DNA from: a virus
Virus record (IMG/VR): IMGVR_UViG_3300020153_000001
Coordinates: 32,001-96,000 of that record
DNA: 64,000 bases
Reading direction: 5' to 3' (one strand)
Part shown: piece by piece, positions 1 to 64,000 of the stretch
Layout: each line of letters starts with the position of its first letter
How positions within the stretch are numbered: the first letter of the stretch is position 1
Program-made: the position numbers and the translations under genes
The notes under the pieces: model-generated
The model's input: the letters and a program-made list of their open reading frames with translations, nothing else
What the model was told of the DNA's origin: nothing
Database searches by the model: none

Positions 1-524
1 CCAGTCATCGGACTGGCGCCGTTTACCGTGGTGCCGAGCGCACTATTGACGGCGGCAAAGAATCGGGAATCCTCCTGAGCCATTAGGTCCAGCACCAGCT
101 GGTCAGTAACGACTTGGCGAATATCGTACTGATAGGTTCTCAGCAGGCTCTTATCGCACCACAGAGTCGGACTGAGAACTCTGTTGAAAGTGAGCAAGAA
201 ACGATCACCGTGGACGAACCAGGCGCTGTTGTTGGTATTGTAACCAACGTTAATGGCACCGGGGCTGTTGGGCTCCTTGAACAGGATCACAGCCGGCACG
301 TCAGTATTAACTTGCGGGGTCAGCTGGTCGTTGGTGATCGGCAAAAACGGCAGGAACCGACGCTGGACGCCGGTTTCACGAGCCATCAGTCGAACAAAGT
401 TATCCAAATCCTGTTGGGCTGCCGCTTTTTCGTACGGATCGCCCATCAGTTGGTTAAATAGCGCTTCATTCAACAGTCTATAATCCTTAATGGGATCACC
501 TGTTTTGACTGCAGGATCTGCCAT
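1..524 (-). CDS. Putative major capsid protein, N-terminal part (runs off window start; not in ORF track)
   Basis: Manual translation from ATG at 524 with SD GAGGAG: MADPAVKTGDPIKDYRLLNEALFNQLMGDPYEKAAAQQDLDNFVRLMARETGVQRRFLP...EPNSPGAI...LRTYQYDIRQVVTDQLVLDLMAQEDSRF, open to base 1. Resembles HK97-fold capsid proteins of large phages and follows protease/scaffold-like genes. Confidence 0.6.
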   Translation of the reverse strand, partial: MADPAVKTGDPIKDYRLLNEALFNQLMGDPYEKAAAQQDLDNFVRLMARETGVQRRFLPFLPITNDQLTPQVNTDVPAVILFKEPNSPGAINVGYNTNNSAWFVHGDRFLLTFNRVLSPTLWCDKSLLRTYQYDIRQVVTDQLVLDLMAQEDSRFFAAVNSALGTTVNGASPMT

Positions 525-582
525 AGTTTTCGTCTCCTCATATCTTAGAATTACAGTTGCAAGCTCGGTTTTTATCTAGTCA

Positions 583-1203
583 TTAAGAAGAGGTCTTCGG
601 CAAGAAGTAACTCCAGAACGTGAGCACGTTTCTTCGCATAGCGTTCACGCCAACGGGACTAGTCGGATATTGGCCGGGGCCGAGGGCTTGATAGTCATAT
701 CCCCAGTGCAAAGAAGCAATACCGCAAACCCAGTTGGTATAAAACGCACCGTTCGTAATAAGACCACCTACGTTGTCGCTATCCAGACGGACCGTAAGCG
801 GTGTATTAGGCGCGTAGGTACCACTGGTGTAGTACTCCGTGGTCTGTAGTTCAAAACCACCAGTCGCCACGAGACCGGTTATCATACCGCCTGGCGAGGC
901 ATTAACTTGGACAATGTTACCGGCGGCGTTTACGCCTGTATCCGAAACGTCATAGCTCTGGCCGCCTTGCAAGAGGTAAAGAGGCATCGGGTTTCCGGAC
1001 ACGTTGGTCGGAGTAGCCAAAGTGATAGTACCAGCGTTGCCGCCAGAACCGGACACAAAACCAACGCGCCCAGCAGGCCACGAGCTAATGGTCTGCAAAA
1101 GCGCGCTATCGACAGGGGCGACCTTTTGCAGATGAGTCGGCGGATTCCAGCCACGCACGACGTTCAATGCGTGATCGTATGCTTGAACAATCAGTCTAGC
1201 CAT
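583..1203 (-). CDS. Putative capsid decoration/head protein
   Basis: 206 aa Gly/Thr-rich beta-type ORF with SD, directly upstream of the capsid gene; call is positional. Confidence 0.4.
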   Translation of the reverse strand: MARLIVQAYDHALNVVRGWNPPTHLQKVAPVDSALLQTISSWPAGRVGFVSGSGGNAGTITLATPTNVSGNPMPLYLLQGGQSYDVSDTGVNAAGNIVQVNASPGGMITGLVATGGFELQTTEYYTSGTYAPNTPLTVRLDSDNVGGLITNGAFYTNWVCGIASLHWGYDYQALGPGQYPTSPVGVNAMRRNVLTFWSYFLPKTSS

Positions 1204-1234
1204 CGTTATATTCTCCTCTTTAGATTGTTTTCAA

Positions 1235-1612
1235 TTATGACCGAGATAGAATCTTTTGTGCGAACTCTTGTGCTACCGGAAGATCATCTATCCGCGGGAC
1301 ATGGTCTACGGCCACACGCCGAATACTCTGCGTCGAACTTCCAACCGGCTCTCCAATAAACCCGGACGGACGAGCACTGGCCTTTTTGGCCATTCGCTCA
1401 ATAATCTCCAAGCTTCCTTCGTGTGTATTAAGAAGCTTAGCCGCGACTTCCCGTTGGTTCACAGTAATAAACGAGTTTGCAACCAAGGTGTCGACGATTT
1501 CCGGGACGCGTTTGGCCACCTCGGCCCGTTTTTCAAACTGCCGGGCAGCCCTTTTGGAGAGCTCGCTAACGATGAGGCCTAGGTTCTCTGCATATTCTGC
1601 AATTCTTGCCAT
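1235..1612 (-). CDS. Hypothetical head-module protein
   Basis: 125 aa helical ORF, GAGGAG SD, tiles the operon. Confidence 0.55.
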   Translation of the reverse strand: MARIAEYAENLGLIVSELSKRAARQFEKRAEVAKRVPEIVDTLVANSFITVNQREVAAKLLNTHEGSLEIIERMAKKASARPSGFIGEPVGSSTQSIRRVAVDHVPRIDDLPVAQEFAQKILSRS

Positions 1613-1627
1613 ATTTATCTCTCCTCG

Positions 1628-2809
1628 TTAGTTTCTACTTTTATTATACAAATCCGCTATAAAGTCCTCAACGTGATCGCGGAGGCGCTTAGCGCGAGCA
1701 CGCTTCTCTGCGGGTAGCCGAGAAAGAGGAACGTATTTACCGCTCTTTAAATGCACTTCCGCGGACTTGGCCAGGCGATAACCCGTCCTACCGCCTTTTG
1801 ACGCGAGGTCGGTAAGACTTTCTCCTCTGGCCAGAAGCGCATCTAGAGTGGCCGAAAGGATTTCTTCGTCACTAGCGTTTTTTATTTCCTCCGGAGGAGC
1901 CGCTTCCTGCGCTGGGGCCGGAGAGCCGGCCAGCAATCGTTCCATGATTTCTCCTTTATCTTCGGGCGACTCTTCCGGCGTCTCCTCTTCTTCCTGCCCT
2001 TCCTCAGTAGGCTCTTCCTCCTCTTCTAGCGTTTCAGGACTACCTTGCTCGATAGGTTCACTTCTAGCGAGATCGACTATCGCATCAAGCAGTTTGTCTA
2101 TATCTTCGTTAGAAATAGCGGGCTGTTCTTCTTCGGGGGAAGTAGGAATTTCTGACTCGATCTCGTCTTCTTTACTTCTCCTTTCTTCCTCCTCAGCTTC
2201 AGGCTCTTCTTCCTCGGCCTCTTCTTCCTCGACACTCGCATCTTGGGCCAATTTCACCGAATACAATATGGCACCTACCATATTGGCCCGGCTTCTAGCG
2301 TCTTCGACCACTTTGTCTGCGACAATTCTAGATAGTATTCTCGGCGAAATCTCGCTAAGAAGATATCCACCGTCTTCGGATGCCTCTTTTACGAACTCGG
2401 CGATACTAGATGCATAGAATATAGCTGCGTCGGAAAGTTCGTTTGTGCTTGCTTGTTTTATATGGCTTTGCTTCTCGACGCTGGCAGGCGAGGAAGTAGG
2501 GCTATCTGTCGGCGTATCGGACGGTTCTGGGACGCCCTCGAACCCCGCAGGACCGGCAAGCAAATTCTCGGCGCCTTCAATAGTCTCCAGTTCTTTATCC
2601 TCGTCCGTGTCTTTCTCTTCCTCTTCGTCGTGGCTCTCGACACCGGACGGGATCGTATCCTTATTTTCCTGGATCAGTTCTTCGCCGTGTTCGCCGATCT
2701 CCGCAGGTTGGGTCTTATCGTCCTCGTTGTCGCCGATAGATGCTTGCTTTATTTTTCCCTCGATTATCTGCCGAAGAACGTCAGTCACTTCGCGCAAAGA
2801 TTTGCTCAT
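1628..2809 (-). CDS. Acidic scaffold-like protein
   Basis: Very Glu/Pro-rich with basic C-terminus, between protease-like and capsid genes; start moved to ATG 2809 (GAGGAG SD). Confidence 0.45.
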   Translation of the reverse strand: MSKSLREVTDVLRQIIEGKIKQASIGDNEDDKTQPAEIGEHGEELIQENKDTIPSGVESHDEEEEKDTDEDKELETIEGAENLLAGPAGFEGVPEPSDTPTDSPTSSPASVEKQSHIKQASTNELSDAAIFYASSIAEFVKEASEDGGYLLSEISPRILSRIVADKVVEDARSRANMVGAILYSVKLAQDASVEEEEAEEEEPEAEEEERRSKEDEIESEIPTSPEEEQPAISNEDIDKLLDAIVDLARSEPIEQGSPETLEEEEEPTEEGQEEEETPEESPEDKGEIMERLLAGSPAPAQEAAPPEEIKNASDEEILSATLDALLARGESLTDLASKGGRTGYRLAKSAEVHLKSGKYVPLSRLPAEKRARAKRLRDHVEDFIADLYNKSRN

Positions 2810-2859
2810 ATTTTTCTCTCCTCGTTTAAGCTTCAAAGGTAAATCAGACAACAAACTAC

Positions 2860-2900
2860 TACCTTAATATCTATGATAGCATTTATAAAGCCGGGCGCTC
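2860..2900 (-). promoter_or_regulatory. Possible sigma70-type promoter for scaffold/capsid genes
   Basis: - strand TTGAGC-N18-TATCAT with TG extension, just downstream of palindrome copy 1. Confidence 0.3.
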
Positions 2901-2907
2901 AATACAA

Positions 2908-2927
2908 TTTTGACTCCGGAGTCAAAA
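2908..2927. repeat. 20-bp palindrome TTTTGACTCCGGAGTCAAAA, copy 1
   Basis: Exact; extends to 26 bp (2905-2930); supplies the TGA stop of 2922..4319. Confidence 0.98.
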
Positions 2928-4319
2928 TTGCATGGAAACGGCCGCGGCAGCCATTTTCTTGAAATCGGGACTATCTATGTGGTTTGACAACACCGCTAAC
3001 TGATACATTGCATACTCGCACGCTAGCACCGGGCCTAGGGCAGCGTCTGCTTTATCGGCCAGCCTAACGTAGCCTAGACTGCTGGCACTCTTAACAGAAA
3101 GGTCAAAAGGTTTAATAGAGTAGCACAAGAGCGAGCTATCTAGCGATCCGGCGCATTTTGTCATTTCGCGTTGGACGTACGGATTACTTTCCAAGACGGA
3201 GACAACGTCAGCTTGTCGTGACAGCTTGGTAAATACACCCGGCAGATGATCTGTAAAGTCAGGAGCGCCTAACAAATCAGCCCAAACTTTAGGGGGTAGT
3301 AATATACCCAATCGGCCGGCCGCCGATAGCTGCTCGTATTTGTCGGCATCTTTTATAAAAACGCGATTTCCGCTACTCGCTACGCGGGAGATGTCGGCTA
3401 GTCTCCTTGCATAACTTTCGTCAAATGCCGCTGTTTTCTCAACTTCAGCTAACGTGACTAACGCTTTATACTGCTTCTTAACGGCTGACGACGGAAGAGC
3501 GTCAATATACCAGACAGGAAGCGCTAGTTTTATCCGCTCGGCAAGCTCTGCCCCAGAGATAACACGGCCAGAAGCTTCTGCCTGCTTAGTAAGCTCTCCA
3601 TATACGGCAATCGAATACGCTATTCTGTCGGCGGGACGAAGAACATGGGAGATATCGAACCACTCGCAGATGGGGTTTACGGCACATAGGGTATGGCCGT
3701 CGTCAAACGTTTTGCCTATGTTGTTCTTTAGCCCGCCGTACTTAACACATCGATCAGGCCCGCAGTACTCAAGCCTATTCCTGGCTTTGTTGCCGCAACC
3801 AGAACATACGTCGTACGGCACCCTGGTCGCCATGCTTACGGGTATATCCTCCCCTTTTGACAGAAGCTCTATTTCATCGTCGGCGACCAGTCCCTTATTA
3901 CGCTCTGCGGCTTCTTTAGTGCCGTTCAGGTATACTAAGAGCTCTATTCTTCCAGCAGGCTTATTGTAATATGACGCTTTTACAATGCCATAGCTACGTC
4001 TAGGGTCTTTATTGATGTGAGACCTGTAAAAGTAAGCAAACTTAGTGAATGTGGGATGGTCTCGTTCACAAGTCTCTGAAGGAAAATAGTCGCCGTTTTT
4101 ATTTGGACCGAAGTGTTCTCCGTCTCCAAGCGCTATAACATGGATAGGGACTTCGCCCTTCTTAGGCGGCGACTTTTGTAGCACATCTACAAAATACGCA
4201 GCCGCACGCTTTAGCAGCTGCTTCTTATCCTCCCCAACCAGCCCACGAGAAGCCACTTTAATAGCATATGTGACTGGCTCGTCAAAGGACTGGCTATTTG
4301 GAGGAACAACCTTGAGCAT
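2922..4319 (-). CDS. Putative prohead maturation protease-like protein
   Basis: GPNKNGDYF, H-x-NKD, RIELL, VSMATRVPYDVCSGCGN, FDISHV..PAD motifs fit HK97/herpes-type protease relatives with a Cys-rich insert; sits upstream of scaffold and capsid. Confidence 0.55.
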   Translation of the reverse strand: MLKVVPPNSQSFDEPVTYAIKVASRGLVGEDKKQLLKRAAAYFVDVLQKSPPKKGEVPIHVIALGDGEHFGPNKNGDYFPSETCERDHPTFTKFAYFYRSHINKDPRRSYGIVKASYYNKPAGRIELLVYLNGTKEAAERNKGLVADDEIELLSKGEDIPVSMATRVPYDVCSGCGNKARNRLEYCGPDRCVKYGGLKNNIGKTFDDGHTLCAVNPICEWFDISHVLRPADRIAYSIAVYGELTKQAEASGRVISGAELAERIKLALPVWYIDALPSSAVKKQYKALVTLAEVEKTAAFDESYARRLADISRVASSGNRVFIKDADKYEQLSAAGRLGILLPPKVWADLLGAPDFTDHLPGVFTKLSRQADVVSVLESNPYVQREMTKCAGSLDSSLLCYSIKPFDLSVKSASSLGYVRLADKADAALGPVLACEYAMYQLAVLSNHIDSPDFKKMAAAAVSMQF

Positions 4320-4473
4320 TTGTGGCTGCTAAAAGCTGACAGTTTGTTAAAGTAATATAGAACTACTCTAATTTTTGACTGCAATTAATAAGCGTGTAAC
4401 AAAACATAACACGCTAACATACAAGTTAGCACATAATCTGAGCGGAGCAGTTATCTACCGCGACATCAATTAA

Positions 4474-5526
4474 TTAATACTCTCTTCTCAAGTCGAAGAC
4501 GTCAGCCACAGCTCTGCCTAATCCATAGCCGGCAAGACCGCCAACAAGACCACGTGCGCCGCTGCGGCCTAAAGCTTTCTTATTCTTAACTGCGCTTTGC
4601 GCGAGTCCTTTCAAAGCCGCCAAACCACCTCCGGCACGCTGGACGCCGGCTTGATATAGACCCTTAGCGGCTCCGGGCACACGCTTCACAAGCGCGCCTA
4701 GCTGCTTAGCGTAGTCTTTAGCGAGTTCGGGCGAGCGCTTCACAAGCGCGCCTAGCTGCTTAGCGTAGTCTTTAGCGATTTCGGGCGATCGCTTCGCAAG
4801 CGCAGCTAAGTGTCTAGCGTAGTCCTTCGCGATTTCGGGCGAGCGCTTCGCAAAATCGCCTAAGCGCTTAATATATTCCTTTGCGGCTTCGGGCGCGTGT
4901 TTCGCAAGTTCACCTATGTGCCTCGCATATTCCTTTGCAATTTCGGGCGAACGCTTCGCAATGTCCCCTAAGACCTTAATATATTGCTTTGCGATTCCAG
5001 GCGTACGCATCAAAAAGTCGGGCACACCCATAGCTTTAACCAGATCTTTCGCTTTCCCAACCGCTCCGGGAAATGCTCCAATACCTGCGCCTGTAGCCGC
5101 AGAAAGCCCGATGAGCCCTTTTCCAAATGGCGTATAACCGCTCTCACCTTTCTCCAACGATCTGAGTGCCTCCTCGATTTGCTTAATAGTATCAGGCGAT
5201 AGGGCCCCGGCGGCGCCGCCTCCTGCGCCCGCTGCACTTAGCGCACCTAATGCGCCTCCACCTCCTCCCCCGCCTCCCCCGGCCTTACCGCCGAATATAG
5301 ATGTAATACCGCTGGCTCCCAGGCCGGCTCCCGCAACGGCCCCCAAAACGGTCAGCAGTGCCGATGTTTTCTTATCAAACCCCAACAGTTGGCTTAAAAT
5401 GAGCGCTGTCATTCCGAGCCCTGCGCCCGGTATAACAATATCCCATACATCAGCAGCCTCTTTCACATAATCATCGTCAAGGGGAATCCTAGAAGCTATA
5501 TTTGCGACGTGATAAATATCATGCAT
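4474..5526 (-). CDS. Glycine-zipper membrane protein with 18-aa repeats
   Basis: GxxxG hydrophobic helices at both ends; about 7 AKRSPEIAKDYARHLAAL-type repeats. Confidence 0.6.
   Translation of the reverse strand: MHDIYHVANIASRIPLDDDYVKEAADVWDIVIPGAGLGMTALILSQLLGFDKKTSALLTVLGAVAGAGLGASGITSIFGGKAGGGGGGGGGALGALSAAGAGGGAAGALSPDTIKQIEEALRSLEKGESGYTPFGKGLIGLSAATGAGIGAFPGAVGKAKDLVKAMGVPDFLMRTPGIAKQYIKVLGDIAKRSPEIAKEYARHIGELAKHAPEAAKEYIKRLGDFAKRSPEIAKDYARHLAALAKRSPEIAKDYAKQLGALVKRSPELAKDYAKQLGALVKRVPGAAKGLYQAGVQRAGGGLAALKGLAQSAVKNKKALGRSGARGLVGGLAGYGLGRAVADVFDLRREY
4660..5010 (-). repeat. Coding 54-bp (18-aa) tandem repeat
   Basis: Seen in translation and in DNA (gcgcctagctgcttagcgtagtc recurs at 54-bp spacing); boundaries approximate. 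Confidence 0.8.
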
Positions 5527-5605
5527 TATTTTGTCTCCTCTGCCATCAAAGATCGGTCTTTATGCCGTCAACAAGTAATATTATACCACAAACAACGTTA
5601 AAAGA

Positions 5606-6469
5606 CTATTTCTCTCGTGGTGACGCAAACAAATGCCCTAACAAGCTACCTAAAAACCCCCACCCAGCCCAGCGGGCACCGCGACGTAAAACATCTTTAC
5701 CCGTCAGCCTGAGCCGGCCAATCGAGAATCTAGGAAGAACACCCGCGCTCCTACCTATGTTATTAAGAGAGCGTAGCTGGTTTTCTAGCGTGCGAAGCCG
5801 GGCCTGAGTCTGTCGGTTTAACGGACCCCGTTGACCTAACCGAATCTGTCGGATCTCATTATTGATCACTTCTATAGCCCTAGTAAGGTCGCTATGTCTT
5901 GGCTTGATAGGGATGTCCCCGATTTCTCTTCTTAGTTCTTTTCTTATTTTGTCAAAGTCGGGTATTTCAGGGTTAACCCATCTAGCCCACATGGGTTTTG
6001 TAGCAGCCGAACCAGCTCCGGCTAGTCCACTAAGTCCGGCTGTGGTAGCAGGATCAAACCACGATACAAGGTCGGCCAGAGAACCGATAGCACCTGACGT
6101 CCGACTATCCGGCTCAGGTATCACTCTTGTTACAAACCTCTCTAAACCGCTAACCATACCCTCTAAACGACCGGCGCCACCACCACCGCTAGTATCTTTC
6201 TCTACGTCTAACTTTACTTCTTTTCCCATACTATATAACCCGACGCCAACACCAATTGCAGCTCCAAGGGCGCCTAAGGCCGCGCTCAGCCCAGAAAAGA
6301 TTCCATGCTTTTTATCAAACAAAACGCCAAGCAGAACACCTACTGCGCCGAGACCCAAAGCTGGCGGTAACGTAGCAGTCAAGATCTCCCTTGCTTTTTC
6401 GACATCGAACGCCGCCTTGACATGGTTTTTGTAGGCGCGTATTTCGTTCAGTACGCTGTTGTTGCGCAT
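5606..6469 (-). CDS. Glycine-zipper membrane protein
   Basis: Paired Gly-rich hydrophobic helices near N-terminus and one at C-terminus. Confidence 0.6.
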   Translation of the reverse strand: MRNNSVLNEIRAYKNHVKAAFDVEKAREILTATLPPALGLGAVGVLLGVLFDKKHGIFSGLSAALGALGAAIGVGVGLYSMGKEVKLDVEKDTSGGGGAGRLEGMVSGLERFVTRVIPEPDSRTSGAIGSLADLVSWFDPATTAGLSGLAGAGSAATKPMWARWVNPEIPDFDKIRKELRREIGDIPIKPRHSDLTRAIEVINNEIRQIRLGQRGPLNRQTQARLRTLENQLRSLNNIGRSAGVLPRFSIGRLRLTGKDVLRRGARWAGWGFLGSLLGHLFASPREK

Positions 6470-6500
6470 AGCAAGGCCCTGTTCGTTACCTCGTTATTAT

Positions 6501-6764
6501 TCACTTAGATACGTACTTCTTACGCGTCGAACTCCACCGATAGCGCAACGGGGCAGTATAGCCGGTACCAGGCTTTTTGCCCTTAGCACGAGCAAGTGCT
6601 ATGCGAGCCTTGACTTCGGCGGGCATTTCTTCGCCGTATTCGCGTTTAAGGGATCTATATATCTCTTTTGCCTTTTCCGGATAGTTCTTCTCCGTAAAAC
6701 TCTTGGACTTTCTTCCCGATTTCACAAGCTCTGCAAGCTTCTGCAGCGGATATAGGCAAAACAT
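6501..6764 (-). CDS. Small basic protein
   Basis: 87 aa, Lys/Arg-rich, GGAG SD. Confidence 0.55.
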   Translation of the reverse strand: MFCLYPLQKLAELVKSGRKSKSFTEKNYPEKAKEIYRSLKREYGEEMPAEVKARIALARAKGKKPGTGYTAPLRYRWSSTRKKYVSK

Positions 6765-6785
6765 AAGTAAAGCTCTCCTTTACGG

Positions 6786-8132
6786 CTAGACCAATGATTC
6801 TTCTTTGCCTCTTTCTGGTTCAGCTAAATTAAACATACCGGACGACATTCCAGTAGCGATCCGATCTAGCTCTCTGTTGAGAGATACAAGCGAGTTCGTA
6901 TGGAATGTGTCTAGAACGCCGCCAGATTGCAACGCGATACGCAGATACATACGGATGAGGTTAGGTTGCTGCATGGCTCTGGGAGCCAGTCGGCTTAGCG
7001 CGTTATATACCTTCACAATTTCATCGGAAGGATACTTGCTTATAACAGGGTCATTTGCCATCAAGTAAATAAGATAGCTTTTGACCTTAAGCGACGCAGC
7101 TTCGATATTCATTGAAACGTCTTTCGGCTTTACTACTGACGGCTGTGTCTTTCCGAAAATTTCGCCAACAGACTGACCGAAGCTAGAGATAGAGCCCACA
7201 TCAGGGAACATGGAAGACTTGGCCTCTTTCCTAAAGTCGAGCTCTGGGAAAATGGTTTGCCACCGCTCGGGCTCAAGCTCTGGGAAGATGGTTCCGTAGA
7301 TAGGCCTTCTCAGGTCGGCAATATCAAGTTTCTTCTTCGGCGGAGATGCGAAATTGGCAAGCTTTTCTGCCTTAACGGCCTCTAAATACTCGTTGCAGCA
7401 GTCAACAGCCTGTTTAATAAGCGAATATGGAGGTCGTTTGGCGTCGAATATCGGGTCGTTCGAGTAAATAGGAGGATGTTTTAGATTGGCCACGTCAAGC
7501 GCCAGCTTGACGATGGTCTCTCCCTCTTTACCAAATACAGCTACAGCGTTTTGCTTGACAACGTCGGGGTGGACAGAACCGTGACAAGAAAAATACTGTG
7601 CAAGTGCGTCAATAGCATTAGCAAAGCGCCGTTCTGATGCTAGCTTAGCAATTCCGGCTTCTTTCCTTGCTTGGTCAGCCACAAACGGCGTTACGTCTTT
7701 TCTATTAGGCTTTGGTCTGTCTAACGAAGCTAGTTTAATGCTAGCAGACCCTGTTTTAATGGTTGTGGGTCTTATAACGCTACTAACCGGAAGCTTCCAG
7801 TCAGAAGATACCGCTGCAGACTCGTTATAGGAAGGTTGACTAGCAGTCTTTATTGATGTATTTCGGCTAAATACGGCTTTTACGACGTCTTCTGCGTTTA
7901 TAACGCGGGGTACTTCGGCGCGCTTGTCTAAATCTTCTAGTTGAGATAGAGAAGCGGCCGTATTATACGCGCGGACGACCATTCTTATTTGGTCTTTTGT
8001 AAGGTCATAAACCCTTGCGATTTTGACCGCGGCGGTCTGTGGCTCCTCCCCCATTTCTACTAGGTCAATAAGCTCGTTGGCCGCCTTCTTGATCTTCTCT
8101 TTTGTAGCCGGCGTTATGCGCTTAGCTGCCAT
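6786..8132 (-). CDS. Hypothetical, probable virion protein
   Basis: 448 aa; SD GGAG supplied by palindrome copy 2; several K-x-A-S motifs. Confidence 0.65.
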   Translation of the reverse strand: MAAKRITPATKEKIKKAANELIDLVEMGEEPQTAAVKIARVYDLTKDQIRMVVRAYNTAASLSQLEDLDKRAEVPRVINAEDVVKAVFSRNTSIKTASQPSYNESAAVSSDWKLPVSSVIRPTTIKTGSASIKLASLDRPKPNRKDVTPFVADQARKEAGIAKLASERRFANAIDALAQYFSCHGSVHPDVVKQNAVAVFGKEGETIVKLALDVANLKHPPIYSNDPIFDAKRPPYSLIKQAVDCCNEYLEAVKAEKLANFASPPKKKLDIADLRRPIYGTIFPELEPERWQTIFPELDFRKEAKSSMFPDVGSISSFGQSVGEIFGKTQPSVVKPKDVSMNIEAASLKVKSYLIYLMANDPVISKYPSDEIVKVYNALSRLAPRAMQQPNLIRMYLRIALQSGGVLDTFHTNSLVSLNRELDRIATGMSSGMFNLAEPERGKEESLV

Positions 8133-8904
8133 TTTTTGACTCCGGAGTCAAAATTTCAAAGTTCGGCACTAATTTGGCGCTTTCGAGAAGCTTCTTGTCA
8201 CCCCAGTTCCAACCCAGTCGGCTTATGCTGTCAGCCAGGACTTTATGCAGATTGTCGATTTCTGGTCTCTTCGCGTCATCTGACACGGCCGACAGGAACT
8301 TCTCGGCGTTTGTTTCGACAAGTCTATCGCTAAACGCTACCTTAACAGCTAGACGTCGCAGGGCAGTTTGCTTAAGGCATATCTTCCAGAAATCTTTACT
8401 CGAAACGCCGGACATTATCGAAGCATCATATATCACCTCGTCGATAACTTCCTTACCGCCGCAGAACGCAAAGAACTTCCATATAGCCTCCCTGGACGGC
8501 TTACCATCAATTACTTCTATAATGGGGTATATAAGCCGTTGGAATATGTAGCTGTGATTGTTCAACCTATCTCTTATATTATAAAACCAAGCTTCGTAAA
8601 ACCGCACGACGTCACTAGATGCGGATAGTCTGCTGGCTATATCGTTGTCAGACTGACCGGCTATAATCCTTGCCTCAATTTCCCACTTCACCGAAGCCAA
8701 CACTTCTTTGGAGTAAATGCTCTCAGCCGTACGCTGCTCAGAAGTTTGCTTGCCGCGCATGTAATCTATAGCTAAAAGCACATAATCATCGTTATCGTCG
8801 GTACGCGGCAATTCTGAATTGTCCTTGAGCGTTTGCGCACGGCGCCATCGCCAGTCCGGTGGTCGCCATATATCGGACTTGGTAAATTCGTGCTCTGATT
8901 TCAT
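8122..8904 (-). CDS. Hypothetical protein with possible helix-turn-helix segment
   Basis: IEARIIAGQSDNDIASRLSASSDVVRFY is HTH-like; C-terminus ILTPESKNGS is encoded by the palindrome. Confidence 0.55.
   Translation of the reverse strand: MKSEHEFTKSDIWRPPDWRWRRAQTLKDNSELPRTDDNDDYVLLAIDYMRGKQTSEQRTAESIYSKEVLASVKWEIEARIIAGQSDNDIASRLSASSDVVRFYEAWFYNIRDRLNNHSYIFQRLIYPIIEVIDGKPSREAIWKFFAFCGGKEVIDEVIYDASIMSGVSSKDFWKICLKQTALRRLAVKVAFSDRLVETNAEKFLSAVSDDAKRPEIDNLHKVLADSISRLGWNWGDKKLLESAKLVPNFEILTPESKNGS
8134..8153. repeat. 20-bp palindrome, copy 2
   Basis: Exact; codes LTPESK and gives SD 7 nt before ATG 8132. Confidence 0.98.
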
Positions 8905-9308
8905 TACATGATAGCTCCGCCAACGTGAATTACAAGCGACAAAGCAAACTTAGAGTTAGCCGGTATGTTGCTGCCAGCGGTTATCTTCAGAAACAATGTT
9001 CCGCCGGCAGCATCCCGACGGCTGACAACCGAATAAGCCGCCTCTCCGATATATTGAACAGGGGCAGAGGTTTGCGTGGGTATAACTTCGCAAATATGAT
9101 TATACGCCTGGTCCGTGCTAGAAGGTTGGGCGTCGTATAGATCCACTGCCGTTATTGTTGGCACTCCATCTGACTCTACCGCCAGCGAGAAGCGCTTGAT
9201 CAGCCCTTCGGCGGGCACGGGGATGGAAAATACCACTGAAGTAGCCTCTTGCGCTACAACTAGCGGATTTCCTGTAACAGTCGAACGTTTAATTTCGTGT
9301 ATTTTCAT
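8904..9308 (-). CDS. Hypothetical beta-rich protein
   Basis: 134 aa, translationally coupled to the next gene. Confidence 0.6.
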   Translation of the reverse strand: MKIHEIKRSTVTGNPLVVAQEATSVVFSIPVPAEGLIKRFSLAVESDGVPTITAVDLYDAQPSSTDQAYNHICEVIPTQTSAPVQYIGEAAYSVVSRRDAAGGTLFLKITAGSNIPANSKFALSLVIHVGGAIM

Positions 9309-9314
9309 ATCTTG

Positions 9315-11555
9315 TTATCCTAACTCTCTAGCCGAACCAAATTCGCCAGTACCTTCATCGATATGCCGTGTCGTTGCAGTCTGCTGCTGCTCTTTTAGCA
9401 TTACGGCTAGCTTGCCTAATTGTTTGAATTGAGCAGAAAGCATATTCTTAATTCGTTCGACGTCGTATTGTCCGTAACGCTTCTCGAAATCGTCGCTATG
9501 CCAATAGAACGTAAATAGAATACGACCTAGCGCGTCGACGGCCTGTAATACGTCAGGTAAGTGCTTGTCTATGATTTCTCTGTCGTCTGCGATAGATAGA
9601 AGCGAAGACAAAGTAGTTGTGTCGAATACTTCTTTTTGGCCCGTTTGGGCTGCTTCTTGTACAGCCCTTACAAGTTCTGGATTTAACGGCTCATTAGCCC
9701 GACGTCGAACGGGCATAATCCCTTTCACGGAAGATACTGTCATCAGGTATCTTAGACCTGGCTTTGTAGGCACTTGGCTCCCAAAGAGCATATCAGGAAC
9801 GGTAGGGGGTTCTATCATTCCGGGGGCTGGTGTTAGCCTTGGATCAAGTGATATCTGCTCGGCTTGTTTCTCGATAATCCATCTCGTTCCTTGCCGCGTC
9901 GACTTATTTAGAACATCTTCTGCAGACTTTTCGCTAAGCCCATACACAATGAGCAGATCGCTTATTGCTTGCTTACGATCTTTATCTTCGCCGTTTATCG
10001 CGTAATGATCTTTGTTGAACTTGATAACAACGAGCTCGTCGAAATCTCCTTTTGCCACCCTCTTTTGGAGTATATCCGGTCTGCCAGTAAAGTTTAGTTT
10101 CTTGACCTTCTTGTAAGTTATTGGAACAGCTCTCGCGTCTGGCGGTACGAATATGCTATGAGCGCCGAACACAATATTACCGGTCGGCGTTTCTTTGATC
10201 TCAACAGGTTTGTCTTCCGCGCTGGCTCGCAAACCGATACTATGGCCGTCTCGTCCAGCATGTCCAGATACAACAACACGGATAACACTATTTTCTTTAT
10301 CTATAATAATGAATTCTTCATCGCCGAACGTCTTGTTAGTTATCTCTCGAATTATCCCTCTAGGCGTAATGCTGCGTTTTTCCAAGGCTTTATGGAACTT
10401 TTCATCTGGCTCTTTGCTATCGACCTGTACGAGTAGATCGTGCGGATGATAAACATATTTTTCGTCTTTATCGCCGAGAAATTCGACGTATATCCTGGTC
10501 GGTAGATCGCTATAGTACTTATTGGGATACGGTTCGGCAAAATCTACGGATCGAGATGTCGAGCAAAGCCGAGGCGGTACTCTGAACGGTATAACAAGCG
10601 CTCGATGGAACTTGCCATCTTCCCCGCACAGTACTTTGTATATGCCGGGCTCGCTCACGCCGGACTGAATCTGCTCTCGTAGCGTTATCTCAACGTCATC
10701 CGCCTTGGCATATTTCGAGAATGCTTTACGCTTGTCTATTATAAAATAGCCATTCTTTTTAAGCTTAATTTTATCTTCGACAGACAGCCTAGGATCATTA
10801 ATGTCATCTGTCGTTAGTACTTCAACTGCGGCAGTCTTTACTTGCTGACGTTTCGTAGGCTGATATAGTATCGATTGGCCGGCTTTGACAGACCCTTTGG
10901 CTATCTTTAGAAGCCTGTCCACGCCGAAACTCTTATATAGCTTAATAGCGGGCCAGGCCTCGCTAAGCTTTATAAATGCAGCAGCTATTTTTGGACTATT
11001 AGCAATAGCTCGCTCTAGGTTAACGCCTTTCAGTCTTGGCGGATTGTACCTAGCATACGCAATATCTGGCAAATAATTCGTTAACCAATCGGCACTAGCT
11101 GCCTTGGTCGGCAGAAAACGCAGAAAGTCCATGGTGGGCTGAATCGGCCGGATATTCTCCGACACAAGCGTGCCGAGCGGCATATGATGATGCATCATAA
11201 GATGGTCAATCCACTCCGGTATCTTCGGCACGAATATATTACCCTCTGCCAACCACAACAGCTCGTTGCCGACTAGCTCGCCTTTATTGAAAAAGAACGG
11301 CGCAAGAGCAAGCTTACCGCCGATATCAAGCCCCATTACACCAATGGCTTTTCTTTCGTCTTCGCTTTTCTCGATAACCTGGAACCCCAGCATCCGCTCT
11401 GACAGCTGAGGGAACTGATCTATCATCACGGCCATGACGAGATTCGAGAACGCCTTCTCAAACTCTGTCGAACTAGAAGTATCGTCGGCCTTTTTGATGC
11501 CGCGAAGACTGGCAAGTTTGCTTAAAACGGCCTTGCTGGCGAGATAGTTTTGCAT
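9315..11555 (-). CDS. Large hypothetical, probable virion protein
   Basis: 746 aa open frame with several K-x-A motifs; no family recognised. Confidence 0.65.
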   Translation of the reverse strand: MQNYLASKAVLSKLASLRGIKKADDTSSSTEFEKAFSNLVMAVMIDQFPQLSERMLGFQVIEKSEDERKAIGVMGLDIGGKLALAPFFFNKGELVGNELLWLAEGNIFVPKIPEWIDHLMMHHHMPLGTLVSENIRPIQPTMDFLRFLPTKAASADWLTNYLPDIAYARYNPPRLKGVNLERAIANSPKIAAAFIKLSEAWPAIKLYKSFGVDRLLKIAKGSVKAGQSILYQPTKRQQVKTAAVEVLTTDDINDPRLSVEDKIKLKKNGYFIIDKRKAFSKYAKADDVEITLREQIQSGVSEPGIYKVLCGEDGKFHRALVIPFRVPPRLCSTSRSVDFAEPYPNKYYSDLPTRIYVEFLGDKDEKYVYHPHDLLVQVDSKEPDEKFHKALEKRSITPRGIIREITNKTFGDEEFIIIDKENSVIRVVVSGHAGRDGHSIGLRASAEDKPVEIKETPTGNIVFGAHSIFVPPDARAVPITYKKVKKLNFTGRPDILQKRVAKGDFDELVVIKFNKDHYAINGEDKDRKQAISDLLIVYGLSEKSAEDVLNKSTRQGTRWIIEKQAEQISLDPRLTPAPGMIEPPTVPDMLFGSQVPTKPGLRYLMTVSSVKGIMPVRRRANEPLNPELVRAVQEAAQTGQKEVFDTTTLSSLLSIADDREIIDKHLPDVLQAVDALGRILFTFYWHSDDFEKRYGQYDVERIKNMLSAQFKQLGKLAVMLKEQQQTATTRHIDEGTGEFGSARELG

Positions 11556-11575
11556 AACTAGGCTCCGTTTCGCCG

Positions 11576-12061
11576 TTATCGTCGAAAGACCGCTGATAAA
11601 ATACTAGCGACCGCGTAAAGTATGGATCCTAGAACGCCTAGTATGATTATGCCACTGGTAACAATCACATTAACGACGACGTTTACCACAACTCCACCTG
11701 CTTTGGCTGTGCGGCGGCTTCTTCCCTTCTTTCTAAAACTAAATATCGACAGCAAAAAATCTTTCACGCTGACTGCTGCATTATATAGAGCTAATAATGC
11801 AGACCTTAACGCATTCACTACAGAAAGACAGACCGCGCACAATAACGACTGAACGGCAAGAAATATGTCGTACAGGTGTAAGCTATCAATAGGCACTTCT
11901 GCTGGCGAATATCTGAGTTTGAACGTCGTGCTTCTACGCTCCTTGCCAAATATTTTGGCGAAAAGATTGTACACAGCGGTAAGAAGATATCCCGCCATAA
12001 CGCTCATAATTTCCACAAACGTCATAAGTTGCCTTTTAACCCTTTCCCAAGTTTCGTTCAT
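11576..12061 (-). CDS. Hypothetical membrane protein
   Basis: Several hydrophobic segments. Confidence 0.55.
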   Translation of the reverse strand: MNETWERVKRQLMTFVEIMSVMAGYLLTAVYNLFAKIFGKERRSTTFKLRYSPAEVPIDSLHLYDIFLAVQSLLCAVCLSVVNALRSALLALYNAAVSVKDFLLSIFSFRKKGRSRRTAKAGGVVVNVVVNVIVTSGIIILGVLGSILYAVASILSAVFRR

Positions 12062-12290
12062 TGTTTCTTTGCTCCTTTCGCTTATTTATGATATACTGCA
12101 GACACAGCCTGGCAAAATAATACGTCCTCCAGTTGCTTAGCTCGCCGGATTGATAAAAGTCGTTAACATCCTTGAGCAGCTCTTTAATCTGATCGTCGTC
12201 GAGACGCGAGAAGCGCTCGATCCCTTCAGGCTCAACAGCCCTGTCGTGGATGATCTTACCAAGCCTTGCTAGCTCTTCTATGTAATCCAT
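12036..12290 (-). CDS. Hypothetical protein
   Basis: 84 aa, tiles the operon. Confidence 0.5.
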   Translation of the reverse strand: MDYIEELARLGKIIHDRAVEPEGIERFSRLDDDQIKELLKDVNDFYQSGELSNWRTYYFARLCLQYIINKRKEQRNNERNLGKG

Positions 12291-12355
12291 TCTTAAGATA
12301 TAGCACTGAAGATACGACGTTGGATGTTAGTTCCCGGACCGCTGCCGAAACACAT

Positions 12356-13213
12356 TTAAGCTACTTCCTCTTCAGACGATTCTTCAGGTTCCTCATCGAT
12401 CCGACGCCAGGGCGAATGCCAGATCAGAGGTGATCTCTTTCTACTTTTACGCCGTTCGCCCCACATAACATCAGCCGCAACGTCCGTCATCGTACCCATA
12501 AGTTCGTCCATATTTCTGGCAGTACCTCTAATGGGTTCCTGCCCCGGCGCACGGACCATATAGTTAAATCCACCGTCCGGATTTTGTGTAAATATATACG
12601 AAAACGGCTGGCCGGCGGGCGGCGGACCAAATGCATGGGGATAGTTGTACAAAAAGGTTATTGGACTAAGCACATACCACAGCCACGACCAGAAGCTCCA
12701 AGGATTGACGGGGGGATACCAACCTGGGTACCAACCTGGGTACCACCCCGGATACCAACCTGGGTACCACCCTGGATATACCTGCCCGGCGTATCCCCTC
12801 TGACTTTTCCTAGGCCTTCTACCTGGCGCACCGCCTTGTCTAGGCGGAGGAGTTGTACCGCCGCCTGGCGGAGGAGTTGTACCGCCGCCTGGTGGAGGAG
12901 TTGTACCACCGCCTGGTGGAGGAGTTGTACCGCCGCCTGGTGGAGGAGTTGTACCGCCGCCTGGTGGAGGAGTTGTACCGCCGCCTGGTGGAGGGGTCAT
13001 ACCAGCGCCCGGCGGAGGGGTAGGTCTAGCGCCCGGCGAGGCCATATAGTCCGGGCCTCCAAGTCGCTCTGAAAGGACTCGAGCCGCATGTGGCGACGCG
13101 CCGTATCCAATAAGTGTCTCATCGCTTACGTCGCCGATTTCGGCTAGCCTAGCAAGATCGTCTAACGGCGATTCGGCCGAAAGTTTTTCTAGTTTCTTAA
13201 TCAGTCGGTTCAT
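12356..13213 (-). CDS. Pro/Gly-rich repeat protein
   Basis: (GGGTTPPP)x6, (WYPG)x5, acidic tail. Confidence 0.65.
   Translation of the reverse strand: MNRLIKKLEKLSAESPLDDLARLAEIGDVSDETLIGYGASPHAARVLSERLGGPDYMASPGARPTPPPGAGMTPPPGGGTTPPPGGGTTPPPGGGTTPPPGGGTTPPPGGGTTPPPGGGTTPPPRQGGAPGRRPRKSQRGYAGQVYPGWYPGWYPGWYPGWYPGWYPPVNPWSFWSWLWYVLSPITFLYNYPHAFGPPPAGQPFSYIFTQNPDGGFNYMVRAPGQEPIRGTARNMDELMGTMTDVAADVMWGERRKSRKRSPLIWHSPWRRIDEEPEESSEEEVA
12716..12780 (-). repeat. Coding 12-bp repeat (WYPG)
   Basis: Five WYP(G) units with synonymous variation. Confidence 0.85.
12843..13034 (-). repeat. Coding 24-bp tandem repeat
   Basis: ggYggaggagttgtaccRccgcct x6 (12843-12986) plus 2 degenerate units. Confidence 0.95.
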
Positions 13214-13520
13214 CGTCGTCTCCCTTTTTATCTATCTCTATGCGAACGCCGTCTTTTGTTATCTCGGATATAAACTCGGCCATACTAGGCCCATGATATA
13301 CTAAGCGGTCATTTTCTATATTAACTTGTATAGAATTTTGGCTGTTTCGCTTTATCCCTCCTATAATATCCATTATAAATGAATCCGGTTTAGAATCTGA
13401 TACGCATTTCGATACAAAGACTACTCCCGACGCGATTTCAAAGGCCATTAATGGCTCGGACTCGTCTTTCCATATAACAACCAAAAACTCGTCATTAGTA
13501 GATGAGATCGTTATAAACAT
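13197..13520 (-). CDS. Hypothetical protein
   Basis: 107 aa, tiles the operon. Confidence 0.5.
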   Translation of the reverse strand: MFITISSTNDEFLVVIWKDESEPLMAFEIASGVVFVSKCVSDSKPDSFIMDIIGGIKRNSQNSIQVNIENDRLVYHGPSMAEFISEITKDGVRIEIDKKGDDDEPTD

Positions 13521-13540
13521 TGTCCTGTCCTATCGTGCTT

Positions 13541-16500
13541 TTAAGCGATAAGGTCAGTCTCTATACCAGCTAATGGTACGCTAGCCGTTCCAAAGGAATC
13601 ATTTCGTTTACCAGACTGGGCTATATTCTGACCTGGTGGGTTAACCTGAGGTGCTGTTCGAGTTGGAGGAACTCCCGACGATCTAGACGAGAGAGTACGC
13701 ACAAGAGGAGGAACTTCCTGAGTTGCAACTAGCGGCGGCTGGCTGCCGCCCGCAGAATATATAGACCGACGACCGGGAGCCGGCAACGATTGAACATTTT
13801 CGTCGAACGGAGCTGGAGGCTTATGGCCTTCAGATAATCGTTTTAGGGAAGAATACATTTGGTAGTAGCCTTCGCTTAACTTACCAGGAATATTCCGAAC
13901 ATCGCCGCTTAAGATTGCCCCAGCGACTCGGTGAATATAATCCATATTTCCTCCCGTACCGGACGCGAGCAACGCATAAACTACATCGCGGTATTCGATC
14001 TTACCGAGTTGATAGTCTCTCACAATCTTACTCACCACGTCTACAAACTCTGGTGTAAATCTACCCCTACCTACAGTGGCAAACTGCTTCCTAATTATAT
14101 ACGCGGAATAGTTCGCCAAGTCCTGCCGGGTAGGATTTTCTGGCAGCAAATACACGGGCGGACCATAGTCCGGTTGTGTCGTATCTGACTGAGACGCCGG
14201 CGGTCGGGTCGGACGCGTTTGTGCTACCGTAAATTCATCGTCCAATGACTCCCTTTGCCCGCGAAGAAACTCTCTTACACGCCGCCTTTCAGCTATTCCA
14301 GGATCTATAGGCACTCTATTTTCTCCAGCATATTGGCGATCACGCGACCTATCCCTGAACGGTAATGGTGTTCTTTTCTGTCTTTCTTCCCAGGCCTTTC
14401 TCCACCAGTCGTGTTCGTGGCCGAAGTTGCCGCCCGGGAATAATTCATCAACGTCTTTAGAAGCTCCCGGATACGCCGCGGATCTGCCGTGTAACATGAT
14501 GTCGTAGTCATCAAGAACTTTAGTACCACGGTTGGTGATCTGGTTATATGCTTCCTTGATCTTGTCCCATTCTTCCGGAGAGTAAATACTCTTTAGCTGA
14601 GCTACTAAATTTTCAACTGATGCCCTACCCTTTGGACCATGTCTAGCCTCGTGCCCTAGAGAACTTTGAATTTGCAACAGCCTTATCAGACCTATCGCAT
14701 TTCTGACGGAATGGCCGTCGACGTACTGATTACCGTTTTCGTCCTGTTTAGCAAAATGCCGGCTCGCAATACCTATAACGTCTGCTTTATCCCAAAACGT
14801 GTCATAGCCTAACCTGCGCCAGTTGTAGCTATCGCTCCACTGGTCCGCGATTTTTAGCGCGTCCTCAGAAACCTTTCCATACACAGTATCAATAACTCTG
14901 GTGTAGTCTTTATAATCCCGGTTCTTCATTACTTGGTTGTAATAGCTAGTCGCTTCCTTGTGTTTTTGCGCCGATTCCTCCAGCCTCTCATCTATGGTTT
15001 TTTGTACGGTCACTACTCTACCGTCCGGGAACACGGCAAACGTTCGACCGGTCTTTTCATCTTTGTATACGCCAGGCGATAAGCCCTTAGGCGGCGGCTG
15101 CTGCAAGACCTTGATGTGTGGTGGTATATTTTGTGCCGGTTCCCTTGCAGCTTGTTGTTGTTGCTGTTGTTGGTCAGCCTCCGGTTGTTGGTCAGCCTCC
15201 GGTCGCCGGTCAGTACGTCTAGTACGAGCCTCCTGCACTCCATCTTGCGTAAATCCTGGGGCTATGCTTAGGTTTGGCGCACGTTTAGACAGTTTACTAG
15301 CGTCAGCCTTGTCGACATATTGGTTTACGTGCGGCCTTGCCAGCAGCTGTCCAACAAGCACGTGACCTAGCGACGCTTTTTGGTCTTTCGGCAGAGACTG
15401 AAGTAGTGCTAAGTATGGCTCCAATGTATATAAAAGCTTACCATATTCGTCCTGCGGAAGCACATCGCTAAGTTCTTCCATCGAAATTCTGAGCTCATCG
15501 GCCAGCTTTCCAACGGTCATGTTGAGATCGACGGGCTGCTTCTCATTTATTAATTCGGCAAGTTTCAATATACCATCATATCGATCAAGCCCCCTTAAGA
15601 AGTTGATGATATCTATAATCGCCTTGAATGGAACTTTATCGTCGACGCTTTCAACATATTTCTGTTTTATAAAATGCGACACCATAAAATTAATCGCATC
15701 ATCGGGCACGTTGGCCGCTTTTGCTTTAGCGATTAACTCTCGCAGCGTTATTTCCGGCAGGTTTAACTCTATCCACGCGTCATTCACCGATTCTTGTGCT
15801 TGTTTCGTAAACGGAAGCAGCGCTGTCGCGATAGACGCAAGCTTACTATTGAGTCTGCGTAGATAAGTTTGCCTCACGTTATCCGAGAATTCTCCTCCGA
15901 AAATAACCTTGCAGGCTTCGTCTAACCGGCCTTGCTTGGCAGCGCCTTTAAGGTATGATCTTAAAAAATAGTACCACGTGCCAGAATCGACCTGTCTTGA
16001 CTCCTTTATTTGCTTAGCGAAAAAGTTCGCGGCTGTCGCTTCTGGCGAAGGAAGCGGAGTAGTACTGAGCTTTCTATATATCTCGTTAAAACGAGAATAT
16101 GGCGGCGGCTGGATGCCGAGTCTGCTTGCTAGTTGTTCTCCAATCTTGTCGGCAAGCGGTTGTAGTTGTGGATGGTGTGGATAGTATCGAGAAACTATCC
16201 CAAGGAACTTATCAACAAACTCTGGGGGCAGATTGTTGCCACTATATATCTCTGGATGTTTTCGGATAAGATCGCGAGCCTGCGCTACGAAATCCTCAGG
16301 AAACGCGCCCGGATTTATCCCTGATACTCGCAGCAGCGCTGCGGCGGCGGTTCTCTGAAAAAAGCTGCTTTCGGGGTTAAAGTAGTCCAAAATCGGCTTG
16401 ATCTCGTCTCTTTTAACAGGCGGAACTATAATCTTGTAGTACTTATGAATGTCGCCAGCGTCCGTCGATTCTTTAATAAGTGGTCGCGGGCAGTTAGATA

Positions 16501-16543
16501 AGTTATTGATAGCGTTATTGAGTCTGTTGACATATGCGGACAT
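13541..16543 (-). CDS. 1000-aa hypothetical, probable internal virion protein
   Basis: Long ORF with poly-Q/Pro linkers; SD supplied by palindrome copy 3. Confidence 0.65.
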   Translation of the reverse strand: MSAYVNRLNNAINNLSNCPRPLIKESTDAGDIHKYYKIIVPPVKRDEIKPILDYFNPESSFFQRTAAAALLRVSGINPGAFPEDFVAQARDLIRKHPEIYSGNNLPPEFVDKFLGIVSRYYPHHPQLQPLADKIGEQLASRLGIQPPPYSRFNEIYRKLSTTPLPSPEATAANFFAKQIKESRQVDSGTWYYFLRSYLKGAAKQGRLDEACKVIFGGEFSDNVRQTYLRRLNSKLASIATALLPFTKQAQESVNDAWIELNLPEITLRELIAKAKAANVPDDAINFMVSHFIKQKYVESVDDKVPFKAIIDIINFLRGLDRYDGILKLAELINEKQPVDLNMTVGKLADELRISMEELSDVLPQDEYGKLLYTLEPYLALLQSLPKDQKASLGHVLVGQLLARPHVNQYVDKADASKLSKRAPNLSIAPGFTQDGVQEARTRRTDRRPEADQQPEADQQQQQQQAAREPAQNIPPHIKVLQQPPPKGLSPGVYKDEKTGRTFAVFPDGRVVTVQKTIDERLEESAQKHKEATSYYNQVMKNRDYKDYTRVIDTVYGKVSEDALKIADQWSDSYNWRRLGYDTFWDKADVIGIASRHFAKQDENGNQYVDGHSVRNAIGLIRLLQIQSSLGHEARHGPKGRASVENLVAQLKSIYSPEEWDKIKEAYNQITNRGTKVLDDYDIMLHGRSAAYPGASKDVDELFPGGNFGHEHDWWRKAWEERQKRTPLPFRDRSRDRQYAGENRVPIDPGIAERRRVREFLRGQRESLDDEFTVAQTRPTRPPASQSDTTQPDYGPPVYLLPENPTRQDLANYSAYIIRKQFATVGRGRFTPEFVDVVSKIVRDYQLGKIEYRDVVYALLASGTGGNMDYIHRVAGAILSGDVRNIPGKLSEGYYQMYSSLKRLSEGHKPPAPFDENVQSLPAPGRRSIYSAGGSQPPLVATQEVPPLVRTLSSRSSGVPPTRTAPQVNPPGQNIAQSGKRNDSFGTASVPLAGIETDLIA

Positions 16544-16544
16544 T

Positions 16545-16564
16545 TTTTGACTCCGGAGTCAAAA
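16545..16564. repeat. 20-bp palindrome, copy 3
   Basis: Exact; supplies both the TGA stop of the beta'-C gene and the SD of the next gene. Confidence 0.98.
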
Positions 16565-18412
16565 TTGCCTGGCCTGTTCGACAACACCCTTAGCCCATTG
16601 CTGAAGGGGTATACCTATTGCTTTAGCAGGAACAAAGCTTGTGCCGTAAATATCAGCCATAGAACCCTGTCTTACCGCCGATAGCAGCGCGCGTACCTGG
16701 TTCGAGCCAAACAGTCTGGTCATCCAGTTAGGATCAAATTCAAGCGTAGAAGCCGCACGGACCATGTATGGTTCAAACGGCGGCGGCTCGCTATGAACAA
16801 CGATGTCTTTTATACCAGCTTCCCTTAGCTCTTTAACGACAGACTGTTTGATCTTCGTACCTATGGTATAGTGCAACACGGGAACCTCTAAGTAATAGCC
16901 TATAGCGCTATCGACGGGCACCCTCATACTACCACGACGGGGCTTCCATCGCTTTACTATTTCGCCATACGGCACAATTTCGTCTAAATAAAACCCCCCA
17001 AACGGCTGGGTTATAACAACATGGTCGATAAGCCCACGTGCTAACAGCTCGACGTTTCGTCTATGTACCGGCTGACCAGCATCTCGCATGGCGTCGCAAA
17101 ACATCTTAACAAACGCGCGTCGACCTTCGCCTATTCCTTTTTGTCTCACTACCTCGGCAGGGTTAGGTAGCCCCTCCGTAATCATGTCACCGGCTTCTAC
17201 AGTATCGCCTTCTTTCACTATAGGAGGATGGCTAGGCGGCGAAAGATGCTCCACGTCGCCAACAACGATTTTCCATTGGCCGATCTCGTTTCTTGTGATG
17301 GACCGAACTTTACCATCAACCTGACTGTGTATTGCCCCGCCCACAAACGTCTTTGGGACGTTTAGCATCTGTTCGAGTACCTTAAAACCACTAAACTTCG
17401 TCACACCGCCCGTGTGCTTTGAGCTTATAGATGTTTGCGTTATTCGCTCTCCTATGGCCTGCGCCGCGGAAAGACCAGGTATGCTACCGATTTCAGGAAG
17501 TCGACCGTGTTCGCGTATACCAGCATCGACAGCATAGACGCCGTCAACTGCCGGGCTAGCAATAGGACTACGAACAACGATCTTTTTAATGCCGTCTTTC
17601 TTGAGGTCTTCGTATACCGCCGGAGTAATCTCTGTACCGGCTGGCCATCTTCCTGCAGGAAGGGCTAAGAATGCGCCGATATTGTCGGGGTCGTCTGCAT
17701 TTACCGGCAACCCTAACGGGTAAGGTAGCTTAGCCTTATGATCATGGCCTATGACAACTAATCTATGAGCCGCTCTGTTTAGAAGTTTTGAAAGATAACC
17801 GCTTCTGGCGACGCCCAGCTTAGAATCTGCTAGTCCCTTTCTTGCTCCGTAGCAAGCAGCCCAGAACTCTGCTGTCGGTACACCAGCTGAATAGCTAGAA
17901 AGGACAGGGAATGGTACAACTTCGCCAGCCCTGTCGAAATACGCCGTATCGCCCATAATAAGCCGCTTAAGCATTGCAGGATTGCCTCTGGCGCCGGAAT
18001 AGACGTGTTCATAGAATCGGTTATTCCGCGCCTTGGCCTCATCCATCGTCAATTGAAGCAGCGTTTGCGAATGGGCAAATATAGCTTCAGATATCTTTTT
18101 GCGCTTCTCGTCGTCTGGCAGATCGCTTCCCGCAATACGCTCAATATCTTTTAAGATGGCTGGACGGTAGGAATAAGAAGATGGGAGGGGCTTTAAGTCT
18201 TCAAGGGAAAAAGATGCGCCGTCGCTGGCTAGTAGCGCCTGGACCGCGAGCTGGTTAAGCCGCCTTGTAATTTGCCCGTACTTATCAGGATACTTCTTAG
18301 CAAGTTCGGCGTAGAAGCTATTTACAGACTTCTTCGTGAACTCCTCGGGCAGACTAAGGTCAGAAGGGAGAACTTCCGAGAGTAAAAGGCGGCCTACCGT
18401 AACCTGATTCAT
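16559..18412 (-). CDS. rpoC: RNA polymerase beta' subunit, C-terminal part
   Basis: TVGRLL, SGARGN, bridge helix GARKGLADSKLGVARSGYLSKLL, trigger loop AAQAIGERITQTSISSKHTGG. Confidence 0.92.
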   Translation of the reverse strand: MNQVTVGRLLLSEVLPSDLSLPEEFTKKSVNSFYAELAKKYPDKYGQITRRLNQLAVQALLASDGASFSLEDLKPLPSSYSYRPAILKDIERIAGSDLPDDEKRKKISEAIFAHSQTLLQLTMDEAKARNNRFYEHVYSGARGNPAMLKRLIMGDTAYFDRAGEVVPFPVLSSYSAGVPTAEFWAACYGARKGLADSKLGVARSGYLSKLLNRAAHRLVVIGHDHKAKLPYPLGLPVNADDPDNIGAFLALPAGRWPAGTEITPAVYEDLKKDGIKKIVVRSPIASPAVDGVYAVDAGIREHGRLPEIGSIPGLSAAQAIGERITQTSISSKHTGGVTKFSGFKVLEQMLNVPKTFVGGAIHSQVDGKVRSITRNEIGQWKIVVGDVEHLSPPSHPPIVKEGDTVEAGDMITEGLPNPAEVVRQKGIGEGRRAFVKMFCDAMRDAGQPVHRRNVELLARGLIDHVVITQPFGGFYLDEIVPYGEIVKRWKPRRGSMRVPVDSAIGYYLEVPVLHYTIGTKIKQSVVKELREAGIKDIVVHSEPPPFEPYMVRAASTLEFDPNWMTRLFGSNQVRALLSAVRQGSMADIYGTSFVPAKAIGIPLQQWAKGVVEQARQF

Positions 18413-18674
18413 GGTATCGAGCTAAGTCCTGATCCGATGGTTGTGCGGGAACAGACAACTGTGGCATAAACGGCTTGGCATCGATAACTTGCGTAGGAGC
18501 GCGTTCGGCTGGATAACCTGTCATTGACAGTACTTTTGGGAAATCAGCGCTTACGCAAGTATCGAATACAAGCACGTTTCCATTATCAAATCCTGCAGCC
18601 ACAGCGTTGCCGAATGTATCTAGTACGACAAACTTCTTACACTCTAACTCTTTATCGTCTATGATAATTTTCAT
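18360..18674 (-). CDS. Hypothetical protein
   Basis: 104 aa; overlaps the start of rpoC-C. Confidence 0.5.
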   Translation of the reverse strand: MKIIIDDKELECKKFVVLDTFGNAVAAGFDNGNVLVFDTCVSADFPKVLSMTGYPAERAPTQVIDAKPFMPQLSVPAQPSDQDLARYHESGYGRPPFTLGSSPF

Positions 18675-18721
18675 TGTGCTACACCAACTGTAAGTTTAAT
18701 TTGAAATGGCCGACGTTACGG

Positions 18722-18886
18722 CTATATCTTTGGAGCTTTAGTAGGTTTAACGTACTTTGGCATTACGGCACGCGCGGTACGCGCTGGCTGATTTGTCTTC
18801 TTCGCCTCTGATTCGGCACGACGAAGAAGATGCTTCAACGACAAAACGGGCCGTAGCGAGAAAAACTGTCTCTTTTTTCTAGCCAT
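18722..18886 (-). CDS. Small very basic protein (54 aa, below ORF-track cutoff)
   Basis: Manual translation MARKKRQFFSLRPVLSLKHLLRRAESEAKKTNQPARTARAVMPKYVKPTKAPKI fills an otherwise empty gap. Confidence 0.45.
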   Translation of the reverse strand: MARKKRQFFSLRPVLSLKHLLRRAESEAKKTNQPARTARAVMPKYVKPTKAPKI

Positions 18887-18904
18887 AGTTAAAGTCACCC
18901 TATT

Positions 18905-19678
18905 TTATGGCTGTATGCCGAATAGTGCGTGTGGTAACATCCAACCATACGTTGTTGGACTGCGCAGGATCATTTCGAGTTGTTGGTTATTAGCGGACAG
19001 CGCACTTGTAATAGCAGCCCTTGCAGTTTGCGCGTCCGCTAGCATGCGCTGCGCATCCTTACTACTCTTATTAGGTGTCGCCTGATATGCTATCCTGCTC
19101 GCTAAGTACGTGTTCAGTCTATCGTTTATCTTATTGCGGTCCGCGGGGTCGGATAGAGTCAAATGAGATAAAACCTTAACGGTCCGCGCAAACATCGCAT
19201 CGTCTAATGCGGTGTAGAATACGTTGAGCTCGTTGACGGTTTTATTCGACCGGAGTGCGCTACGAAGCAATTTCAAGTCGCCGTCTTGTATCGCTTCGTA
19301 GGTTTTCATATATAGCTCTGTCTCGTCACCATGACCTATCACATCCTTGAGCGAGCTGATGCCAGACGAGGCGGGCGGCTGCCTTGTAAGCCACGCTAGC
19401 TGACTAAACTCCTCAAGCTCTTTAAGCCCCTTAAGCTCATCAGCAGGTTCTGTCGGTTTCGAGTAGTTTAATAGAGAATATAAACCACCGCCCGCGGCAC
19501 CCAAAAGCCCGCCAAGCAAAGTCTTGCTTCTTTGGCCTGGAAACAGTAAATCAAGCAGGGCGCCTATCGCTAGACCGGCCCCACCGCCCAATAGGGCGGG
19601 CTTTGCAAATCTAGCTAACTCCTCCCAATCAAGGGCAAGCTTTGTAAAACTGTCGTTTGCAAAATCGTAGATTAGCAT
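18905..19678 (-). CDS. Glycine-zipper membrane protein
   Basis: LLGGGAGLAIGALL and LLGGLLGAAGGGLY helix pair after N-terminal FTKLA; GGAGG SD. Confidence 0.6.
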   Translation of the reverse strand: MLIYDFANDSFTKLALDWEELARFAKPALLGGGAGLAIGALLDLLFPGQRSKTLLGGLLGAAGGGLYSLLNYSKPTEPADELKGLKELEEFSQLAWLTRQPPASSGISSLKDVIGHGDETELYMKTYEAIQDGDLKLLRSALRSNKTVNELNVFYTALDDAMFARTVKVLSHLTLSDPADRNKINDRLNTYLASRIAYQATPNKSSKDAQRMLADAQTARAAITSALSANNQQLEMILRSPTTYGWMLPHALFGIQP

Positions 19679-19706
19679 ACCTTATCTGCCTCCTTATATA
19701 TGCATT

Positions 19707-20081
19707 CTATTTAGTAAACCATTTCTGTTGTATTGCTTTATACCAGTTCGCAAAGTTGACCTTTTCCCTCAACCCCGGCGACATCGCAGTTAACGCAAGA
19801 CCGCCTAACGCAAGAAGTATCGGCACAAACGGCTCTTTCGACACAAAAGAGCCAAGTACCGCCAATATAGTTGGCAATGTACCATAACCAGCGAGCTCGG
19901 TAGGCAACTGGCGTCGTAATTCCTGTTCCGCTGCAGCTCGTTGTTTGCTTACGTAATCACCAATTAAGTTGGTTAGCTCATCTGCTTTATCTTGTGGAAG
20001 TATACCAGCCAGCGTCTGGCGTATTTTACCAAGAGTATCTTGCTGTGCCTGTGCTTGCTTTGATAGTAGCCTTATGGACAT
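19707..20081 (-). CDS. Membrane protein
   Basis: Two C-terminal hydrophobic helices; GGAGG SD. Confidence 0.6.
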   Translation of the reverse strand: MSIRLLSKQAQAQQDTLGKIRQTLAGILPQDKADELTNLIGDYVSKQRAAAEQELRRQLPTELAGYGTLPTILAVLGSFVSKEPFVPILLALGGLALTAMSPGLREKVNFANWYKAIQQKWFTK

Positions 20082-20083
20082 GT

Positions 20084-20803
20084 CTATCCTCCGAATATCG
20101 ATTTCTTAATATCCGGCGGTATAGATGCCGTATTTTCGTTGGGCTGCGCCGTCTCAGGTGGCGGCGATAGTGCCGGAGTAGTTTGTTCTTTTTCCTTAGG
20201 CGACTGCCGTACTTCTTCCTTTTCTGTCAAGTATACCTCTTCGTCAGACAACGCGTCTGACGGTATTTTCAAATTCAGCGCGTCGTAGATGCCTACTAGC
20301 AGCTTCCTGACTTTTACGAGTTCTGTATAAAGCGTAGTCGGTGTAACTTCTGCTTTTTGCACCTTGGGTGTCTCTTCACGCTCTAGCTCTTCTTTTGGCT
20401 TGCCTTCCGGTTTTTCCTCGGGTTTGCCCTCAGGCGGAGGTTCAGGCGGAGGAGGAGGCATAGCACCGAGTAAACCCATTAACGAGCCAAGGTCACCAGC
20501 GCCGGCAATCGGCATTGGTCCACCCGGCCCGGGAGGCATCGCGCCAGGCGGACCGCCCATAGGAGGCCCACCCATAGGAGGCCCACCCATTGGTGGGGCG
20601 CCTGGAGGACCACCAGGAGGAGCCATGCCAGCCATATCCATTGGCGGCATGCCACCTGTAGGTGGGGGCATCATACCAGCAGCTGGATCCTGCCCCGCTT
20701 TGACCGGAGTAAAGCCGCGTTTTTCCATATCCTTCTGCAAGGCGTTCGATAAGTACATCGCAATGATTGATCTAGCGAGATCGTCGACGTTATATGTCGC
20801 CAT
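20084..20803 (-). CDS. Pro/Gly/Met-rich low-complexity protein
   Basis: GGPPM repeats, acidic central region, GGAG SD. Confidence 0.6.
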   Translation of the reverse strand: MATYNVDDLARSIIAMYLSNALQKDMEKRGFTPVKAGQDPAAGMMPPPTGGMPPMDMAGMAPPGGPPGAPPMGGPPMGGPPMGGPPGAMPPGPGGPMPIAGAGDLGSLMGLLGAMPPPPPEPPPEGKPEEKPEGKPKEELEREETPKVQKAEVTPTTLYTELVKVRKLLVGIYDALNLKIPSDALSDEEVYLTEKEEVRQSPKEKEQTTPALSPPPETAQPNENTASIPPDIKKSIFGG

Positions 20804-20814
20804 CTTTGTCTCCC

Positions 20815-21096
20815 TTATAGCTTTATGACTACACGTCGCTTGCCTTCCTGGTCGATTTCGCCGTTGTCGCTTAAGTATGCTGTATGTTCTTTTTCGGCTT
20901 CTTCGTCCTCTTCGCTGCTTCCAAACCAGTTTTTATACGCATACCAACCAAGCAAAGACAGTCCGGCTAGGCTAAGTACTACAGGCCAAAACGCAGAATA
21001 AGAAACTGTCGACGTGGTCGATGGCCCGGCGCTATTTGTCGCGGCGTTTGCTGTTGCACTAGCGGCCTGGCCGAGCTTTACGGCTTTATTTTTCAC
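20815..21096 (-). CDS. Single-pass membrane protein
   Basis: One TM helix followed by acidic stretch; GGAGG SD. Confidence 0.6.
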   Translation of the reverse strand: MKNKAVKLGQAASATANAATNSAGPSTTSTVSYSAFWPVVLSLAGLSLLGWYAYKNWFGSSEEDEEAEKEHTAYLSDNGEIDQEGKRRVVIKL

Positions 21097-21234
21097 TAGA
21101 CGCCTCCTTTACCGATTTCTTATTATATATTGTACCAGATAAAAGTCTTATGTTGGACAATCCGGTCTAATATATTTAGCCAGACGCTAATCTCCTCGGA
21201 ATCATTTGTAAGTAAAACGGGACGATCAATTTTC

Positions 21235-22866
21235 CTAAGGCTGGTATTTAAAAAAGCCTTTTGTCAAAATATCAATTATCGGCGTTGTATATGTTTTACT
21301 AAACTCGCTTTCAGGGATAGGCGGCTTATATCCATATCTCATTCGACGTATATTAATATACCCGTCGCCAAGTCTGCTGCGGCTGGGTCCGATTGTACGA
21401 AAATATGGAATTACGTCTTCTACAACCCAGTCAATCGGGGTCTTGACTACATCTGAACCGCCTGGCAGCAGCCCCGCGCGCTTAGCCGACTGAACAAGTG
21501 GATGGTCGTCAAGACCTTTTACATATCCAATGAAAGCTATACTAAACGCATCAGCCGCAATCTCGCTTACAGTCCTTTGTAGGGAGTTCTCGATAGGAAG
21601 CGGGTAATTCATACTATGCCCAAACTCGTGGGCGAATACAGGCAGCTTATCCGATGTTTCAATGGTGTGCGTGCGAGGGCGATAAGCGCCTAGTAATTCC
21701 GGTGGCGGTGATTTTACCGATAGTCCGGGAAACCTAGTACCGAACTTGTTGTATAGATGATTTAAAACTTCTCCTACTCTACTCCATTCTTCAGTTTTCA
21801 ATTGCACCCGGCGATCTACTATTGCTGACGCCGCTTCGACTTCGCCAAGTATCAACTCAAGTTCATCTAAGTCACTTTGCAAAATTGTAGACATATTTTC
21901 TGGCTTGACCGCCGTTGGGCTCTGTGCAATGCCGAGGCGCTCGCTAAGCCTCCTGAGTGGGCCGGGCAGTTTTGGTGTTCTGCTAATTTCTGGATACGTA
22001 TAAAGCTCAGCTACAACTGGGCGTTTTGAAGGAAACAAAGTACGAAGATGGGACATTTGGCTGTCGCCTGTAATGAGCCCCTTTACTACCTGCTGTGCTT
22101 GCTCTCGACCGAATCTTTTCGTGAGAAACTGTTTCAAACTGTCTATAGATTCGCCACCATGAACCACTCCAACAGCCAACGAAACGCGCGCCGGATCTGC
22201 GAGTATTCTTTTTACAGCAATCTGCCTCTCTGACGGATCAATATCGAACATATTTACAAAAGACTCAACAGCAGAACGCACTTCATCCGAAGTCATCTGG
22301 CTGATGACAGGAGCATATTTGTCGTGGAAGCTGCTTAGGAGATGCTGTGCGGCCACGTCCGCGACGCCAGGATAGAGCCTCATTGTCAAATCCATTACTA
22401 GCCTGTCTCTTAGCGTCGCGTCAAACCGCTGCCCACCAACTATAGACCTTACCTCTTCAGGATAAGATATTAGAATCGCAGACAAATAGCGCCCAGCTAG
22501 ATCATTTTTGGTCTTATCGTCAATGCTCGCCAGATAGGCGTTAAAATCGGGCTTATCCGATGAAAATATATGTTGCTGTACCGGCTTTGCCAGCAGCGAT
22601 CTGGCAAAGAATTCAAAATCAGGTCTGAAGCTAATTGCCGAACGGCCCAACAACGCGTGGTACGATCTGTCTAGCGGCGCTATTCCAATAGCTCGATTAA
22701 GAGCTGCTGCTAGGGGGTGCCCGAGAACGTCCGGAGTAGTCTTTACTTCAATAGGCTCAAACTCGCTATAACGCCCCGTTGCTGCAGAGTATGTCTTCTC
22801 AAGCGCGCGCTCTCCGGATAAAAGTTTCCTTAAGTATGTATATACGTTCGATACCGCGGCTGGCAT
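21235..22866 (-). CDS. Zincin metallopeptidase-domain protein (ImmA/IrrE-like motif), paralog 1
   Basis: FAHEFGH...SEIAADAFS; N-terminal region similar to 22985..24703. Confidence 0.7.
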   Translation of the reverse strand: MPAAVSNVYTYLRKLLSGERALEKTYSAATGRYSEFEPIEVKTTPDVLGHPLAAALNRAIGIAPLDRSYHALLGRSAISFRPDFEFFARSLLAKPVQQHIFSSDKPDFNAYLASIDDKTKNDLAGRYLSAILISYPEEVRSIVGGQRFDATLRDRLVMDLTMRLYPGVADVAAQHLLSSFHDKYAPVISQMTSDEVRSAVESFVNMFDIDPSERQIAVKRILADPARVSLAVGVVHGGESIDSLKQFLTKRFGREQAQQVVKGLITGDSQMSHLRTLFPSKRPVVAELYTYPEISRTPKLPGPLRRLSERLGIAQSPTAVKPENMSTILQSDLDELELILGEVEAASAIVDRRVQLKTEEWSRVGEVLNHLYNKFGTRFPGLSVKSPPPELLGAYRPRTHTIETSDKLPVFAHEFGHSMNYPLPIENSLQRTVSEIAADAFSIAFIGYVKGLDDHPLVQSAKRAGLLPGGSDVVKTPIDWVVEDVIPYFRTIGPSRSRLGDGYINIRRMRYGYKPPIPESEFSKTYTTPIIDILTKGFFKYQP

Positions 22867-22883
22867 GGATTATTAATGGCAAC

Positions 22884-22903
22884 TTTTGACTCCGGAGTCA
22901 AAA
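22884..22903. repeat. 20-bp palindrome, copy 4
   Basis: Exact; intergenic between zincin paralogs. Confidence 0.98.
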
Positions 22904-22984
22904 TTCTTGTTGGCTTATGGCCTAAAATCCGAAGTGTCACCAACGACATCATCACTTACTCATTTAGTTTGTGCTTTTTCTTAT

Positions 22985-24703
22985 CTATTCGCGATTATCG
23001 TTTTTAATAGTCGAGTGGGCTCGTTCCAAATCGTCGACGTTCGGCGCAAGCGGTCTGGCAAGGTCGCGCATTAACGGGCTTAGGAAGTTATCCGACCCTA
23101 TTACGCGGCCGAGCGAAGAGCGTCCAAGCTTCCTATACACAGAGATACTGACATCACCTAAAGCGCTTCGACTGGGGCCTGCGCGTTCTACATAAGGTAT
23201 GACGTCCTTTATCACCCAGTCAAAAAGGCCTGTTGTTTGTTTTGCCCCGCCCGGAAGCAAACCAGCGCGCTTGGCTAATATAACAAGCGGATGATCGTCC
23301 TTACCATACACGTATGCCGTTGCTGCTATCGAAAAGGCGTTAGCGATGATCTCCCCGACTAGATTCGTATAGTAATCGTTTTCTAGCGGACTACCCTCAA
23401 ACGAATAGGTCAGGCCGTGGGCGAGCTCGTGGAAAAACGTAGATAATTTTCTATCCATCATCAGCTTTCGTTCCCGCGGCAGGTAAAGACCTGCCGCGTC
23501 GGGCGTAGGCTCCTCCGGCGAAATCCCTGGCAGAGTTCCACCGAATCTTTCATATAAGTGTTTGACGACCTCTTCGGCTCGCGCCAGCTCTTTGTCCGAC
23601 AACGTTTTATCTTCAATCGCTACACCAATAAGTCCTAATGTCCCTGCTAGCTCTCCGTGAACTAGCTCAAGCCTTCCTACTTCTCTAACTCCATCCCTCA
23701 AATCTTCTAAATCTTTTATTGATACATCGAGAAACCATATTAGATTTTCTCTGGAAGGCTCTGTTATCGGTCTGCCGTATTGCGGTCTTATTCTCGTTTG
23801 TGGTAACGCAAGAATTTCCGTGACAAGTCCGCGACCTTCTCTAGGTGTCGAATAAAGCGGCCTGACGCGCTCACTTGCTCTGCCAGCGGTAAGCCCGCGC
23901 ATGATGGACTTGATCTGCTCATCATCTACTTTGCCAGCTAGGAAATCCTTTAACTGATCAATAGAGTAGCCTCCGCTTGCTACCACTGCTGCTAGGGTAG
24001 TTCGTCTTGGGCTTAGTAGTATCTGCGATATGGCTTTTTCCCTATCCTTGCCGCTAATACCAAACATGTCAACATACTTTTCGGCAAGCAAGCGTTTATC
24101 CGCCGGGCTCATTTGATTAACGATAGGGCCGAATATTCTGTAATATTCGTCTGCCAACTGGTCGGCGGCGATGTCAGCTACACCAGGATAAAGATGAAAG
24201 ATAAGCTTTAAGAACAAGGTATCTCTTAGCGCGTCGTTAAATGGTAATCTTCCTATTATTTCCCGCTCTTTTTCTGGCGTACGCGCGAACAGGTGGCTTA
24301 GGAAACGACCGGCCAAACTGGCACGTACGTTAGGGTCAACGCTCGCTAAGAATTTAGAAAAATCTGGATTTTCGGAAAGAAGATACCTTCTGACAGGCTC
24401 GTCTAGGGCTTGTACAGCCTCTCGTCTGAACTTATCGTTGAACGTAAGGATTGATTTACGTTTTAGTTCTTCGTAAGTAGGCGTTAGCGCTTGTATTCCA
24501 GTAACTCTTGTTGTAGCGGCCTCTAACGGCGTAAGGTACGACGGCAAATACGTGGGTAATATAGCATTAGCTGCAGAATATTCCTTGGGACGGCCAGTTA
24601 GGGCAGAATAAGTAGAAGCCGGACCGGTAGGTTCCGGCTTACCTGACAGTAGTTGCTTCAGCTGGTTATAGACATAGCCTATAGGACCACCGTTACCATT
24701 CAT
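22985..24703 (-). CDS. Zincin metallopeptidase-domain protein, paralog 2
   Basis: FFHELAH...GEIIANAFS; shares LYPGVADIAA and YSALTGR blocks with paralog 1. Confidence 0.7.
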   Translation of the reverse strand: MNGNGGPIGYVYNQLKQLLSGKPEPTGPASTYSALTGRPKEYSAANAILPTYLPSYLTPLEAATTRVTGIQALTPTYEELKRKSILTFNDKFRREAVQALDEPVRRYLLSENPDFSKFLASVDPNVRASLAGRFLSHLFARTPEKEREIIGRLPFNDALRDTLFLKLIFHLYPGVADIAADQLADEYYRIFGPIVNQMSPADKRLLAEKYVDMFGISGKDREKAISQILLSPRRTTLAAVVASGGYSIDQLKDFLAGKVDDEQIKSIMRGLTAGRASERVRPLYSTPREGRGLVTEILALPQTRIRPQYGRPITEPSRENLIWFLDVSIKDLEDLRDGVREVGRLELVHGELAGTLGLIGVAIEDKTLSDKELARAEEVVKHLYERFGGTLPGISPEEPTPDAAGLYLPRERKLMMDRKLSTFFHELAHGLTYSFEGSPLENDYYTNLVGEIIANAFSIAATAYVYGKDDHPLVILAKRAGLLPGGAKQTTGLFDWVIKDVIPYVERAGPSRSALGDVSISVYRKLGRSSLGRVIGSDNFLSPLMRDLARPLAPNVDDLERAHSTIKNDNRE

Positions 24704-24739
24704 CGGGAAAACCTCCTTTTTGTTAAAGATAGGTAACTA

Positions 24740-25816
24740 CTATTTTGACTCCGGAGTCAAAGATTTTTGGGCCCTGCTACCTAAAGCCCGAATTATGGGG
24801 TCAAGCAGTCTTCCTAATCCGCCTCGCGGCCTATCGTTTCCGAATTTATCCATAAACTCCTTCACCTTCTTATAAGTGTTCGCTCTTTCCGGATACCAAC
24901 TTATCCAATGCTGCGCCAACCATCTATCCGGAATAGTGCCGCTATATCCCAGTACGGCTAGAGACGGCGGAACAAATTTCTTAGAAATCGGGAAATCCGG
25001 TACGGCTTCTTTTAAGGCCTTCCATTCTGGCCAATCTGGTTCCGGCAGCCAACCGGCGCTTACTGCCATCACGACAGGCCATGTCAGCTTATTGTTATAG
25101 TAGTCGAGAACTGCGGCGGCAAACGTGTTTGCGCCAATTTCATTTATAGTACGCCATATCGTTACCATCGAAGCCAGCCTTGGGTCTCTTACCATAACAT
25201 AAGGCTGATCTTCGTCACCCTGCAGACCAAAGTAGTCAAAAATACTTTTAGCCATGAGCGTATCCAACGAGTGTCCTAACTCGTGGGCGATAACGGCTGT
25301 TCCTTTAGGCGTTGCCATGACATCTGGATCGATGATCAGCTTACCTGTGAGTGCGTTAAATCCACCCAACAAGGAGGGCTGTCTACCGACTTCGGCTGAT
25401 GTGATATATGGCATGGCTCGAAGTGCGGCATAATCTAGAATCTGCTTAACCTTTGCCGTATCAACCAACCTTCCGCCGCTTGTAGCTGCATTGAGCGCTT
25501 GCCACAAACGCTCCTCGGATTCGGTTTGCGCCCTACCTATCGGGGAGGAAAAAAATGCCGGTGCAGAAGAACTAGCGTCTTCGGGCATAATACTATGTAG
25601 TTTGGCAACCATTTTTGTTACCGGACCGCGCAACTCCTGTTCTTCCTGATAACGAATGTCTTTTATAGTAGGACCATATTCCGACCATTGATACAGACTA
25701 TTTAATAGGTCAACATTATGTGCCCGTTGTTCGTGGTGATGTGTAACGGGGGGTTCTTTGCTTTGGGCGTTTTTTAGCAGGTTTTGTAGATCATTAACGG
25801 CTCGTTTGCAGATCAT
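24740..25816 (-). CDS. Zincin metallopeptidase-domain protein, paralog 3
   Basis: IAHELGH...NEIGANTFA; ends LTPESK-stop. Confidence 0.7.
   Translation of the reverse strand: MICKRAVNDLQNLLKNAQSKEPPVTHHHEQRAHNVDLLNSLYQWSEYGPTIKDIRYQEEQELRGPVTKMVAKLHSIMPEDASSSAPAFFSSPIGRAQTESEERLWQALNAATSGGRLVDTAKVKQILDYAALRAMPYITSAEVGRQPSLLGGFNALTGKLIIDPDVMATPKGTAVIAHELGHSLDTLMAKSIFDYFGLQGDEDQPYVMVRDPRLASMVTIWRTINEIGANTFAAAVLDYYNNKLTWPVVMAVSAGWLPEPDWPEWKALKEAVPDFPISKKFVPPSLAVLGYSGTIPDRWLAQHWISWYPERANTYKKVKEFMDKFGNDRPRGGLGRLLDPIIRALGSRAQKSLTPESK
24743..24762. repeat. 20-bp palindrome, copy 5 (19/20)
   Basis: TTTTGACTCCGGAGTCAAAG; encodes the last residues of 24740..25816. Confidence 0.95.
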
Positions 25817-25832
25817 CTTTCTAGGTCCTAAG

Positions 25833-28800
25833 TTATTTCTCGATTATCTTTATTGGCTGGTCTATAGCAATTTCTCCTCTAGCAAACGCGGCAAGCGCGT
25901 CTTTTTTCGTTTTAAATATTTTTACTGGTTTACGGCTATCGACGCGACTAGCATACCATAGGCCGATGAGATAGTCTTGTTGGGGGGTATAAACAGGCTC
26001 TGCAAATATGGCTGCTTTGAATAGATTCTTCGACGGTAGCAATTTATCGTAGGCTTCCTTGACGGCGTCGTCGGATGCGGGTACATGGAATTGCATCGTA
26101 TCGCCGTCGAAGTCAGCGCCAAAGGCCTGTGTAATAAGAGGGCTTATCTCTATGGTTTTACCCGGTATAAGAACGGGTCGAAACGCCATAATTCCGTACT
26201 TGTGAAGCACGGGCGCGCGGTTTACTACAACAGGCCGCTCTTGGATAACACGTTCCAAAGACTGCTTAGCATAGGGATGGCGCTCATTAACAAGCATATT
26301 CGCCACTAGAAACGGCGAAGCACGTAACGCTGGCGGAACGTTACGAAGCACGCTATCAGGAAGGCCGCGATGCATTAGGTCGCGAATAATAAACGGCTTA
26401 TACGCGACCCAAGCCGCCTCCTCGGGAATACCTATCTCGTCAATATCTAAAGAACTGTTCGGCGTAATGACTGCCCTACCAGCCAGCGTGGCACTAATAC
26501 CAAGCATTTTTCTCTGCATTATGCTGGCTTTCGGGCTGGAACCAACCACGGTAGCCAGCAAACCCTTAATACCCTGCTTCTTCAGGGCGTAGCTATGTGG
26601 ATCGTCTAGGCCTGTAAGCCCGTAAAAGATGGACATGAGCGATCTTCGCTCTTCCCGTAGATCGCTAATATCCGAGGCCAGTTCTTTATAAGCGCCGATG
26701 AAGTCGATGAGCTCTTTATAAAGATAGTTCGCATCATTAACGACAAGCGTGCCGTCTTTAATCATCGAGATAGGTCGAAAGATGGGCGGAATGACTGGAA
26801 CTTTGGTCCAAAATAGCTCGGACGGGTGGATACTAAAGCGTTTGAGGCCTTCAAGGTAGTTTAGCTTTTTGATAAGCGACGACCGTTTCGATGGCGTAGC
26901 AGTTTGGAGTTCTTCCCTGGTACGCGTTATTTCTCTATCGACGTCATAGTTTTTAAATAGTTCATAAAGCGCCATCGGACCGGATATAGGCCCTTTTGAT
27001 TGACGATACCGTTCAGGTATGGGAAGCTCGCCAGCAAATATGCTAATGAGGTCCTTCTCGCTTACGCCAATCAATCTACCAAGCAGTTCCACCATGATTG
27101 GGTTTGGAACCGGCTCTGGTAGCTTGATGGCGCTCCACCGCGTGCCAGCTAGACCTCCGGTAAGACCGTCGTCAAACAGCCCACCCTCTACCGTTCGGAA
27201 ACCGTCGCTATAGACACGAACTGTCTCGGAGTTCTGAACATATCGGTTACCCGCTAGTTGATCTATATCTTTATCTCGAAGCGCAAGAAGCCGTATACCA
27301 GAACGTTCTTGGATGGGGTTAATCCCTGCCCCTCTAAGCAAGGCGACAAATTTGTGCCATATATGCGGGATCTTGGGCTGCGGTAGGCTGTGGCCAGTCA
27401 TAAATTGTCGCCATGCCTCATCGTTCGCTTGTCCGCGGATAAGTGCGGCATCGGTTATTGTGTTGTACGCGCCGTGCGCCAACAGCGCGTTAAGCTCAAG
27501 GATCCCCAACCGTTTGGCTTTTCCCGATTCACCAACAGTGGGGATATCTTCTGCGCTTGCAGCAATAGCCTCGTCTACGGCCTGAAGCTTATCTTCTGCA
27601 ATATGGCACAGGCGCAGAATATATCCATAGCCTGTAAGCGCGCGTATTTTTCTACCCGTAACGGGATCTGTGAGCACTTCTGTATCGCTAACACCATGCT
27701 TCTTTAGCACGTCAGAAACGTATTGATGCAGCCTGTCGGCGTGTTCAAAATCCTTTACATAGATTGGCTTTCCTATCTTCTTAGCAACCTTCCCTAGAAG
27801 TGCTTCATATATTTGACCAATATTAGCCCGCGAAATAATAAACGGCGACGCGATGATATCGACAGGCTTGCCATCTTCGCCTATGGGCATCTGGCTATCG
27901 GGTTTAATGATAACGACGCCTTTATTTCCATATAGCCCCGCAATCTTATCTCCTTGTTGGGTCTCGAATATCGACTTTACGATAGCAACAATGCCCTCTT
28001 TTGTCTTACCAGCCGCTATTACTATCCCAGGCGCGTCATAGTCCCACGTAACGCTGTCATCAACAAACATCTTGTGGGAAGCTCTAGCGGTGGTGATAGG
28101 AAGCATCTTGGCACTAAGAATAATCGGCTCGCCCTTACGGAGAACCGTTCCTGGCCGCGCCACGCCCTCGTTAGTATACTTCTCTAAGTCCTCAGCGGTC
28201 ATTTTGCCAGGAAATAGCGACACGTAAGCCTGTTTTCCGCTAGGCTCTGCTGTTTGGTGCTGATAGACAAAAAGATTCTCGGCAGACAGTTTGCGCGCAA
28301 ATGACTGTGAGATAACGAAAGCGTCTTCGTATGTATCGCCGGTAGCCATATAGGCAATCTTTGCGTTTGTTCCCACCGCAAGATTGCCGTTTATATCGGT
28401 AAAATTGCTATAAGCCAAAAGCTGGCCAGGCTTTACGACATCGCCAGGCTTTACAAGCGGCTCGTTATATAAAGCCGTCTGCCTGGCATAAGGCGTATTG
28501 TTGTGCAACCAGATCTTCTTTGTGCTTCGGCTGTCAGCGTCATAAAGCTCGATAAAATCGGGAGTTACTTTGCGTACGACCCCCTTATATGGGCTATAAA
28601 CGGCACCAGCGTATTTTCCAAATATTGATACAAACGGTCTTCCACGGCTATCAACCGATTGCACTAAAGGCGCTTCTCTGTTTATGATGGGCAATGCTTG
28701 CGTAATAAATCGGCTTCCCATCGCCACGCGCTGCGGGAAGCAGGCGCTTTTCATGGGGATAAGTGACGCAAGCGGACCAAAGATATGCGTTGCATCCTTG

Positions 28801-30191
28801 ATGTAATGCGTTATTTTTTCCCTTGGTACGAAGAGCTCGTAGCCTTTTGATATTGCACGAACGTAACGACGACCGCTTTCTAGCTCGCCAGGGAACGCTA
28901 TCGTAACGTCCTCTACTTGATCCGATCTTAGCCAAGTCTCCTTATTTGTCTTTGCGTCGATGACTGGAATATAAAGAAGGCCGTCCGATCCTCGTCTTGC
29001 CGAGATTGTCATCCTTGTTTCTACCCCTACTTTGAGGGATTCTGGGGTAGTAACAGGGTCGATAAATCCTAGCTGCGTAGCATGGACGTCCCTGGCAGAA
29101 GATGGGATGGCCTCTACGGCGCCTATACCACCCTCCCCCATTCGTGTAAGACGGAAGGCGTGGTCAAGGATTTCGACGGGGTTGATCTCGGCTGGCGCCA
29201 TCACAAGCCCAGAAGCGCGAATTACATGATCAACGATAGGCTGGGCTGGTCTTGGCGGTATGATCTCTTTTTTGGGATTACGCATGGCCTTCCAGAGGAT
29301 ATTTCTTAAAATGAGGCGCATCTTTGCAGGGACGTTTTCGGCAAAGATATCCTCTGGACCAAGGAACTGCTGGTTGGCCAAAGAGTCTCTATCGTCTTCT
29401 CTGGCCTTGCCTTGGAGAAGCTGGATCATCTTGGCTGTAGCTGCTAGCGCCGCGCGTTTGTCGACATAGTTCTGCATTAGCCCTAAGTTGCGGCGCATCA
29501 CGTCCTGCGCTACAGGAACTTGCAAGAACTCGCGCGCAAGATCTACATCCGTAGAGCCAAACATTCTTTTGGCAAAACGCCGCGCATCTTCTACTTTCTC
29601 TGTTACATTGCGTGCCAGAAGATCAGCACCCCATGCTTGCCTTAGCTCTTCATCAGTTACTCCGATAGCTCTTAGAATAGGATAAAGCCGAAACTTCGCC
29701 TGTCCTGCTTGTATGTAGAATATGCCTGTCGTAGGGTCGAGTACGTAACGATGGGTTTTGCCGGCTGGGAGGTTGATGAAAGCCTCCGGCTCCCCTGTCT
29801 GACGGAACCGGACGTAGACGCCAGGTTTTAGCCGTTGTTGGTTCGTAATGGAATACTCAACGCCGCCTATAACAAAGACGCCTCGGTCGGTAAGATAGGG
29901 AACTTTGGCAAGAAGTGTGCGTTTCTCGATAACGCCTGATGGCGTTGTTATTCGTATCGTTCCATAAAGATCCCGCGCCAGTGTGCTGTTTGTGATAATG
30001 GCGCGCTTGTGATTAATAGGGCTTAAGATTTCTTCTTCTGGTTCCTTGTCTTTATATTCCACGTCTTTTAGCTCGATAGTCCAGTTACCCTGGCTATAAG
30101 AAGGCGTGGAAATAAAAGAATTACGGACAGCGTCGAAGATACGCTGCCGTATCGTCTTAACATCGGCAATATCGATAAGCTCGCCAGTCAT
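25833..30191 (-). CDS. rpoB-rpoC: RNA polymerase beta subunit fused to N-terminal part of beta' (includes catalytic loop)
   Basis: Beta motifs GVFVIGGVEY, TPES..VG, YEDAFVIS, GDK..GLYGNKG, RLGILELNAL; then beta' motifs GGLFD, PVIPPIFRP, GRAVI, NRAPVLH, GADFDGD. Confidence 0.95.
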   Translation of the reverse strand: MTGELIDIADVKTIRQRIFDAVRNSFISTPSYSQGNWTIELKDVEYKDKEPEEEILSPINHKRAIITNSTLARDLYGTIRITTPSGVIEKRTLLAKVPYLTDRGVFVIGGVEYSITNQQRLKPGVYVRFRQTGEPEAFINLPAGKTHRYVLDPTTGIFYIQAGQAKFRLYPILRAIGVTDEELRQAWGADLLARNVTEKVEDARRFAKRMFGSTDVDLAREFLQVPVAQDVMRRNLGLMQNYVDKRAALAATAKMIQLLQGKAREDDRDSLANQQFLGPEDIFAENVPAKMRLILRNILWKAMRNPKKEIIPPRPAQPIVDHVIRASGLVMAPAEINPVEILDHAFRLTRMGEGGIGAVEAIPSSARDVHATQLGFIDPVTTPESLKVGVETRMTISARRGSDGLLYIPVIDAKTNKETWLRSDQVEDVTIAFPGELESGRRYVRAISKGYELFVPREKITHYIKDATHIFGPLASLIPMKSACFPQRVAMGSRFITQALPIINREAPLVQSVDSRGRPFVSIFGKYAGAVYSPYKGVVRKVTPDFIELYDADSRSTKKIWLHNNTPYARQTALYNEPLVKPGDVVKPGQLLAYSNFTDINGNLAVGTNAKIAYMATGDTYEDAFVISQSFARKLSAENLFVYQHQTAEPSGKQAYVSLFPGKMTAEDLEKYTNEGVARPGTVLRKGEPIILSAKMLPITTARASHKMFVDDSVTWDYDAPGIVIAAGKTKEGIVAIVKSIFETQQGDKIAGLYGNKGVVIIKPDSQMPIGEDGKPVDIIASPFIISRANIGQIYEALLGKVAKKIGKPIYVKDFEHADRLHQYVSDVLKKHGVSDTEVLTDPVTGRKIRALTGYGYILRLCHIAEDKLQAVDEAIAASAEDIPTVGESGKAKRLGILELNALLAHGAYNTITDAALIRGQANDEAWRQFMTGHSLPQPKIPHIWHKFVALLRGAGINPIQERSGIRLLALRDKDIDQLAGNRYVQNSETVRVYSDGFRTVEGGLFDDGLTGGLAGTRWSAIKLPEPVPNPIMVELLGRLIGVSEKDLISIFAGELPIPERYRQSKGPISGPMALYELFKNYDVDREITRTREELQTATPSKRSSLIKKLNYLEGLKRFSIHPSELFWTKVPVIPPIFRPISMIKDGTLVVNDANYLYKELIDFIGAYKELASDISDLREERRSLMSIFYGLTGLDDPHSYALKKQGIKGLLATVVGSSPKASIMQRKMLGISATLAGRAVITPNSSLDIDEIGIPEEAAWVAYKPFIIRDLMHRGLPDSVLRNVPPALRASPFLVANMLVNERHPYAKQSLERVIQERPVVVNRAPVLHKYGIMAFRPVLIPGKTIEISPLITQAFGADFDGDTMQFHVPASDDAVKEAYDKLLPSKNLFKAAIFAEPVYTPQQDYLIGLWYASRVDSRKPVKIFKTKKDALAAFARGEIAIDQPIKIIEK

Positions 30192-30194
30192 TGT

Positions 30195-31262
30195 TTAAGA
30201 GAGGAAGTGAATCGTACGCTTTTCGTTGGTGCGTTTTGGACCTTCTTTAGCAAGCCCGTAAGGTATGGCGGGACGACCTGCGCTTTGCTCGACGGTCTTA
30301 TGCTGGAAGATCTGCTGGAATTCGTCAGGATCGATCTCAACAGGGTAAGGGGAACCAGACAGAATACTAAGCGCTTTCCCTACAGCAGCTTGCTCTGGGT
30401 CAGGAGAATGCGGGCTGGCTTGCTCGAAGGCACGATATGTTAAAAGGGCCGCAACGACTCCTAAACCATATAGCCCATAGACAAACGCCGGCGGGACGGC
30501 CGATATAATCTGCCATAATACGCCTGAAGAAGCCGTCTTTGTAAGCGTTACTCCCACTTCTGGCTTTGCGGGACTATCGTCCGTGCTCACTGCGGAGTCA
30601 AACGGCTCTGGCATCTTAGCCTTAATTAGCCGTTTCAACGACGCAAGCATCCTCTTCTTGGCCGCCGCTACGTCTTCTGAGACCTCTGCTGTAAGCTTTG
30701 AATTTGTAATAAGATCGCCTATCTTTCCTCCTACCCACGACCCAAGCCACACTAAGAGTCCCGTCATCGTAAAGCCTGCAACATGCCTTAGCGATTGTAT
30801 GGGCATATAGCCAGAAACATACTCAATACCTTCCGCAGTAAGCGCAACGGGAAGGGGAAGGGTAACGGACTGTTGAGCCTGCTTAACTTCTTTAACCACA
30901 CCTATCCACTCTTCCTTAGGGATGCCGCCATAAAAACGCTGCTGACGAACCTTCTCTATCGCAGACCGCACGGAATCGCGTAGCTTGTGGAGGCTAAATA
31001 CACTTCCTATCGCCGATATCGCCATTGAGCCTAGCAAGGCATACCACATGATTTCCGCGGCAGTAACGCTTTCGGGGGATAGGGCAGACATTGTTTGGGC
31101 GTTCTTAACGAATCTCTTGTCAATATAGTCAAAGAAATCTTCAAGGTCGCGTCGGGTGATCGTAACACTCACGAAACCGCTCTTTTTTGACTCCGGAGTC
31201 AAAATTTTACGTAAAATGGGATGCATCTTTCGTAAGCTCCGAATAAAGTTGTGCCCATTCAA
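30195..31262 (-). CDS. Multi-pass membrane protein, probable virion-associated
   Basis: Three hydrophobic segments; LTPESK near N-terminus; start uncertain. Confidence 0.55.
   Translation of the reverse strand: MNGHNFIRSLRKMHPILRKILTPESKKSGFVSVTITRRDLEDFFDYIDKRFVKNAQTMSALSPESVTAAEIMWYALLGSMAISAIGSVFSLHKLRDSVRSAIEKVRQQRFYGGIPKEEWIGVVKEVKQAQQSVTLPLPVALTAEGIEYVSGYMPIQSLRHVAGFTMTGLLVWLGSWVGGKIGDLITNSKLTAEVSEDVAAAKKRMLASLKRLIKAKMPEPFDSAVSTDDSPAKPEVGVTLTKTASSGVLWQIISAVPPAFVYGLYGLGVVAALLTYRAFEQASPHSPDPEQAAVGKALSILSGSPYPVEIDPDEFQQIFQHKTVEQSAGRPAIPYGLAKEGPKRTNEKRTIHFLS
31185..31204. repeat. 20-bp palindrome, copy 6
   Basis: Exact; 3 nt beyond the stop of 31207..31608 and in frame in 30195..31262. 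Confidence 0.98.
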
Positions 31263-31608
31263 GATAAATGTGATAGTTTTTCCGTTCGTCGTCCCAGTGC
31301 CGCTCTACAAAGATCTGTCGGAACCAACCATTTGCAATCCTGTCTTGTACCCACTGGTACGCTTTACGATCATCTTCATTAGACAAATCAAAAAGATCGT
31401 GCCGCCAATCAGCGACAAGCGTCGTATACTCGTAAATCTCGTTCAGGTCAAGCTTAGGAAGTACGTTTGAAGACCTTAGACGTAGCGGTAGACCGAACGG
31501 CATGAACTGCCAGTAAAGATAGCCGTTATGCCGTTCGTCTTGCTCACCGGCGTACTTATAGATTGCCGCAGGACGCTGACCTGTAAACGTCTGCTGTAGA
31601 TTGGACAT
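31207..31608 (-). CDS. Hypothetical protein
   Basis: 133 aa, aromatic-rich globular sequence. Confidence 0.6.
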   Translation of the reverse strand: MSNLQQTFTGQRPAAIYKYAGEQDERHNGYLYWQFMPFGLPLRLRSSNVLPKLDLNEIYEYTTLVADWRHDLFDLSNEDDRKAYQWVQDRIANGWFRQIFVERHWDDERKNYHIYLEWAQLYSELTKDASHFT

Positions 31609-31639
31609 TGAAACATACTTTTTTATTTATTACCTGGCA

Positions 31640-32059
31640 TCAAGCTACCTCTTTTTTAGCCTTTTCCTCTTCGGCTTTTTGGGCCTCTGCATCGAATTCG
31701 TCTGCTAGTTCTTCGCAGACAGTCTTTATGGCTTCATCGCGCGCCCATTCGTCGGACGATCTAGCATGGCCTCTAGTCACCTGCTTATAGGCGCCAAATA
31801 GGCTATGCACCGTAACAAAACCAGCACCAAAGAGGGTAGGTAGAACCAACCAGGAGAGTGCTTTCTCTAATACCGAACCAGCAGTACCGGTGAGAAAGGA
31901 CAGGCCTTTGGTGGCTATTGTCCCAAATATGGATCCTCCTCCACCAGCGGCTGCTTTCTTTACGCGTTTCTTGGCTGCTGGTTTTCGATTTTGTTTGCTG
32001 GAATAAGCTCGTATCCGCTCACAAGGACTTTCTTTGCAGGTTCTTTTTTGAACTCCCAC
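31640..32059 (-). CDS. Hypothetical membrane protein
   Basis: Gly-rich hydrophobic segment and acidic tail; start uncertain. Confidence 0.45.
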   Translation of the reverse strand: MGVQKRTCKESPCERIRAYSSKQNRKPAAKKRVKKAAAGGGGSIFGTIATKGLSFLTGTAGSVLEKALSWLVLPTLFGAGFVTVHSLFGAYKQVTRGHARSSDEWARDEAIKTVCEELADEFDAEAQKAEEEKAKKEVA

Positions 32060-32430
32060 TTCTGCTCTTCCTTTGCTCCAGGAGGAAGTATAAGCCTAGG
32101 CTTGCTGCTAAGGTACTGCTCGGACATAGCTCGGCTAGCACGCTTACGCATCTGCATGAGCTTATCGCGGTTTTCGTCCTGTCTTAGCGCAGTAAGGCAA
32201 GCCTCTCTAGCATTATCCAACAGCTGACGCGCTTCCATACGCTCATTTGGCCAATCTTCGTGCATCGTATATACCGCGACAGCACGTTTGTAGAACTCGA
32301 CAGGGTCGACGCTTGTAACGCACTGCCAAACATCGTTTTTGGCATCTGCGGCCTTTTCGGTATCGACGACCATAATACGACCACGCTCAGCCCAAAATTC
32401 AACCGTCTTATACTTATATACTTTACCCAT
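31960..32430 (-). CDS. Hypothetical protein
   Basis: Start moved to ATG 32430 (GAGGAGG SD, coupled to the GNAT stop). Confidence 0.6.
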   Translation of the reverse strand: MGKVYKYKTVEFWAERGRIMVVDTEKAADAKNDVWQCVTSVDPVEFYKRAVAVYTMHEDWPNERMEARQLLDNAREACLTALRQDENRDKLMQMRKRASRAMSEQYLSSKPRLILPPGAKEEQKWEFKKEPAKKVLVSGYELIPANKIENQQPRNA

Positions 32431-32980
32431 TACTCGACTCCTCCTCGTTAGAAGAGGGAATACGTCGGAAAAATAAAACCGTGTCTTCGTTTTTGTCAGG
32501 TCGACGGATAAGCCTGGACTCAAATCCAGACTTCTTAAAAAGCGCAAGCGCAGCCAGATTTCTTTCTCCTACTTTGGCGTATATACTATAACCTTTTGCG
32601 TGGGTCATAAGATCATTTAGCATTGCGCTTGCCAACCCTTGTCGACGGAACTGCTTGATAACGCCAATACGAAGTATTCGCACTCGCTTTCGTTTACTGT
32701 TAACAGAAAACACCATAAAACCCACAATAGGCGCCACGTCTTTTTCCACAAGGCATACAAGAAGCCATCTATGCTTTGCTAACGCACGACGCATAGGGTC
32801 GATAGGAGGTAACCGGCCAAAGCAGTCCTCATACACGTGAAGCACCCCTATAATGTCAGTGTGACTAAGAATAGGGCGCAGTATAAAATCTCCCTCTGAG
32901 AATATAGTATGTATCTGACCCAGCCTAACTGGCATGATAGCACCTACAAGTGCGGGAAGGCGTATGTTCTTGTCCGACAT
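32423..32980 (-). CDS. GNAT N-acetyltransferase (RimI-like)
   Basis: Acetyl-CoA motif IGVIKQFRRQGLASAML and NLAALALFKKSGF; start moved to ATG 32980. Confidence 0.85.
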   Translation of the reverse strand: MSDKNIRLPALVGAIMPVRLGQIHTIFSEGDFILRPILSHTDIIGVLHVYEDCFGRLPPIDPMRRALAKHRWLLVCLVEKDVAPIVGFMVFSVNSKRKRVRILRIGVIKQFRRQGLASAMLNDLMTHAKGYSIYAKVGERNLAALALFKKSGFESRLIRRPDKNEDTVLFFRRIPSSNEEESSNG

Positions 32981-33155
32981 CACAGACGCTCCGTACAATC
33001 CGGAAGTACAAAGAGCACGAAGGACAAAAAGAAAAATAAGGAAGGGTTTCTTTTGTTGAATACGAAAATATAATCGTATTATATTGACCGGTGTCTTTAT
33101 TTTAGTTTAACATATTGATAACTTATTTTCGATATTCGGAAGGAGAACGCTGACG

Positions 33156-33491
33156 ATGCCACGATCTGTACTGCTAACACCAGCAATACTAATCTCTATG
33201 ACAAAAAAAGAGCTTAAAAAATACGACGACGAGCTCGCAGATATCATCGACTATGCGCCAGGAGTAGCGTATACAAAATGCTTGACAACAGAAGACGCGC
33301 TGTCCGCAAATAAGTTTTGGCGAGACGTTATGACAAAGATAGGGAAAACGTGGGACGATGAGAAGCTTATTGAAATTGGACAAAAACTTGAGGCTGACGA
33401 GATTGTCGTTAAGTATTATAATGACAATGGTAACCCAACGCTAAGACGTATTAAGGTCCCTAATAAGAGGAGCTCGAAATGGCAAAGGTAG
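33156..33491 (+). CDS. Hypothetical protein
   Basis: 111 aa, AAGGAG SD, divergent from the GNAT gene. Confidence 0.6.
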   Translation: MPRSVLLTPAILISMTKKELKKYDDELADIIDYAPGVAYTKCLTTEDALSANKFWRDVMTKIGKTWDDEKLIEIGQKLEADEIVVKYYNDNGNPTLRRIKVPNKRSSKWQR

Positions 33492-33754
33492 TCTCTACGC
33501 GTGTTGAAAGCGGTAACATCATCGTGACCCTGGAGGCCGACAACCGGGAAGAGCTAGTCGATCCTTTCACTATGCGAATGGCGCTCGACGCGGCCAATAA
33601 GCTCGGTTTCCATAACTGCGCTATCGCTATGAACACAAAAGGCCCTTATCCCGTTGACGCCGAAACAGGCGAACCCCTCAGTATGCCTAAACCTAACGTT
33701 AAAGTGGCGTTTAGACGGGATATCAATTGCGTGTTTAACACGATGCCGTTCTAA
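33479..33754 (+). CDS. Hypothetical protein
   Basis: 91 aa, GAGGAG SD, overlapping coupling. Confidence 0.6.
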   Translation: MAKVVSTRVESGNIIVTLEADNREELVDPFTMRMALDAANKLGFHNCAIAMNTKGPYPVDAETGEPLSMPKPNVKVAFRRDINCVFNTMPF

Positions 33755-33781
33755 AGCCGGTCAATCTGTCTTCTCCACGAT

Positions 33782-33801
33782 TTTTGACTCCGGAGTCAAA
33801 A
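33782..33801. repeat. 20-bp palindrome, copy 7
   Basis: Exact; intergenic. Confidence 0.98.
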
Positions 33802-33888
33802 AATCTGTCTTCGATAGCTGATAGTCTGCCTACAGCGCGTCTAGTTTAATAGTCGAAAGTAATTTTTGCTTTATGTTGGAGTCGTGTT

Positions 33889-34968
33889 ATGGGGATCTAT
33901 CTCATCGGCTACCCCGGCGACGTTGGCGGAGCAAACGCAGAGTGCTGGCATACGGTTAAATTGTGGCGTAAATTTGGATTGGACGTAACCCTCATCCCCA
34001 CATGGGGGGGACCTCTTCCCGAATTCCGCAGCCGCTGCGACGAGATAGGATGCCGGACGCTCGTCATTAAGCAATCTGAGCTCTCTAATCTTGAGGAACT
34101 AAAAGGCGCCCCTGTAATCTCCTTCTGCAATAGCGAGTTTCTTAAAAACGCAGATACTATACGGCGCATGGGCTGCAAGATCATTTGGGTAGGGTGCATG
34201 TGCTGGCTGTTTAACGAAGAGAAACGGCACTACGCAAGAATGAACCGACCGTTTGACGCCTATATATTCCAGAGCCAGCATCAGTATAACACCTTACTAC
34301 CACAGCTCGAACGCTACGGCGTTAAAAAAGAAAGCTGCTTTCTTGTAAGGGCGGCATTTGCGCTCGATGAGTGGACCTTTAAACCACTCCCTCACAGGAA
34401 AGGCGAGCCATTCGTCGTGGGAAGGATAAGCCGACCTGCCCCAGACAAATTTCATACTTATACATGGAAGATATATGAGCGCATTATCCACCCTATTCAC
34501 GCAAGGATTATGGCGTGGAGCCCGGAAGTAGAAAAAAAGATAGGAAAGCCTCCACAATGGGCCACGGTACTAACCAGCCGGGCGGAGACAGCACAGGAAT
34601 TTTTCTCGCAATTGCATTGTATGATACAAGCAAGCGATCATGCTCAAGAGAACTGGCCCCGTTCCGGTCTTGAGGCTATGGCGGCAGGGGTGCCCATCGT
34701 TACGCACAACGCTTGGGGATGGAAGGAGATGATAATTCATGGCGTTACGGGATTTTTGGCGGACGATTTGGACGAAATGGCCTATTACGCTACTAAGCTA
34801 GCATACGAAGAGGAGCTTAGGCGGTTTATAGTAGAGTCTGCACGAAAAAAGCTTTATGAACTTACAGACGACAACACGATATGGCAAAGATGGAAAACCG
34901 CCTTTGAGTACGTCGATAAAACGTATGGGACGAAGATTTTGACTCCGGAGTCAAAATCTGCCATCTAG
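33889..34968 (+). CDS. Glycosyltransferase, GT-B/GT4-like
   Basis: VGGANAE at N-terminus; ENWPRSGLEAMAAGVPIV..GWKEMIIHGVTGFL. Confidence 0.85.
   Translation: MGIYLIGYPGDVGGANAECWHTVKLWRKFGLDVTLIPTWGGPLPEFRSRCDEIGCRTLVIKQSELSNLEELKGAPVISFCNSEFLKNADTIRRMGCKIIWVGCMCWLFNEEKRHYARMNRPFDAYIFQSQHQYNTLLPQLERYGVKKESCFLVRAAFALDEWTFKPLPHRKGEPFVVGRISRPAPDKFHTYTWKIYERIIHPIHARIMAWSPEVEKKIGKPPQWATVLTSRAETAQEFFSQLHCMIQASDHAQENWPRSGLEAMAAGVPIVTHNAWGWKEMIIHGVTGFLADDLDEMAYYATKLAYEEELRRFIVESARKKLYELTDDNTIWQRWKTAFEYVDKTYGTKILTPESKSAI
34937..34956. repeat. 20-bp palindrome, copy 8
   Basis: Exact, extends to 26 bp (34934-34959); codes LTPESK at the GT C-terminus. Confidence 0.98.
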
Positions 34969-35013
34969 TACGCTCTTTTTTAAAATCTAGCTAAAAAAAG
35001 AAAATATAGATTC

Positions 35014-35035
35014 GGGCTGTTGATCAGCCCTTTTT
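35014..35035 (+). terminator. Intrinsic terminator after the GT4 gene
   Basis: GGGCTG-TTGAT-CAGCCC followed by T5. Confidence 0.7.
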
Positions 35036-35058
35036 ATATCCCCTTAAACATAAGAGCT

Positions 35059-35247
35059 AAAAAAAGAGCACGCTCTGGCAGTGGGTTCGTCTAGGCGCCC
35101 CGGGCCGACGGGCGCCTCCCCCCGTATACTTCCGAAACGACTTCTTCGGATATTCCACCGCCAGCAGGCCCGGCTCTTTTTCCCCTCCCGCCTACTAGCC
35201 GCCGGGCTCGGCTGGCCCAACAGGGCCTTGGCGGGAAGAGCCCGTAC
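35059..35247 (-). ncRNA. Candidate structured RNA, copy A (family unknown)
   Basis: GC-rich multi-stem element ending in U7; homologous to 36115-36319 with compensatory stem changes. Confidence 0.65.
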
Positions 35248-35255
35248 ATTCATGT

Positions 35256-35286
35256 TTAATTGCCGTGTTATTGTCAAATCTTTAGC
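35256..35286 (-). promoter_or_regulatory. Repeated promoter-like motif GCTAAA-N16-GGCAATTAA
   Basis: Directly upstream of RNA copy A; same motif at four other sites. Confidence 0.6.
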
Positions 35287-35330
35287 TTATATTGCATGGG
35301 CTAAAAAAAGCAAACCCCGTCATGGAAGAA

Positions 35331-35350
35331 TTTTGACTCCGGAGTCAAAA
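35331..35350. repeat. 20-bp palindrome, copy 9
   Basis: Exact; between a terminator and the next promoter motif. Confidence 0.98.
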
Positions 35351-35375
35351 CTTGCCGTTTGAGTTTTTAATAGAT

Positions 35376-35429
35376 AAAAAAAGAGAGCGCAGCCAGCAGG
35401 GGAACTAGACAGCTCGCCCTGCTGGCTGC
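35376..35429 (-). terminator. Intrinsic terminator
   Basis: 13-bp stem GCAGCCAGCAGGG/CCCTGCTGGCTGC then GCTCTCTTTTTTT. Confidence 0.8.
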
Positions 35430-35436
35430 TTATTTT

Positions 35437-36066
35437 TTATTTATAAACGACAATGTCTATTTCGTATTTACCCCCGTGATACCCTGGGGAATACCGGACG
35501 CCGGCAACGTGGGCTCGGTCGCCCGGTTGTTCAACTACTGGCGAATGCCATCCATCCTTTCCGGGGGCGACCTTAACGGTCTCACCCCAGGATGTCTTTA
35601 ATACCTTCGGTAGCCGCCAGTAGCCCTCGGCCATCTGGCGGCATGTGGGGTGAGCAAGCACTAGTGTTAGTGTCTCGTGATGCCGCTCCCCCGCTCTGCT
35701 GAGGAAATCCTCGTTCTTGTCGAGCCTTTCCCCCGTCCTGGGGTACTCGGCTCGAATAATCTCTTTTGTCAGGTCGACGGGTAATTGAAGCTCCCCGGCC
35801 AACTCTTCCCACGTAAGGGCCTCCTGCCCAAACGTCCCGTGCATTGGGCTCAGTAATTCTATTGGACGGGTTCCGTCCTCGAGCCCGATCTCGTATTCCG
35901 TCCACGACCATTTCCCGCAGGGGTGGTGTTCTCTTTTCAAAACAACGCACCACCCCGGGATATCTTTACCTTCAAATTTTCGGGCCTCGCGGCCCTTGAT
36001 AAGGTATAGACGCGGATACCGCCCGCCATGTTCCCTGCCGTCAGTCCACTGGAAAACGCTAATCAT
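35437..36066 (-). CDS. Hypothetical accessory protein
   Basis: Start moved to ATG 36066 (GAGGAG SD); the ORF-track extension runs through the structured RNA. Confidence 0.65.
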   Translation of the reverse strand: MISVFQWTDGREHGGRYPRLYLIKGREARKFEGKDIPGWCVVLKREHHPCGKWSWTEYEIGLEDGTRPIELLSPMHGTFGQEALTWEELAGELQLPVDLTKEIIRAEYPRTGERLDKNEDFLSRAGERHHETLTLVLAHPTCRQMAEGYWRLPKVLKTSWGETVKVAPGKDGWHSPVVEQPGDRAHVAGVRYSPGYHGGKYEIDIVVYK

Positions 36067-36114
36067 GTTTTTATCTCCTCTTAAAAAAAAGGACTTGAAA
36101 CTTGCCGAAAATCT

Positions 36115-36319
36115 AAAAAAAGAGCTTTTTGAGGTGGTAGGTTCAACGGCGCCCCGGGCCACGGGCGCCTCCGCCGTATTTACCTTTTCCCCCGAAGGGG
36201 ATGCACTTCTCTCTCTTCGGATATTCTCCACCCCAACGGCCCGGCTCTTTTTTCCCCTCCCGCCTACTAGCCGCCGGGCTCGGCTGGTCCTTTGGACCTT
36301 GGCGGGAGGGAGCCCGTCC
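36115..36319 (-). ncRNA. Candidate structured RNA, copy B (leader of 35437..36066)
   Basis: Shares blocks such as CAGCCGAGCCCGGCGGCTAGTAGGCGGGAGGGGAAAAA with copy A. Confidence 0.65.
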
Positions 36320-36327
36320 ATTCATGT

Positions 36328-36358
36328 TTAATTGCCGTGTTATTGCCAAATCTTTAGC
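36328..36358 (-). promoter_or_regulatory. Promoter-like motif GCTAAA-N16-GGCAATTAA
   Basis: Near-identical to 35256-35286. Confidence 0.6.
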
Positions 36359-36696
36359 CAACAATTAGACCTACCCTTTCCTCCCCCCTTTTTTCTATAG
36401 GCTGGTAGAATAGATAGAAATAATGAGCGAGAGAGATAGAGAAAGAGAGGAGAGAGCTAGATAAAAAATTGGGAGGAAAAGAGTGGTAGTTGCCCTTATT
36501 ATGGTTTGGTTGGTTTCTCTTTTTTTAAGAACGGAACAAAGAGAAAGTTAGATTAACTCGTTATTTTCTTATATAAGAAAAAAAGAGAGAGAAGGAAAAA
36601 TAATAAAAGCAAAGAAAAAAATCTCTAAAAAATAGAGAGGCGGCAGGTAAAAAAAAGTAAAAAAAGTCTTTTTTTCCTTATCTATGGGAAGGAAAG

Positions 36697-36737
36697 TAGC
36701 TAAAGAGAGAGCGGCCCCCGCCTCGGGGGCGGGGGCC
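36697..36737 (-). terminator. Intrinsic terminator
   Basis: 10-bp stem GGCCCCCGCC/GGCGGGGGCC then GCTCTCTCTTTAGCTA, right after the stop of 36738..36932. Confidence 0.7.
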
Positions 36738-36932
36738 TCATTTTACTATAACCGGGTCCCCCTTCCGGGGGACCACGACGACTCCCCCGGACGAGGTGAC
36801 GACGACGATGTCATCACCCCGCCGGACGACGGCGACCGTCCCGGGGAGCGACTCAATCTGGGAAGGGGGCGCAGAACACCCCCCTCCCCCCATCGCGGCT
36901 AGGATGATTAAAGCAATGAACGCCCTTTTCAT
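36738..36932 (-). CDS. Small putative lipoprotein
   Basis: MKRAFIALIILAAMGGGGC signal-peptide-II-like N-terminus, 64 aa, AGGAGG SD; start moved to ATG 36932. Confidence 0.55.
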   Translation of the reverse strand: MKRAFIALIILAAMGGGGCSAPPSQIESLPGTVAVVRRGDDIVVVTSSGGVVVVPRKGDPVIVK

Positions 36933-37129
36933 CTTTTTATTCCTCCTTTTATAAAAGGAACTTTTTCCGACCCACATATAAATGCCAATTTTTAATGCAT
37001 TATTCGGGAATCTTTCCTCCTTCCCTAATACGCGCCTTGTAGCAAGGAGCTTTTCCCTAGCCGCTACGTCATTCTTATAAATAAGGAAGAATATAAAAAG
37101 CGGCAAGTTTTGGGGATAAGAAGACCTTT

Positions 37130-37149
37130 TTTTGACTCCGGAGTCAAAA
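37130..37149. repeat. 20-bp palindrome, copy 10
   Basis: Exact, T7/A7 flanks (37127-37152). Confidence 0.98.
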
Positions 37150-37325
37150 AAATAAAGAGGAGGGGTGAAAAGGAGTTATGAATACAATAAACATCCTCTA
37201 TAATTGAGGGAAGAAGTTTTAAAAATAAAAAAATAGAAGTGGAGCTTATAAACCGTTTTGTAGGCGTTTAATCTTAAAAAAGAGCCATCTCCATAAGATG
37301 AATGACGCGGCAAGGCGCCGATTAA

Positions 37326-37393
37326 GCCGGTCTCCGACGGCGGAAACGGCGGCTTGTACCCGCCGAAGCGGGGTTCGACTCCCCGGACCGGCT
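37326..37393 (+). tRNA. tRNA-Thr(UGU)-like, compact non-canonical cloverleaf, 68 nt
   Basis: Acceptor GCCGGTC/GACCGGC, anticodon stem CGGCGG/CCGCCG with loop CTTGTAC, T-arm CGGGG-TTCGACT-CCCCG, minimal D-arm; no CCA. Confidence 0.7.
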
Positions 37394-37395
37394 GT

Positions 37396-37463
37396 GCCTG
37401 CCTGATGCGGCATCGACGCTGATTCGTACTCAGCGGAAGGGGGTTCGACTCCCCCGGCAGGCT
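37396..37463 (+). tRNA. tRNA-Thr(CGU)-like, compact non-canonical cloverleaf, 68 nt
   Basis: Acceptor GCCTGCC/GGCAGGC, D-arm GATG-CGG-CATC, anticodon stem CGCTGA/TCAGCG with loop TTCGTAC, T-arm GGGGG-TTCGACT-CCCCC; no CCA. Confidence 0.7.
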
Positions 37464-37513
37464 ATTAACTAATAGACCTATCTTTTATCATTATTAATAA
37501 AAATAAATAAATG

Positions 37514-37604
37514 AAAATTCCGCAGAATTCCCGTTTTTCACTGCCGAATTTCTGCAAAATTTCCGCAAAATTCCTGCTGAATTCTGCGGAATTCCTGCAA
37601 AATC
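37514..37604. repeat. Imperfect 10-11-bp tandem repeats with a 15-bp inverted repeat
   Basis: gaatttctgca/aaatttccgca/aaattcctgct/gaattctgcg/gaattcctgca (37546-37599); AATTCCGCAGAATTC (37516-37530) is the reverse complement of 37579-37593. Confidence 0.8.
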
Positions 37605-37828
37605 AACGTATTAATTTGGCCGTAATCGCTATGAATCCAATCATCCTGCAATTCGTGCGCCAGCCAACTAAAGCGATTAGCCGATAAGCACGACAAATTT
37701 AACTAATTACCTTCCACATACACAATACTAGCTAAAAAATAAAAATTCTAGACTGAGGGTAGAAGCTTTGAACGGCCCCCTCAGCCAACCCAAGCTCCTT
37801 TCGGGGGAAGTGGGAGGAAGATGGATAA

Positions 37829-37916
37829 TTGGCCGCCTGCTTCATTGCCAGGGCGGGGCCCTTTCTGCGGTCGAACCGCACCGGAACCTCGCCCCGGCCG
37901 GCCGTCTGGCGGCCAA
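37829..37916 (-). ncRNA. Candidate structured RNA (family unknown)
   Basis: Closing stem TTGGCCGCC/GGCGGCCAA, internal GGGGC/GCCCC stem and TGCGG-TTCGA-CCGCA hairpin; follows the promoter motif. Confidence 0.45.
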
Positions 37917-37947
37917 CGAATATAAATAATACCCTTTGGGGTCACAC

Positions 37948-37978
37948 TTAAATGCCATTGTTTTGCCAATTGTTTAAC
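37948..37978 (-). promoter_or_regulatory. Promoter-like motif variant GTTAAA-N16-GGCATTTAA
   Basis: Same spacing; 6 nt downstream of palindrome copy 11. Confidence 0.55.
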
Positions 37979-37984
37979 GAAATT

Positions 37985-38004
37985 TTTTGACTCCGGAGTC
38001 AAAA
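37985..38004. repeat. 20-bp palindrome, copy 11
   Basis: Exact; intergenic. Confidence 0.98.
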
Positions 38005-38041
38005 GATTTGATCTTCTGAACGTGCTCCTCCAAAGATAAAT

Positions 38042-38087
38042 AAAAAAGGGGGCTGGTCGAGCATAGTTTCCCTGGCTCGACCAGCCC
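38042..38087 (-). terminator. Intrinsic terminator
   Basis: 13-bp stem GGGCTGGTCGAGC/GCTCGACCAGCCC with U-tract. Confidence 0.75.
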
Positions 38088-38324
38088 TTTTAACGGCCGG
38101 TTCACCACGTCTTGATCCCGATGAACCGGCCAACCAAATATAGCGCGGCCAAGGCCGCGATGAATGCCCTGGCCGCGCTACCGGCGTCCATATTGGCGGC
38201 GGCAACCGCCACCGCCAATACGAACGCGACAACGGCCGCCAACATTTCCCATCTCCTCAAAAAAGCAAGGAAAAAAACTAAAAACCCAGGGGAATCGGAC
38301 CGCCCGATTCAAGCTTAAATGCCG

Positions 38325-38552
38325 CTACTTTGACAAAAAATATACCGCTATAAATACAATAAGCGGCGTCAGTGCCGTCATGCCTAGCTTAAACCCAAAG
38401 TCGCCGCCTATAAGCACAGCCGCCGCAATAGCGAGCGAAGCTGCAGCTATACCGATAGGTAGGCCGAACTTCGCATTCTGGGCGTATTCATTAACTATCA
38501 GCGGTAGAAAGAACAATCCAGTCGCAACGGCGGCCAAAATTAACCCGTCCAT
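38325..38552 (-). CDS. Small membrane protein
   Basis: 75 aa, mostly hydrophobic, AAGGA SD. Confidence 0.55.
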   Translation of the reverse strand: MDGLILAAVATGLFFLPLIVNEYAQNAKFGLPIGIAAASLAIAAAVLIGGDFGFKLGMTALTPLIVFIAVYFLSK

Positions 38553-38630
38553 TGTCGTGTCCTTTCGCTTCCATTAAGCCGTTAAAAATATCGACAGAGG
38601 GCACCAGCCTCTAATAGTACGACGCCTGAT

Positions 38631-39029
38631 TTAGTTCTCGATAACAGGAAGCATGTCTATAGCAATAACGGCCCGTAACAGATTAGCAAGGTCGCGGTCA
38701 AAGTCCACATCATTAGTAGTTACGTATAGCTTGTTATTTCGACACCCTACCCTTGTCTCATATAATATGCTTTCGATCTTTTTCGTGTTTTGTTCGTACT
38801 TATCATCTTCTCTTAGATCTCTAATCGTACTTCCGTTGTCATCTATGGTAAAACCATCCCCTTGCTCTCTTACATAAAGCTCGATATGATAACCTTTGCG
38901 TGATTTAATAGGGCAGAATACGATAACGTGATCGTCAAATAATGTATAATCGAATCCCAACGTCATCTGGCACAAATACTTGCGCAATAGCGTCTCAAGA
39001 TTCAGTTTAGCCTTCGTTTCGTGTTTCAT
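38631..39029 (-). CDS. DUF1828-like protein
   Basis: IELYVREQGDGFTIDDNGSTIRDL resembles the DUF1828 core (recalled, not searched). Confidence 0.5.
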   Translation of the reverse strand: MKHETKAKLNLETLLRKYLCQMTLGFDYTLFDDHVIVFCPIKSRKGYHIELYVREQGDGFTIDDNGSTIRDLREDDKYEQNTKKIESILYETRVGCRNNKLYVTTNDVDFDRDLANLLRAVIAIDMLPVIEN

Positions 39030-39062
39030 CGAAGCCCTTTCTTAAAAGAGACCAAAAACCAT

Positions 39063-39082
39063 TTTTGACTCCGGAGTCAAAA
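39063..39082. repeat. 20-bp palindrome, copy 12
   Basis: Exact; at a divergent strand switch. Confidence 0.98.
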
Positions 39083-39164
39083 TGCCGGGGCGATTCATAA
39101 GAGCATAGAAATATGATAGATTGGAGATTGGGCAAACCGTATTTCCGTAACGGAGGAAGAACGC

Positions 39165-39554
39165 GTGGAGAAGCGATTTCTGCCTGTAAAGAAGAAAACG
39201 GTCATCGAAATTTGCCTGCTTTTGGGGTTTGATGAGAATTTTGAAAATCTCAGCCAGAAAGAGAAGGATATCGTTACAGCTGTTGTTTTTGTCGCTTACA
39301 AATACGACGCTGAGATTGTGAGAATTATATTTAGAAAGTATAAAGATCAGCTTCTCGATAATATAGAGACAGCGGATATCAAGCTAGGCATAGCAGATAA
39401 TACGTGGGCTACCATCTTTATCAACGGCATACCTCAAAAATGGTATGATATTAAAAACGCGAAGTTTATAGACGATACCCCTATCGTGCTAGACGCCCGA
39501 GTGTTCGATATAAAAGGGATTACTAAGCTCATTGAGCTTCGGCTTACCGACTAA
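39165..39554 (+). CDS. Hypothetical protein
   Basis: GTG start with GGAGG SD; bracketed by palindrome copies 12 and 13. Confidence 0.6.
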   Translation: MEKRFLPVKKKTVIEICLLLGFDENFENLSQKEKDIVTAVVFVAYKYDAEIVRIIFRKYKDQLLDNIETADIKLGIADNTWATIFINGIPQKWYDIKNAKFIDDTPIVLDARVFDIKGITKLIELRLTD

Positions 39555-39560
39555 GCCGAA

Positions 39561-39580
39561 TTTTGACTCCGGAGTCAAAA
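39561..39580. repeat. 20-bp palindrome, copy 13
   Basis: Exact, extends to 24 bp; intergenic. Confidence 0.98.
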
Positions 39581-39600
39581 TTTTTAGAAAGAACCACCAA

Positions 39601-40302
39601 ATGAGCCGACTGACAGCCATATTTGAAGACCCCGAATCGACCCCTCCCATTCTTTATCTTGCTCTTGCAGAAAAATATGGACCAAACGTATTAGACGGAG
39701 AGTATGCTGCTATTAAAGCCGAGCTAGAAGAAGAATTGGGCCATGAAGTAAACGAGAGCATAATGAATAAGGTCATGGCGGCAATAAGCGTCATGACAAA
39801 TGATTATTGGCAGAACCGCATTATAGACTTTAGCCGAGTTACGATAGCGCTTGCGACGGGCGCATTTGATCTACTAAACTACAGACCACCTTCTGTCTAC
39901 GAGATCGCGATCGCAAGCGTCGATATATGTCTGCTCAGGACGGGCTACCCGCTTATTTTCGCGGACAGGATAAAACGATTTGTTAATCTTTCCTGCAGCG
40001 CCGAGCAGTACGTATTAGTACCTAAGATCATCAACTACTTATATGACGTAGACAACAACTTCCGCGCAATTAATGCTTGGCAGGGCGATAAGCCCATGAT
40101 GGATGCCGTCTATGCGATAGCGAAAACGAAGGTTGATAAGGTAGATATGGACGTGATTGAGCAGTTCCAGAGATTTATTGACTGCGCGTATCGGCACGGA
40201 TATGAGGCGTCTGCTAAATATGCTACCGCGATGCTAACAGCATATAGCGAAAGTAAGTCTGCGTTTTTCAGCTTCAAAAGCGCTGTAGAGGCAGAGAAAT
40301 AA
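39601..40302 (+). CDS. Hypothetical protein
   Basis: Start moved to ATG 39601 (MSRLTAIFED) to avoid overlap with 39165..39554. Confidence 0.6.
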   Translation: MSRLTAIFEDPESTPPILYLALAEKYGPNVLDGEYAAIKAELEEELGHEVNESIMNKVMAAISVMTNDYWQNRIIDFSRVTIALATGAFDLLNYRPPSVYEIAIASVDICLLRTGYPLIFADRIKRFVNLSCSAEQYVLVPKIINYLYDVDNNFRAINAWQGDKPMMDAVYAIAKTKVDKVDMDVIEQFQRFIDCAYRHGYEASAKYATAMLTAYSESKSAFFSFKSAVEAEK

Positions 40303-40318
40303 ATAAAGTTCAATATCT

Positions 40319-40380
40319 AAAAAGAGAGCAGAGAGGGGCTGGTGGCTACAAATACCAGCCAACCAGCCCCTCCCCTTTTA
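40319..40380. terminator. Probable bidirectional terminator between convergent genes
   Basis: GAGGGGCTGGT/ACCAGCCCCTC stem with A-tract on the left and T-tract on the right. Confidence 0.7.
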
Positions 40381-40402
40381 ATTTCTAATTTTGTCTTAAT
40401 CT

Positions 40403-41182
40403 TTAGTCAGCAGATCTGCCCGGACGAGGGTGGGACAACAAGAACCACCCATCAAGGCCCCTAATCTCCTCATGCTCCGGGGCAGTAACCGGGCCTGTAA
40501 TCTTGGCCAGAGCGTAGGCCGTATCCTTGTTCTCGTCAAACCACCTTATCCAGGTCTGGACCGTAACTTTATGGTTATAAAGCGTCTTTACCAGGTCTTC
40601 ATCAAATGGGTCCGGCGACACTCCATATAGATTGACGGGGATGATACTAAGGTTTCCCTGTTTTATTGGAACACACTCTGTATTTTCGTCAAATCTGATA
40701 TCAACCGTCGGTATGTCGCCCGCCTCTTCTAGAATCCATGCATAGCTTAGTCCGGATGCCACATACCATGAGACGGACTCGTATCCTCGGCTTCTGAACA
40801 TATTCAATATGTTTTCTCCGCCTTTTCTTGCGTGGGCGGGCGGGAATATGTCTCTAACGTAACGCCATAACTTTAGTTTGCCGGGCAGCTCGGCCCGGTG
40901 ACATCCCGACCGGCTTGTCAAATCCCGACCGATAAGCGCGAATCCTTCCGCCGCCTCGTACGTCCATGCTGGGATATCTTCTTCTCCTTTAATAGAATTG
41001 GGCATAACCGGATTTCCCTGTATCTTACGTATGCATAAATGATCCTCAAAGTTAACGTTGACTTTATTAACGTAAAAGCCAGTCTGATATCCTTCATGGT
41101 CTACTTTGACTGCAGGGACAAATAAAAAGTTGGTCGCGTCGATAGTCACGTCAACAGCTTTCGGTTCGGTAGCGATAGACAT
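40403..41182 (-). CDS. Hypothetical accessory protein
   Basis: 259 aa, AGGAGG SD. Confidence 0.65.
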   Translation of the reverse strand: MSIATEPKAVDVTIDATNFLFVPAVKVDHEGYQTGFYVNKVNVNFEDHLCIRKIQGNPVMPNSIKGEEDIPAWTYEAAEGFALIGRDLTSRSGCHRAELPGKLKLWRYVRDIFPPAHARKGGENILNMFRSRGYESVSWYVASGLSYAWILEEAGDIPTVDIRFDENTECVPIKQGNLSIIPVNLYGVSPDPFDEDLVKTLYNHKVTVQTWIRWFDENKDTAYALAKITGPVTAPEHEEIRGLDGWFLLSHPRPGRSAD

Positions 41183-41221
41183 AAAACGCCTCCTTTTTTG
41201 AAAAAGGGTAACACTACAGAC

Positions 41222-41265
41222 AAAAAACGACGACCACCAGTAAAACCTGCTACTAATGGTCGTCG
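41222..41265 (-). terminator. Terminator after csrA
   Basis: CGACGACCA/TGGTCGTCG stem then U6. Confidence 0.6.
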
Positions 41266-41287
41266 CCCACGCGGGTATACAAAAAAA

Positions 41288-41479
41288 TCACTCGGTTGAC
41301 GCTTGCTTTTTCATCTTTTCTTCTAGCTCGCCCCGCCATATTTTTACTTCGGGAGGGGCGTCTATGGCCAATCTAACCTTCCCTGCCCGCTTGTCGATAT
41401 CCGTTACGACTATCCTTATCGAAATGTTACCGTGGTTGATGACAAGGGTTTCGTTCTTTCTTCGCGCAAGTACTAGCAT
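41288..41479 (-). CDS. csrA: CsrA/RsmA-family translational regulator
   Basis: MLVLARRKNETLVI...KVRLAIDAPPEVKIWRGEL matches the family signature; AAGGAG SD. Confidence 0.9.
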   Translation of the reverse strand: MLVLARRKNETLVINHGNISIRIVVTDIDKRAGKVRLAIDAPPEVKIWRGELEEKMKKQASTE

Positions 41480-41530
41480 TTCGACTCCTTTCTAAAAAGG
41501 GAAAGAAAAATATGGCCTGATACAAAAAAG

Positions 41531-41890
41531 TGGAGGCGGCGGGAATCGAACCCGCGTCCCGCGGCGGCCTTCGGATAGGCCTGGTACGTGCGTAGTCGGT
41601 TTTTGAATTTCGCCAGCCGGGGCCCAACCGACAGGGCCATCTCGACGGCTAGCCGGCCTTGAAGTTTAATCTTGGGCCAAACCGGCGCCGACCCAAGACG
41701 AGCCGGAATTGCCGACCGGTTTTCGGGCCTCTCCGGCAAAAGCCCTCAACCGGGCTGCCTATCGACTAAGCAGCAATCGCGAGCGGCTGCTCGGCGTGTA
41801 ATTTTGCAGTCGGCTTTTAACGTGGCCAGCCGACCAACCACGGCACGGTGCCTATCGCCAGAGCCGTCCGGTCGAATCCAATTCGCCCCC
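41531..41890 (-). ncRNA. ssrA: tmRNA
   Basis: 5' GGGGGCG pairs with 3' CGCCTCC-A (G3:U70 Ala identity); GGATTCGAC and GGTTCGATTCC motifs; tag ORF 41807-41766 = AKLHAEQPLAIAA-stop. Confidence 0.95.
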
Positions 41891-41895
41891 AATAA

Positions 41896-41904
41896 TTAAA
41901 TGCC
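41896..41904 (-). promoter_or_regulatory. GGCATTTAA element 5 nt upstream of tmRNA
   Basis: Matches the downstream box of the repeated motif; upstream box absent. Confidence 0.4.
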
Positions 41905-42039
41905 ACAATTATTAATGAAGACAGCTGTTTCTATCTATGAGCTTATTCGCTCTCAGGCAATTCAATGGATGTCGGTAGTCAAATACGAGTTCCCAGGCAC
42001 GGCGAGGTTTGTACTCGTATAGTGCCTCGATGATTTGAT

Positions 42040-42261
42040 CTACCAAAGCGATACAATGGCCGACTCTGGGAACGCACACAGCCGATTTGCCTCTGCGAGA
42101 AAAGCTCGCACACTGGCCCACTTGTTCAGTTGCGCCCAGCGATCTCCATCAACGCGTAGGTCGAGGATGTACGTCGTAATATCGCTGAGTGCCTCAGAGA
42201 TCAGATGGCTTGCGAGCGCACGTCTGTCTTTAGGTGACAATATATTATGCTCCTCTGACAC
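42040..42261 (-). CDS. Small hypothetical protein
   Basis: 73 aa, coupled to the radical SAM gene. Confidence 0.5.
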   Translation of the reverse strand: MSEEHNILSPKDRRALASHLISEALSDITTYILDLRVDGDRWAQLNKWASVRAFLAEANRLCAFPESAIVSLW

Positions 42262-43015
42262 GATAAGGTACCTCTTGATGCTGTCGGTTTCTATAAGCTT
42301 CCCATTTTTCTGAAGATCTCAGCCACGTTTCAGACATTAATATACCATATTTTTTCTTACAACTACTAGCAAACTTTTTGTCGAGTCCCAGCGTGCAACC
42401 ACAATGAGAACATAACTTTCTTTGATGCTCGACGATAAAGTCTGGGTCGAATAGATCACTCAAGTTCGGTGTTCTGGCACCAAGCCCTAAAACGGCATCT
42501 AAAGCACCGCCTATACAGCAGAACGTATAGCCTACAGAGTCCAAGGAAATCCCACACCTACCCGGATTACAGGAACACAAATAGCACGGTTCCCGCGTAA
42601 TACCTAAATCGATTGGCGCTACACAATAATCTAATATGCTATGGACGATACTATACCTTTGTGGTGCGTTACCTAACACGACTCCCTTGGCCAGAGCCCA
42701 ACTTAACAATAGTTGCGAGTCTTGGGTGGCGCCGTTTGTGAAAACGTAGACTTCATTGAAATGTTTAAGCCCAAGATCGACAAAATTGAGAAAGTCAGGA
42801 TGAAGCGTTGGCTCCCCACCAAGAATAATGACCGTATGGAATCCATACTTTGGAGCTTCTTCGCAACACTTCTTAGCGTCATCTAATGTCATATCCGGTG
42901 TATGTGTGTCGTTAAGAAACGCAAAACGATTACAACCAACGCATCGTAGATTGCACTTATACGTGATATGCCATTCAACTTTGCCGCTTTTTGGTCTGTA
43001 GTCTTTGGTATTCAT
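42245..43015 (-). CDS. Radical SAM protein, paralog 1
   Basis: CNLRCVGC, GGEPTLHPDF, FTNG, Cys-rich SPASM/twitch-like tail. Confidence 0.9.
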   Translation of the reverse strand: MNTKDYRPKSGKVEWHITYKCNLRCVGCNRFAFLNDTHTPDMTLDDAKKCCEEAPKYGFHTVIILGGEPTLHPDFLNFVDLGLKHFNEVYVFTNGATQDSQLLLSWALAKGVVLGNAPQRYSIVHSILDYCVAPIDLGITREPCYLCSCNPGRCGISLDSVGYTFCCIGGALDAVLGLGARTPNLSDLFDPDFIVEHQRKLCSHCGCTLGLDKKFASSCKKKYGILMSETWLRSSEKWEAYRNRQHQEVPYRVRGA

Positions 43016-43748
43016 ATCTGCTCGCCTTTAACCAGGAATCGGACAGGTAAATCCTATCGACTAGATGCAGCATTGACTTTTGAACCTTCTTATCTAGTCC
43101 CATGAACGCGCCGCAACGCTTGCATAACTGTTCCGTCTGCCATCTAGCAAAGTCTGGGTCGAACAGATCGGCTAACTTTTTCGTCCTTACATTAAGGCTT
43201 CTTAATGAATCGATAACACCTCCGATGCAACACACAGTATAACCTAGGCTATCTACCGAAAAACCACAACCCCAACCTGAACATCCCGAATGCCAGTCGC
43301 ACGGTGTTGTTCTATTTATCCCAAAGTCAGACGGATCTATAAATGTGTCTTTCACAAATGCTCGATAAAACGCCTTGATATTCTTCTTAAAAGAACCGCG
43401 GTCTATAAGAGCCCCTTTTGATTCAGCCCAAGCAAGAATATAATGCGTTGCCTCTGTAAAGCCGTTAGAAACAATCTTTATACGTGCAACGTGCGGATGT
43501 AGGCGATCAACGAAATTCAATATATCTGGGTGCAATGTCGGCTCGCCACCTAGTAACACTATTGTGAACCTTTTTCCCAACGCTAGCATTTGCTCGATAA
43601 ACGAGTCAACATCTCGCATTGTCATATCGGGGACAGGAATATCAGCAATAGAGAGGCCTCTATTGCAGCCCGGACAACGTAGATTACATCGATACGTTAT
43701 ATGGAACTCGGCCGCGTTATTCTTTGGTGTATAGTCTGGCGCTGTCAT
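42975..43748 (-). CDS. Radical SAM protein, paralog 2
   Basis: CNLRCPGC, GGEPTLHPD, VSNG, Cys-rich tail; clear duplicate of paralog 1. Confidence 0.9.
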   Translation of the reverse strand: MTAPDYTPKNNAAEFHITYRCNLRCPGCNRGLSIADIPVPDMTMRDVDSFIEQMLALGKRFTIVLLGGEPTLHPDILNFVDRLHPHVARIKIVSNGFTEATHYILAWAESKGALIDRGSFKKNIKAFYRAFVKDTFIDPSDFGINRTTPCDWHSGCSGWGCGFSVDSLGYTVCCIGGVIDSLRSLNVRTKKLADLFDPDFARWQTEQLCKRCGAFMGLDKKVQKSMLHLVDRIYLSDSWLKASRYEYQRLQTKKRQS

Positions 43749-45430
43749 AGGGATCTGGCTCTATCGAGGGCATTGACTACCGTCTCTAATATCTTGTTAT
43801 TATCAAACTGAGCCTCCGCGTACTCTCTAACAACGCTCCTGTCAAACTCCATCGCAGCACGCAAAGCGTCCACGTAGATTTTAAACTCAGGCAGGCTAGA
43901 TTTGGCTTGAGGAATTGCGGGCACAAAAATGCCGGTAACACCGTCTGTTATAAACGGAGCGCCTCTTGTAACCCCTACGATAGGACAGCCGGAAAGGAGG
44001 ATTTCCGCGGTAGCTATACCGCCAGACTCGTCTTGAGATAGATACGCGCATGCCCTAGACCTGGCAGCAACGTGAAATAGCTCTTCACGCTTATAGCTGC
44101 CATATCTAATGATGACACTTTTTGGAAATAGTTTAACTAATAGCTCAGTTAAACCTTCTGGTACGTAATTTTTGACATAAACAAGGAGGTCATACGTTGG
44201 ATCTTTAGGGCCATCTGGCCAAGGATCGACGGGGTACGGCCATAAAACTATTTCGGCGTTATTGAGCGGCCCCCTATTAGCGATTACAAGATTTTTATAC
44301 CACTCACTGTGGCAAAATATCATTCGACAGGTGGCGGCGTCTAATATGGAGGATTCTAGTTTGTCTATCCTAGGCCGACGTGAATTAATAAAGAAAACGT
44401 TAGGACCCACCACAAAAGGCCCAGTCTCATCTGCCCATCGGACGATCTTTTGCCTATCTCCTAGCCACCAAAACCAGGGCAATACTGCTTTGCTAATAGG
44501 CTGGTCTGTTATTTGCAACCAATCTAAACCCTTCTTTATTCTGTCTTTCAGTAGCTTTTGAAGGGCGAACATCCCTATACCGGGACCAGCGTTAAATGGA
44601 GACTTCAAGTTGCCTATCAGATTAACTCTTTTGCCTGTACCGGAAGTGTGAACCATCGGCGGCTTATCGCCGCTAGTATGCGGTGTCTGATGTTGTATGT
44701 CGGCTTTGACGTTGGGGGATGGGGGCTGGTTCAATAGCTGACCGCCTGGTAGTTCTATGGGAAACGTATTCCAAGGTCGACTCCATCGTATGTCTATTTT
44801 TTCGCATTTTTTAATCGTTCGTTGCCCTAATTTTACGTAGTCGCTCGCGCTCATGTGGTATGAATTCGTACCATCCCATCTATAAACAAGGTACGGCGGA
44901 TAGTACTTGCACGGGTCAACTTCTTTGAACTTGGCTGCTATCAGTCGACCACCAAACTCCTGATCTTCTCCGCTATTTAGATTCTTGTAGCCGCCTATTT
45001 TGTAGAAAGCATCTTTTCTAAACGCCCACGATGGATGATATACATTTTGTGATGGCATAGCCTTTAGCTTGTTATCTTTGAACGACAATACAAGACTAGG
45101 CCTGCAAAAATCGCCCTCCTTTAACGCCCTTGCGCAGGCAGAAAACCAGTGCGGCAGGTAAATATCATCGTCGTCGGCAACGAGGAATCCTTCTGCATCC
45201 GGGCTAGCCAGAGCAATACATGCGTTTCTTTTCTCGCCTAACGAGTTAAAGCGGCGAGGTATAGATATAATTCGCCATCCGTCACCCTCTTGATTACCAT
45301 ACTGGCCGGCGTCATCTAGTATAATTAGCTCTCTTAGCGCCTTTGGGTAATCTTGGTATAAAAAGCACTGGATGAGCTCGCCTAATAAATGGGGCCTATC
45401 ATATGTTACGCAGACGGCTGTCAGCTTCAT
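43745..45430 (-). CDS. Two-domain glycosyltransferase (GT-A/GT2 + GT-B-like)
   Basis: ILDDAG and ADDDDIY (DxD) in the N-terminal half; ESGGIATAEILLSGCPIV in the C-terminal half. Confidence 0.85.
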   Translation of the reverse strand: MKLTAVCVTYDRPHLLGELIQCFLYQDYPKALRELIILDDAGQYGNQEGDGWRIISIPRRFNSLGEKRNACIALASPDAEGFLVADDDDIYLPHWFSACARALKEGDFCRPSLVLSFKDNKLKAMPSQNVYHPSWAFRKDAFYKIGGYKNLNSGEDQEFGGRLIAAKFKEVDPCKYYPPYLVYRWDGTNSYHMSASDYVKLGQRTIKKCEKIDIRWSRPWNTFPIELPGGQLLNQPPSPNVKADIQHQTPHTSGDKPPMVHTSGTGKRVNLIGNLKSPFNAGPGIGMFALQKLLKDRIKKGLDWLQITDQPISKAVLPWFWWLGDRQKIVRWADETGPFVVGPNVFFINSRRPRIDKLESSILDAATCRMIFCHSEWYKNLVIANRGPLNNAEIVLWPYPVDPWPDGPKDPTYDLLVYVKNYVPEGLTELLVKLFPKSVIIRYGSYKREELFHVAARSRACAYLSQDESGGIATAEILLSGCPIVGVTRGAPFITDGVTGIFVPAIPQAKSSLPEFKIYVDALRAAMEFDRSVVREYAEAQFDNNKILETVVNALDRARSL

Positions 45431-47312
45431 GTGTTTTTGACTCCGGAGTCAAAAACCGATGGCTAACGAGGCAGTTCTTATTCACGAGCTGTTTTAATAC
45501 CCGCAGCCCGATACTTCTCCCCGTGTGTGGGTGAGCTGCCAGCTTAGTAATCTGGTCTTTATGTATTCTATAACGTACTAACACGTCAGGAATATTGTAT
45601 AATTTACGACCACTCATATAAGCACGAAGCCATAAGTCTAGGTCGATACAACAACTTAAACGCTCGTCATATCCCCCTAAACTGGTTATACTCTTCTTCC
45701 TGTACATTACGCCTGGGTTATTAATGAACCAAGGCCGGTTCCATAAAACGTATTTCGCTAGCTCATAATAAGAAGGTATGGGCGTACTAGCATGATTTGT
45801 TACGTGCAGTATTCTACCTGTGTCATCGTCGAATGCTTCTAGCTGGCATCCGCAAATATCAATATCTGGGTTCGACTTCATTGCGGACACCATCCTTGCC
45901 AGCCACGTTGGGTACGCAATATCGTCGCTATCAAAACAGGCTACGAGCTCGTGTTTCGCCTCTTTAAGCCCTACATTTCTAGCAGCGCTAGCCCCTCTGT
46001 GGTCGGGTAGTACTATTAGCCTTACCCTGCTATCGGACTTGGCTATATCGTGTAGCTTGTTCTTTGTTGATTCGTTTGACGACCCATCGTCAACCAATAT
46101 GAGCTCCCAACTGGGCCACGTCTGCGAAGATATTGACTGGTAGCATTCCTCTAGATATTTGGGTTTCGTGTTATACACAGGAACGACTATAGATACCGGC
46201 GTTTCGGTCGCAGTGAACGGCACATCTGGCGGCAAGGTGCCGTTGTAGACAGCTTGTAGATATTCGGCCCAGCGACGGCCGACTTCGTCCATATTATAGT
46301 TTGCCCTTATCACTTCTCTAGCGCGTAAGATATTTGCTTTATTGCTTTCGCTAGTAGCTTCTAGGATTGCAGTAGCTAGCGTCTTACCGTCGCGCGTCGG
46401 CCGAATGGTTACAGAAAATTTGCCATACTTAGACTCAAAATATGGTACGCCACCAACTGGCGTAGCAACTGTCGGTATTCCCGCAGCCCACGCTTCCAGC
46501 AACGCCAAGCTGCAGCCTTCGCAACGGCTTACAAGGACAAAGCAGTCAACGGCAGATAAAATGTCGCCGACTTGTGCGCATTTTTCTACAAAACGGGCAC
46601 GAGGGCATATAGAACGAATATAGTTAACCTCTTTTTCTTCCGCCGGCCCCACAAACACAGGGATGTATCTGTCACCTAGAACGTTGGCTGCGTTTGCGAC
46701 CACGTCGACTATCTTGCAACCGTCATCGACAACCCTACCAACGTAACCTATCACAACGTCATCATCCGACACCTTCCAACGATTTCTTATTTCTTGTCTA
46801 CCTAGGATGGTATTGCATCGATCCAGGTCAACGCCATTAATAATGACAGTTGTAGCTTCCGGCTTTGGTAAAATCGCAGATGCGGCTGGAGATACAGCCA
46901 CCCATCTATCCACAAGCGGCGCTACAGCAGCCGATAGTCTCCTTATATAATCGCTGCTGCTGTTCGAGACAAAAACGCTTATGCTGTTTTCACATTTATT
47001 AGGCGAAAAACAGCCTCTATACACCACGATCTTATTACTCGCGAAATTCCATATATCCGGCCTGTATAGTTGGACCGATCCCAAGAGAAGAGCTTCTTCG
47101 ACAACCAACGGATTATTAAGCGAACTAAGAAACGCAATGCCGAGATAATTAAACACCTTACTGTCCAACGACTTTGCCAGATTGACAGCGGATCTTGAGT
47201 TGCCGCCGAAAGACAAATGATTTACGACAATCCCAACAGGTATTCTATTGGGATATAGCTCAGACATTAGTCTGGTCCTAATTTCATGCGAAACCTTAAT
47301 GTCAGGAAACAT
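45399..47312 (-). CDS. Two-domain glycosyltransferase (GT4 + GT2)
   Basis: EGCSLALLEAWAAGIP; VSIVVPVYN...VDDGS...FDSDD. Confidence 0.9.
   Translation of the reverse strand: MFPDIKVSHEIRTRLMSELYPNRIPVGIVVNHLSFGGNSRSAVNLAKSLDSKVFNYLGIAFLSSLNNPLVVEEALLLGSVQLYRPDIWNFASNKIVVYRGCFSPNKCENSISVFVSNSSSDYIRRLSAAVAPLVDRWVAVSPAASAILPKPEATTVIINGVDLDRCNTILGRQEIRNRWKVSDDDVVIGYVGRVVDDGCKIVDVVANAANVLGDRYIPVFVGPAEEKEVNYIRSICPRARFVEKCAQVGDILSAVDCFVLVSRCEGCSLALLEAWAAGIPTVATPVGGVPYFESKYGKFSVTIRPTRDGKTLATAILEATSESNKANILRAREVIRANYNMDEVGRRWAEYLQAVYNGTLPPDVPFTATETPVSIVVPVYNTKPKYLEECYQSISSQTWPSWELILVDDGSSNESTKNKLHDIAKSDSRVRLIVLPDHRGASAARNVGLKEAKHELVACFDSDDIAYPTWLARMVSAMKSNPDIDICGCQLEAFDDDTGRILHVTNHASTPIPSYYELAKYVLWNRPWFINNPGVMYRKKSITSLGGYDERLSCCIDLDLWLRAYMSGRKLYNIPDVLVRYRIHKDQITKLAAHPHTGRSIGLRVLKQLVNKNCLVSHRFLTPESKTHEADSRLRNI
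45435..45454. repeat. 20-bp palindrome, copy 14
   Basis: Exact, extends to 24 bp; codes LTPESK; GGAG lies 10 nt before ATG 45430. Confidence 0.98.
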
Positions 47313-49125
47313 TTGCTAAGCTCTTGAGACACGACGAAAATTCTCTTTTCAGGATAGCAGATCGATAGGCCATGTCTGGACTGGCTGTAAGCTGTTCTTT
47401 ACCATGTTTTCGGTAGTTAACTAATATGTCTGGTATGTTGGTTATTTTCAGTCCTGCCTTAAACGCACGTAACCACAGATCTAAATCCTCGCAATATAGC
47501 GAGTTTTCGTTGTAACCCCCGATTTTCACTATTTTACTTCTTCTAAATATAACGCCAGGATTGTTGATGAGCCACAACCCTCCCGTATCTGCACGTGGCT
47601 TTATGCATTCATACGTAATTGCTTCTGGATGCTGCGTCGTATAGATTGTCTTACCGGTGGTGTCGTCAAATAAGCGTAACTGACACCCGCATATGTCAAT
47701 ATCGGGATTTGCCTTCATTGCAGCAACCATTCTTGCCAACCACTTTTGATCGGCAACATCGTCGCTATCCATGTTAGCCACAAGATCGTACTTCGCTACA
47801 TTAATTGCAACGTTACGGGCAGTAGCAACACCGCAGCGCACTGGAAGTCGCACGAGTCTTACTCTAGAGTCCTTGGCAATTTCTTGCAGCTTTTCCGTAG
47901 TGCACGTCTGAGTAGACCCGTCATCTACGATCACAAGTTCCCAGTGTTTCCATGTCTGAGCCTTTATAGAATCCCAATATTCCTGCAAATATTCAGGTTT
48001 TGTGTTGTAAACTGGAGTCATTATGGAAACGTAAGTCTCTGACGGCGTAAATGGCTTATCGGCAGGAGCTTCGCCAGTATGAATAGCGCATAAATATTCT
48101 GTCCATCTACGTCCAAACTCGTGGATATTGTAGTTTGCCAGTATAATATCTTTTGCCCGTCTTCGGCTTTCTTTATCTACCATCACCTTCAATACTGCAC
48201 GGGCAAGCTCGTCTGCAGAGCACGCGGAAACGTCGACTGTAGGGCTGCCATATTTGGCCCTGCAATAGGATACGACACCCACATCCGACGAAACCGTTGG
48301 TACGCCAGCCGCCCAGGCCTCCATAATAGCTAGACCGCACCCTTCTGATAGGCTTGGAAGTACGAAGCAATCCATCGCAGCAAGCGCATCACCCACATGA
48401 ATCGATGACGACACTATCTTGCTGGAAGGACAAACGGCATATATCTTTTCGACTGTCAACTTGTTATAAATTTCGCCTACAAAGACAGGCACAAAACGCT
48501 TACCAAGCATCCGCGCAACTTCTGCTAAGAGTTCTGGCTTTTTGCTCCTGTCGTTTGCTATCCTGCCTAAGTAGCCTAATACGATCTGGTCTTCGCTTAC
48601 TTTCCAGCGTCGTCTAATTTCGTCGCGTCCAATTATAGGCAAGCATCTGTTTATATCGACACCATTTAGGATTATCGTTACTGCACTATGGTTTGGCAAA
48701 GCGCTTGCCGCCGCAGGCGATACGGCAGCCCAATATTTAACATATGGAATCAACGCATTGTGGCATGGTATTCCGGCGCCATGACCGACATATAAGACGT
48801 TACCGTCGTTATATAACAGAGGTAGCAGAGGAACTAACGGGCTACAATTTGCCACTATAGTGATTATGTTTTTGTAGCTTGACCATCGTGTAACGTCGCC
48901 ATAGTTCACAAGTTTTGTAAATCGTTGTACTTCATCAACTAGCTCGATACAATGTCCGTCGTAGTAACCTAGCGCTACGCCAAGAAAATCTATCTTATTC
49001 CGATCTACGGATTTAAGTAGATCGGCTATCCACCTTTCGTAGCCGCCCATAAACATCGCGTAGGCGCTAATTCCAACAACAGCTTTTCCTTTGTCGATTT
49101 GTACTTGGCTATGCGCTGCATTCAT
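47302..49125 (-). CDS. Two-domain glycosyltransferase (GT4 + GT2), paralog
   Basis: GGYERW; EGCGLAIMEAWAAGVP; PVYNT...VDDGS...MDSDD. Confidence 0.9.
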   Translation of the reverse strand: MNAAHSQVQIDKGKAVVGISAYAMFMGGYERWIADLLKSVDRNKIDFLGVALGYYDGHCIELVDEVQRFTKLVNYGDVTRWSSYKNIITIVANCSPLVPLLPLLYNDGNVLYVGHGAGIPCHNALIPYVKYWAAVSPAAASALPNHSAVTIILNGVDINRCLPIIGRDEIRRRWKVSEDQIVLGYLGRIANDRSKKPELLAEVARMLGKRFVPVFVGEIYNKLTVEKIYAVCPSSKIVSSSIHVGDALAAMDCFVLPSLSEGCGLAIMEAWAAGVPTVSSDVGVVSYCRAKYGSPTVDVSACSADELARAVLKVMVDKESRRRAKDIILANYNIHEFGRRWTEYLCAIHTGEAPADKPFTPSETYVSIMTPVYNTKPEYLQEYWDSIKAQTWKHWELVIVDDGSTQTCTTEKLQEIAKDSRVRLVRLPVRCGVATARNVAINVAKYDLVANMDSDDVADQKWLARMVAAMKANPDIDICGCQLRLFDDTTGKTIYTTQHPEAITYECIKPRADTGGLWLINNPGVIFRRSKIVKIGGYNENSLYCEDLDLWLRAFKAGLKITNIPDILVNYRKHGKEQLTASPDMAYRSAILKREFSSCLKSLANVS

Positions 49126-50503
49126 CGCACGCTCTAAACTCGCTTATTAGGTCGGCGCTGTCTAATATTATGTCATAGCTTTCGCTTAACATAACCACTC
49201 CACACACTGGCTCATTTCTTGCGACGACTCTGACAATTTTACCGTCATAACAAGGTAGTGTGTCTTGTATATCGGCAACAAACACTTTGCTTAGCGTATT
49301 ACAGTCAACTATAACCCAATGTCTTCCATCTGAGCATTCTGGCGATAGAGCAACTAAGCAATCTTCTGGCGCATAAATAGTCCCTCGTTGGTAGCAGTCA
49401 TCGACAGCCCAATCGACGATGGCCCCTTCTGATAACGCCCCCTGCAAGGCTTTCATATAAGATGGGCGGGCGATGTATGCATATACCCGATATATAGACC
49501 TTGCCCTGACCACACCTAATATGCCGGTAGCTTGCGGCGGGGATGCGTGCTCGCACCCGAGTACGATACACTCCCAATCTTTCGGCACGCTTGCTAAGAA
49601 TTCAGATACTTGTTCTGTGAAATTATCCGCAATATAGGCACAGTCCTCCATGATAAGTACCGAGTCGACGCCGCTAGAAAAACCGTCATGCAGCGCTTGT
49701 AGGTGTGTCATTTGGCGGCCGAGGAGCCTATTATTTAGACTTACTCGGCGTATAGCCTTGGATCTGTCTGCGTCCGTTAATTTATAAACAGTTGGGATGA
49801 CAAACGGCCATCTAGACCCGTGTAGCGAGTCTATTAGCTTCGAGGCCAGGTTTGGACGATAGTCATTCTCAATTACATATGCACAACCGACAAACTTTTT
49901 AAGTTCTTCTTCCGAAAGCTTGCAGCCCCATTTACAAATCGGACAGTGTTCTGTGGCCATTGCTATCTTATTCTGCCACGCTCTCGGGTCTCGACTTAAT
50001 CGGCAACCACATATTTTGCATATCTTTTTGTCGTGGTCGTAATTAGAACAGGCTTGGCATATCTGTAGGATTTTATTTATCTCTTTGGCAGATCTAGTAG
50101 GTCTACCACTTGCTAGCCACCGTGTAAGCGCCTTTGAATATCTTACAGCGCGATTAATGATATTTGGCGTTTTCGAGCCTTGAACTTCTGTCGTGCCCTT
50201 TTTACATTGTGGTCTTCGAGATAATATAGTGATAGCTTCTTTGTTATTAACACTTCCTTTTAAAGCAACGTAGTCTCCGCATATCTTGCACGTCCAGTGT
50301 CGATTTCCGTCAGCTCTATAACTTTCTATCCATACGTGTCCGCCGACATTTAAAATCTCACTCTGCCAACCGCACGGCGGTAGCTTATCGAAGTCCGGCA
50401 ATATTACAGAACCATCGGAGTTCCTAGCCAACCTAACAATCGCGCCGCAACGGCTGCATTCAAGTAGAGTTTCTGTGATTTTGTTAAATGTGCAGGCCGA
50501 CAT
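49109..50503 (-). CDS. Cys-rich Zn-finger + GT-A (GT25-like) + Cys-repeat domain protein
   Basis: Several CxxC pairs, ICQAC..CKICGC..HCPICKW; VLIMEDC GT25-like motif; C-terminal copy of the repeat found in 50511..52532. Confidence 0.6.
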   Translation of the reverse strand: MSACTFNKITETLLECSRCGAIVRLARNSDGSVILPDFDKLPPCGWQSEILNVGGHVWIESYRADGNRHWTCKICGDYVALKGSVNNKEAITILSRRPQCKKGTTEVQGSKTPNIINRAVRYSKALTRWLASGRPTRSAKEINKILQICQACSNYDHDKKICKICGCRLSRDPRAWQNKIAMATEHCPICKWGCKLSEEELKKFVGCAYVIENDYRPNLASKLIDSLHGSRWPFVIPTVYKLTDADRSKAIRRVSLNNRLLGRQMTHLQALHDGFSSGVDSVLIMEDCAYIADNFTEQVSEFLASVPKDWECIVLGCEHASPPQATGILGVVRARSIYRVYAYIARPSYMKALQGALSEGAIVDWAVDDCYQRGTIYAPEDCLVALSPECSDGRHWVIVDCNTLSKVFVADIQDTLPCYDGKIVRVVARNEPVCGVVMLSESYDIILDSADLISEFRACDECSA

Positions 50504-50510
50504 GACTCTA

Positions 50511-52532
50511 CTACTCCGGACAGCTAGACAATTCTGACAGGACTTCGACTGTAGGACGAACAGCGGTTACATATTCCAAGGCTGTCCCGTATTGTACAAC
50601 GCCGTCTGCAATTCGCTTTATGGTATAAACCCGGTCTAGCGGCAATACACCGCCGTAATATTCGCTATCGCGGCTATCGCACAATTGCAGCCTTGTGTAT
50701 ATCTCAAAGTCGTAGCCACTACCCAACTCCGGACTATTATTAGAACTAGACTCCGAACTGCTTTCATTACTTGACCCTGAAGAATCGATTGGGCTGGTCT
50801 GGGCGGGCAGAATCGGCTGGACTATGCGAGGGTCCTGTTGGCCTAAGAGCAATACGGCTTGGGCATTGGTAGCAGGGCAGTTAGATCCAATATAGATTGC
50901 CGGCCAAATTCGGTATCCTTCTGGCGTGGTTCTCCAGTCAACAGCAATGTAGGGGTCTTCATAATCGGTCCATACTCCTTCATACCAACCTTCTGCGTAA
51001 GCGACAGTCCCCGGGTCGTCGCAGAGATGAAAGATGGTGTAGGTCGTGCCCCCCGAACTGCTTTCGCTACTGGACTCGGAACTGGATTCACTACTAGACT
51101 CGCTACTGCTTTCGCTGCTGGATTCGGAGCTGGATTCGCTACTGGACTCGGAACTGCTTTCGCCGCATGGTAATACTAGTACGTCGTCCATTTGGGAAGA
51201 ACTGCACAAGCAACCCTCCTTAAAGTAGAGCTCGATTACGCTAAACTTTATGCAATTGCCATCGATAGTTGGTGGGCTTGCAAGGGCATAAGCCGTGGTT
51301 GTTATTCCATTACAACCACACAACGACTCTAGGCATTCTTCGCAAGATGAAAACGGCCCGGTTACATCTTCTGGAACAATAGACTCCGTCGGAGCGTTTT
51401 GGGTTACATAGCCACACGAGTAAATCCTACCATTAACCATTACTCGTACTATAAGTCCTTGCAGAAACGGCAGTACGTCTTGATACCCCTCCAGCTTTAT
51501 AAGCTTGTTAGGATCATTACAATCTTCTATAACCCAAGTACAACGTAAGCAGTCGGTACTAACAACCTCGATAGTGAGAGTGTTAATGCCGACATATTTT
51601 TCGCCAGAGTAACCCTTTGTGACAGTGCCGCAGATGAGAATATAGTCGCCTTCCTTTATCCTAATTACGACATTTCCTTCATACCGCCCGAGCTCGGTAT
51701 GTAAAGATGGGAATAGTAGCTTTCTACTAGGATCATTACAATCCTCTACTATATAGGTACATTCATCGCAATCATTTATGGTCTCCACGGTTAGCGTTTC
51801 GCTGGTATTAGTCTCTGTATATAGGCCCCTTTCCACTTTGCCGCACATAACAAAATTGGATCCTTCCAGGACGCGTACAAACTGACCTTCATAAGTGTCA
51901 AGACCAGGATATTCCGATAGATGGACTTTCCTGTTCTCGTCGGCACAGTCTTTTACATACCATTTCGGAATACACTCCTCGCAGTCTTTGTAAGGTCCAA
52001 CAATCCGACGACCGCGCCGCTCTTCGCCGTCCTCGCTATAAACAACCTTACCACACGCAACGACTTCATCGTTTTCGTCTAGTACTGCAACAATCAGGTC
52101 CACGTATCGCGATAATTCATAGTTTAATGCTGGAAAACGCAATATCGACTGCGTATTGCAGTCTTCTATACCATACTCGCACACGGAACACGTATCGAGA
52201 GGCTCGATTGTAGGTATATCGCTATGTTCTTCTTCTGTATAATGCCCAAACTCAATCGTACCGCATACAACAACATGATCAACGTCAGTGACACGGACGA
52301 GAGTGCCCCGGCCAAGCTCTGCTAGCGCGTCCTGGCGATGGACGACATAGACTCTTCTGTTACTGTCAAAACAGTCTACAACAACCCACACATCGGCGGC
52401 GCTAGAACTACTAGACGAACCTGAGCCGCCAGACGAACTAGATTCGCTAGATGAACTAGGCTCTTCACCGCTAATCGAACAAATATCGTCCGGCAACGGC
52501 TTAAACGCTAGTGTTGTATATCGCTTTGCCAT
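50511..52532 (-). CDS. Cys-repeat, Ser-rich protein, putative tail-fibre/appendage
   Basis: Five ~70-aa repeats (DC...CG...CxxC) and three Ser-rich tracts; adjacent to baseplate genes. Confidence 0.55.
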   Translation of the reverse strand: MAKRYTTLAFKPLPDDICSISGEEPSSSSESSSSGGSGSSSSSSAADVWVVVDCFDSNRRVYVVHRQDALAELGRGTLVRVTDVDHVVVCGTIEFGHYTEEEHSDIPTIEPLDTCSVCEYGIEDCNTQSILRFPALNYELSRYVDLIVAVLDENDEVVACGKVVYSEDGEERRGRRIVGPYKDCEECIPKWYVKDCADENRKVHLSEYPGLDTYEGQFVRVLEGSNFVMCGKVERGLYTETNTSETLTVETINDCDECTYIVEDCNDPSRKLLFPSLHTELGRYEGNVVIRIKEGDYILICGTVTKGYSGEKYVGINTLTIEVVSTDCLRCTWVIEDCNDPNKLIKLEGYQDVLPFLQGLIVRVMVNGRIYSCGYVTQNAPTESIVPEDVTGPFSSCEECLESLCGCNGITTTAYALASPPTIDGNCIKFSVIELYFKEGCLCSSSQMDDVLVLPCGESSSESSSESSSESSSESSSESSSESSSESSSESSSGGTTYTIFHLCDDPGTVAYAEGWYEGVWTDYEDPYIAVDWRTTPEGYRIWPAIYIGSNCPATNAQAVLLLGQQDPRIVQPILPAQTSPIDSSGSSNESSSESSSNNSPELGSGYDFEIYTRLQLCDSRDSEYYGGVLPLDRVYTIKRIADGVVQYGTALEYVTAVRPTVEVLSELSSCPE
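51053..51162 (-). repeat. (SSES)n coding repeat with scrambled codons
   Basis: About 8 SSES units using AGC/AGT/TCC/TCT/TCG and GAA/GAG. Confidence 0.9.
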
Positions 52533-52557
52533 ACTACTATCCTTTTTTAACTATTGA

Positions 52558-53946
52558 CTATTGCGCGTTCACTTGTAATAAAGGTTTCGTACCATCTTGA
52601 ACGTACTCGACGACGGAAATAAATTGCATGTCCGGCGCTACATTAGCAGGTAGTATAATCGCAGTAGCGCATCTATAGAAAAATCTAACCATTACTTCGG
52701 CTGGATTTATTGTGCTAAGGTCTTCATAGTATTCGGACAAAAGGTTGTATAACATAACATCCAACGTTCTCTCTCGCTCGCGTACTCGATCCCAAAACAG
52801 AGTCACATCGTTAGAGCTACCTTCTAATGGCCAGCTAATCTCATAGCCACGCGCAGTTTCGACTATTGTTGTTTGAACAGTGTTGTTTACGGCGTATATA
52901 GTGTTCGATGGTCCTGATACGATAATCGAATCCTTTTCTAGGTGCCGTTGCGACACATCTTCTAGCTCTCTAACAGATGCGTTTTCGGCTGTACGCTCCG
53001 CACTCACCAGTGTCAATATACCATCGGGATATATCGGTATCTTTGGAACATATGAAGGCACGACGCCGTCGTGAAAGTCTATAACATTGAAGCCTTCCAC
53101 GAGCGGCGTCCATTTTGTGAGCTTGTCGTTTTCTGAAACAGCAAGTTCAAACGATGACGATACAAAATATTCCATTTTATCTGTTTTAACAAGATTACCA
53201 CCTGTAACCGGGGTAATGTCCAAAACTATTTCCGATTCGGCAACAGAGATGGGGATCTCATAGTATAAAGCTGCTAAACCCCTAAGCCTCGCTGGCGTTA
53301 GTCCTTTGGCTAGCGCCTCCACCATCAGCAGCGTAAAGAGTAAACGATCGTAGTAGTCGTCGACGCATTTGTTGTTGACATCAATGAGGTATGTGAAGAA
53401 TCTATCTAGTAAGGATGAGTTCAGAAGCGTAGCATTCTTTAGCCACAAAACATAAAAGTACCGCTGCCCGCCGCCATAGTAACCATAAAAGGACGCTCGC
53501 GGATCGCTAAGAAAGTACAAGTAGTCGCCGTCTATATAGAACTCATCATCCCATGTAATAGTTGGATCGAACGGCTTATTTACAATAGCTTCTATGCTGA
53601 ATATATGCGACGGCAACGGTACCCGATACTGTCCACTTACAGCCTGAATATCGTCATCGCTGATAATTAATGGAATGTGCTTGTATTTAACGACCGGAGA
53701 GAATTTGTCGAGTATCGAGCTAAGATCGTAAGAGAAGTCGCTTATTATTAGCTCGTAAATCTTATAGTGCGACTTAAATACAGCATCTACCAAGGACTCA
53801 TGTCCTGGCATCGCGGCCGTGAAGCTGTCCCTTATAGCCAAAAAGCTGTCCAAAGGGATGGATACATCTATAGATGGTATATCAATCGGTCTGTATATAG
53901 CGCTTATCGACCTGGATGTAGCCGTACCATCTCGCCAGGTAATCAT
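52558..53946 (-). CDS. Putative baseplate component
   Basis: Follows the baseplate J-like gene; start moved to ATG 53946 (SD from palindrome). Confidence 0.45.
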   Translation of the reverse strand: MITWRDGTATSRSISAIYRPIDIPSIDVSIPLDSFLAIRDSFTAAMPGHESLVDAVFKSHYKIYELIISDFSYDLSSILDKFSPVVKYKHIPLIISDDDIQAVSGQYRVPLPSHIFSIEAIVNKPFDPTITWDDEFYIDGDYLYFLSDPRASFYGYYGGGQRYFYVLWLKNATLLNSSLLDRFFTYLIDVNNKCVDDYYDRLLFTLLMVEALAKGLTPARLRGLAALYYEIPISVAESEIVLDITPVTGGNLVKTDKMEYFVSSSFELAVSENDKLTKWTPLVEGFNVIDFHDGVVPSYVPKIPIYPDGILTLVSAERTAENASVRELEDVSQRHLEKDSIIVSGPSNTIYAVNNTVQTTIVETARGYEISWPLEGSSNDVTLFWDRVRERERTLDVMLYNLLSEYYEDLSTINPAEVMVRFFYRCATAIILPANVAPDMQFISVVEYVQDGTKPLLQVNAQ

Positions 53947-53966
53947 TTTTGACTCCGGAGTCAAAA
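53947..53966. repeat. 20-bp palindrome, copy 15
   Basis: Exact; fills the whole gap between stop 53967 and ATG 53946. Confidence 0.98.
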
Positions 53967-55574
53967 TTATGAAACCAGGATAGACACGTTCTGGGGATAT
54001 TGAACTAGTGCTGTGTTCTTTCCAGAAACGCCATAAGCAGATAATGTAGGCACACAAAGGCTGCTAGAAAATCCGATTGTGTAATAAGTAAGATTAGGTA
54101 GCAGGATAGATCCCCCAAATGTGGTATTTGTTATATAAACTCCAGACGGTAGTAATGAATTAACTGCATCAGCTAGGTCGGCGCCGTAAACGCATTCTTC
54201 AAACATGAGCGAGTTGATAAACTCGCTTGCTTTTGCCTTTATCGCATTTGCTATTTCATCCGACACGGTTTTTGTTAAATAAATTCTCGTATTAACGTGG
54301 CAAATGAATGGCGCTTTTACCAGTATGTCTAGCCCGACAGGCCTAATCTCGTCACAAGATAGGTATTTTTGCGCGCTATCGACAGCGGGCATATGATAAA
54401 TAGTAGCATAATAATCTTGCGTTCTTGTTCCGACCTCTTCCGGTAATACTTCAGTATCGGTGTCGACGAATTCAACTGTTATTTTATGAAACGGCGAAAA
54501 AACACCCTCTGCGATACTTGCTATATCCGGAACGAATGGAAAACCTGTAGGGTTTAGATCAAGGCTAGCTGTTTGCAATGTTATTTCGTATCCCTCGTCG
54601 GTAGGCAGCGACGTAATAGATCTTACTTTTGTGACTAAGTACGATACAGGACACAAGCCCCTCCCAACTGTAAACGACCAGATACCATCATTATTAGAGT
54701 TAATCCCTATCAATGTAGCTGTTACGCGTTTTGTTGTGTAAATAGGTGTTCGCAGAGTTCTTACATAGATATCAATCTTGCCGCCTATAGAAACGGGCAA
54801 TATACCGCGACGGTCTCGCTGCATTTCGGCGTCATTGGCGCCAATAACAGATACTGCAATAGTTCCGAGTAGATTGTTGTCATAGTATTTGTTCGTGGAG
54901 GCTGTTCTTAGTAGCGAAAGAACCTGTGTGTTGTTAGCTAGCCCCCTAATCCCAAGACCAGCCAATATCCTGTTTGCAGCTTCTTTGGCGGTTTCGGGAT
55001 CTGCGCCTCCGTAGAACGACGACGACAAGATCGCGTAAAGATTAGGTATTTCGAGCGTAGTCGAAAGCGGCGTGTTTTCTTGAATATTATAAACGGACCC
55101 GACGGACGTGGCCTTTAATGGCACATCAAACCCCCAATAAGGACCAACTCGTACTAATATCCGATCTTCCGGACTCAGTCTATATTCTTCAGAAGGAATA
55201 GCTCTTACAGTCTCTGTCGATTCGTACGACAGATTGCTGGTGGTAGTGAATATGGTACCGGCTGGTATCGTGATTACAGATGTCGAACTAACTAGTATTG
55301 TGGCCGAGCCTGTGGCGTAGAGACCGTCGCTAATAGAAACGCCCAGCCCTTGTAAGAACGATCTAGCAACATCCTCATCGACCAGTCCCGCTACTATATT
55401 CTGTAGACCGACCGATTTGAGTTTTCGCTCCACGTCGTCGGAGATATATCCATATATGGCTGTGGCGGGCTGAACAAGCAATCGATCTATAATGTTGTTC
55501 TGGAATGATATATCAGGAAACTGAGAAGAAAGGATGCCTAATAGGGTTTGCCGAATTGTTGTCACATCAGCCAT
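53967..55574 (-). CDS. Baseplate J-like wedge protein (contractile tail)
   Basis: ATGSATI..TIPAGT.FTT, ATSVGSVYNI, FYGGADPET, VSVIGANDAEMQRD. Confidence 0.8.
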   Translation of the reverse strand: MADVTTIRQTLLGILSSQFPDISFQNNIIDRLLVQPATAIYGYISDDVERKLKSVGLQNIVAGLVDEDVARSFLQGLGVSISDGLYATGSATILVSSTSVITIPAGTIFTTTSNLSYESTETVRAIPSEEYRLSPEDRILVRVGPYWGFDVPLKATSVGSVYNIQENTPLSTTLEIPNLYAILSSSFYGGADPETAKEAANRILAGLGIRGLANNTQVLSLLRTASTNKYYDNNLLGTIAVSVIGANDAEMQRDRRGILPVSIGGKIDIYVRTLRTPIYTTKRVTATLIGINSNNDGIWSFTVGRGLCPVSYLVTKVRSITSLPTDEGYEITLQTASLDLNPTGFPFVPDIASIAEGVFSPFHKITVEFVDTDTEVLPEEVGTRTQDYYATIYHMPAVDSAQKYLSCDEIRPVGLDILVKAPFICHVNTRIYLTKTVSDEIANAIKAKASEFINSLMFEECVYGADLADAVNSLLPSGVYITNTTFGGSILLPNLTYYTIGFSSSLCVPTLSAYGVSGKNTALVQYPQNVSILVS

Positions 55575-55590
55575 GGTTTATTGTCCTTAT

Positions 55591-56031
55591 TTACTGTAAA
55601 CTGAACTGGTATTTGCACGAAATATCGATACCGTCAAGATCGTTAAGCTGAAACTGTACTTTCATGGTATTGTTTTCGATAGTGCTCGTTACGTTCCCGA
55701 CAATCTGCACGACGTGCTCGTTAGAGATAGTTTTGACGAGAATGTTGGTATAATACCATCTTACAAAATCTCTTAGCGTCTTGCTGAATAAGTCGTTTAC
55801 GATGCTACTTGTCAGGGCGCCCGCCGAGTAATATTGTCGACACAGGACCAAAAACGGCGAGCCAAAATATGGATCTGAATACTCAGATATGCTTTCGGGC
55901 GTTGTTGACGCATACGCATATAATAGCTGTTCTATGTAGATGTTTTTGTCTGTGGCTAGTTGATACGGCGGCGACAGGGCCGTTAGCTCGCCAGACTGAT
56001 CTTTCTTGTACAAACAGATATCGTATATCAT
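55591..56031 (-). CDS. Hypothetical, possibly gp25-like baseplate protein
   Basis: Size and position upstream of baseplate J; weak. Confidence 0.4.
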   Translation of the reverse strand: MIYDICLYKKDQSGELTALSPPYQLATDKNIYIEQLLYAYASTTPESISEYSDPYFGSPFLVLCRQYYSAGALTSSIVNDLFSKTLRDFVRWYYTNILVKTISNEHVVQIVGNVTSTIENNTMKVQFQLNDLDGIDISCKYQFSLQ

Positions 56032-56390
56032 CTCGTAGATTCCCTTCCTTCTACCGCAAAGTCGTCGACTATAGTCTTGGTAAACATCGGCAGCCGCGTC
56101 GATAAATTGCTAGAAATAATAAACGCCCTGCTAGGCGTTAGGTTCCTCAATAAAAACGCCCTATACATCGCAAGACTGTAGGCAGACTTCAACTGAGCCG
56201 TTATCATCTTGCCATCGCTAGCGCGTCGTTCTTGTAACACCTCAGCCGGTGTTTTGCCAGAGGCTTGTTTAAAGACGTTATATGCGCTTTCTCCACCATC
56301 GTTTAAAGATATATCTTCAGGAACAAACCAATCACTAGCGCCGTTACTGACGCTAATCATTTCCGACCACATATCGAATATATCAGACAC
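56028..56390 (-). CDS. Hypothetical protein
   Basis: 120 aa, coupled on both sides. Confidence 0.55.
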   Translation of the reverse strand: MSDIFDMWSEMISVSNGASDWFVPEDISLNDGGESAYNVFKQASGKTPAEVLQERRASDGKMITAQLKSAYSLAMYRAFLLRNLTPSRAFIISSNLSTRLPMFTKTIVDDFAVEGRESTR

Positions 56391-57198
56391 TGTATTTTCC
56401 TTTCTGTAACTGATACCAATACTTGATCCGCTCTTCTATCTCGGCAATACGCTGACTAACCCTACCAGGGCTTAAGTGCAGCTTTTCTGCTATCTCTTTC
56501 TGCGGCGTTTTATTTCTGCCGTGAAGCCCGTAATAGAGCTCTATAATCGCCTTGTCAATTGGATCAGCATCTATGTAAGCTAGCTCAAGCAGCTGCGTAA
56601 AGGCATCCGTCGTGGCAAGCGGAGAAGTAGGGATTTCAGATATTCCCTCCGCCGTTTGTCTGACAGTAGTAGCTTCGGGTAGTGCCATCCTGCCCTTTTG
56701 TCGTATTTTCTTTATCCTTTCAATGGAAAGACCCGTGTAGTCCGCCAATTCTTCCGTATTTGGTAGCCTGCCCAGCGTCTGCACTAGCTCCTCTTCAGCG
56801 TTATTAAGCATAGTAATATCCATCGACACCTGCTCTGACTGCCGTATTATCTGTCTTGTCTGGCCGCCAAGTCGCTTCAGGCGTTGTAAATTTAGGAAAA
56901 CATGGTTAGTTAGGGGGCCTTTAGATGGATCGTAAGATTTAATAGCGTCTATGACTAGTTTTTTGGCCCTCGTCCGAAGACTGGGCGTGTCGGCTATATC
57001 GGCGGCGTAGTAGTGAATGGCATAGTCTAGTAGACTATTCATTTTATCGACCAAAGCCGTCATGGCATCCGGTGACTTTGTCTTAACCCAGCTTTCGTAC
57101 AGGGGAATATACTCTTCTTCCTTAAATTTGTATTTCGATCCTGCCTGACCTGTTTGCCTTCTTTCTAGAATAATATCTAATAGCGACCTTTCCAGCAT
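56383..57198 (-). CDS. Sigma-70-family sigma factor (FliA/WhiG-like)
   Basis: Region 2 AIKSYDPSKG..TNHV, region 3 LGRLPNTEELADYTGLSIERI, region 4 PQKEIAEKLHLSPGRVSQRI. Confidence 0.85.
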   Translation of the reverse strand: MLERSLLDIILERRQTGQAGSKYKFKEEEYIPLYESWVKTKSPDAMTALVDKMNSLLDYAIHYYAADIADTPSLRTRAKKLVIDAIKSYDPSKGPLTNHVFLNLQRLKRLGGQTRQIIRQSEQVSMDITMLNNAEEELVQTLGRLPNTEELADYTGLSIERIKKIRQKGRMALPEATTVRQTAEGISEIPTSPLATTDAFTQLLELAYIDADPIDKAIIELYYGLHGRNKTPQKEIAEKLHLSPGRVSQRIAEIEERIKYWYQLQKGKYSV

Positions 57199-57289
57199 AA
57201 TATATCTCCGCGAAGTGATAGCTAAAAATAAAAAACTCCGCCAAAACCAATTATACCTTAAATAATCACAAGGCTCTATTTGCTACATA

Positions 57290-57309
57290 TTTTGACTCCG
57301 GAGTCAAAA
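57290..57309. repeat. 20-bp palindrome, copy 16
   Basis: Exact; upstream of the sigma gene. Confidence 0.98.
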
Positions 57310-57334
57310 ATAGAACGTAGAAGCGTTCTAAAAT

Positions 57335-57376
57335 TAGCTAAAAAGAGAGAGCACCGGCCGAGGGGGCTCGGCCGGT
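57335..57376 (-). terminator. Intrinsic terminator after csx15
   Basis: ACCGGCCGAG/CTCGGCCGGT then GCTCTCTCTTTTTAGCTA. Confidence 0.8.
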
Positions 57377-57385
57377 ACTTCCCCC

Positions 57386-57763
57386 TCATCGTTTATTCCG
57401 GGCCGAGTCCCGGGCCGCTTGCAGATTAATAATTTCCGCCACTTCGTATTGTGGCGGAGTAGTTTCGCCGGGGCGGAGGCGCAGGATGGGTGGGAAATAA
57501 CCCATCCTGCCGTGCAGTTCGGCTAGAACGGCGCAGGCAGCCGAAGCCAGGGACGGCGGATTGACCAGAATGGGAAGGCTTTGCCACTGGTCGGGCGTGA
57601 GCCCGACCTCATCGAGCAAGGCGGCTGCCTGCTTGGGGAAGGAACAATTGTGGTCAAACTGGCACTTTACGTTTATCACTTTCGTGACCAGTTTACCCGT
57701 TAGAGCCTGGATCTGCTCCTGCTGTTGTGCCGTGATGGGGTGTGCAAAGTTGATCAAGATCAT
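57386..57763 (-). CDS. csx15: Csx15-like protein (type III CRISPR accessory family), stand-alone
   Basis: ILINFAHPIT..Q...QFD....F..Q...L...GLT..QWQ..PILVNPP.L...A..VLAELHGRMGYFPPILRLRP matches the Csx15 signature as I recall it. Confidence 0.8.
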   Translation of the reverse strand: MILINFAHPITAQQQEQIQALTGKLVTKVINVKCQFDHNCSFPKQAAALLDEVGLTPDQWQSLPILVNPPSLASAACAVLAELHGRMGYFPPILRLRPGETTPPQYEVAEIINLQAARDSARNKR

Positions 57764-57824
57764 TTCACTTCTCCTTTAAAAAAAGCCCAACTCCGGCGCC
57801 GCCACGGCGGCAGCGCCACCAAAC

Positions 57825-57855
57825 TTAATTGCCTAGAAAATGGCCAAAATTTAGC
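57825..57855 (-). promoter_or_regulatory. Promoter-like motif GCTAAA-N16-GGCAATTAA
   Basis: Upstream of the csx15 leader hairpin. Confidence 0.6.
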
Positions 57856-57930
57856 CGCCTAGTCCCGGAAAACCGTTAATTTTTAGATTATGCGGGAGCC
57901 GACACGCGACAAACTATAGATTAGAAACAA

Positions 57931-57956
57931 AAAACTGCGCTAATTAGCGCAGTTTT
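57931..57956 (-). terminator. Perfect 26-bp palindrome, probable terminator of the HD gene
   Basis: AAAACTGCGCTAATTAGCGCAGTTTT, followed by a U-tract on the - strand. Confidence 0.6.
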
Positions 57957-57992
57957 CCGTGTTAAGAGTAAAAATTTAAGTAGATAAAAAGG

Positions 57993-58607
57993 TCATTGTG
58001 GCATATTTTGTGATCGTACTAGGTGCTTGCATAAAGCTCGCCTAAATATGGGCTTTGCAAGCCATCTTGCCTTAGCAAAGTCCCACCACGTAACGCATAC
58101 ACTGTCGGCGTAATCAGCATATTTCTCAAAGTCCATGTCCCATATTGGTAGCTCGCCCCTAGATGCCACAATTCGCTTTACTTCGTTTACTAAGGCGAGG
58201 TTGTCAGCAACTTTGACGCGTTTATCGTCGAGTATTGCTGGGTCCAAAAACGCGGCCTTGCTTATTACTTCTATTAGTTGACGTTCATATTTCTTATGGA
58301 CGTGCATTCCGGGTAGGCCTCTTATTGGACTGATTATATCTCCTATAAACGCTTCTGCCGCGTCGTGTATTAATGCGGCAATATGGATGTCCTTGTCCTG
58401 CGGCCATAGCTTCCTGGAAATGATGTGAGCGAGGACGCTGTGGCTCAAAACGCTAAAAAACTTTGTACAATGCCCCTGAAATCGGCAAATCTTGCTTAGA
58501 CTGCTTATGATTTCCTCCCAGTCTATATCGTGCGGAGTTAGCTTTCTTATATCTATGACCCTGCCTGAGGCTGTTTCAAACCTTCCACGGTGCTTATAAC
58601 GACTCAT
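57993..58607 (-). CDS. HD-domain phosphohydrolase (YfbR-like)
   Basis: SLSKICRFQGH, SVLSHS, ALIHDAAEAFIGDI. Confidence 0.85.
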   Translation of the reverse strand: MSRYKHRGRFETASGRVIDIRKLTPHDIDWEEIISSLSKICRFQGHCTKFFSVLSHSVLAHIISRKLWPQDKDIHIAALIHDAAEAFIGDIISPIRGLPGMHVHKKYERQLIEVISKAAFLDPAILDDKRVKVADNLALVNEVKRIVASRGELPIWDMDFEKYADYADSVCVTWWDFAKARWLAKPIFRRALCKHLVRSQNMPQ

Positions 58608-58661
58608 AACGTTACTCCTACGGCTAAAGCGGCTTCATATATTATAGCCAAAAAATCAACT

Positions 58662-58681
58662 TTTTGACTCCGGAGTCAAAA
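58662..58681. repeat. 20-bp palindrome, copy 17
   Basis: Exact; 15 nt upstream of a - strand TATAAT (58641-58646) that precedes the HD gene. Confidence 0.98.
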
Positions 58682-58773
58682 ATTACATGGTCATTATAGT
58701 AGGCAAAATAGACTGATAAATCTAGTCGTGGGCAGTTTCTTAGGAAACATCCGTAAGAATCGTTTCGATAGAA

Positions 58774-58830
58774 TAGCTAAAAAAGAGACAGCCGGCCTAC
58801 CCGCAGTTTGTACAAACTACGGGTAGGCCG
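58774..58830 (-). terminator. Intrinsic terminator
   Basis: Near-perfect 38-nt inverted repeat (58793-58830) then GCTGTCTCTTTTTTAGCTA. Confidence 0.8.
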
Positions 58831-58837
58831 ACCATTT

Positions 58838-59455
58838 TTAGCTTGTCTGAGCCGCCCTCTCCAGTGTCCCATCCAGCCACCAGGGCAGTACTTCCTTGTA
58901 ATCCCCGGCTAAGCTCTGCCGCCAATTCTCCAAAAGCGGCAGGTTAACCAGGGTTGACAGCAGTGCGAGATTTTCCGGGGTCTGCAGGGCCTCGTCGAAC
59001 GCGGCGAGGGCATCGACGTACCGATTCACCGCGTCCCAGAGCGGTATAGAAGCTGGCTCATTCCAGCTTGCCTCCTGGGCTTCCGAAAGGGCCTCCAAAA
59101 CGAAGAGGGATTCCATTCGGGCCTCTAATAATTCGGCGCATATTGCTTCTTCAAGTTCCGGCGCGGTTTGGCCGCGCCGGGCGCCTAACAGTTGAGCGTC
59201 CTCTGTCCACAGCCGAATGAAATCCTCACCTAGCTCCGCCGCGGCGATGGCTACTGGTGGGTGTAAGCAGCCATCCATATCCGGCGGGACTTGGACCCCA
59301 AATGCACGACAGCGCCCCAGTGCCGCGGCCAATTGGTACGCCGCTAGTTTGGCCTCATAGGAGACCTCTTTCTGTTCCCGGTTCTCGAACTCTTCTAAGG
59401 CGGCCGCCTCAAGGGCCTCTTTTAGTTCATCCAGGAAGAAGAATTCTTGACACAT
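58838..59455 (-). CDS. Hypothetical acidic helical accessory protein
   Basis: Start moved to ATG 59455 (GGAGG SD). Confidence 0.65.
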   Translation of the reverse strand: MCQEFFFLDELKEALEAAALEEFENREQKEVSYEAKLAAYQLAAALGRCRAFGVQVPPDMDGCLHPPVAIAAAELGEDFIRLWTEDAQLLGARRGQTAPELEEAICAELLEARMESLFVLEALSEAQEASWNEPASIPLWDAVNRYVDALAAFDEALQTPENLALLSTLVNLPLLENWRQSLAGDYKEVLPWWLDGTLERAAQTS

Positions 59456-59527
59456 TTTATTCCCTCCAAAAGTAAAAAAAAAAGGACCGTTCCTCTTGGG
59501 GCGGCACCGCACCGCCCGCGTCCCATA

Positions 59528-59559
59528 TTAATTGCCGCGAAAACTCCAAAAACTTTAGC
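59528..59559 (-). promoter_or_regulatory. Promoter-like motif GCTAAA-N17-GGCAATTAA
   Basis: Upstream of a structured leader and 58838..59455. Confidence 0.6.
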
Positions 59560-59569
59560 GGTATCGGGG

Positions 59570-59604
59570 GGAGGCGGAGCAGTGTACCGCTCCGCCTCCT
59601 TTTT
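59570..59604 (+). terminator. Terminator-like hairpin, U-tract on + strand
   Basis: GGAGGCGGAGC/GCTCCGCCTCC followed by T5. Confidence 0.5.
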
Positions 59605-59679
59605 CTGCTGATTTCGCAATCAACAAATTTTAGGGCTTTCTCTATTTGGCTATTCTTTCAGCAGCGTCGAAAACCAACT

Positions 59680-60510
59680 CTATCGTTTGTCGGCCTCCTT
59701 GAATGTGCAAGCATAGCACTTGCTAAGCGTGTCTACTACAATGTCTTCGTCGAGCTCGTGCCCAAAATATGTGGCGCATCCTATCTGATCACTACCATCA
59801 TCGTCGACGATACAGACAACAACGTCATAGACACAACCGTTTAACGTGTCTTCCAGTGTTTTGTACAGCTTCTCCACAGTCGACTGGTCGTTCTGGTCTG
59901 TCACGTACTGGCAAATACGTTGCTTAAATTCCTCTATAGGCATATTACTGAGCGCTTTCGCAACGGTTTCATCAAAATCAAGGATATTAGATAGATTGAA
60001 GTTGCTAATACCGAAATCCAAATCCATTGCGTATCGAACAGTTTTCATATCCGGCAGAAATAACCCTGCCGGGCAAACAACGTCCCATTGTCGATCAATC
60101 TGACATCCGCCAATAGGGTATATATAGATACCGCTATGTATGTAGGCCTCAAATGGTATAAGTAGTGAGGCAAGGTATCTTGGCGCGTTGCTATCCTCGC
60201 GCAACGGTTCTTCGCATTTGTAGTACCGGTATAGTTTCCTTGCGAGCTCTTCGTCTTTTACCAAGTCTTTTAGAAAGAACAAAGGCACTACACCATAATG
60301 CTCAAGATATTCGTTACCAACGTAAGCTGGTTCGACGAAGGCAATCGTCAGATCGCCGTTGCCGGTTTCGATAACCCACAGCGCTGTATCGTCAATTTCA
60401 ACGATATCGTCGTATCTCAAATCTGCGTAACGAATTTTTTGCAGGTTTCGTGCTTTTAGCTGACGAAAGTCACGCACATCATTTAAACTAAGGCGTAATA
60501 CTTCGGGCAC
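59680..60510 (-). CDS. Hypothetical protein
   Basis: GTG start, AAGGAGG SD, 276 aa. Confidence 0.65.
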   Translation of the reverse strand: MPEVLRLSLNDVRDFRQLKARNLQKIRYADLRYDDIVEIDDTALWVIETGNGDLTIAFVEPAYVGNEYLEHYGVVPLFFLKDLVKDEELARKLYRYYKCEEPLREDSNAPRYLASLLIPFEAYIHSGIYIYPIGGCQIDRQWDVVCPAGLFLPDMKTVRYAMDLDFGISNFNLSNILDFDETVAKALSNMPIEEFKQRICQYVTDQNDQSTVEKLYKTLEDTLNGCVYDVVVCIVDDDGSDQIGCATYFGHELDEDIVVDTLSKCYACTFKEADKR

Positions 60511-60544
60511 GGTCCAGATCCTCCTTAAGGGTAGCGTTAATAAT

Positions 60545-60564
60545 TTTTGACTCCGGAGTCAAAA
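60545..60564. repeat. 20-bp palindrome, copy 18
   Basis: Exact; intergenic. Confidence 0.98.
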
Positions 60565-60685
60565 TTAAGCCTATAAGATCCCAACCGTCCGATCCACCGA
60601 CTGTGTAAGTGATAGCTAGTCTGCGCTGTTCTGTGATGGAACTCGCGTAGGAAGATTGTGGCTGTCGCCTATTGATAAAAAATAA

Positions 60686-60758
60686 TAGGCCGGGCAGGAA
60701 TCGAACCTGCAGCCGGCGGATTAGAAGTCCGCTGCTCTATCCTTTGAGCTACCGGCCC
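60686..60758 (-). tRNA. tRNA-Arg(UCU)
   Basis: Canonical 73-nt cloverleaf; anticodon arm GCGGA-CTTCTAA-TCCGC; no CCA. Confidence 0.92.
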
Positions 60759-60799
60759 TTGGCTTTTCCTTTAAGATCAGGGAGAAATGCGCCCGCCTC

Positions 60800-61810
60800 C
60801 TATCCGGTTATTTGTCTAAACGCCTCGTTGCACGCAGATATCGCAAATTTGCTATCTAGACCGTCGGAGAACGCGGCTATTTCGTCGTGGTCGACAAGCT
60901 GTTTGGACAGATTGTTATAAGCAGCATAATAGTCCGGCGCGAGTAGCTCTTTTCTTTCTGCTAGCTGTTGACCTAACTGGATGATGTTTTCGCGTGTCGT
61001 CTTGCAGGGGCTGGCCAAGAAGGTGCAGAGCGCCCGCCTTACATCTCCTGCTGTTAGGAAATAGCTGATAGCTTCATTAAGAGCGCTCTCATTAAACGTA
61101 GGCGGAATGCCGTGTCCAAACTGCGAATAGTATGAAAGCAAGCTGACCTCTGATATATATGTCCTATTTACAAGCGGCCAAATAGCTGGCGTGACGCAGC
61201 CGTCAAATGCGAGGTTTGTCACTATATTACCGTTTATCGAAGAGCGACTATTTTCGTCGGCTGGCAAGACGACTATATTGTAGCTGTCGAAGTCGTAGTC
61301 TACAGCTTTCAAGTTATGACAAGCACACAAGTCATGGAGCCTACGCGTTGCATATTCTTCTGTCTGTCTTATAAACGACCCGCCCGACATGTAACAGCGC
61401 GGAGCAAGCCTGCACAAAACCTTTACAGCTAGCAGATCGATAATACGCTCCGACGTATGATATTGGCGAGACATGGCGAAATCGTATATGGCGTAGATTT
61501 CCTCCTTTGTCAGATACTTGGCTGCGCGGAACAAAGTTAAGATCGGAGCATTTACGATAACCGGATATCGCTCTTCAACGCTGGCAAAAGGTATAAGGCC
61601 AAGATCGGCGACGGCTATCGGGCACGTTTCAATAAGCCGACGTAATAGGCGACGACAGTCGGGAGCAGACCAGTCGTTATATATAGCAGATAGCAGCGTG
61701 TATTTTGGGTCACAAAACTTCTCCCTAATATTGCTAATAGAAACCGACCCGAAGTCTATTCCTCTAGATTTGAAATCCCTTAGCAGGGCTAAAAACGGGT
61801 CGTAGACCAT
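60800..61810 (-). CDS. Hypothetical protein (probable paralog of 62886..63872)
   Basis: APILTLFRAAKYLTKEEIYAIYD versus APIFAALQVFPYLSKEEIRKIFD. Confidence 0.6.
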   Translation of the reverse strand: MVYDPFLALLRDFKSRGIDFGSVSISNIREKFCDPKYTLLSAIYNDWSAPDCRRLLRRLIETCPIAVADLGLIPFASVEERYPVIVNAPILTLFRAAKYLTKEEIYAIYDFAMSRQYHTSERIIDLLAVKVLCRLAPRCYMSGGSFIRQTEEYATRRLHDLCACHNLKAVDYDFDSYNIVVLPADENSRSSINGNIVTNLAFDGCVTPAIWPLVNRTYISEVSLLSYYSQFGHGIPPTFNESALNEAISYFLTAGDVRRALCTFLASPCKTTRENIIQLGQQLAERKELLAPDYYAAYNNLSKQLVDHDEIAAFSDGLDSKFAISACNEAFRQITG

Positions 61811-61902
61811 GCTAAGTCTCCCATATGACCGCTGCTCGAAGAGAAACTAAATAATCTTATGGGTGCCCGTAATTTGTTTAACTTGCGGCAAGCGGCCGTA
61901 AA

Positions 61903-61975
61903 TAGGCCAGGCAGGACTCGAACCTGCGACCCGTTGCTTATAAGGCAACCGCTCTCACCCCTGAGCTACTGGCCT
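61903..61975 (-). tRNA. tRNA-Ile(UAU)
   Basis: Canonical 73-nt cloverleaf; anticodon arm GTTGC-CTTATAA-GCAAC; no CCA. Confidence 0.92.
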
Positions 61976-61996
61976 ACCTCAATTGCTACTGACATG

Positions 61997-62881
61997 CTAC
62001 ACGCATATCATACTCGAGCGCTGTTCTGCATTAGTCGATGTTGTCGGCGTACTTGCTATGTAATCGTATAGCGTCAGTAGAAAAGACGCGTTCTTCGTTT
62101 TTCCCTGCAACACTTCGATACATCGCCTGGGTAAAGACCCTATATACCTGAAAGCAATGGCTTCTGCAAGGTCATACATTGCGTTGGCCGTTGCTTTGTC
62201 AAATAAACTTTCCCTGGCATAATAAGCTAGCATATATGGAATAGAATTGACCGGCTCGTTAACATGCTTTAGCAAATCTAACAAAGGCGGTTCGTGTTCG
62301 TTATTCGGCTTATATCCGAGAAACAGCGGCATAATAGATGGCAGGAAAAATTTATCGTTATCGACTATCTCCTTGAAAGTCTTACCGCAGCAGATCCTGC
62401 AAGCATCGGCGAACGTTAATCTACGCGTGTTGAAGTACTTAGGAATAGCACACGGCTCAAGTAGCTCTGTGTGTCTTAGACTATCAATGTCTGAAACGTC
62501 GACGTTGCTTACTACGCATTTGTGTTCTTCTCCAACGACATCTTCAAATACGCTATCGAACACCTTTTTTGTCTGTTCAGTTCTTAGCGTCTTTACAAAT
62601 AGTTCTCTAAATAGCTTTCTAACAGGCGGTTTAAGCTCCGGATACAGATCGATAACAACCAGTCTAATATCTTCGACGAAATATACCATGCTGGCCTTAA
62701 ACAAAGATTCGTCAACAGTCGATGGCATTATACTTATCATTGCTTTCGTGTTACACAGCTCGTATGCCATTTGTATAATGACGTTTTTGCCGCCGATTAG
62801 TGTTGATGTTTCGCCACTGTCGTAATTAACTATACTGCTAAGTCTGTATAACATACCGGCGTTTCTATATAGAAATAACAT
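61997..62881 (-). CDS. Hypothetical protein
   Basis: Start moved to ATG 62881 (GGAGG SD). Confidence 0.6.
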   Translation of the reverse strand: MLFLYRNAGMLYRLSSIVNYDSGETSTLIGGKNVIIQMAYELCNTKAMISIMPSTVDESLFKASMVYFVEDIRLVVIDLYPELKPPVRKLFRELFVKTLRTEQTKKVFDSVFEDVVGEEHKCVVSNVDVSDIDSLRHTELLEPCAIPKYFNTRRLTFADACRICCGKTFKEIVDNDKFFLPSIMPLFLGYKPNNEHEPPLLDLLKHVNEPVNSIPYMLAYYARESLFDKATANAMYDLAEAIAFRYIGSLPRRCIEVLQGKTKNASFLLTLYDYIASTPTTSTNAEQRSSMICV

Positions 62882-62885
62882 GCTA

Positions 62886-63872
62886 CTACCCTCCCGCAAA
62901 CGCACTGTCAACCACATCCGTGATATACAAGCTATCTAGTTTATTAATGTCTTCGGCAGATAGAGAATAACGCATAAATGTTCTAAACATTGTGTAAGCT
63001 TCCGTTTTTACAAGCGCAGATGCTGTTTTAAGCGCAACATCTGGTAATACTGAAAACGGCGAATTGAACACAATACTAGCAAGATATATCGGATCTGCTT
63101 TACTGTATATGTTACTGACGTATTCGTTCAGTATGAAAGGATTAAATAGTACTGGTAAGGTCGAATGATGCTCTGATATTAAATGTCCTGGTGGAATGTA
63201 CAGTTCCCACAAATAGGACATTGTTACAGGTCCGCGCACAGCACCTTCGTCGGATATTCCCTCTACGAACCTGAACTTCGTCCTGGCAGTGTGGTGTCGC
63301 TTAGCCTGCTTGAAATGCGTCATGTTTGCCAAATACGCCGGCAAATCGGCAAAGTCGTTAATATCACTGGAACTGGTAAATTCGCGCAAACTGGCTGTGG
63401 TCGCTTCTGTAACCTCGGCGACTGCGTTTTTCGACCGACGGCTAACGGCTTTGGCAACTAGCTGGCAAGCACAAATGACGGAGATGTTAGATTTTATCTC
63501 ATATAACTTTTGCTCGTATATTATGTCGAATATTTTTCTTATCTCTTCTTTCGATAAATATGGGAATACCTGCAAAGCTGCGAATATTGGCGCTGAACGA
63601 ATAGCAAGGTCTCGCTGCTCCGGACTTAGTCTATGAATCAGGGTCTCAAGAAGCGTCTCCGGGCAGCGCGTTGCTGCGTCTAGACGTTGTTCTTCCGTTA
63701 ATGCGCCATATCCGTAGATTACAGCCATAACGGGGTAGTCGTCGTAAGCCTTTGCTATATCTTCAACGGAACCATACAACAACGCTAGCAATACGTTACA
63801 TGAGTCTGTCTTCTTCGCCTCTTTCGGCACCACGATTTGTCGTCCTGCGACAAGTTTCGGGTCTGGCCACAT
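62886..63872 (-). CDS. Hypothetical helical protein
   Basis: 328 aa, AAGGA SD. Confidence 0.6.
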   Translation of the reverse strand: MWPDPKLVAGRQIVVPKEAKKTDSCNVLLALLYGSVEDIAKAYDDYPVMAVIYGYGALTEEQRLDAATRCPETLLETLIHRLSPEQRDLAIRSAPIFAALQVFPYLSKEEIRKIFDIIYEQKLYEIKSNISVICACQLVAKAVSRRSKNAVAEVTEATTASLREFTSSSDINDFADLPAYLANMTHFKQAKRHHTARTKFRFVEGISDEGAVRGPVTMSYLWELYIPPGHLISEHHSTLPVLFNPFILNEYVSNIYSKADPIYLASIVFNSPFSVLPDVALKTASALVKTEAYTMFRTFMRYSLSAEDINKLDSLYITDVVDSAFAGG

Positions 63873-63875
63873 CGG

Positions 63876-64000
63876 TCATTTCCTTTTTAAGTGCGGAAAT
63901 AGGTCGTCTAGCATAACATATTGTACCCAGTCTGGAATCTGCCAGTGATCCGGCTTTGTTATAACCGCAATAACCTTCGTCGTTTTCGGCTCTTCGCCCC
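63876..64000 (-). CDS. Partial CDS (3' end; begins beyond the window)
   Basis: ...EEPKTTKVIAVITKPDHWQIPDWVQYVMLDDLFPHLKRK-stop. Confidence 0.5.
   Translation of the reverse strand, partial: GEEPKTTKVIAVITKPDHWQIPDWVQYVMLDDLFPHLKRK

Follow-up and report, generated by a model that had tools for sequence, protein, structure and literature searches.

Can a tRNA with a D arm pared down to a few nucleotides serve a phage as a working decoder and, if so, what might the compact form be good for? This question is raised by two adjacent tRNA-Thr genes in a 64,000-nt window that comprises bases 32001–96000 of a 135.5-kb virus genome (47% GC, estimated 94% complete). The source virus is a phage, and its genome contains many ORFs without a family, one tmRNA and few tRNAs. 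Positions in this phage are given below as positions of the window.

The upstream gene, which we call t1, is a compact tRNA-Thr(UGU) at 37326–37393 on the plus strand; the downstream gene, t2, is a compact tRNA-Thr(CGU) at 37396–37463 on the same strand, and a 2-nt spacer, GT (37394–37395), lies between them. Each gene is 68 nt long including a discriminator U, and in neither is the CCA encoded. The two genes have a common layout, 7 / 1 / 13 (D arm plus connector) / 6 / 7 / 6 / 3 / 5 / 7 / 5 / 7 / 1. In t1, the 7-bp acceptor (37326–37332/37386–37392) is followed by U8 (37333), by the D stem CCG/CGG (37334–37336/37341–37343), which has 3 bp, or 4 bp if U8 pairs with A19, and encloses the D loop ACGG (37337–37340), by a 6-bp anticodon stem (37347–37352/37360–37365) with the anticodon UGU (37355–37357), by the variable loop AAG (37366–37368) and by the T arm (37369–37385). 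In t2, the corresponding elements are the 7-bp acceptor (37396–37402/37456–37462), U8 (37403), a 4-bp D stem GAUG/CAUC (37404–37407/37411–37414) with the D loop CGG (37408–37410), a 6-bp anticodon stem (37417–37422/37430–37435) with the anticodon CGU (37425–37427), the variable loop GAA (37436–37438) and the T arm (37439–37455). Both genes have two or three connector nucleotides between the D stem and the anticodon stem, a 7-nt anticodon loop with U33, A37 and C38, a normal T arm with the T loop TTCGACT, and an acceptor that starts G1-C72, C2-G71, C3-G70. The tandem of 68-nt genes 2 nt apart and its anatomy had been proposed in the original prediction, and both were confirmed from the sequence and by the first pass of ARAGORN.

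Bacterial and phage tRNAs normally have a D loop of 7–11 nt and two connector nucleotides (8 and 9). The pair falls outside this canonical core, for which positions 8–26 span about 18–22 nt with two connectors and a D loop of 7–11 nt; positions 8–26 span 15 nt in both t1 and t2, compared to 19 nt in the Ala, Ile and Arg tRNAs of the same phage. Two of these, the canonical tRNA-Arg(UCU) (60686–60758, minus strand; 19 nt) and tRNA-Ile(UAU) (61902–61976, minus strand; 19 nt), are internal controls. The 7-bp acceptor, 5-bp T stem, T-loop motif and anticodon loop of both genes are those of an elongator tRNA cloverleaf. Moreover, counting 6 bp for the anticodon stem and 3 nt for the variable loop gives the same total length as a 5-bp stem, a paired 26:44 and a variable region of 4 nt, and the former reading is also what ARAGORN returns for several tRNAs of normal length. 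The truly unusual part of t1 and t2 is positions 8–26 only. The identity set of Escherichia coli ThrRS consists of G1-C72, C2-G71, G35 and U36, and both genes have four of the four elements, in agreement with the predicted fit to ThrRS identity.

The compact cloverleaf is both the minimum free energy fold and the centroid fold of t1, of t2 and of the 138-nt dimer in RNAfold, with ensemble frequencies of 0.70 and 0.49 and z-scores of −2.7 to −3.0. The two genes are identical at 44 of 68 positions, and six stem pairs outside the D arm are changed on both sides between t1 and t2 and are still Watson-Crick. We aligned, without gaps, 18 distinct 68-nt tRNA-Thr genes from unrelated contigs, t1 and t2 included. 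In this alignment, 93.4% of cells are paired, compared to 63% when partners are shuffled and 39–50% when partners are slid by one to three columns; both-side changes are found in 18 of the 22 pairs, and the covariation score is 0.80 versus 0.21. Members were picked by acceptor pairing and by a pattern that fixes G1, C2, U8, the GG and the T loop, so columns fixed by this choice are no evidence; what counts independently is the pairing in the D stem, in the anticodon stem and in most of the T stem. The pairs that covary include the sixth of the anticodon stem and all four of the D stem. The loop features of an elongator tRNA are invariant in all 18 genes, although the search pattern had in part dictated U33 and the T loop. 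Judged from these substitution patterns, the compact fold is under selection. It had been claimed that the stems differ while pairing is kept, as expected for a selected fold, and the six compensatory changes together with the covariation of the alignment substantiate this; decay of pairing in homologues, which would have spoken against it, is not seen.

The relatives in this alignment were found with a degenerate pattern that combined the compact spacing with G1, C2, U8, GG, U33, G35, U36, part of the T arm and G71-C72. The pattern matched 95 stretches in IMG/VR and 43 in 185,579 species genomes. Most of these matches were ordinary tRNA-Thr genes read three bases out of register, and they were filtered by acceptor pairing in the compact register. 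At least 16 further distinct 68-nt tRNA-Thr genes remained from IMG/VR, the species genomes and metagenomes. Compact tRNA-Thr genes were found on viral contigs (L027, L116, L068, L109, L113 with two genes, and L063; both L113 genes are also present in L083 and L097), on contigs of metagenome-assembled genomes (L149, L142 and L151, from two Planctomycetota and one Gemmatimonadota) and, among the matches listed, on six metagenome contigs (L245, L188, L184, L180, L277 and L225). Every further compact tRNA-Thr for which the context was checked sits in a tRNA cluster, from 2–4 genes up to arrays of 21–40, and the three nominally cellular genes are no exception (L149 has 24 tRNAs in ∼4 kb). In L142, a compact Thr(CGU) lies 33 nt after a compact Thr(UGU), which is the same tandem as that of t1 and t2. 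In BLAST searches with two other arrays that contain compact tRNAs, every match was a canonical tRNA of a cultured phage, such as the 77-nt tRNA-Thr of Bacillus phage BC-VP.

The compact form stands apart from ordinary tRNAs in length. We parsed 799 distinct tRNAs from the collected loci and the phage genome with rules that demanded 7/7 acceptor, 5/5 anticodon-stem and 5/5 T-stem pairs, U33, R37 and the T-loop motif. The span of positions 8–26 is bimodal: 31 genes have 15 nt (21 genes) or 16 nt (10 genes) and 764 have 18–22 nt, with single genes at 14 nt and at 23 nt and two at 17 nt. The bimodal distribution indicates that the compact form is a discrete solution and not the product of decay. 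With 15–16 nt at positions 8–26, a covarying D stem of 3–4 bp and a loop of 3–4 nt that ends in GG, t1 and t2 belong to the compact class. Six isotypes have compact genes (Thr, Cys, Trp, Ala, Met and Arg); none was seen among Gly, Pro, Glu, Lys, Asn, Val, Ile, Leu, Gln, Phe, His and Asp (16–67 genes each). The count for Thr is biased by how the loci were found, while those for other isotypes are not. Identity marks are kept in compact genes (G3:U70 in Ala, G73 in Trp and U73 in Cys), as expected if ordinary synthetases still charge these tRNAs. Restriction of compaction to Thr(UGU/CGU) is rejected by the compact Cys, Trp, Ala, Met and Arg genes and by compact Thr(GGU) genes in L068 and L277. 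The idea that compaction is common in phage tRNA-Thr(UGU) is rejected as well: none of 102 such genes, collected with the anticodon loop and T arm as the only anchors and thus unselected for the D arm, is compact, and the compact share is probably under about 3%.

Several of these loci merit separate description. A 39-tRNA array with a tmRNA (L180, Ga0272441_10008043) has four compact genes, for Thr(UGU), Cys, Met and Ala(UGC), which indicates that compaction can be a property of a whole array. Four Myxococcales/Labilithrix contigs of metagenome-assembled genomes (L124, L125, L126 and L150) carry compact tRNA-Cys and tRNA-Met genes with 15–16 nt at positions 8–26. The 45-gene viral array of L063 includes, at 1816–1889, a tRNA with a CUA anticodon that ARAGORN labels tRNA-Pyl, which hints at stop-codon recoding in that phage.

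It had been suggested that standard scanners may miss the pair, and this holds for Rfam: at its gathering score, the tRNA model RF00005 matched neither t1 nor t2, and it matched the Arg and Ile tRNAs of the same phage with 72 bits each. In a permissive search with the Rfam clan, the best match of t1 was tRNA-Sec (24.3 bits), and t2 yielded a T-arm fragment only. The suggestion holds only in part for ARAGORN, which finds both genes, though with wrong ends: its first pass gives the exact coordinates, and its final calls are mis-extended to 37325–37394 and 37391–37464 and overlap. Elsewhere ARAGORN skips compact Thr(CGU) genes (L083, 10884–10950; L097, 5029–5095), and in these 26-gene arrays the skipped gene leaves an apparent gap between tRNA-Asn and tRNA-Val. 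Compact tRNA genes are thus under-counted, since Rfam-type models miss them and ARAGORN misplaces their ends or skips them, and surveys of phage tRNAs are distorted as a result.

The pair lies in a variable island (34917–39387, ∼4.5 kb) without DNA similarity to the closest IMG/VR relative, G001 (IMGVR_UViG_3300031950_000001), in which ∼8.6 kb of unrelated DNA occupies the space between the same flanks. The relationship of the two phages is seen in the fused beta/beta' multisubunit RNA polymerase (25833–30191), which is 83% identical in G001. The five tRNAs of our phage (the two Thr plus Ala, Ile and Arg) are scattered and form no array; the sole tRNA of G001 is a tRNA-Met. No tRNA-Thr is present in the whole genomes of G001 and of a second relative, G005, so there is no orthologous copy of the pair for comparison; likewise, the flanks of five relative loci found through the fused RNA polymerase hold zero tRNAs. 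The DNA of the locus was found in two sequencing runs, a hot-springs metagenome and a sediment metagenome, and in no RNA run. The 3-kb neighbourhood of the pair has no BLAST match among 50,697 phage records, an exact 21-mer of t1 has no match in IMG/VR, and the ORFs that adjoin the pair match no tRNA-related family. We found no sigma-70-like site on the plus strand upstream of the pair, and no k-mer is common to the regions upstream of the pair and those of the tmRNA, the other tRNAs and two neighbouring small RNAs. An attP or integration remnant is ruled out as an origin of the pair, as both genes are complete and no integrase is nearby.

Other features of the neighbourhood were recorded alongside the pair. 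A tmRNA (41530–41890, minus strand; 146 bits, tag AEQPLAIAA) is missing in G001, where the corresponding interval is ∼1.4 kb shorter. A 20-bp palindrome, T4-GACTCCGGAGTC-A4, occurs at 18 sites across window positions 2908–60564 (17 perfect, 0 expected), and copies flank the pair at 37130–37149 (∼180 nt upstream) and 37985–38004 (∼520 nt downstream); it resembles a bidirectional terminator spread over the genome, or else a site for the RNA polymerase that the phage encodes. About 120 nt upstream of the pair, a nine-codon mini-ORF (37173–37208, plus strand; MNTINILYN, one ACA codon) follows an AGGAG Shine-Dalgarno sequence and is probably due to chance in AT-rich DNA. Just downstream of the pair, at 37510–37600, a TTCCGCAGAATTCC-like word is repeated in direct and inverted orientation; the cluster gives a spurious match to an Rfam microRNA-precursor hairpin and could be a protein-binding array. 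In the distantly related 195-kb genome G005 (L007), a tRNA-like gene at 16408–16481 (minus strand) is assigned a four-base anticodon (ttca) by ARAGORN, a reading that implies 8 nt in the anticodon loop, and the gene may encode a suppressor or frameshift tRNA.

Codon usage in the phage follows its tRNA set. In this phage (G000), ACA accounts for 31% of Thr codons, AUA for 43% of Ile codons and AGA for 26% of Arg codons, compared to 19, 16 and 10%, respectively, in G001, which lacks tRNA-Thr(UGU), tRNA-Ile(UAU) and tRNA-Arg(UCU); a 2.3-point difference in genome GC may explain part of this shift. The raised use of these codons relative to G001 indicates that t1 and t2 most likely decode. ACG is not raised (32% in this phage versus 37% in G001), and the codon argument therefore supports t1 only and not t2. 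In the large arrays of 21–40 tRNAs, which serve almost every amino acid, each compact Thr gene is the sole carrier of its anticodon, its neighbours are canonical and the Thr(GGU) gene is usually canonical too. We found no match to PF00587, PF01409 or PF01743, which represent synthetase cores and the CCA-adding enzyme, in the phage genome with its estimated completeness of 94%; the host must therefore charge the tRNAs and add the CCA. On the evidence of the sequences, t1 and t2 are likely to be working compact tRNA-Thr decoders.

We propose the following course of events. With a spacer of 2 nt, t1 and t2 would be transcribed as one precursor, in which host RNase P would cut at the 5′ end of t2, while host enzymes would process the 3′ ends and add the CCA. 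Host ThrRS would then charge both tRNAs by way of G1-C72, C2-G71, G35 and U36. The L-shape is probably kept in the manner proposed for mitochondrial tRNASer(UCN): the single connector nucleotide and the 4-bp D stem would carry a loop of 3–4 nt whose GG could still reach the T loop, and the extra 26:44 pair would lengthen the anticodon stem. The predicted assignment is that t1 (UGU) reads ACA, and that ACG is read by t2 (CGU) and probably by t1 too, such that the first role of the pair would be to secure decoding of phage genes rich in ACA and ACG.

A further role is suggested by the anticodons themselves, because UGU and CGU are exactly the two Thr anticodons that are attacked by the Toprim enzymes P2-OLD and AriB, the latter being the nuclease of PARIS. 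P2-OLD is lethal because it removes the anticodon arm of tRNA-Thr(UGU); its activity on Thr(CGU) is weak, Thr(GGU) is left uncut, and a phage tRNA-Thr(UGU) rescues from P2-OLD by replacement and not by competitive protection (PMC12445682). The substrates of AriB are Lys(UUU) and Thr(UGU), with weak cleavage of Asn(GUU) and Thr(CGU); the enzyme requires the context U36-A-A-U-C|A41, and its second subunit has been proposed, from an AlphaFold 3 model and a U16C mutant, to dock on U16/U17 of the D loop (PMC12409363). Both t1 and t2 carry C38 instead of A38, and their D loop has no room for positions 16 and 17. Escape from such nucleases is plausible, since P2-OLD and AriB target Thr(UGU) and Thr(CGU) and AriB reads the D loop. 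The compact D arm would most likely also remove features of the D loop and of overall shape that are read by host tRNA-directed nucleases, and the phage copies of tRNA-Thr could then survive the destruction of host tRNA-Thr. Nuclease resistance is argued here by analogy to E. coli systems, and a real anti-nuclease benefit of the compact form may exist, although we consider it somewhat less probable than its absence. It cannot be the whole story, as compaction is also found in Thr(GGU) and in five other isotypes and is rare.

If the pair does not deliver threonine, three other readings of it have to be weighed, and we consider all three improbable, to different degrees. According to one, t1 and t2 are tRNA mimics that do not decode but sequester a host tRNA nuclease, a modification enzyme or ThrRS as decoys or inhibitors, and their unusual shape and the failure of the Rfam tRNA model on them are in keeping with this. 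Decoys had been raised in the original prediction; however, the perfect 7-nt anticodon loop with U33 and A37, the intact ThrRS identity elements, GG and TTCGA elbow, the position of compact Thr genes as the sole ACA/ACG isoacceptors of large arrays and the raised ACA usage of this phage speak against them, and the published rescue from OLD works through replacement and not through competitive protection (PMC12445682). Such a role is unlikely. Still less likely are decaying pseudogenes, or tRNA-like signals that mark a transcript for RNase P or RNase Z. The location in a variable island among non-coding RNAs, with no promoter identified, and the rarity of the class would suit these possibilities, but the six compensatory double changes between t1 and t2 and the strong covariation over 18 genes, anticodon stem included, argue against decay, and the invariant features of the anticodon loop would be needless in a processing signal. 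The least credible of the three, to a degree that we hardly take into account, is an orthogonal or recoding pair charged with another amino acid by a dedicated enzyme, as is tRNAPyl. The tRNAPyl-like geometry is its only support; both anticodons match sense Thr codons, a U occupies the discriminator position in place of G, and the ThrRS identity pairs are present, as are the GG and the T-loop motif that tRNAPyl lacks. The dedicated synthetase that had been envisaged is likewise not indicated, as the phage genome has no class II synthetase core of the ThrRS type or of the PylRS/PheRS type.

If, as we favour, the pair decodes, the compact D arm may nevertheless have no function of its own: t1 and t2 could be plain codon-supply tRNAs, and the small D arm a tolerated, neutral or economy variant that spread with mobile arrays under relaxed constraint. 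The agreement of codon usage with the phage tRNA set points this way, as do the rarity of compaction and its presence both in several isotypes and in some genes for Thr(GGU), which is not known to be attacked by nucleases. Relaxed constraint, however, predicts a continuum of D-arm lengths with broken pairs, and what we find is a separate mode at 15–16 nt, well-paired and covarying D stems and a conserved GG. Compaction is also confined to six isotypes, which indicates constraint or selection. We regard this explanation as possible and yet rather doubtful. An equally tentative view is that the tRNAs with a compact core form a distinct, horizontally spread class, the phage and mobile-element counterpart of mitochondrial type I, that was selected to defeat nucleases that dock on the D loop, in which case t1 and t2 might be regarded as a shape-based anti-defence module.

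If the anti-nuclease view is true, the pair would exemplify an escape from tRNA-directed immunity that is based on shape and concerns the very isoacceptors that P2-OLD and PARIS attack, a hypothesis that can be tested at the bench. The existence of a compact, covarying class implies that the bacterial translation apparatus probably accepts a compact core of the mitochondrial type. Compact tRNAs with standard identity elements are, in addition, possible scaffolds for tRNA engineering.

The combination of a single connector, a small D loop, a 6-bp anticodon stem and a 3-nt variable loop has been given only for tRNAPyl and for mammalian mitochondrial tRNASer(UCN) (PMC7609411), and the likeness to both that had been noted for t1 and t2 matches this description. 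The mitochondrial tRNA keeps G18G19 and TPsiC and is presumed to be L-shaped, while tRNAPyl has a CUA anticodon and G73 and lacks G18G19 and TPsiC (PMC7609411). Given that the GG of the D loop and the TTCGA of the T loop are kept in t1 and t2, mitochondrial tRNASer(UCN) is the closer analogue, with which they have in common the single connector, the small D loop, the 6-bp anticodon stem, the 3-nt variable loop, the GG and the T-loop motif. That tRNA, however, is organellar and AT-rich, with a Ser anticodon and weak stems, whereas t1 and t2 are GC-rich, serve Thr codons, have an even smaller D loop (3–4 nt) and must work with bacterial ThrRS, EF-Tu and ribosomes. The two are the same architecture and not the same family. 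The tRNAPyl of Methanosarcina barkeri and Desulfitobacterium hafniense likewise has the single connector, short D loop, 6-bp anticodon stem and 3-nt variable loop, but identity with tRNAPyl is rejected by the anticodons (UGU and CGU versus CUA), by U73 in place of G73, by the presence of GG and TTCGA, and by the absence of a match to PF01409 (PylRS-type) in the genome. Identity with allo-tRNAs is rejected as well, because these have 8/4 or 9/3 acceptor branches (PMC5389517).

Among phage and mobile tRNAs, the closest settings are the tRNA array units and L-arrays (PMC4758250, PMC5966550, PMC8421152, PMC12803027), in which the other compact tRNA-Thr genes with checked context reside; the phage studied here differs in its five scattered tRNAs without an array. 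Array tRNAs have been remarked to diverge from chromosomal tRNAs in three arms (D, anticodon and variable), and they may counter defences (PMC12803027); the four array papers define no discrete compact class. A literature search of incomplete coverage turned up no publication that describes phage tRNAs with a compact D arm. The published phage tRNA-Thr genes that resist P2-OLD, and the T5 tRNAs that resist AriB, are normal cloverleaves with point changes, which comprise changes of the CNG motif, a shorter anticodon stem, U39/A41 and U16 (PMC12445682, PMC12409363). By analogy, t1 and t2 resemble them as phage-encoded Thr(UGU) and Thr(CGU) tRNAs that would be able to replace a Toprim-targeted host isoacceptor; they differ in that the whole D arm is miniaturised and in that their resistance is putative. 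Overall, t1 and t2 are genuine, rare and maintained by selection; they represent a structural variant among the replacement or supplement tRNAs that phages encode, and not a new type of system.

Follow-up and report, generated by a model that had tools for sequence, protein, structure and literature searches.

What purpose could a stand-alone csx15 gene serve in the genome of a large phage? Cellular Csx15 proteins bind cA4 in head-to-tail filaments and show ring-nuclease activity that ranges from slow to fast (10.64898/2026.01.21.700848; 10.64898/2026.10.26.761840). In January 2026, Chi et al. described Csx15 as slow, found none in phages, and considered that sponging might be futile against the large cyclic oligoadenylate (cOA) output of type III CRISPR systems and that the protein was perhaps useless as an anti-CRISPR (10.64898/2026.01.21.700848). 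Viral Csx15 was first proposed in print as an anti-CRISPR in October 2026 by Klimavicius et al., who report slow turnover and describe Csx15 as rare in viruses; the role of the viral copies is a proposal there (10.64898/2026.10.26.761840). For the locus described here, a sequence-only reading had suggested a captured host accessory of type III CRISPR loci, repurposed to degrade or sequester cOA.

Genome context of the locus

The window, i.e., the whole stretch of 64,000 nucleotides that was analysed, spans positions 32001-96000 of an IMG/VR virus record that is 135,539 bp long and, by CheckV, 94% complete. Genes lie on the minus strand almost throughout, and the phage genes present include those for a large terminase (gpA), baseplate J, a family A DNA polymerase, a DNA ligase, RNA-polymerase beta/beta'-like proteins, a sigma-70-like factor and a reverse transcriptase. 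Two other, independent assemblies (135,267 and 92,206 bp) contain the identical Csx15 protein with the same neighbours, and the locus is therefore not a chimera or an assembly artefact. The only public runs holding the stretch are two DNA metagenomes, from hot springs (2018) and sediment (2025).

Cas genes and a CRISPR array had been reported missing from the window, and this absence extends to the whole 135,539-bp record. When PADLOC was run on 148 phage ORFs, reverse-transcriptase models dominated among the best 25 families listed, and the absence of cas genes was therefore checked by separate searches. The whole record contains no Cas10 palm domain, no RAMP, no Cas1/2, no CARF protein of the APE2256 type and no CRISPR-like repeat array, and none of the 25 proteins of two Thermoguttaceae-type III-B loci (L007 and L009) has a homologue anywhere in it except Csx15. 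Similarly, no cyclase scored above cut-off in the record (SMODS reached 13 bits, with an internal stop), and it holds no tyrosine integrase.

Identity and predicted fold of the Csx15 protein

The NCBIfam equivalog NF040560 (CAS_Csx15) matches the phage protein at 166.7 bits (E 2.4e-49; curated cut-off 35 bits) in an alignment that spans the entire profile (positions 1-125 of 125), and the genome-wide search gave 165.8 bits for the same ORF. In addition, PADLOC identifies Csx15 at E 3.3e-38, with two of its Csx15 models in agreement. The earlier description of a Csx15-like ORF is confirmed by these profiles; the family match lies far beyond chance and marks the gene as a true Csx15 at the level of sequence. 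No Pfam family matched the product at E <= 1, the DUF1874 domain is absent, and no PHROGs match was obtained, because the Csx15 family is missing from both libraries.

The protein-database search returned 3,210 relatives of similar length, the best of them 65-70% identical to the phage Csx15. Alignment with 119 other Csx15 sequences showed that the majority residue is kept in 41 of the 41 columns conserved at 90% or more, including H8, H84, Y106, R118, R122 and R125. The N-terminal N-F-x-H-P motif, invariant in the alignments, is present as N5, F6, H8 and P9 and aligns to NFSGHP of the PDB entry 9teu; the central L-A-E-L-H-G-R motif is complete (L80, A81, E82, L83, H84, G85, R86), and the C-terminal arginine triad R118/R122/R125 occupies the HaCsx15 positions. 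As judged from these residues, the phage protein is catalytically complete and belongs to the major, catalytically active sequence type.

The best sequence match in the PDB is the Csx15 domain of 9ylu (CbCash; E 2e-23, 86 bits, residues 2-121). Entry 9teu, a Csx15, is matched over its full length (E 2e-19, 73 bits) and is most likely one of the two Csx15 structures of Chi et al., while the Csx15 entry 9tet gives a weak match, a divergence that would fit the outlier PfCsx15. An AF2 model built from 34 sequences (pLDDT 90.9) has strands at residues 2-5, 28-31, 65-68, 93-98 and 106-112 together with five helices. The predicted fold is Rossmann-like, with helices and a beta-hairpin around a five-stranded sheet, as in the Csx15 crystal structures. 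Among PDB representatives, the model comes closest in structure to 9r8s, a viral SAVED ring nuclease (109 residues aligned at an rmsd of 3.5 A, Z 7.4), followed by the SAVED domains of Cap5 and Cap4 and CARF proteins, all Z values below 8 being suggestive only. This enrichment of SAVED proteins around the model fits the published link between Csx15 and SAVED (10.64898/2026.10.26.761840). A Foldseek search of the PDB (entries to April 2026, in a copy evidently lacking the Csx15 entries) gave nothing at E <= 0.001 and weak SAVED, Cap4 and Cap5 rows. The prediction of a complex of four Csx15 copies with four AMP molecules scored 0.00 and is evidence in neither direction.

Origin of the gene

In a species-level genome collection, the three best Csx15 matches belong to MAGs of Thermoguttaceae (Planctomycetota) at 65-66% identity, followed by Fimbriimonadia at 61% and then by many Chloroflexota at 51-60%. 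A tree of 133 Csx15 sequences places the phage protein in a clade of 16 with Thermoguttaceae-labelled sequences (SH-aLRT 96), an assignment that holds for the clade and not for a position within it. The closest cellular copies of csx15 directly precede a type III-B operon (cmr2/cas10-cmr3-cmr4-cmr5-cmr6), and beside them stand either cas1-cas2-RT or a CARF protein of 509-530 aa, which is adjacent in L009-L011. The Cmr2 proteins of those loci carry the GGDD cyclase motif and lack the HD motif in their first 80 residues, so signalling is probably central to this donor-type III-B system. A comparison of the phage with roughly 1 Mb of retrieved loci found, as shared exact 18-mers, those of csx15 itself and a few isolated ones at about chance level, and no spacer match to a type III host.

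The base composition of csx15 is foreign to the phage. Its GC is 56.9% and its GC3 65.9% (z 2.8 and 3.6, respectively), whereas phage genes of 100 aa or more average 46.9 +/- 3.6% and 47.4 +/- 5.1%. The gene ranks third highest of 117 and is close to host csx15, whose GC is 59%. Furthermore, a sister phage lacks the gene. The sister genome is complete (144,055 bp, direct terminal repeats, 100% complete), its sigma factor is 77% identical, and it represents the sole other lineage sharing that sigma factor in a database of 5.8 billion proteins. Synteny with its locus (L107) holds across the whole region, where the homologue of the HD-domain gene is found at E 1.5e-72, yet the HD-domain gene and the sigma gene abut directly with the cassette missing, and there is no Csx15 anywhere in the complete 144-kb genome. 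With only two lineages carrying this sigma factor, base composition argues for a gain of csx15 in the present phage, a loss in the sister phage being the less probable course.

The earlier proposal of a captured host accessory has fared well. Capture from a bacterial host is supported as the probable origin by nearest homologues that are III-B-linked Thermoguttaceae genes, by a GC3 that lies 3.6 sd above the phage mean and by a syntenic site that is empty in the sister phage. The Csx15 sequences of 13 other IMG/VR contigs fall outside the clade of the phage protein in the 133-sequence tree, and the viral acquisitions are therefore independent.

In those 13 contigs (L012-L024), Csx15 stands alone: within 6 kb of it there is no homologue of the Cmr, Cas1/Cas2 or CARF proteins of the Thermoguttaceae type. 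Ten of the 13 keep the full H8/H84/R118/R122/R125 set, and H84 and part of the arginine triad are lost in L020, L023 and L024.

Architecture of the csx15 cassette

The gene is contained in a compact cassette that reads, from 5' to 3', hairpin with T6 run, GGCAATTAA, G+C-rich hairpin with T7 run, RBS, csx15, terminator, small hairpin, 20-bp palindrome and the upstream region of the sigma gene (Table 1).

Table 1. Features of the csx15 cassette and its neighbours, in window coordinates.
Feature	Position	Strand	Basis and remarks
Downstream neighbour, phage sigma-70-like factor (regions 3 and 4)	56383..57198	-	Pfam
Cassette between HD-domain gene and sigma-factor gene	57199..57992	-	~790 bp; synteny and DNA alignment with sister phage (L107)
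Copy of 20-bp palindrome TTTTGACTCCGGAGTCAAAA	57290..57309	.	Between csx15 terminator and sigma gene
csx15 intrinsic terminator	57350..57379	-	Terminator scan; 13-bp stem, 9 G-C pairs, 4-nt loop, T-rich tail
csx15 CDS	57386..57763	-	125 aa; ATG start, stop 57386-57388
RBS AAAGGAG	57771..57777	-	7 nt upstream of ATG; read from sequence
Hairpin of presumed 5' leader, 9-bp, G+C-rich	57795..57817	-	RNA fold; T7 run 57778-57784 after it
GGCAATTAA, candidate transcription-start signal	57825..57833	-	One copy of strand-specific genome-wide motif
Hairpin + T6 closing upstream HD-domain gene	57929..57956	-	Read from sequence; missed by simple terminator scan
Upstream neighbour, weak HD-domain phosphohydrolase-like protein	57993..58607	-	Pfam below cut-off; kept in sister phage

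The sequence-only reading had given csx15 its own promoter motif, leader and terminator. The terminator does exist and begins 7 nt past the stop codon, which places it just outside the stretch of 57386-57855 first assigned to the locus. The leader holds in part: its hairpin and the T7 run that follows are there, but the presumed 81-nt leader as a whole has an ordinary fold (z = -1.6). Rfam searches of the cassette returned sub-threshold matches on the terminator hairpin only and no known leader or riboswitch. The HD-domain gene is ended by its own hairpin and T6 run, and csx15 is therefore insulated on both sides. The cassette has the anatomy of a moron.

The upstream motif

The motif upstream of csx15 recurs across the genome as GGCAWTTAA, with 11 copies that all lie on the minus, i.e., coding strand and none on the opposite strand. 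Seven copies are found in the window, compared to 1.97 +/- 1.48 in shuffled sequence, and the motif is also present in the sister phage. Copies precede csx15, the G+C-rich gene at 58838-59512, another G+C-rich gene beyond the window, and the tmRNA, where one GGCATTTAA copy ends 6 nt ahead of the 5' end called by ARAGORN. Its confinement to one strand, its excess over shuffles, the tmRNA copy and the sister-phage copies show that the motif is real. It is a candidate promoter; a generic sigma-70 scan found no promoter upstream of csx15. Of the earlier claim of a motif promoter, only the first half stands. At most copies, a strong hairpin and a U-tract follow within about 10 nt downstream, in the same layout as at csx15. 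The motif could be a promoter whose transcript carries a stem at its 5' end for stabilisation or attenuation, an insulator resembling a terminator, or a source of very short RNAs. A GGCAATTAA-type motif is shared upstream of csx15, the tmRNA and the other G+C-rich cargo.

The gene at 58838-59512 (minus strand, true start probably at 59455) is next but one upstream of csx15 and is the second most G+C-rich in the genome (GC 57.2%, GC3 62.2%). It has its own GGCAATTAA copy at 59528-59536, no family match and only 18 relatives in a large protein database. In the sister phage, a homologue of 75% identity sits elsewhere, flanked by an SNase gene and the reverse transcriptase gene (L105, 10001-10654). 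By appearance, this is the second mobile cargo gene of the phage.

The 135.5-kb genome contains 31 copies of a perfect 20-bp palindrome, TTTTGACTCCGGAGTCAAAA (counted by its 16-mer core with at most one mismatch), mostly at gene junctions, for example at 57290-57309, 58662-58681 and 60545-60564. Several copies lie directly ahead of a GGCATTTAA motif, and no copy is present in the two sister-phage loci scanned (L105 and L107).

Predicted role in infection

The phage is predicted to use its host-derived Csx15, as a ring nuclease or as a cA4 sponge, against type III CRISPR signalling, a reading to which we give a probability of about 0.65. A catalytically competent Csx15 would have entered the phage from the type III-B locus of a bacterium, the closest donor lineage known being Thermoguttaceae (Planctomycetota), and would now be expressed from an insulated cassette of its own. 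During infection, host Cas10/Cmr2 would sense phage RNA and make cyclic oligoadenylates, mainly cA4 for CARF effectors. Dimers of the phage Csx15 would hold cA4 between them when stacked head to tail, and H8 of one dimer together with R118, R122 and R125 of the next would cut it to linear A2 products, such that the CARF effector would be activated never or only briefly. For this phage, we infer that cOA is bound and cleaved, as well as when csx15 is expressed, which bacterium is the host and how immunity is affected.

The proposed activity matches that of cellular Csx15 in the 2026 preprints, and the phage protein keeps the residues found essential there. In HaCsx15, the substitutions H8A and R125A abolish catalysis, R118A abolishes cA4-dependent assembly, and R122 contacts the cA4 phosphates (10.64898/2026.10.26.761840). 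CliCsx15 depends on H13 and H90 for both its ring-nuclease activity and its oligomerisation, and its Y113 lies beside the adenine (10.64898/2026.01.21.700848); these residues correspond to H8, H84 and Y106 of the phage Csx15. Furthermore, type III immunity that depends on cA4 is neutralised in E. coli when CliCsx15 is over-expressed (10.64898/2026.01.21.700848), and HaCsx15 and CsCsx15 cut cA4 in about 1 min by HPLC-MS (13 uM protein, 10 uM cA4) and are reported to be active at nanomolar concentrations (10.64898/2026.10.26.761840). The phage copy keeps every conserved host residue. A tentative idea, which we consider possible but doubtful, regards the cellular and phage proteins as a natural 'before and after' pair, in which a host off-switch would have become a phage weapon through a change of dose and timing alone. 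As part of this idea, the broad specificity reported for Csx15 could let one cassette blunt the signals of type III CRISPR and CBASS alike.

Alternative explanations

It is unlikely that the phage protein acts mainly as a sponge, its filaments sequestering cA4 stoichiometrically while cleavage is too slow for the short infection window. The RBS and terminator of the cassette could allow high copy numbers, but the cOA output of type III systems is large, and retention of H8, H84 and R125 in a protein of the major catalytically active type points to cleavage, as does the rate of about 1 min at which HaCsx15 and CsCsx15 destroy cA4. PfCsx15, for its part, is a divergent outlier that gives only 21.7 bits against the phage protein.

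A main target in another cyclic-oligonucleotide defence such as CBASS, or a function as a broad-spectrum eraser of several signals, seems improbable to us. Further substrates of CsCsx15 and HaCsx15 are 3'3'3'-cAAG and 2'3'3'-cAAA, and the possibility has been raised for viral copies, but HaCsx15 cuts the CBASS substrates much more slowly and Csx15 is only weakly associated with CBASS in genomes (10.64898/2026.10.26.761840). The SAVED domains of CBASS effectors are among the structural neighbours of the model, whereas the closest homologues of the phage protein sit in type III-B operons.

About as little can be said for a neutral or transient passenger, i.e., recently acquired host DNA with no role in infection. 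The absence of csx15 from the sister phage and its foreign base composition would be expected of such DNA, and the terminal branch of the phage Csx15 is about twice the median length. However, the frame is intact with no conserved column lost, and the good RBS, the gene's own terminator and the copy of the phage's upstream motif indicate that csx15 has been fitted into the phage regulatory grammar. Moreover, the sequence does not differ between three assemblies whose samples are labelled 2018 and 2025, and stand-alone Csx15 recurs in 13 other IMG/VR contigs.

A normal off-switch for a phage-encoded type III or other cOA system, or for a lysogen's own defence, would be the role of cellular Csx15 (10.64898/2026.01.21.700848; 10.64898/2026.10.26.761840) and the phage record is 94% complete, but this explanation is largely excluded and hardly credible because its 135.5 kb contain no Cas10, RAMP, CARF or array and no cyclase above cut-off (SMODS at 13 bits with an internal stop), and there is no tyrosine integrase.

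Comparison with known systems

The predicted use of Csx15 against type III signalling can be set beside several characterised proteins. Cellular Csx15 (HaCsx15, CsCsx15 and CliCsx15) shares with the phage protein the NF040560 family, the length, the single-domain build and the H8/H84/R118-R122-R125 set, and the same mechanism is therefore expected, with a composite active site between head-to-tail stacked dimers. The phage copy differs in being virus-encoded and alone, with no cas neighbour, and is 65-70% identical to the nearest cellular copies.

AcrIII-1/Crn2 (DUF1874) is a viral ring nuclease, a fast enzyme that destroys cA4 and so disarms type III CARF effectors. The role proposed for the phage Csx15, cA4 removal, is the same, but the protein belongs to an unrelated family, and Csx15 needs ligand-induced filaments and can be slow. 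AcrIII-2/vSAVED (9r8s), the top structural neighbour, likewise forms its active site as a head-to-tail composite that includes a catalytic histidine (10.64898/2026.10.26.761840). The two differ in build: one vSAVED chain already contains the domain in duplicate, as a pseudo-dimer, whereas Csx15 has one domain per chain and has to dimerise, and sequence identity is about 6%. Cash, a Schlafen-Csx15 fusion (9ylu) and the source of the best PDB sequence match, uses its Csx15 domain as a Rossmann-like nucleotide-binding sensor and is activated by cA4 (PMC13462974). In Cash, a Schlafen nuclease is attached to the Csx15 domain, and Q stands at the H8 position in the aligned chain, whereas the phage protein has no effector domain.

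The nearest counterparts are the viral Csx15 proteins tentatively named AcrIII-3 by Klimavicius et al., which, like the present one, are stand-alone, metagenomic and proposed anti-type III ring nucleases. More than 20 viral cases were reported; they are rare and lie mostly in prophage regions (10.64898/2026.10.26.761840). The present case differs from that set in that it is found in a 135-kb phage with no tyrosine integrase, has an identifiable donor lineage and has a sister phage lacking the gene.

Significance

An anti-CRISPR role of the phage Csx15 is credible as a prediction. Both the idea of viral Csx15 and the biochemistry of the family were published in 2026 preprints, and the present case does not add a new category. 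It stands out for its fully canonical sequence, a phage with no tyrosine integrase, a donor lineage identified together with its III-B operon, and a sister phage lacking the gene. It is thus a clean test case for whether slow, filament-forming ring nucleases can act as anti-CRISPRs. Under the tentative 'before and after' reading, the sister phage without csx15, which probably stems from the same campaign of sampling, would have a different host range among bacteria with type III systems.

Other features of the phage genome

Several further features of the genome are recorded here. Phage ORFs match RNA polymerase Rpb2 domain 6 and Rpb1 domains 2 and 5, which suggests that a multisubunit RNA polymerase is encoded in addition to the phage's sigma-like factor. 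The tmRNA (41530-41890, minus strand) has the tag peptide AEQPLAIAA, and there are four tRNA genes, namely Thr-TGT and Thr-CGT (37325-37464, plus strand), Arg-TCT (60686-60758, minus strand) and Ile-TAT (61902-61976, minus strand). The reverse transcriptase gene, with strong PADLOC retron/RT matches, lies just past the window end (98714-99679 of the full record, minus strand), with a non-coding stretch of 839 bp upstream of it (99680-100518 of the full record), and is kept in the sister phage (L105, 11746-12693). In addition, the genome encodes several glycosyltransferases, and two ORFs match the prokaryotic viperin models of PADLOC (best E 6.7e-12) as well as Pfam Radical_SAM.
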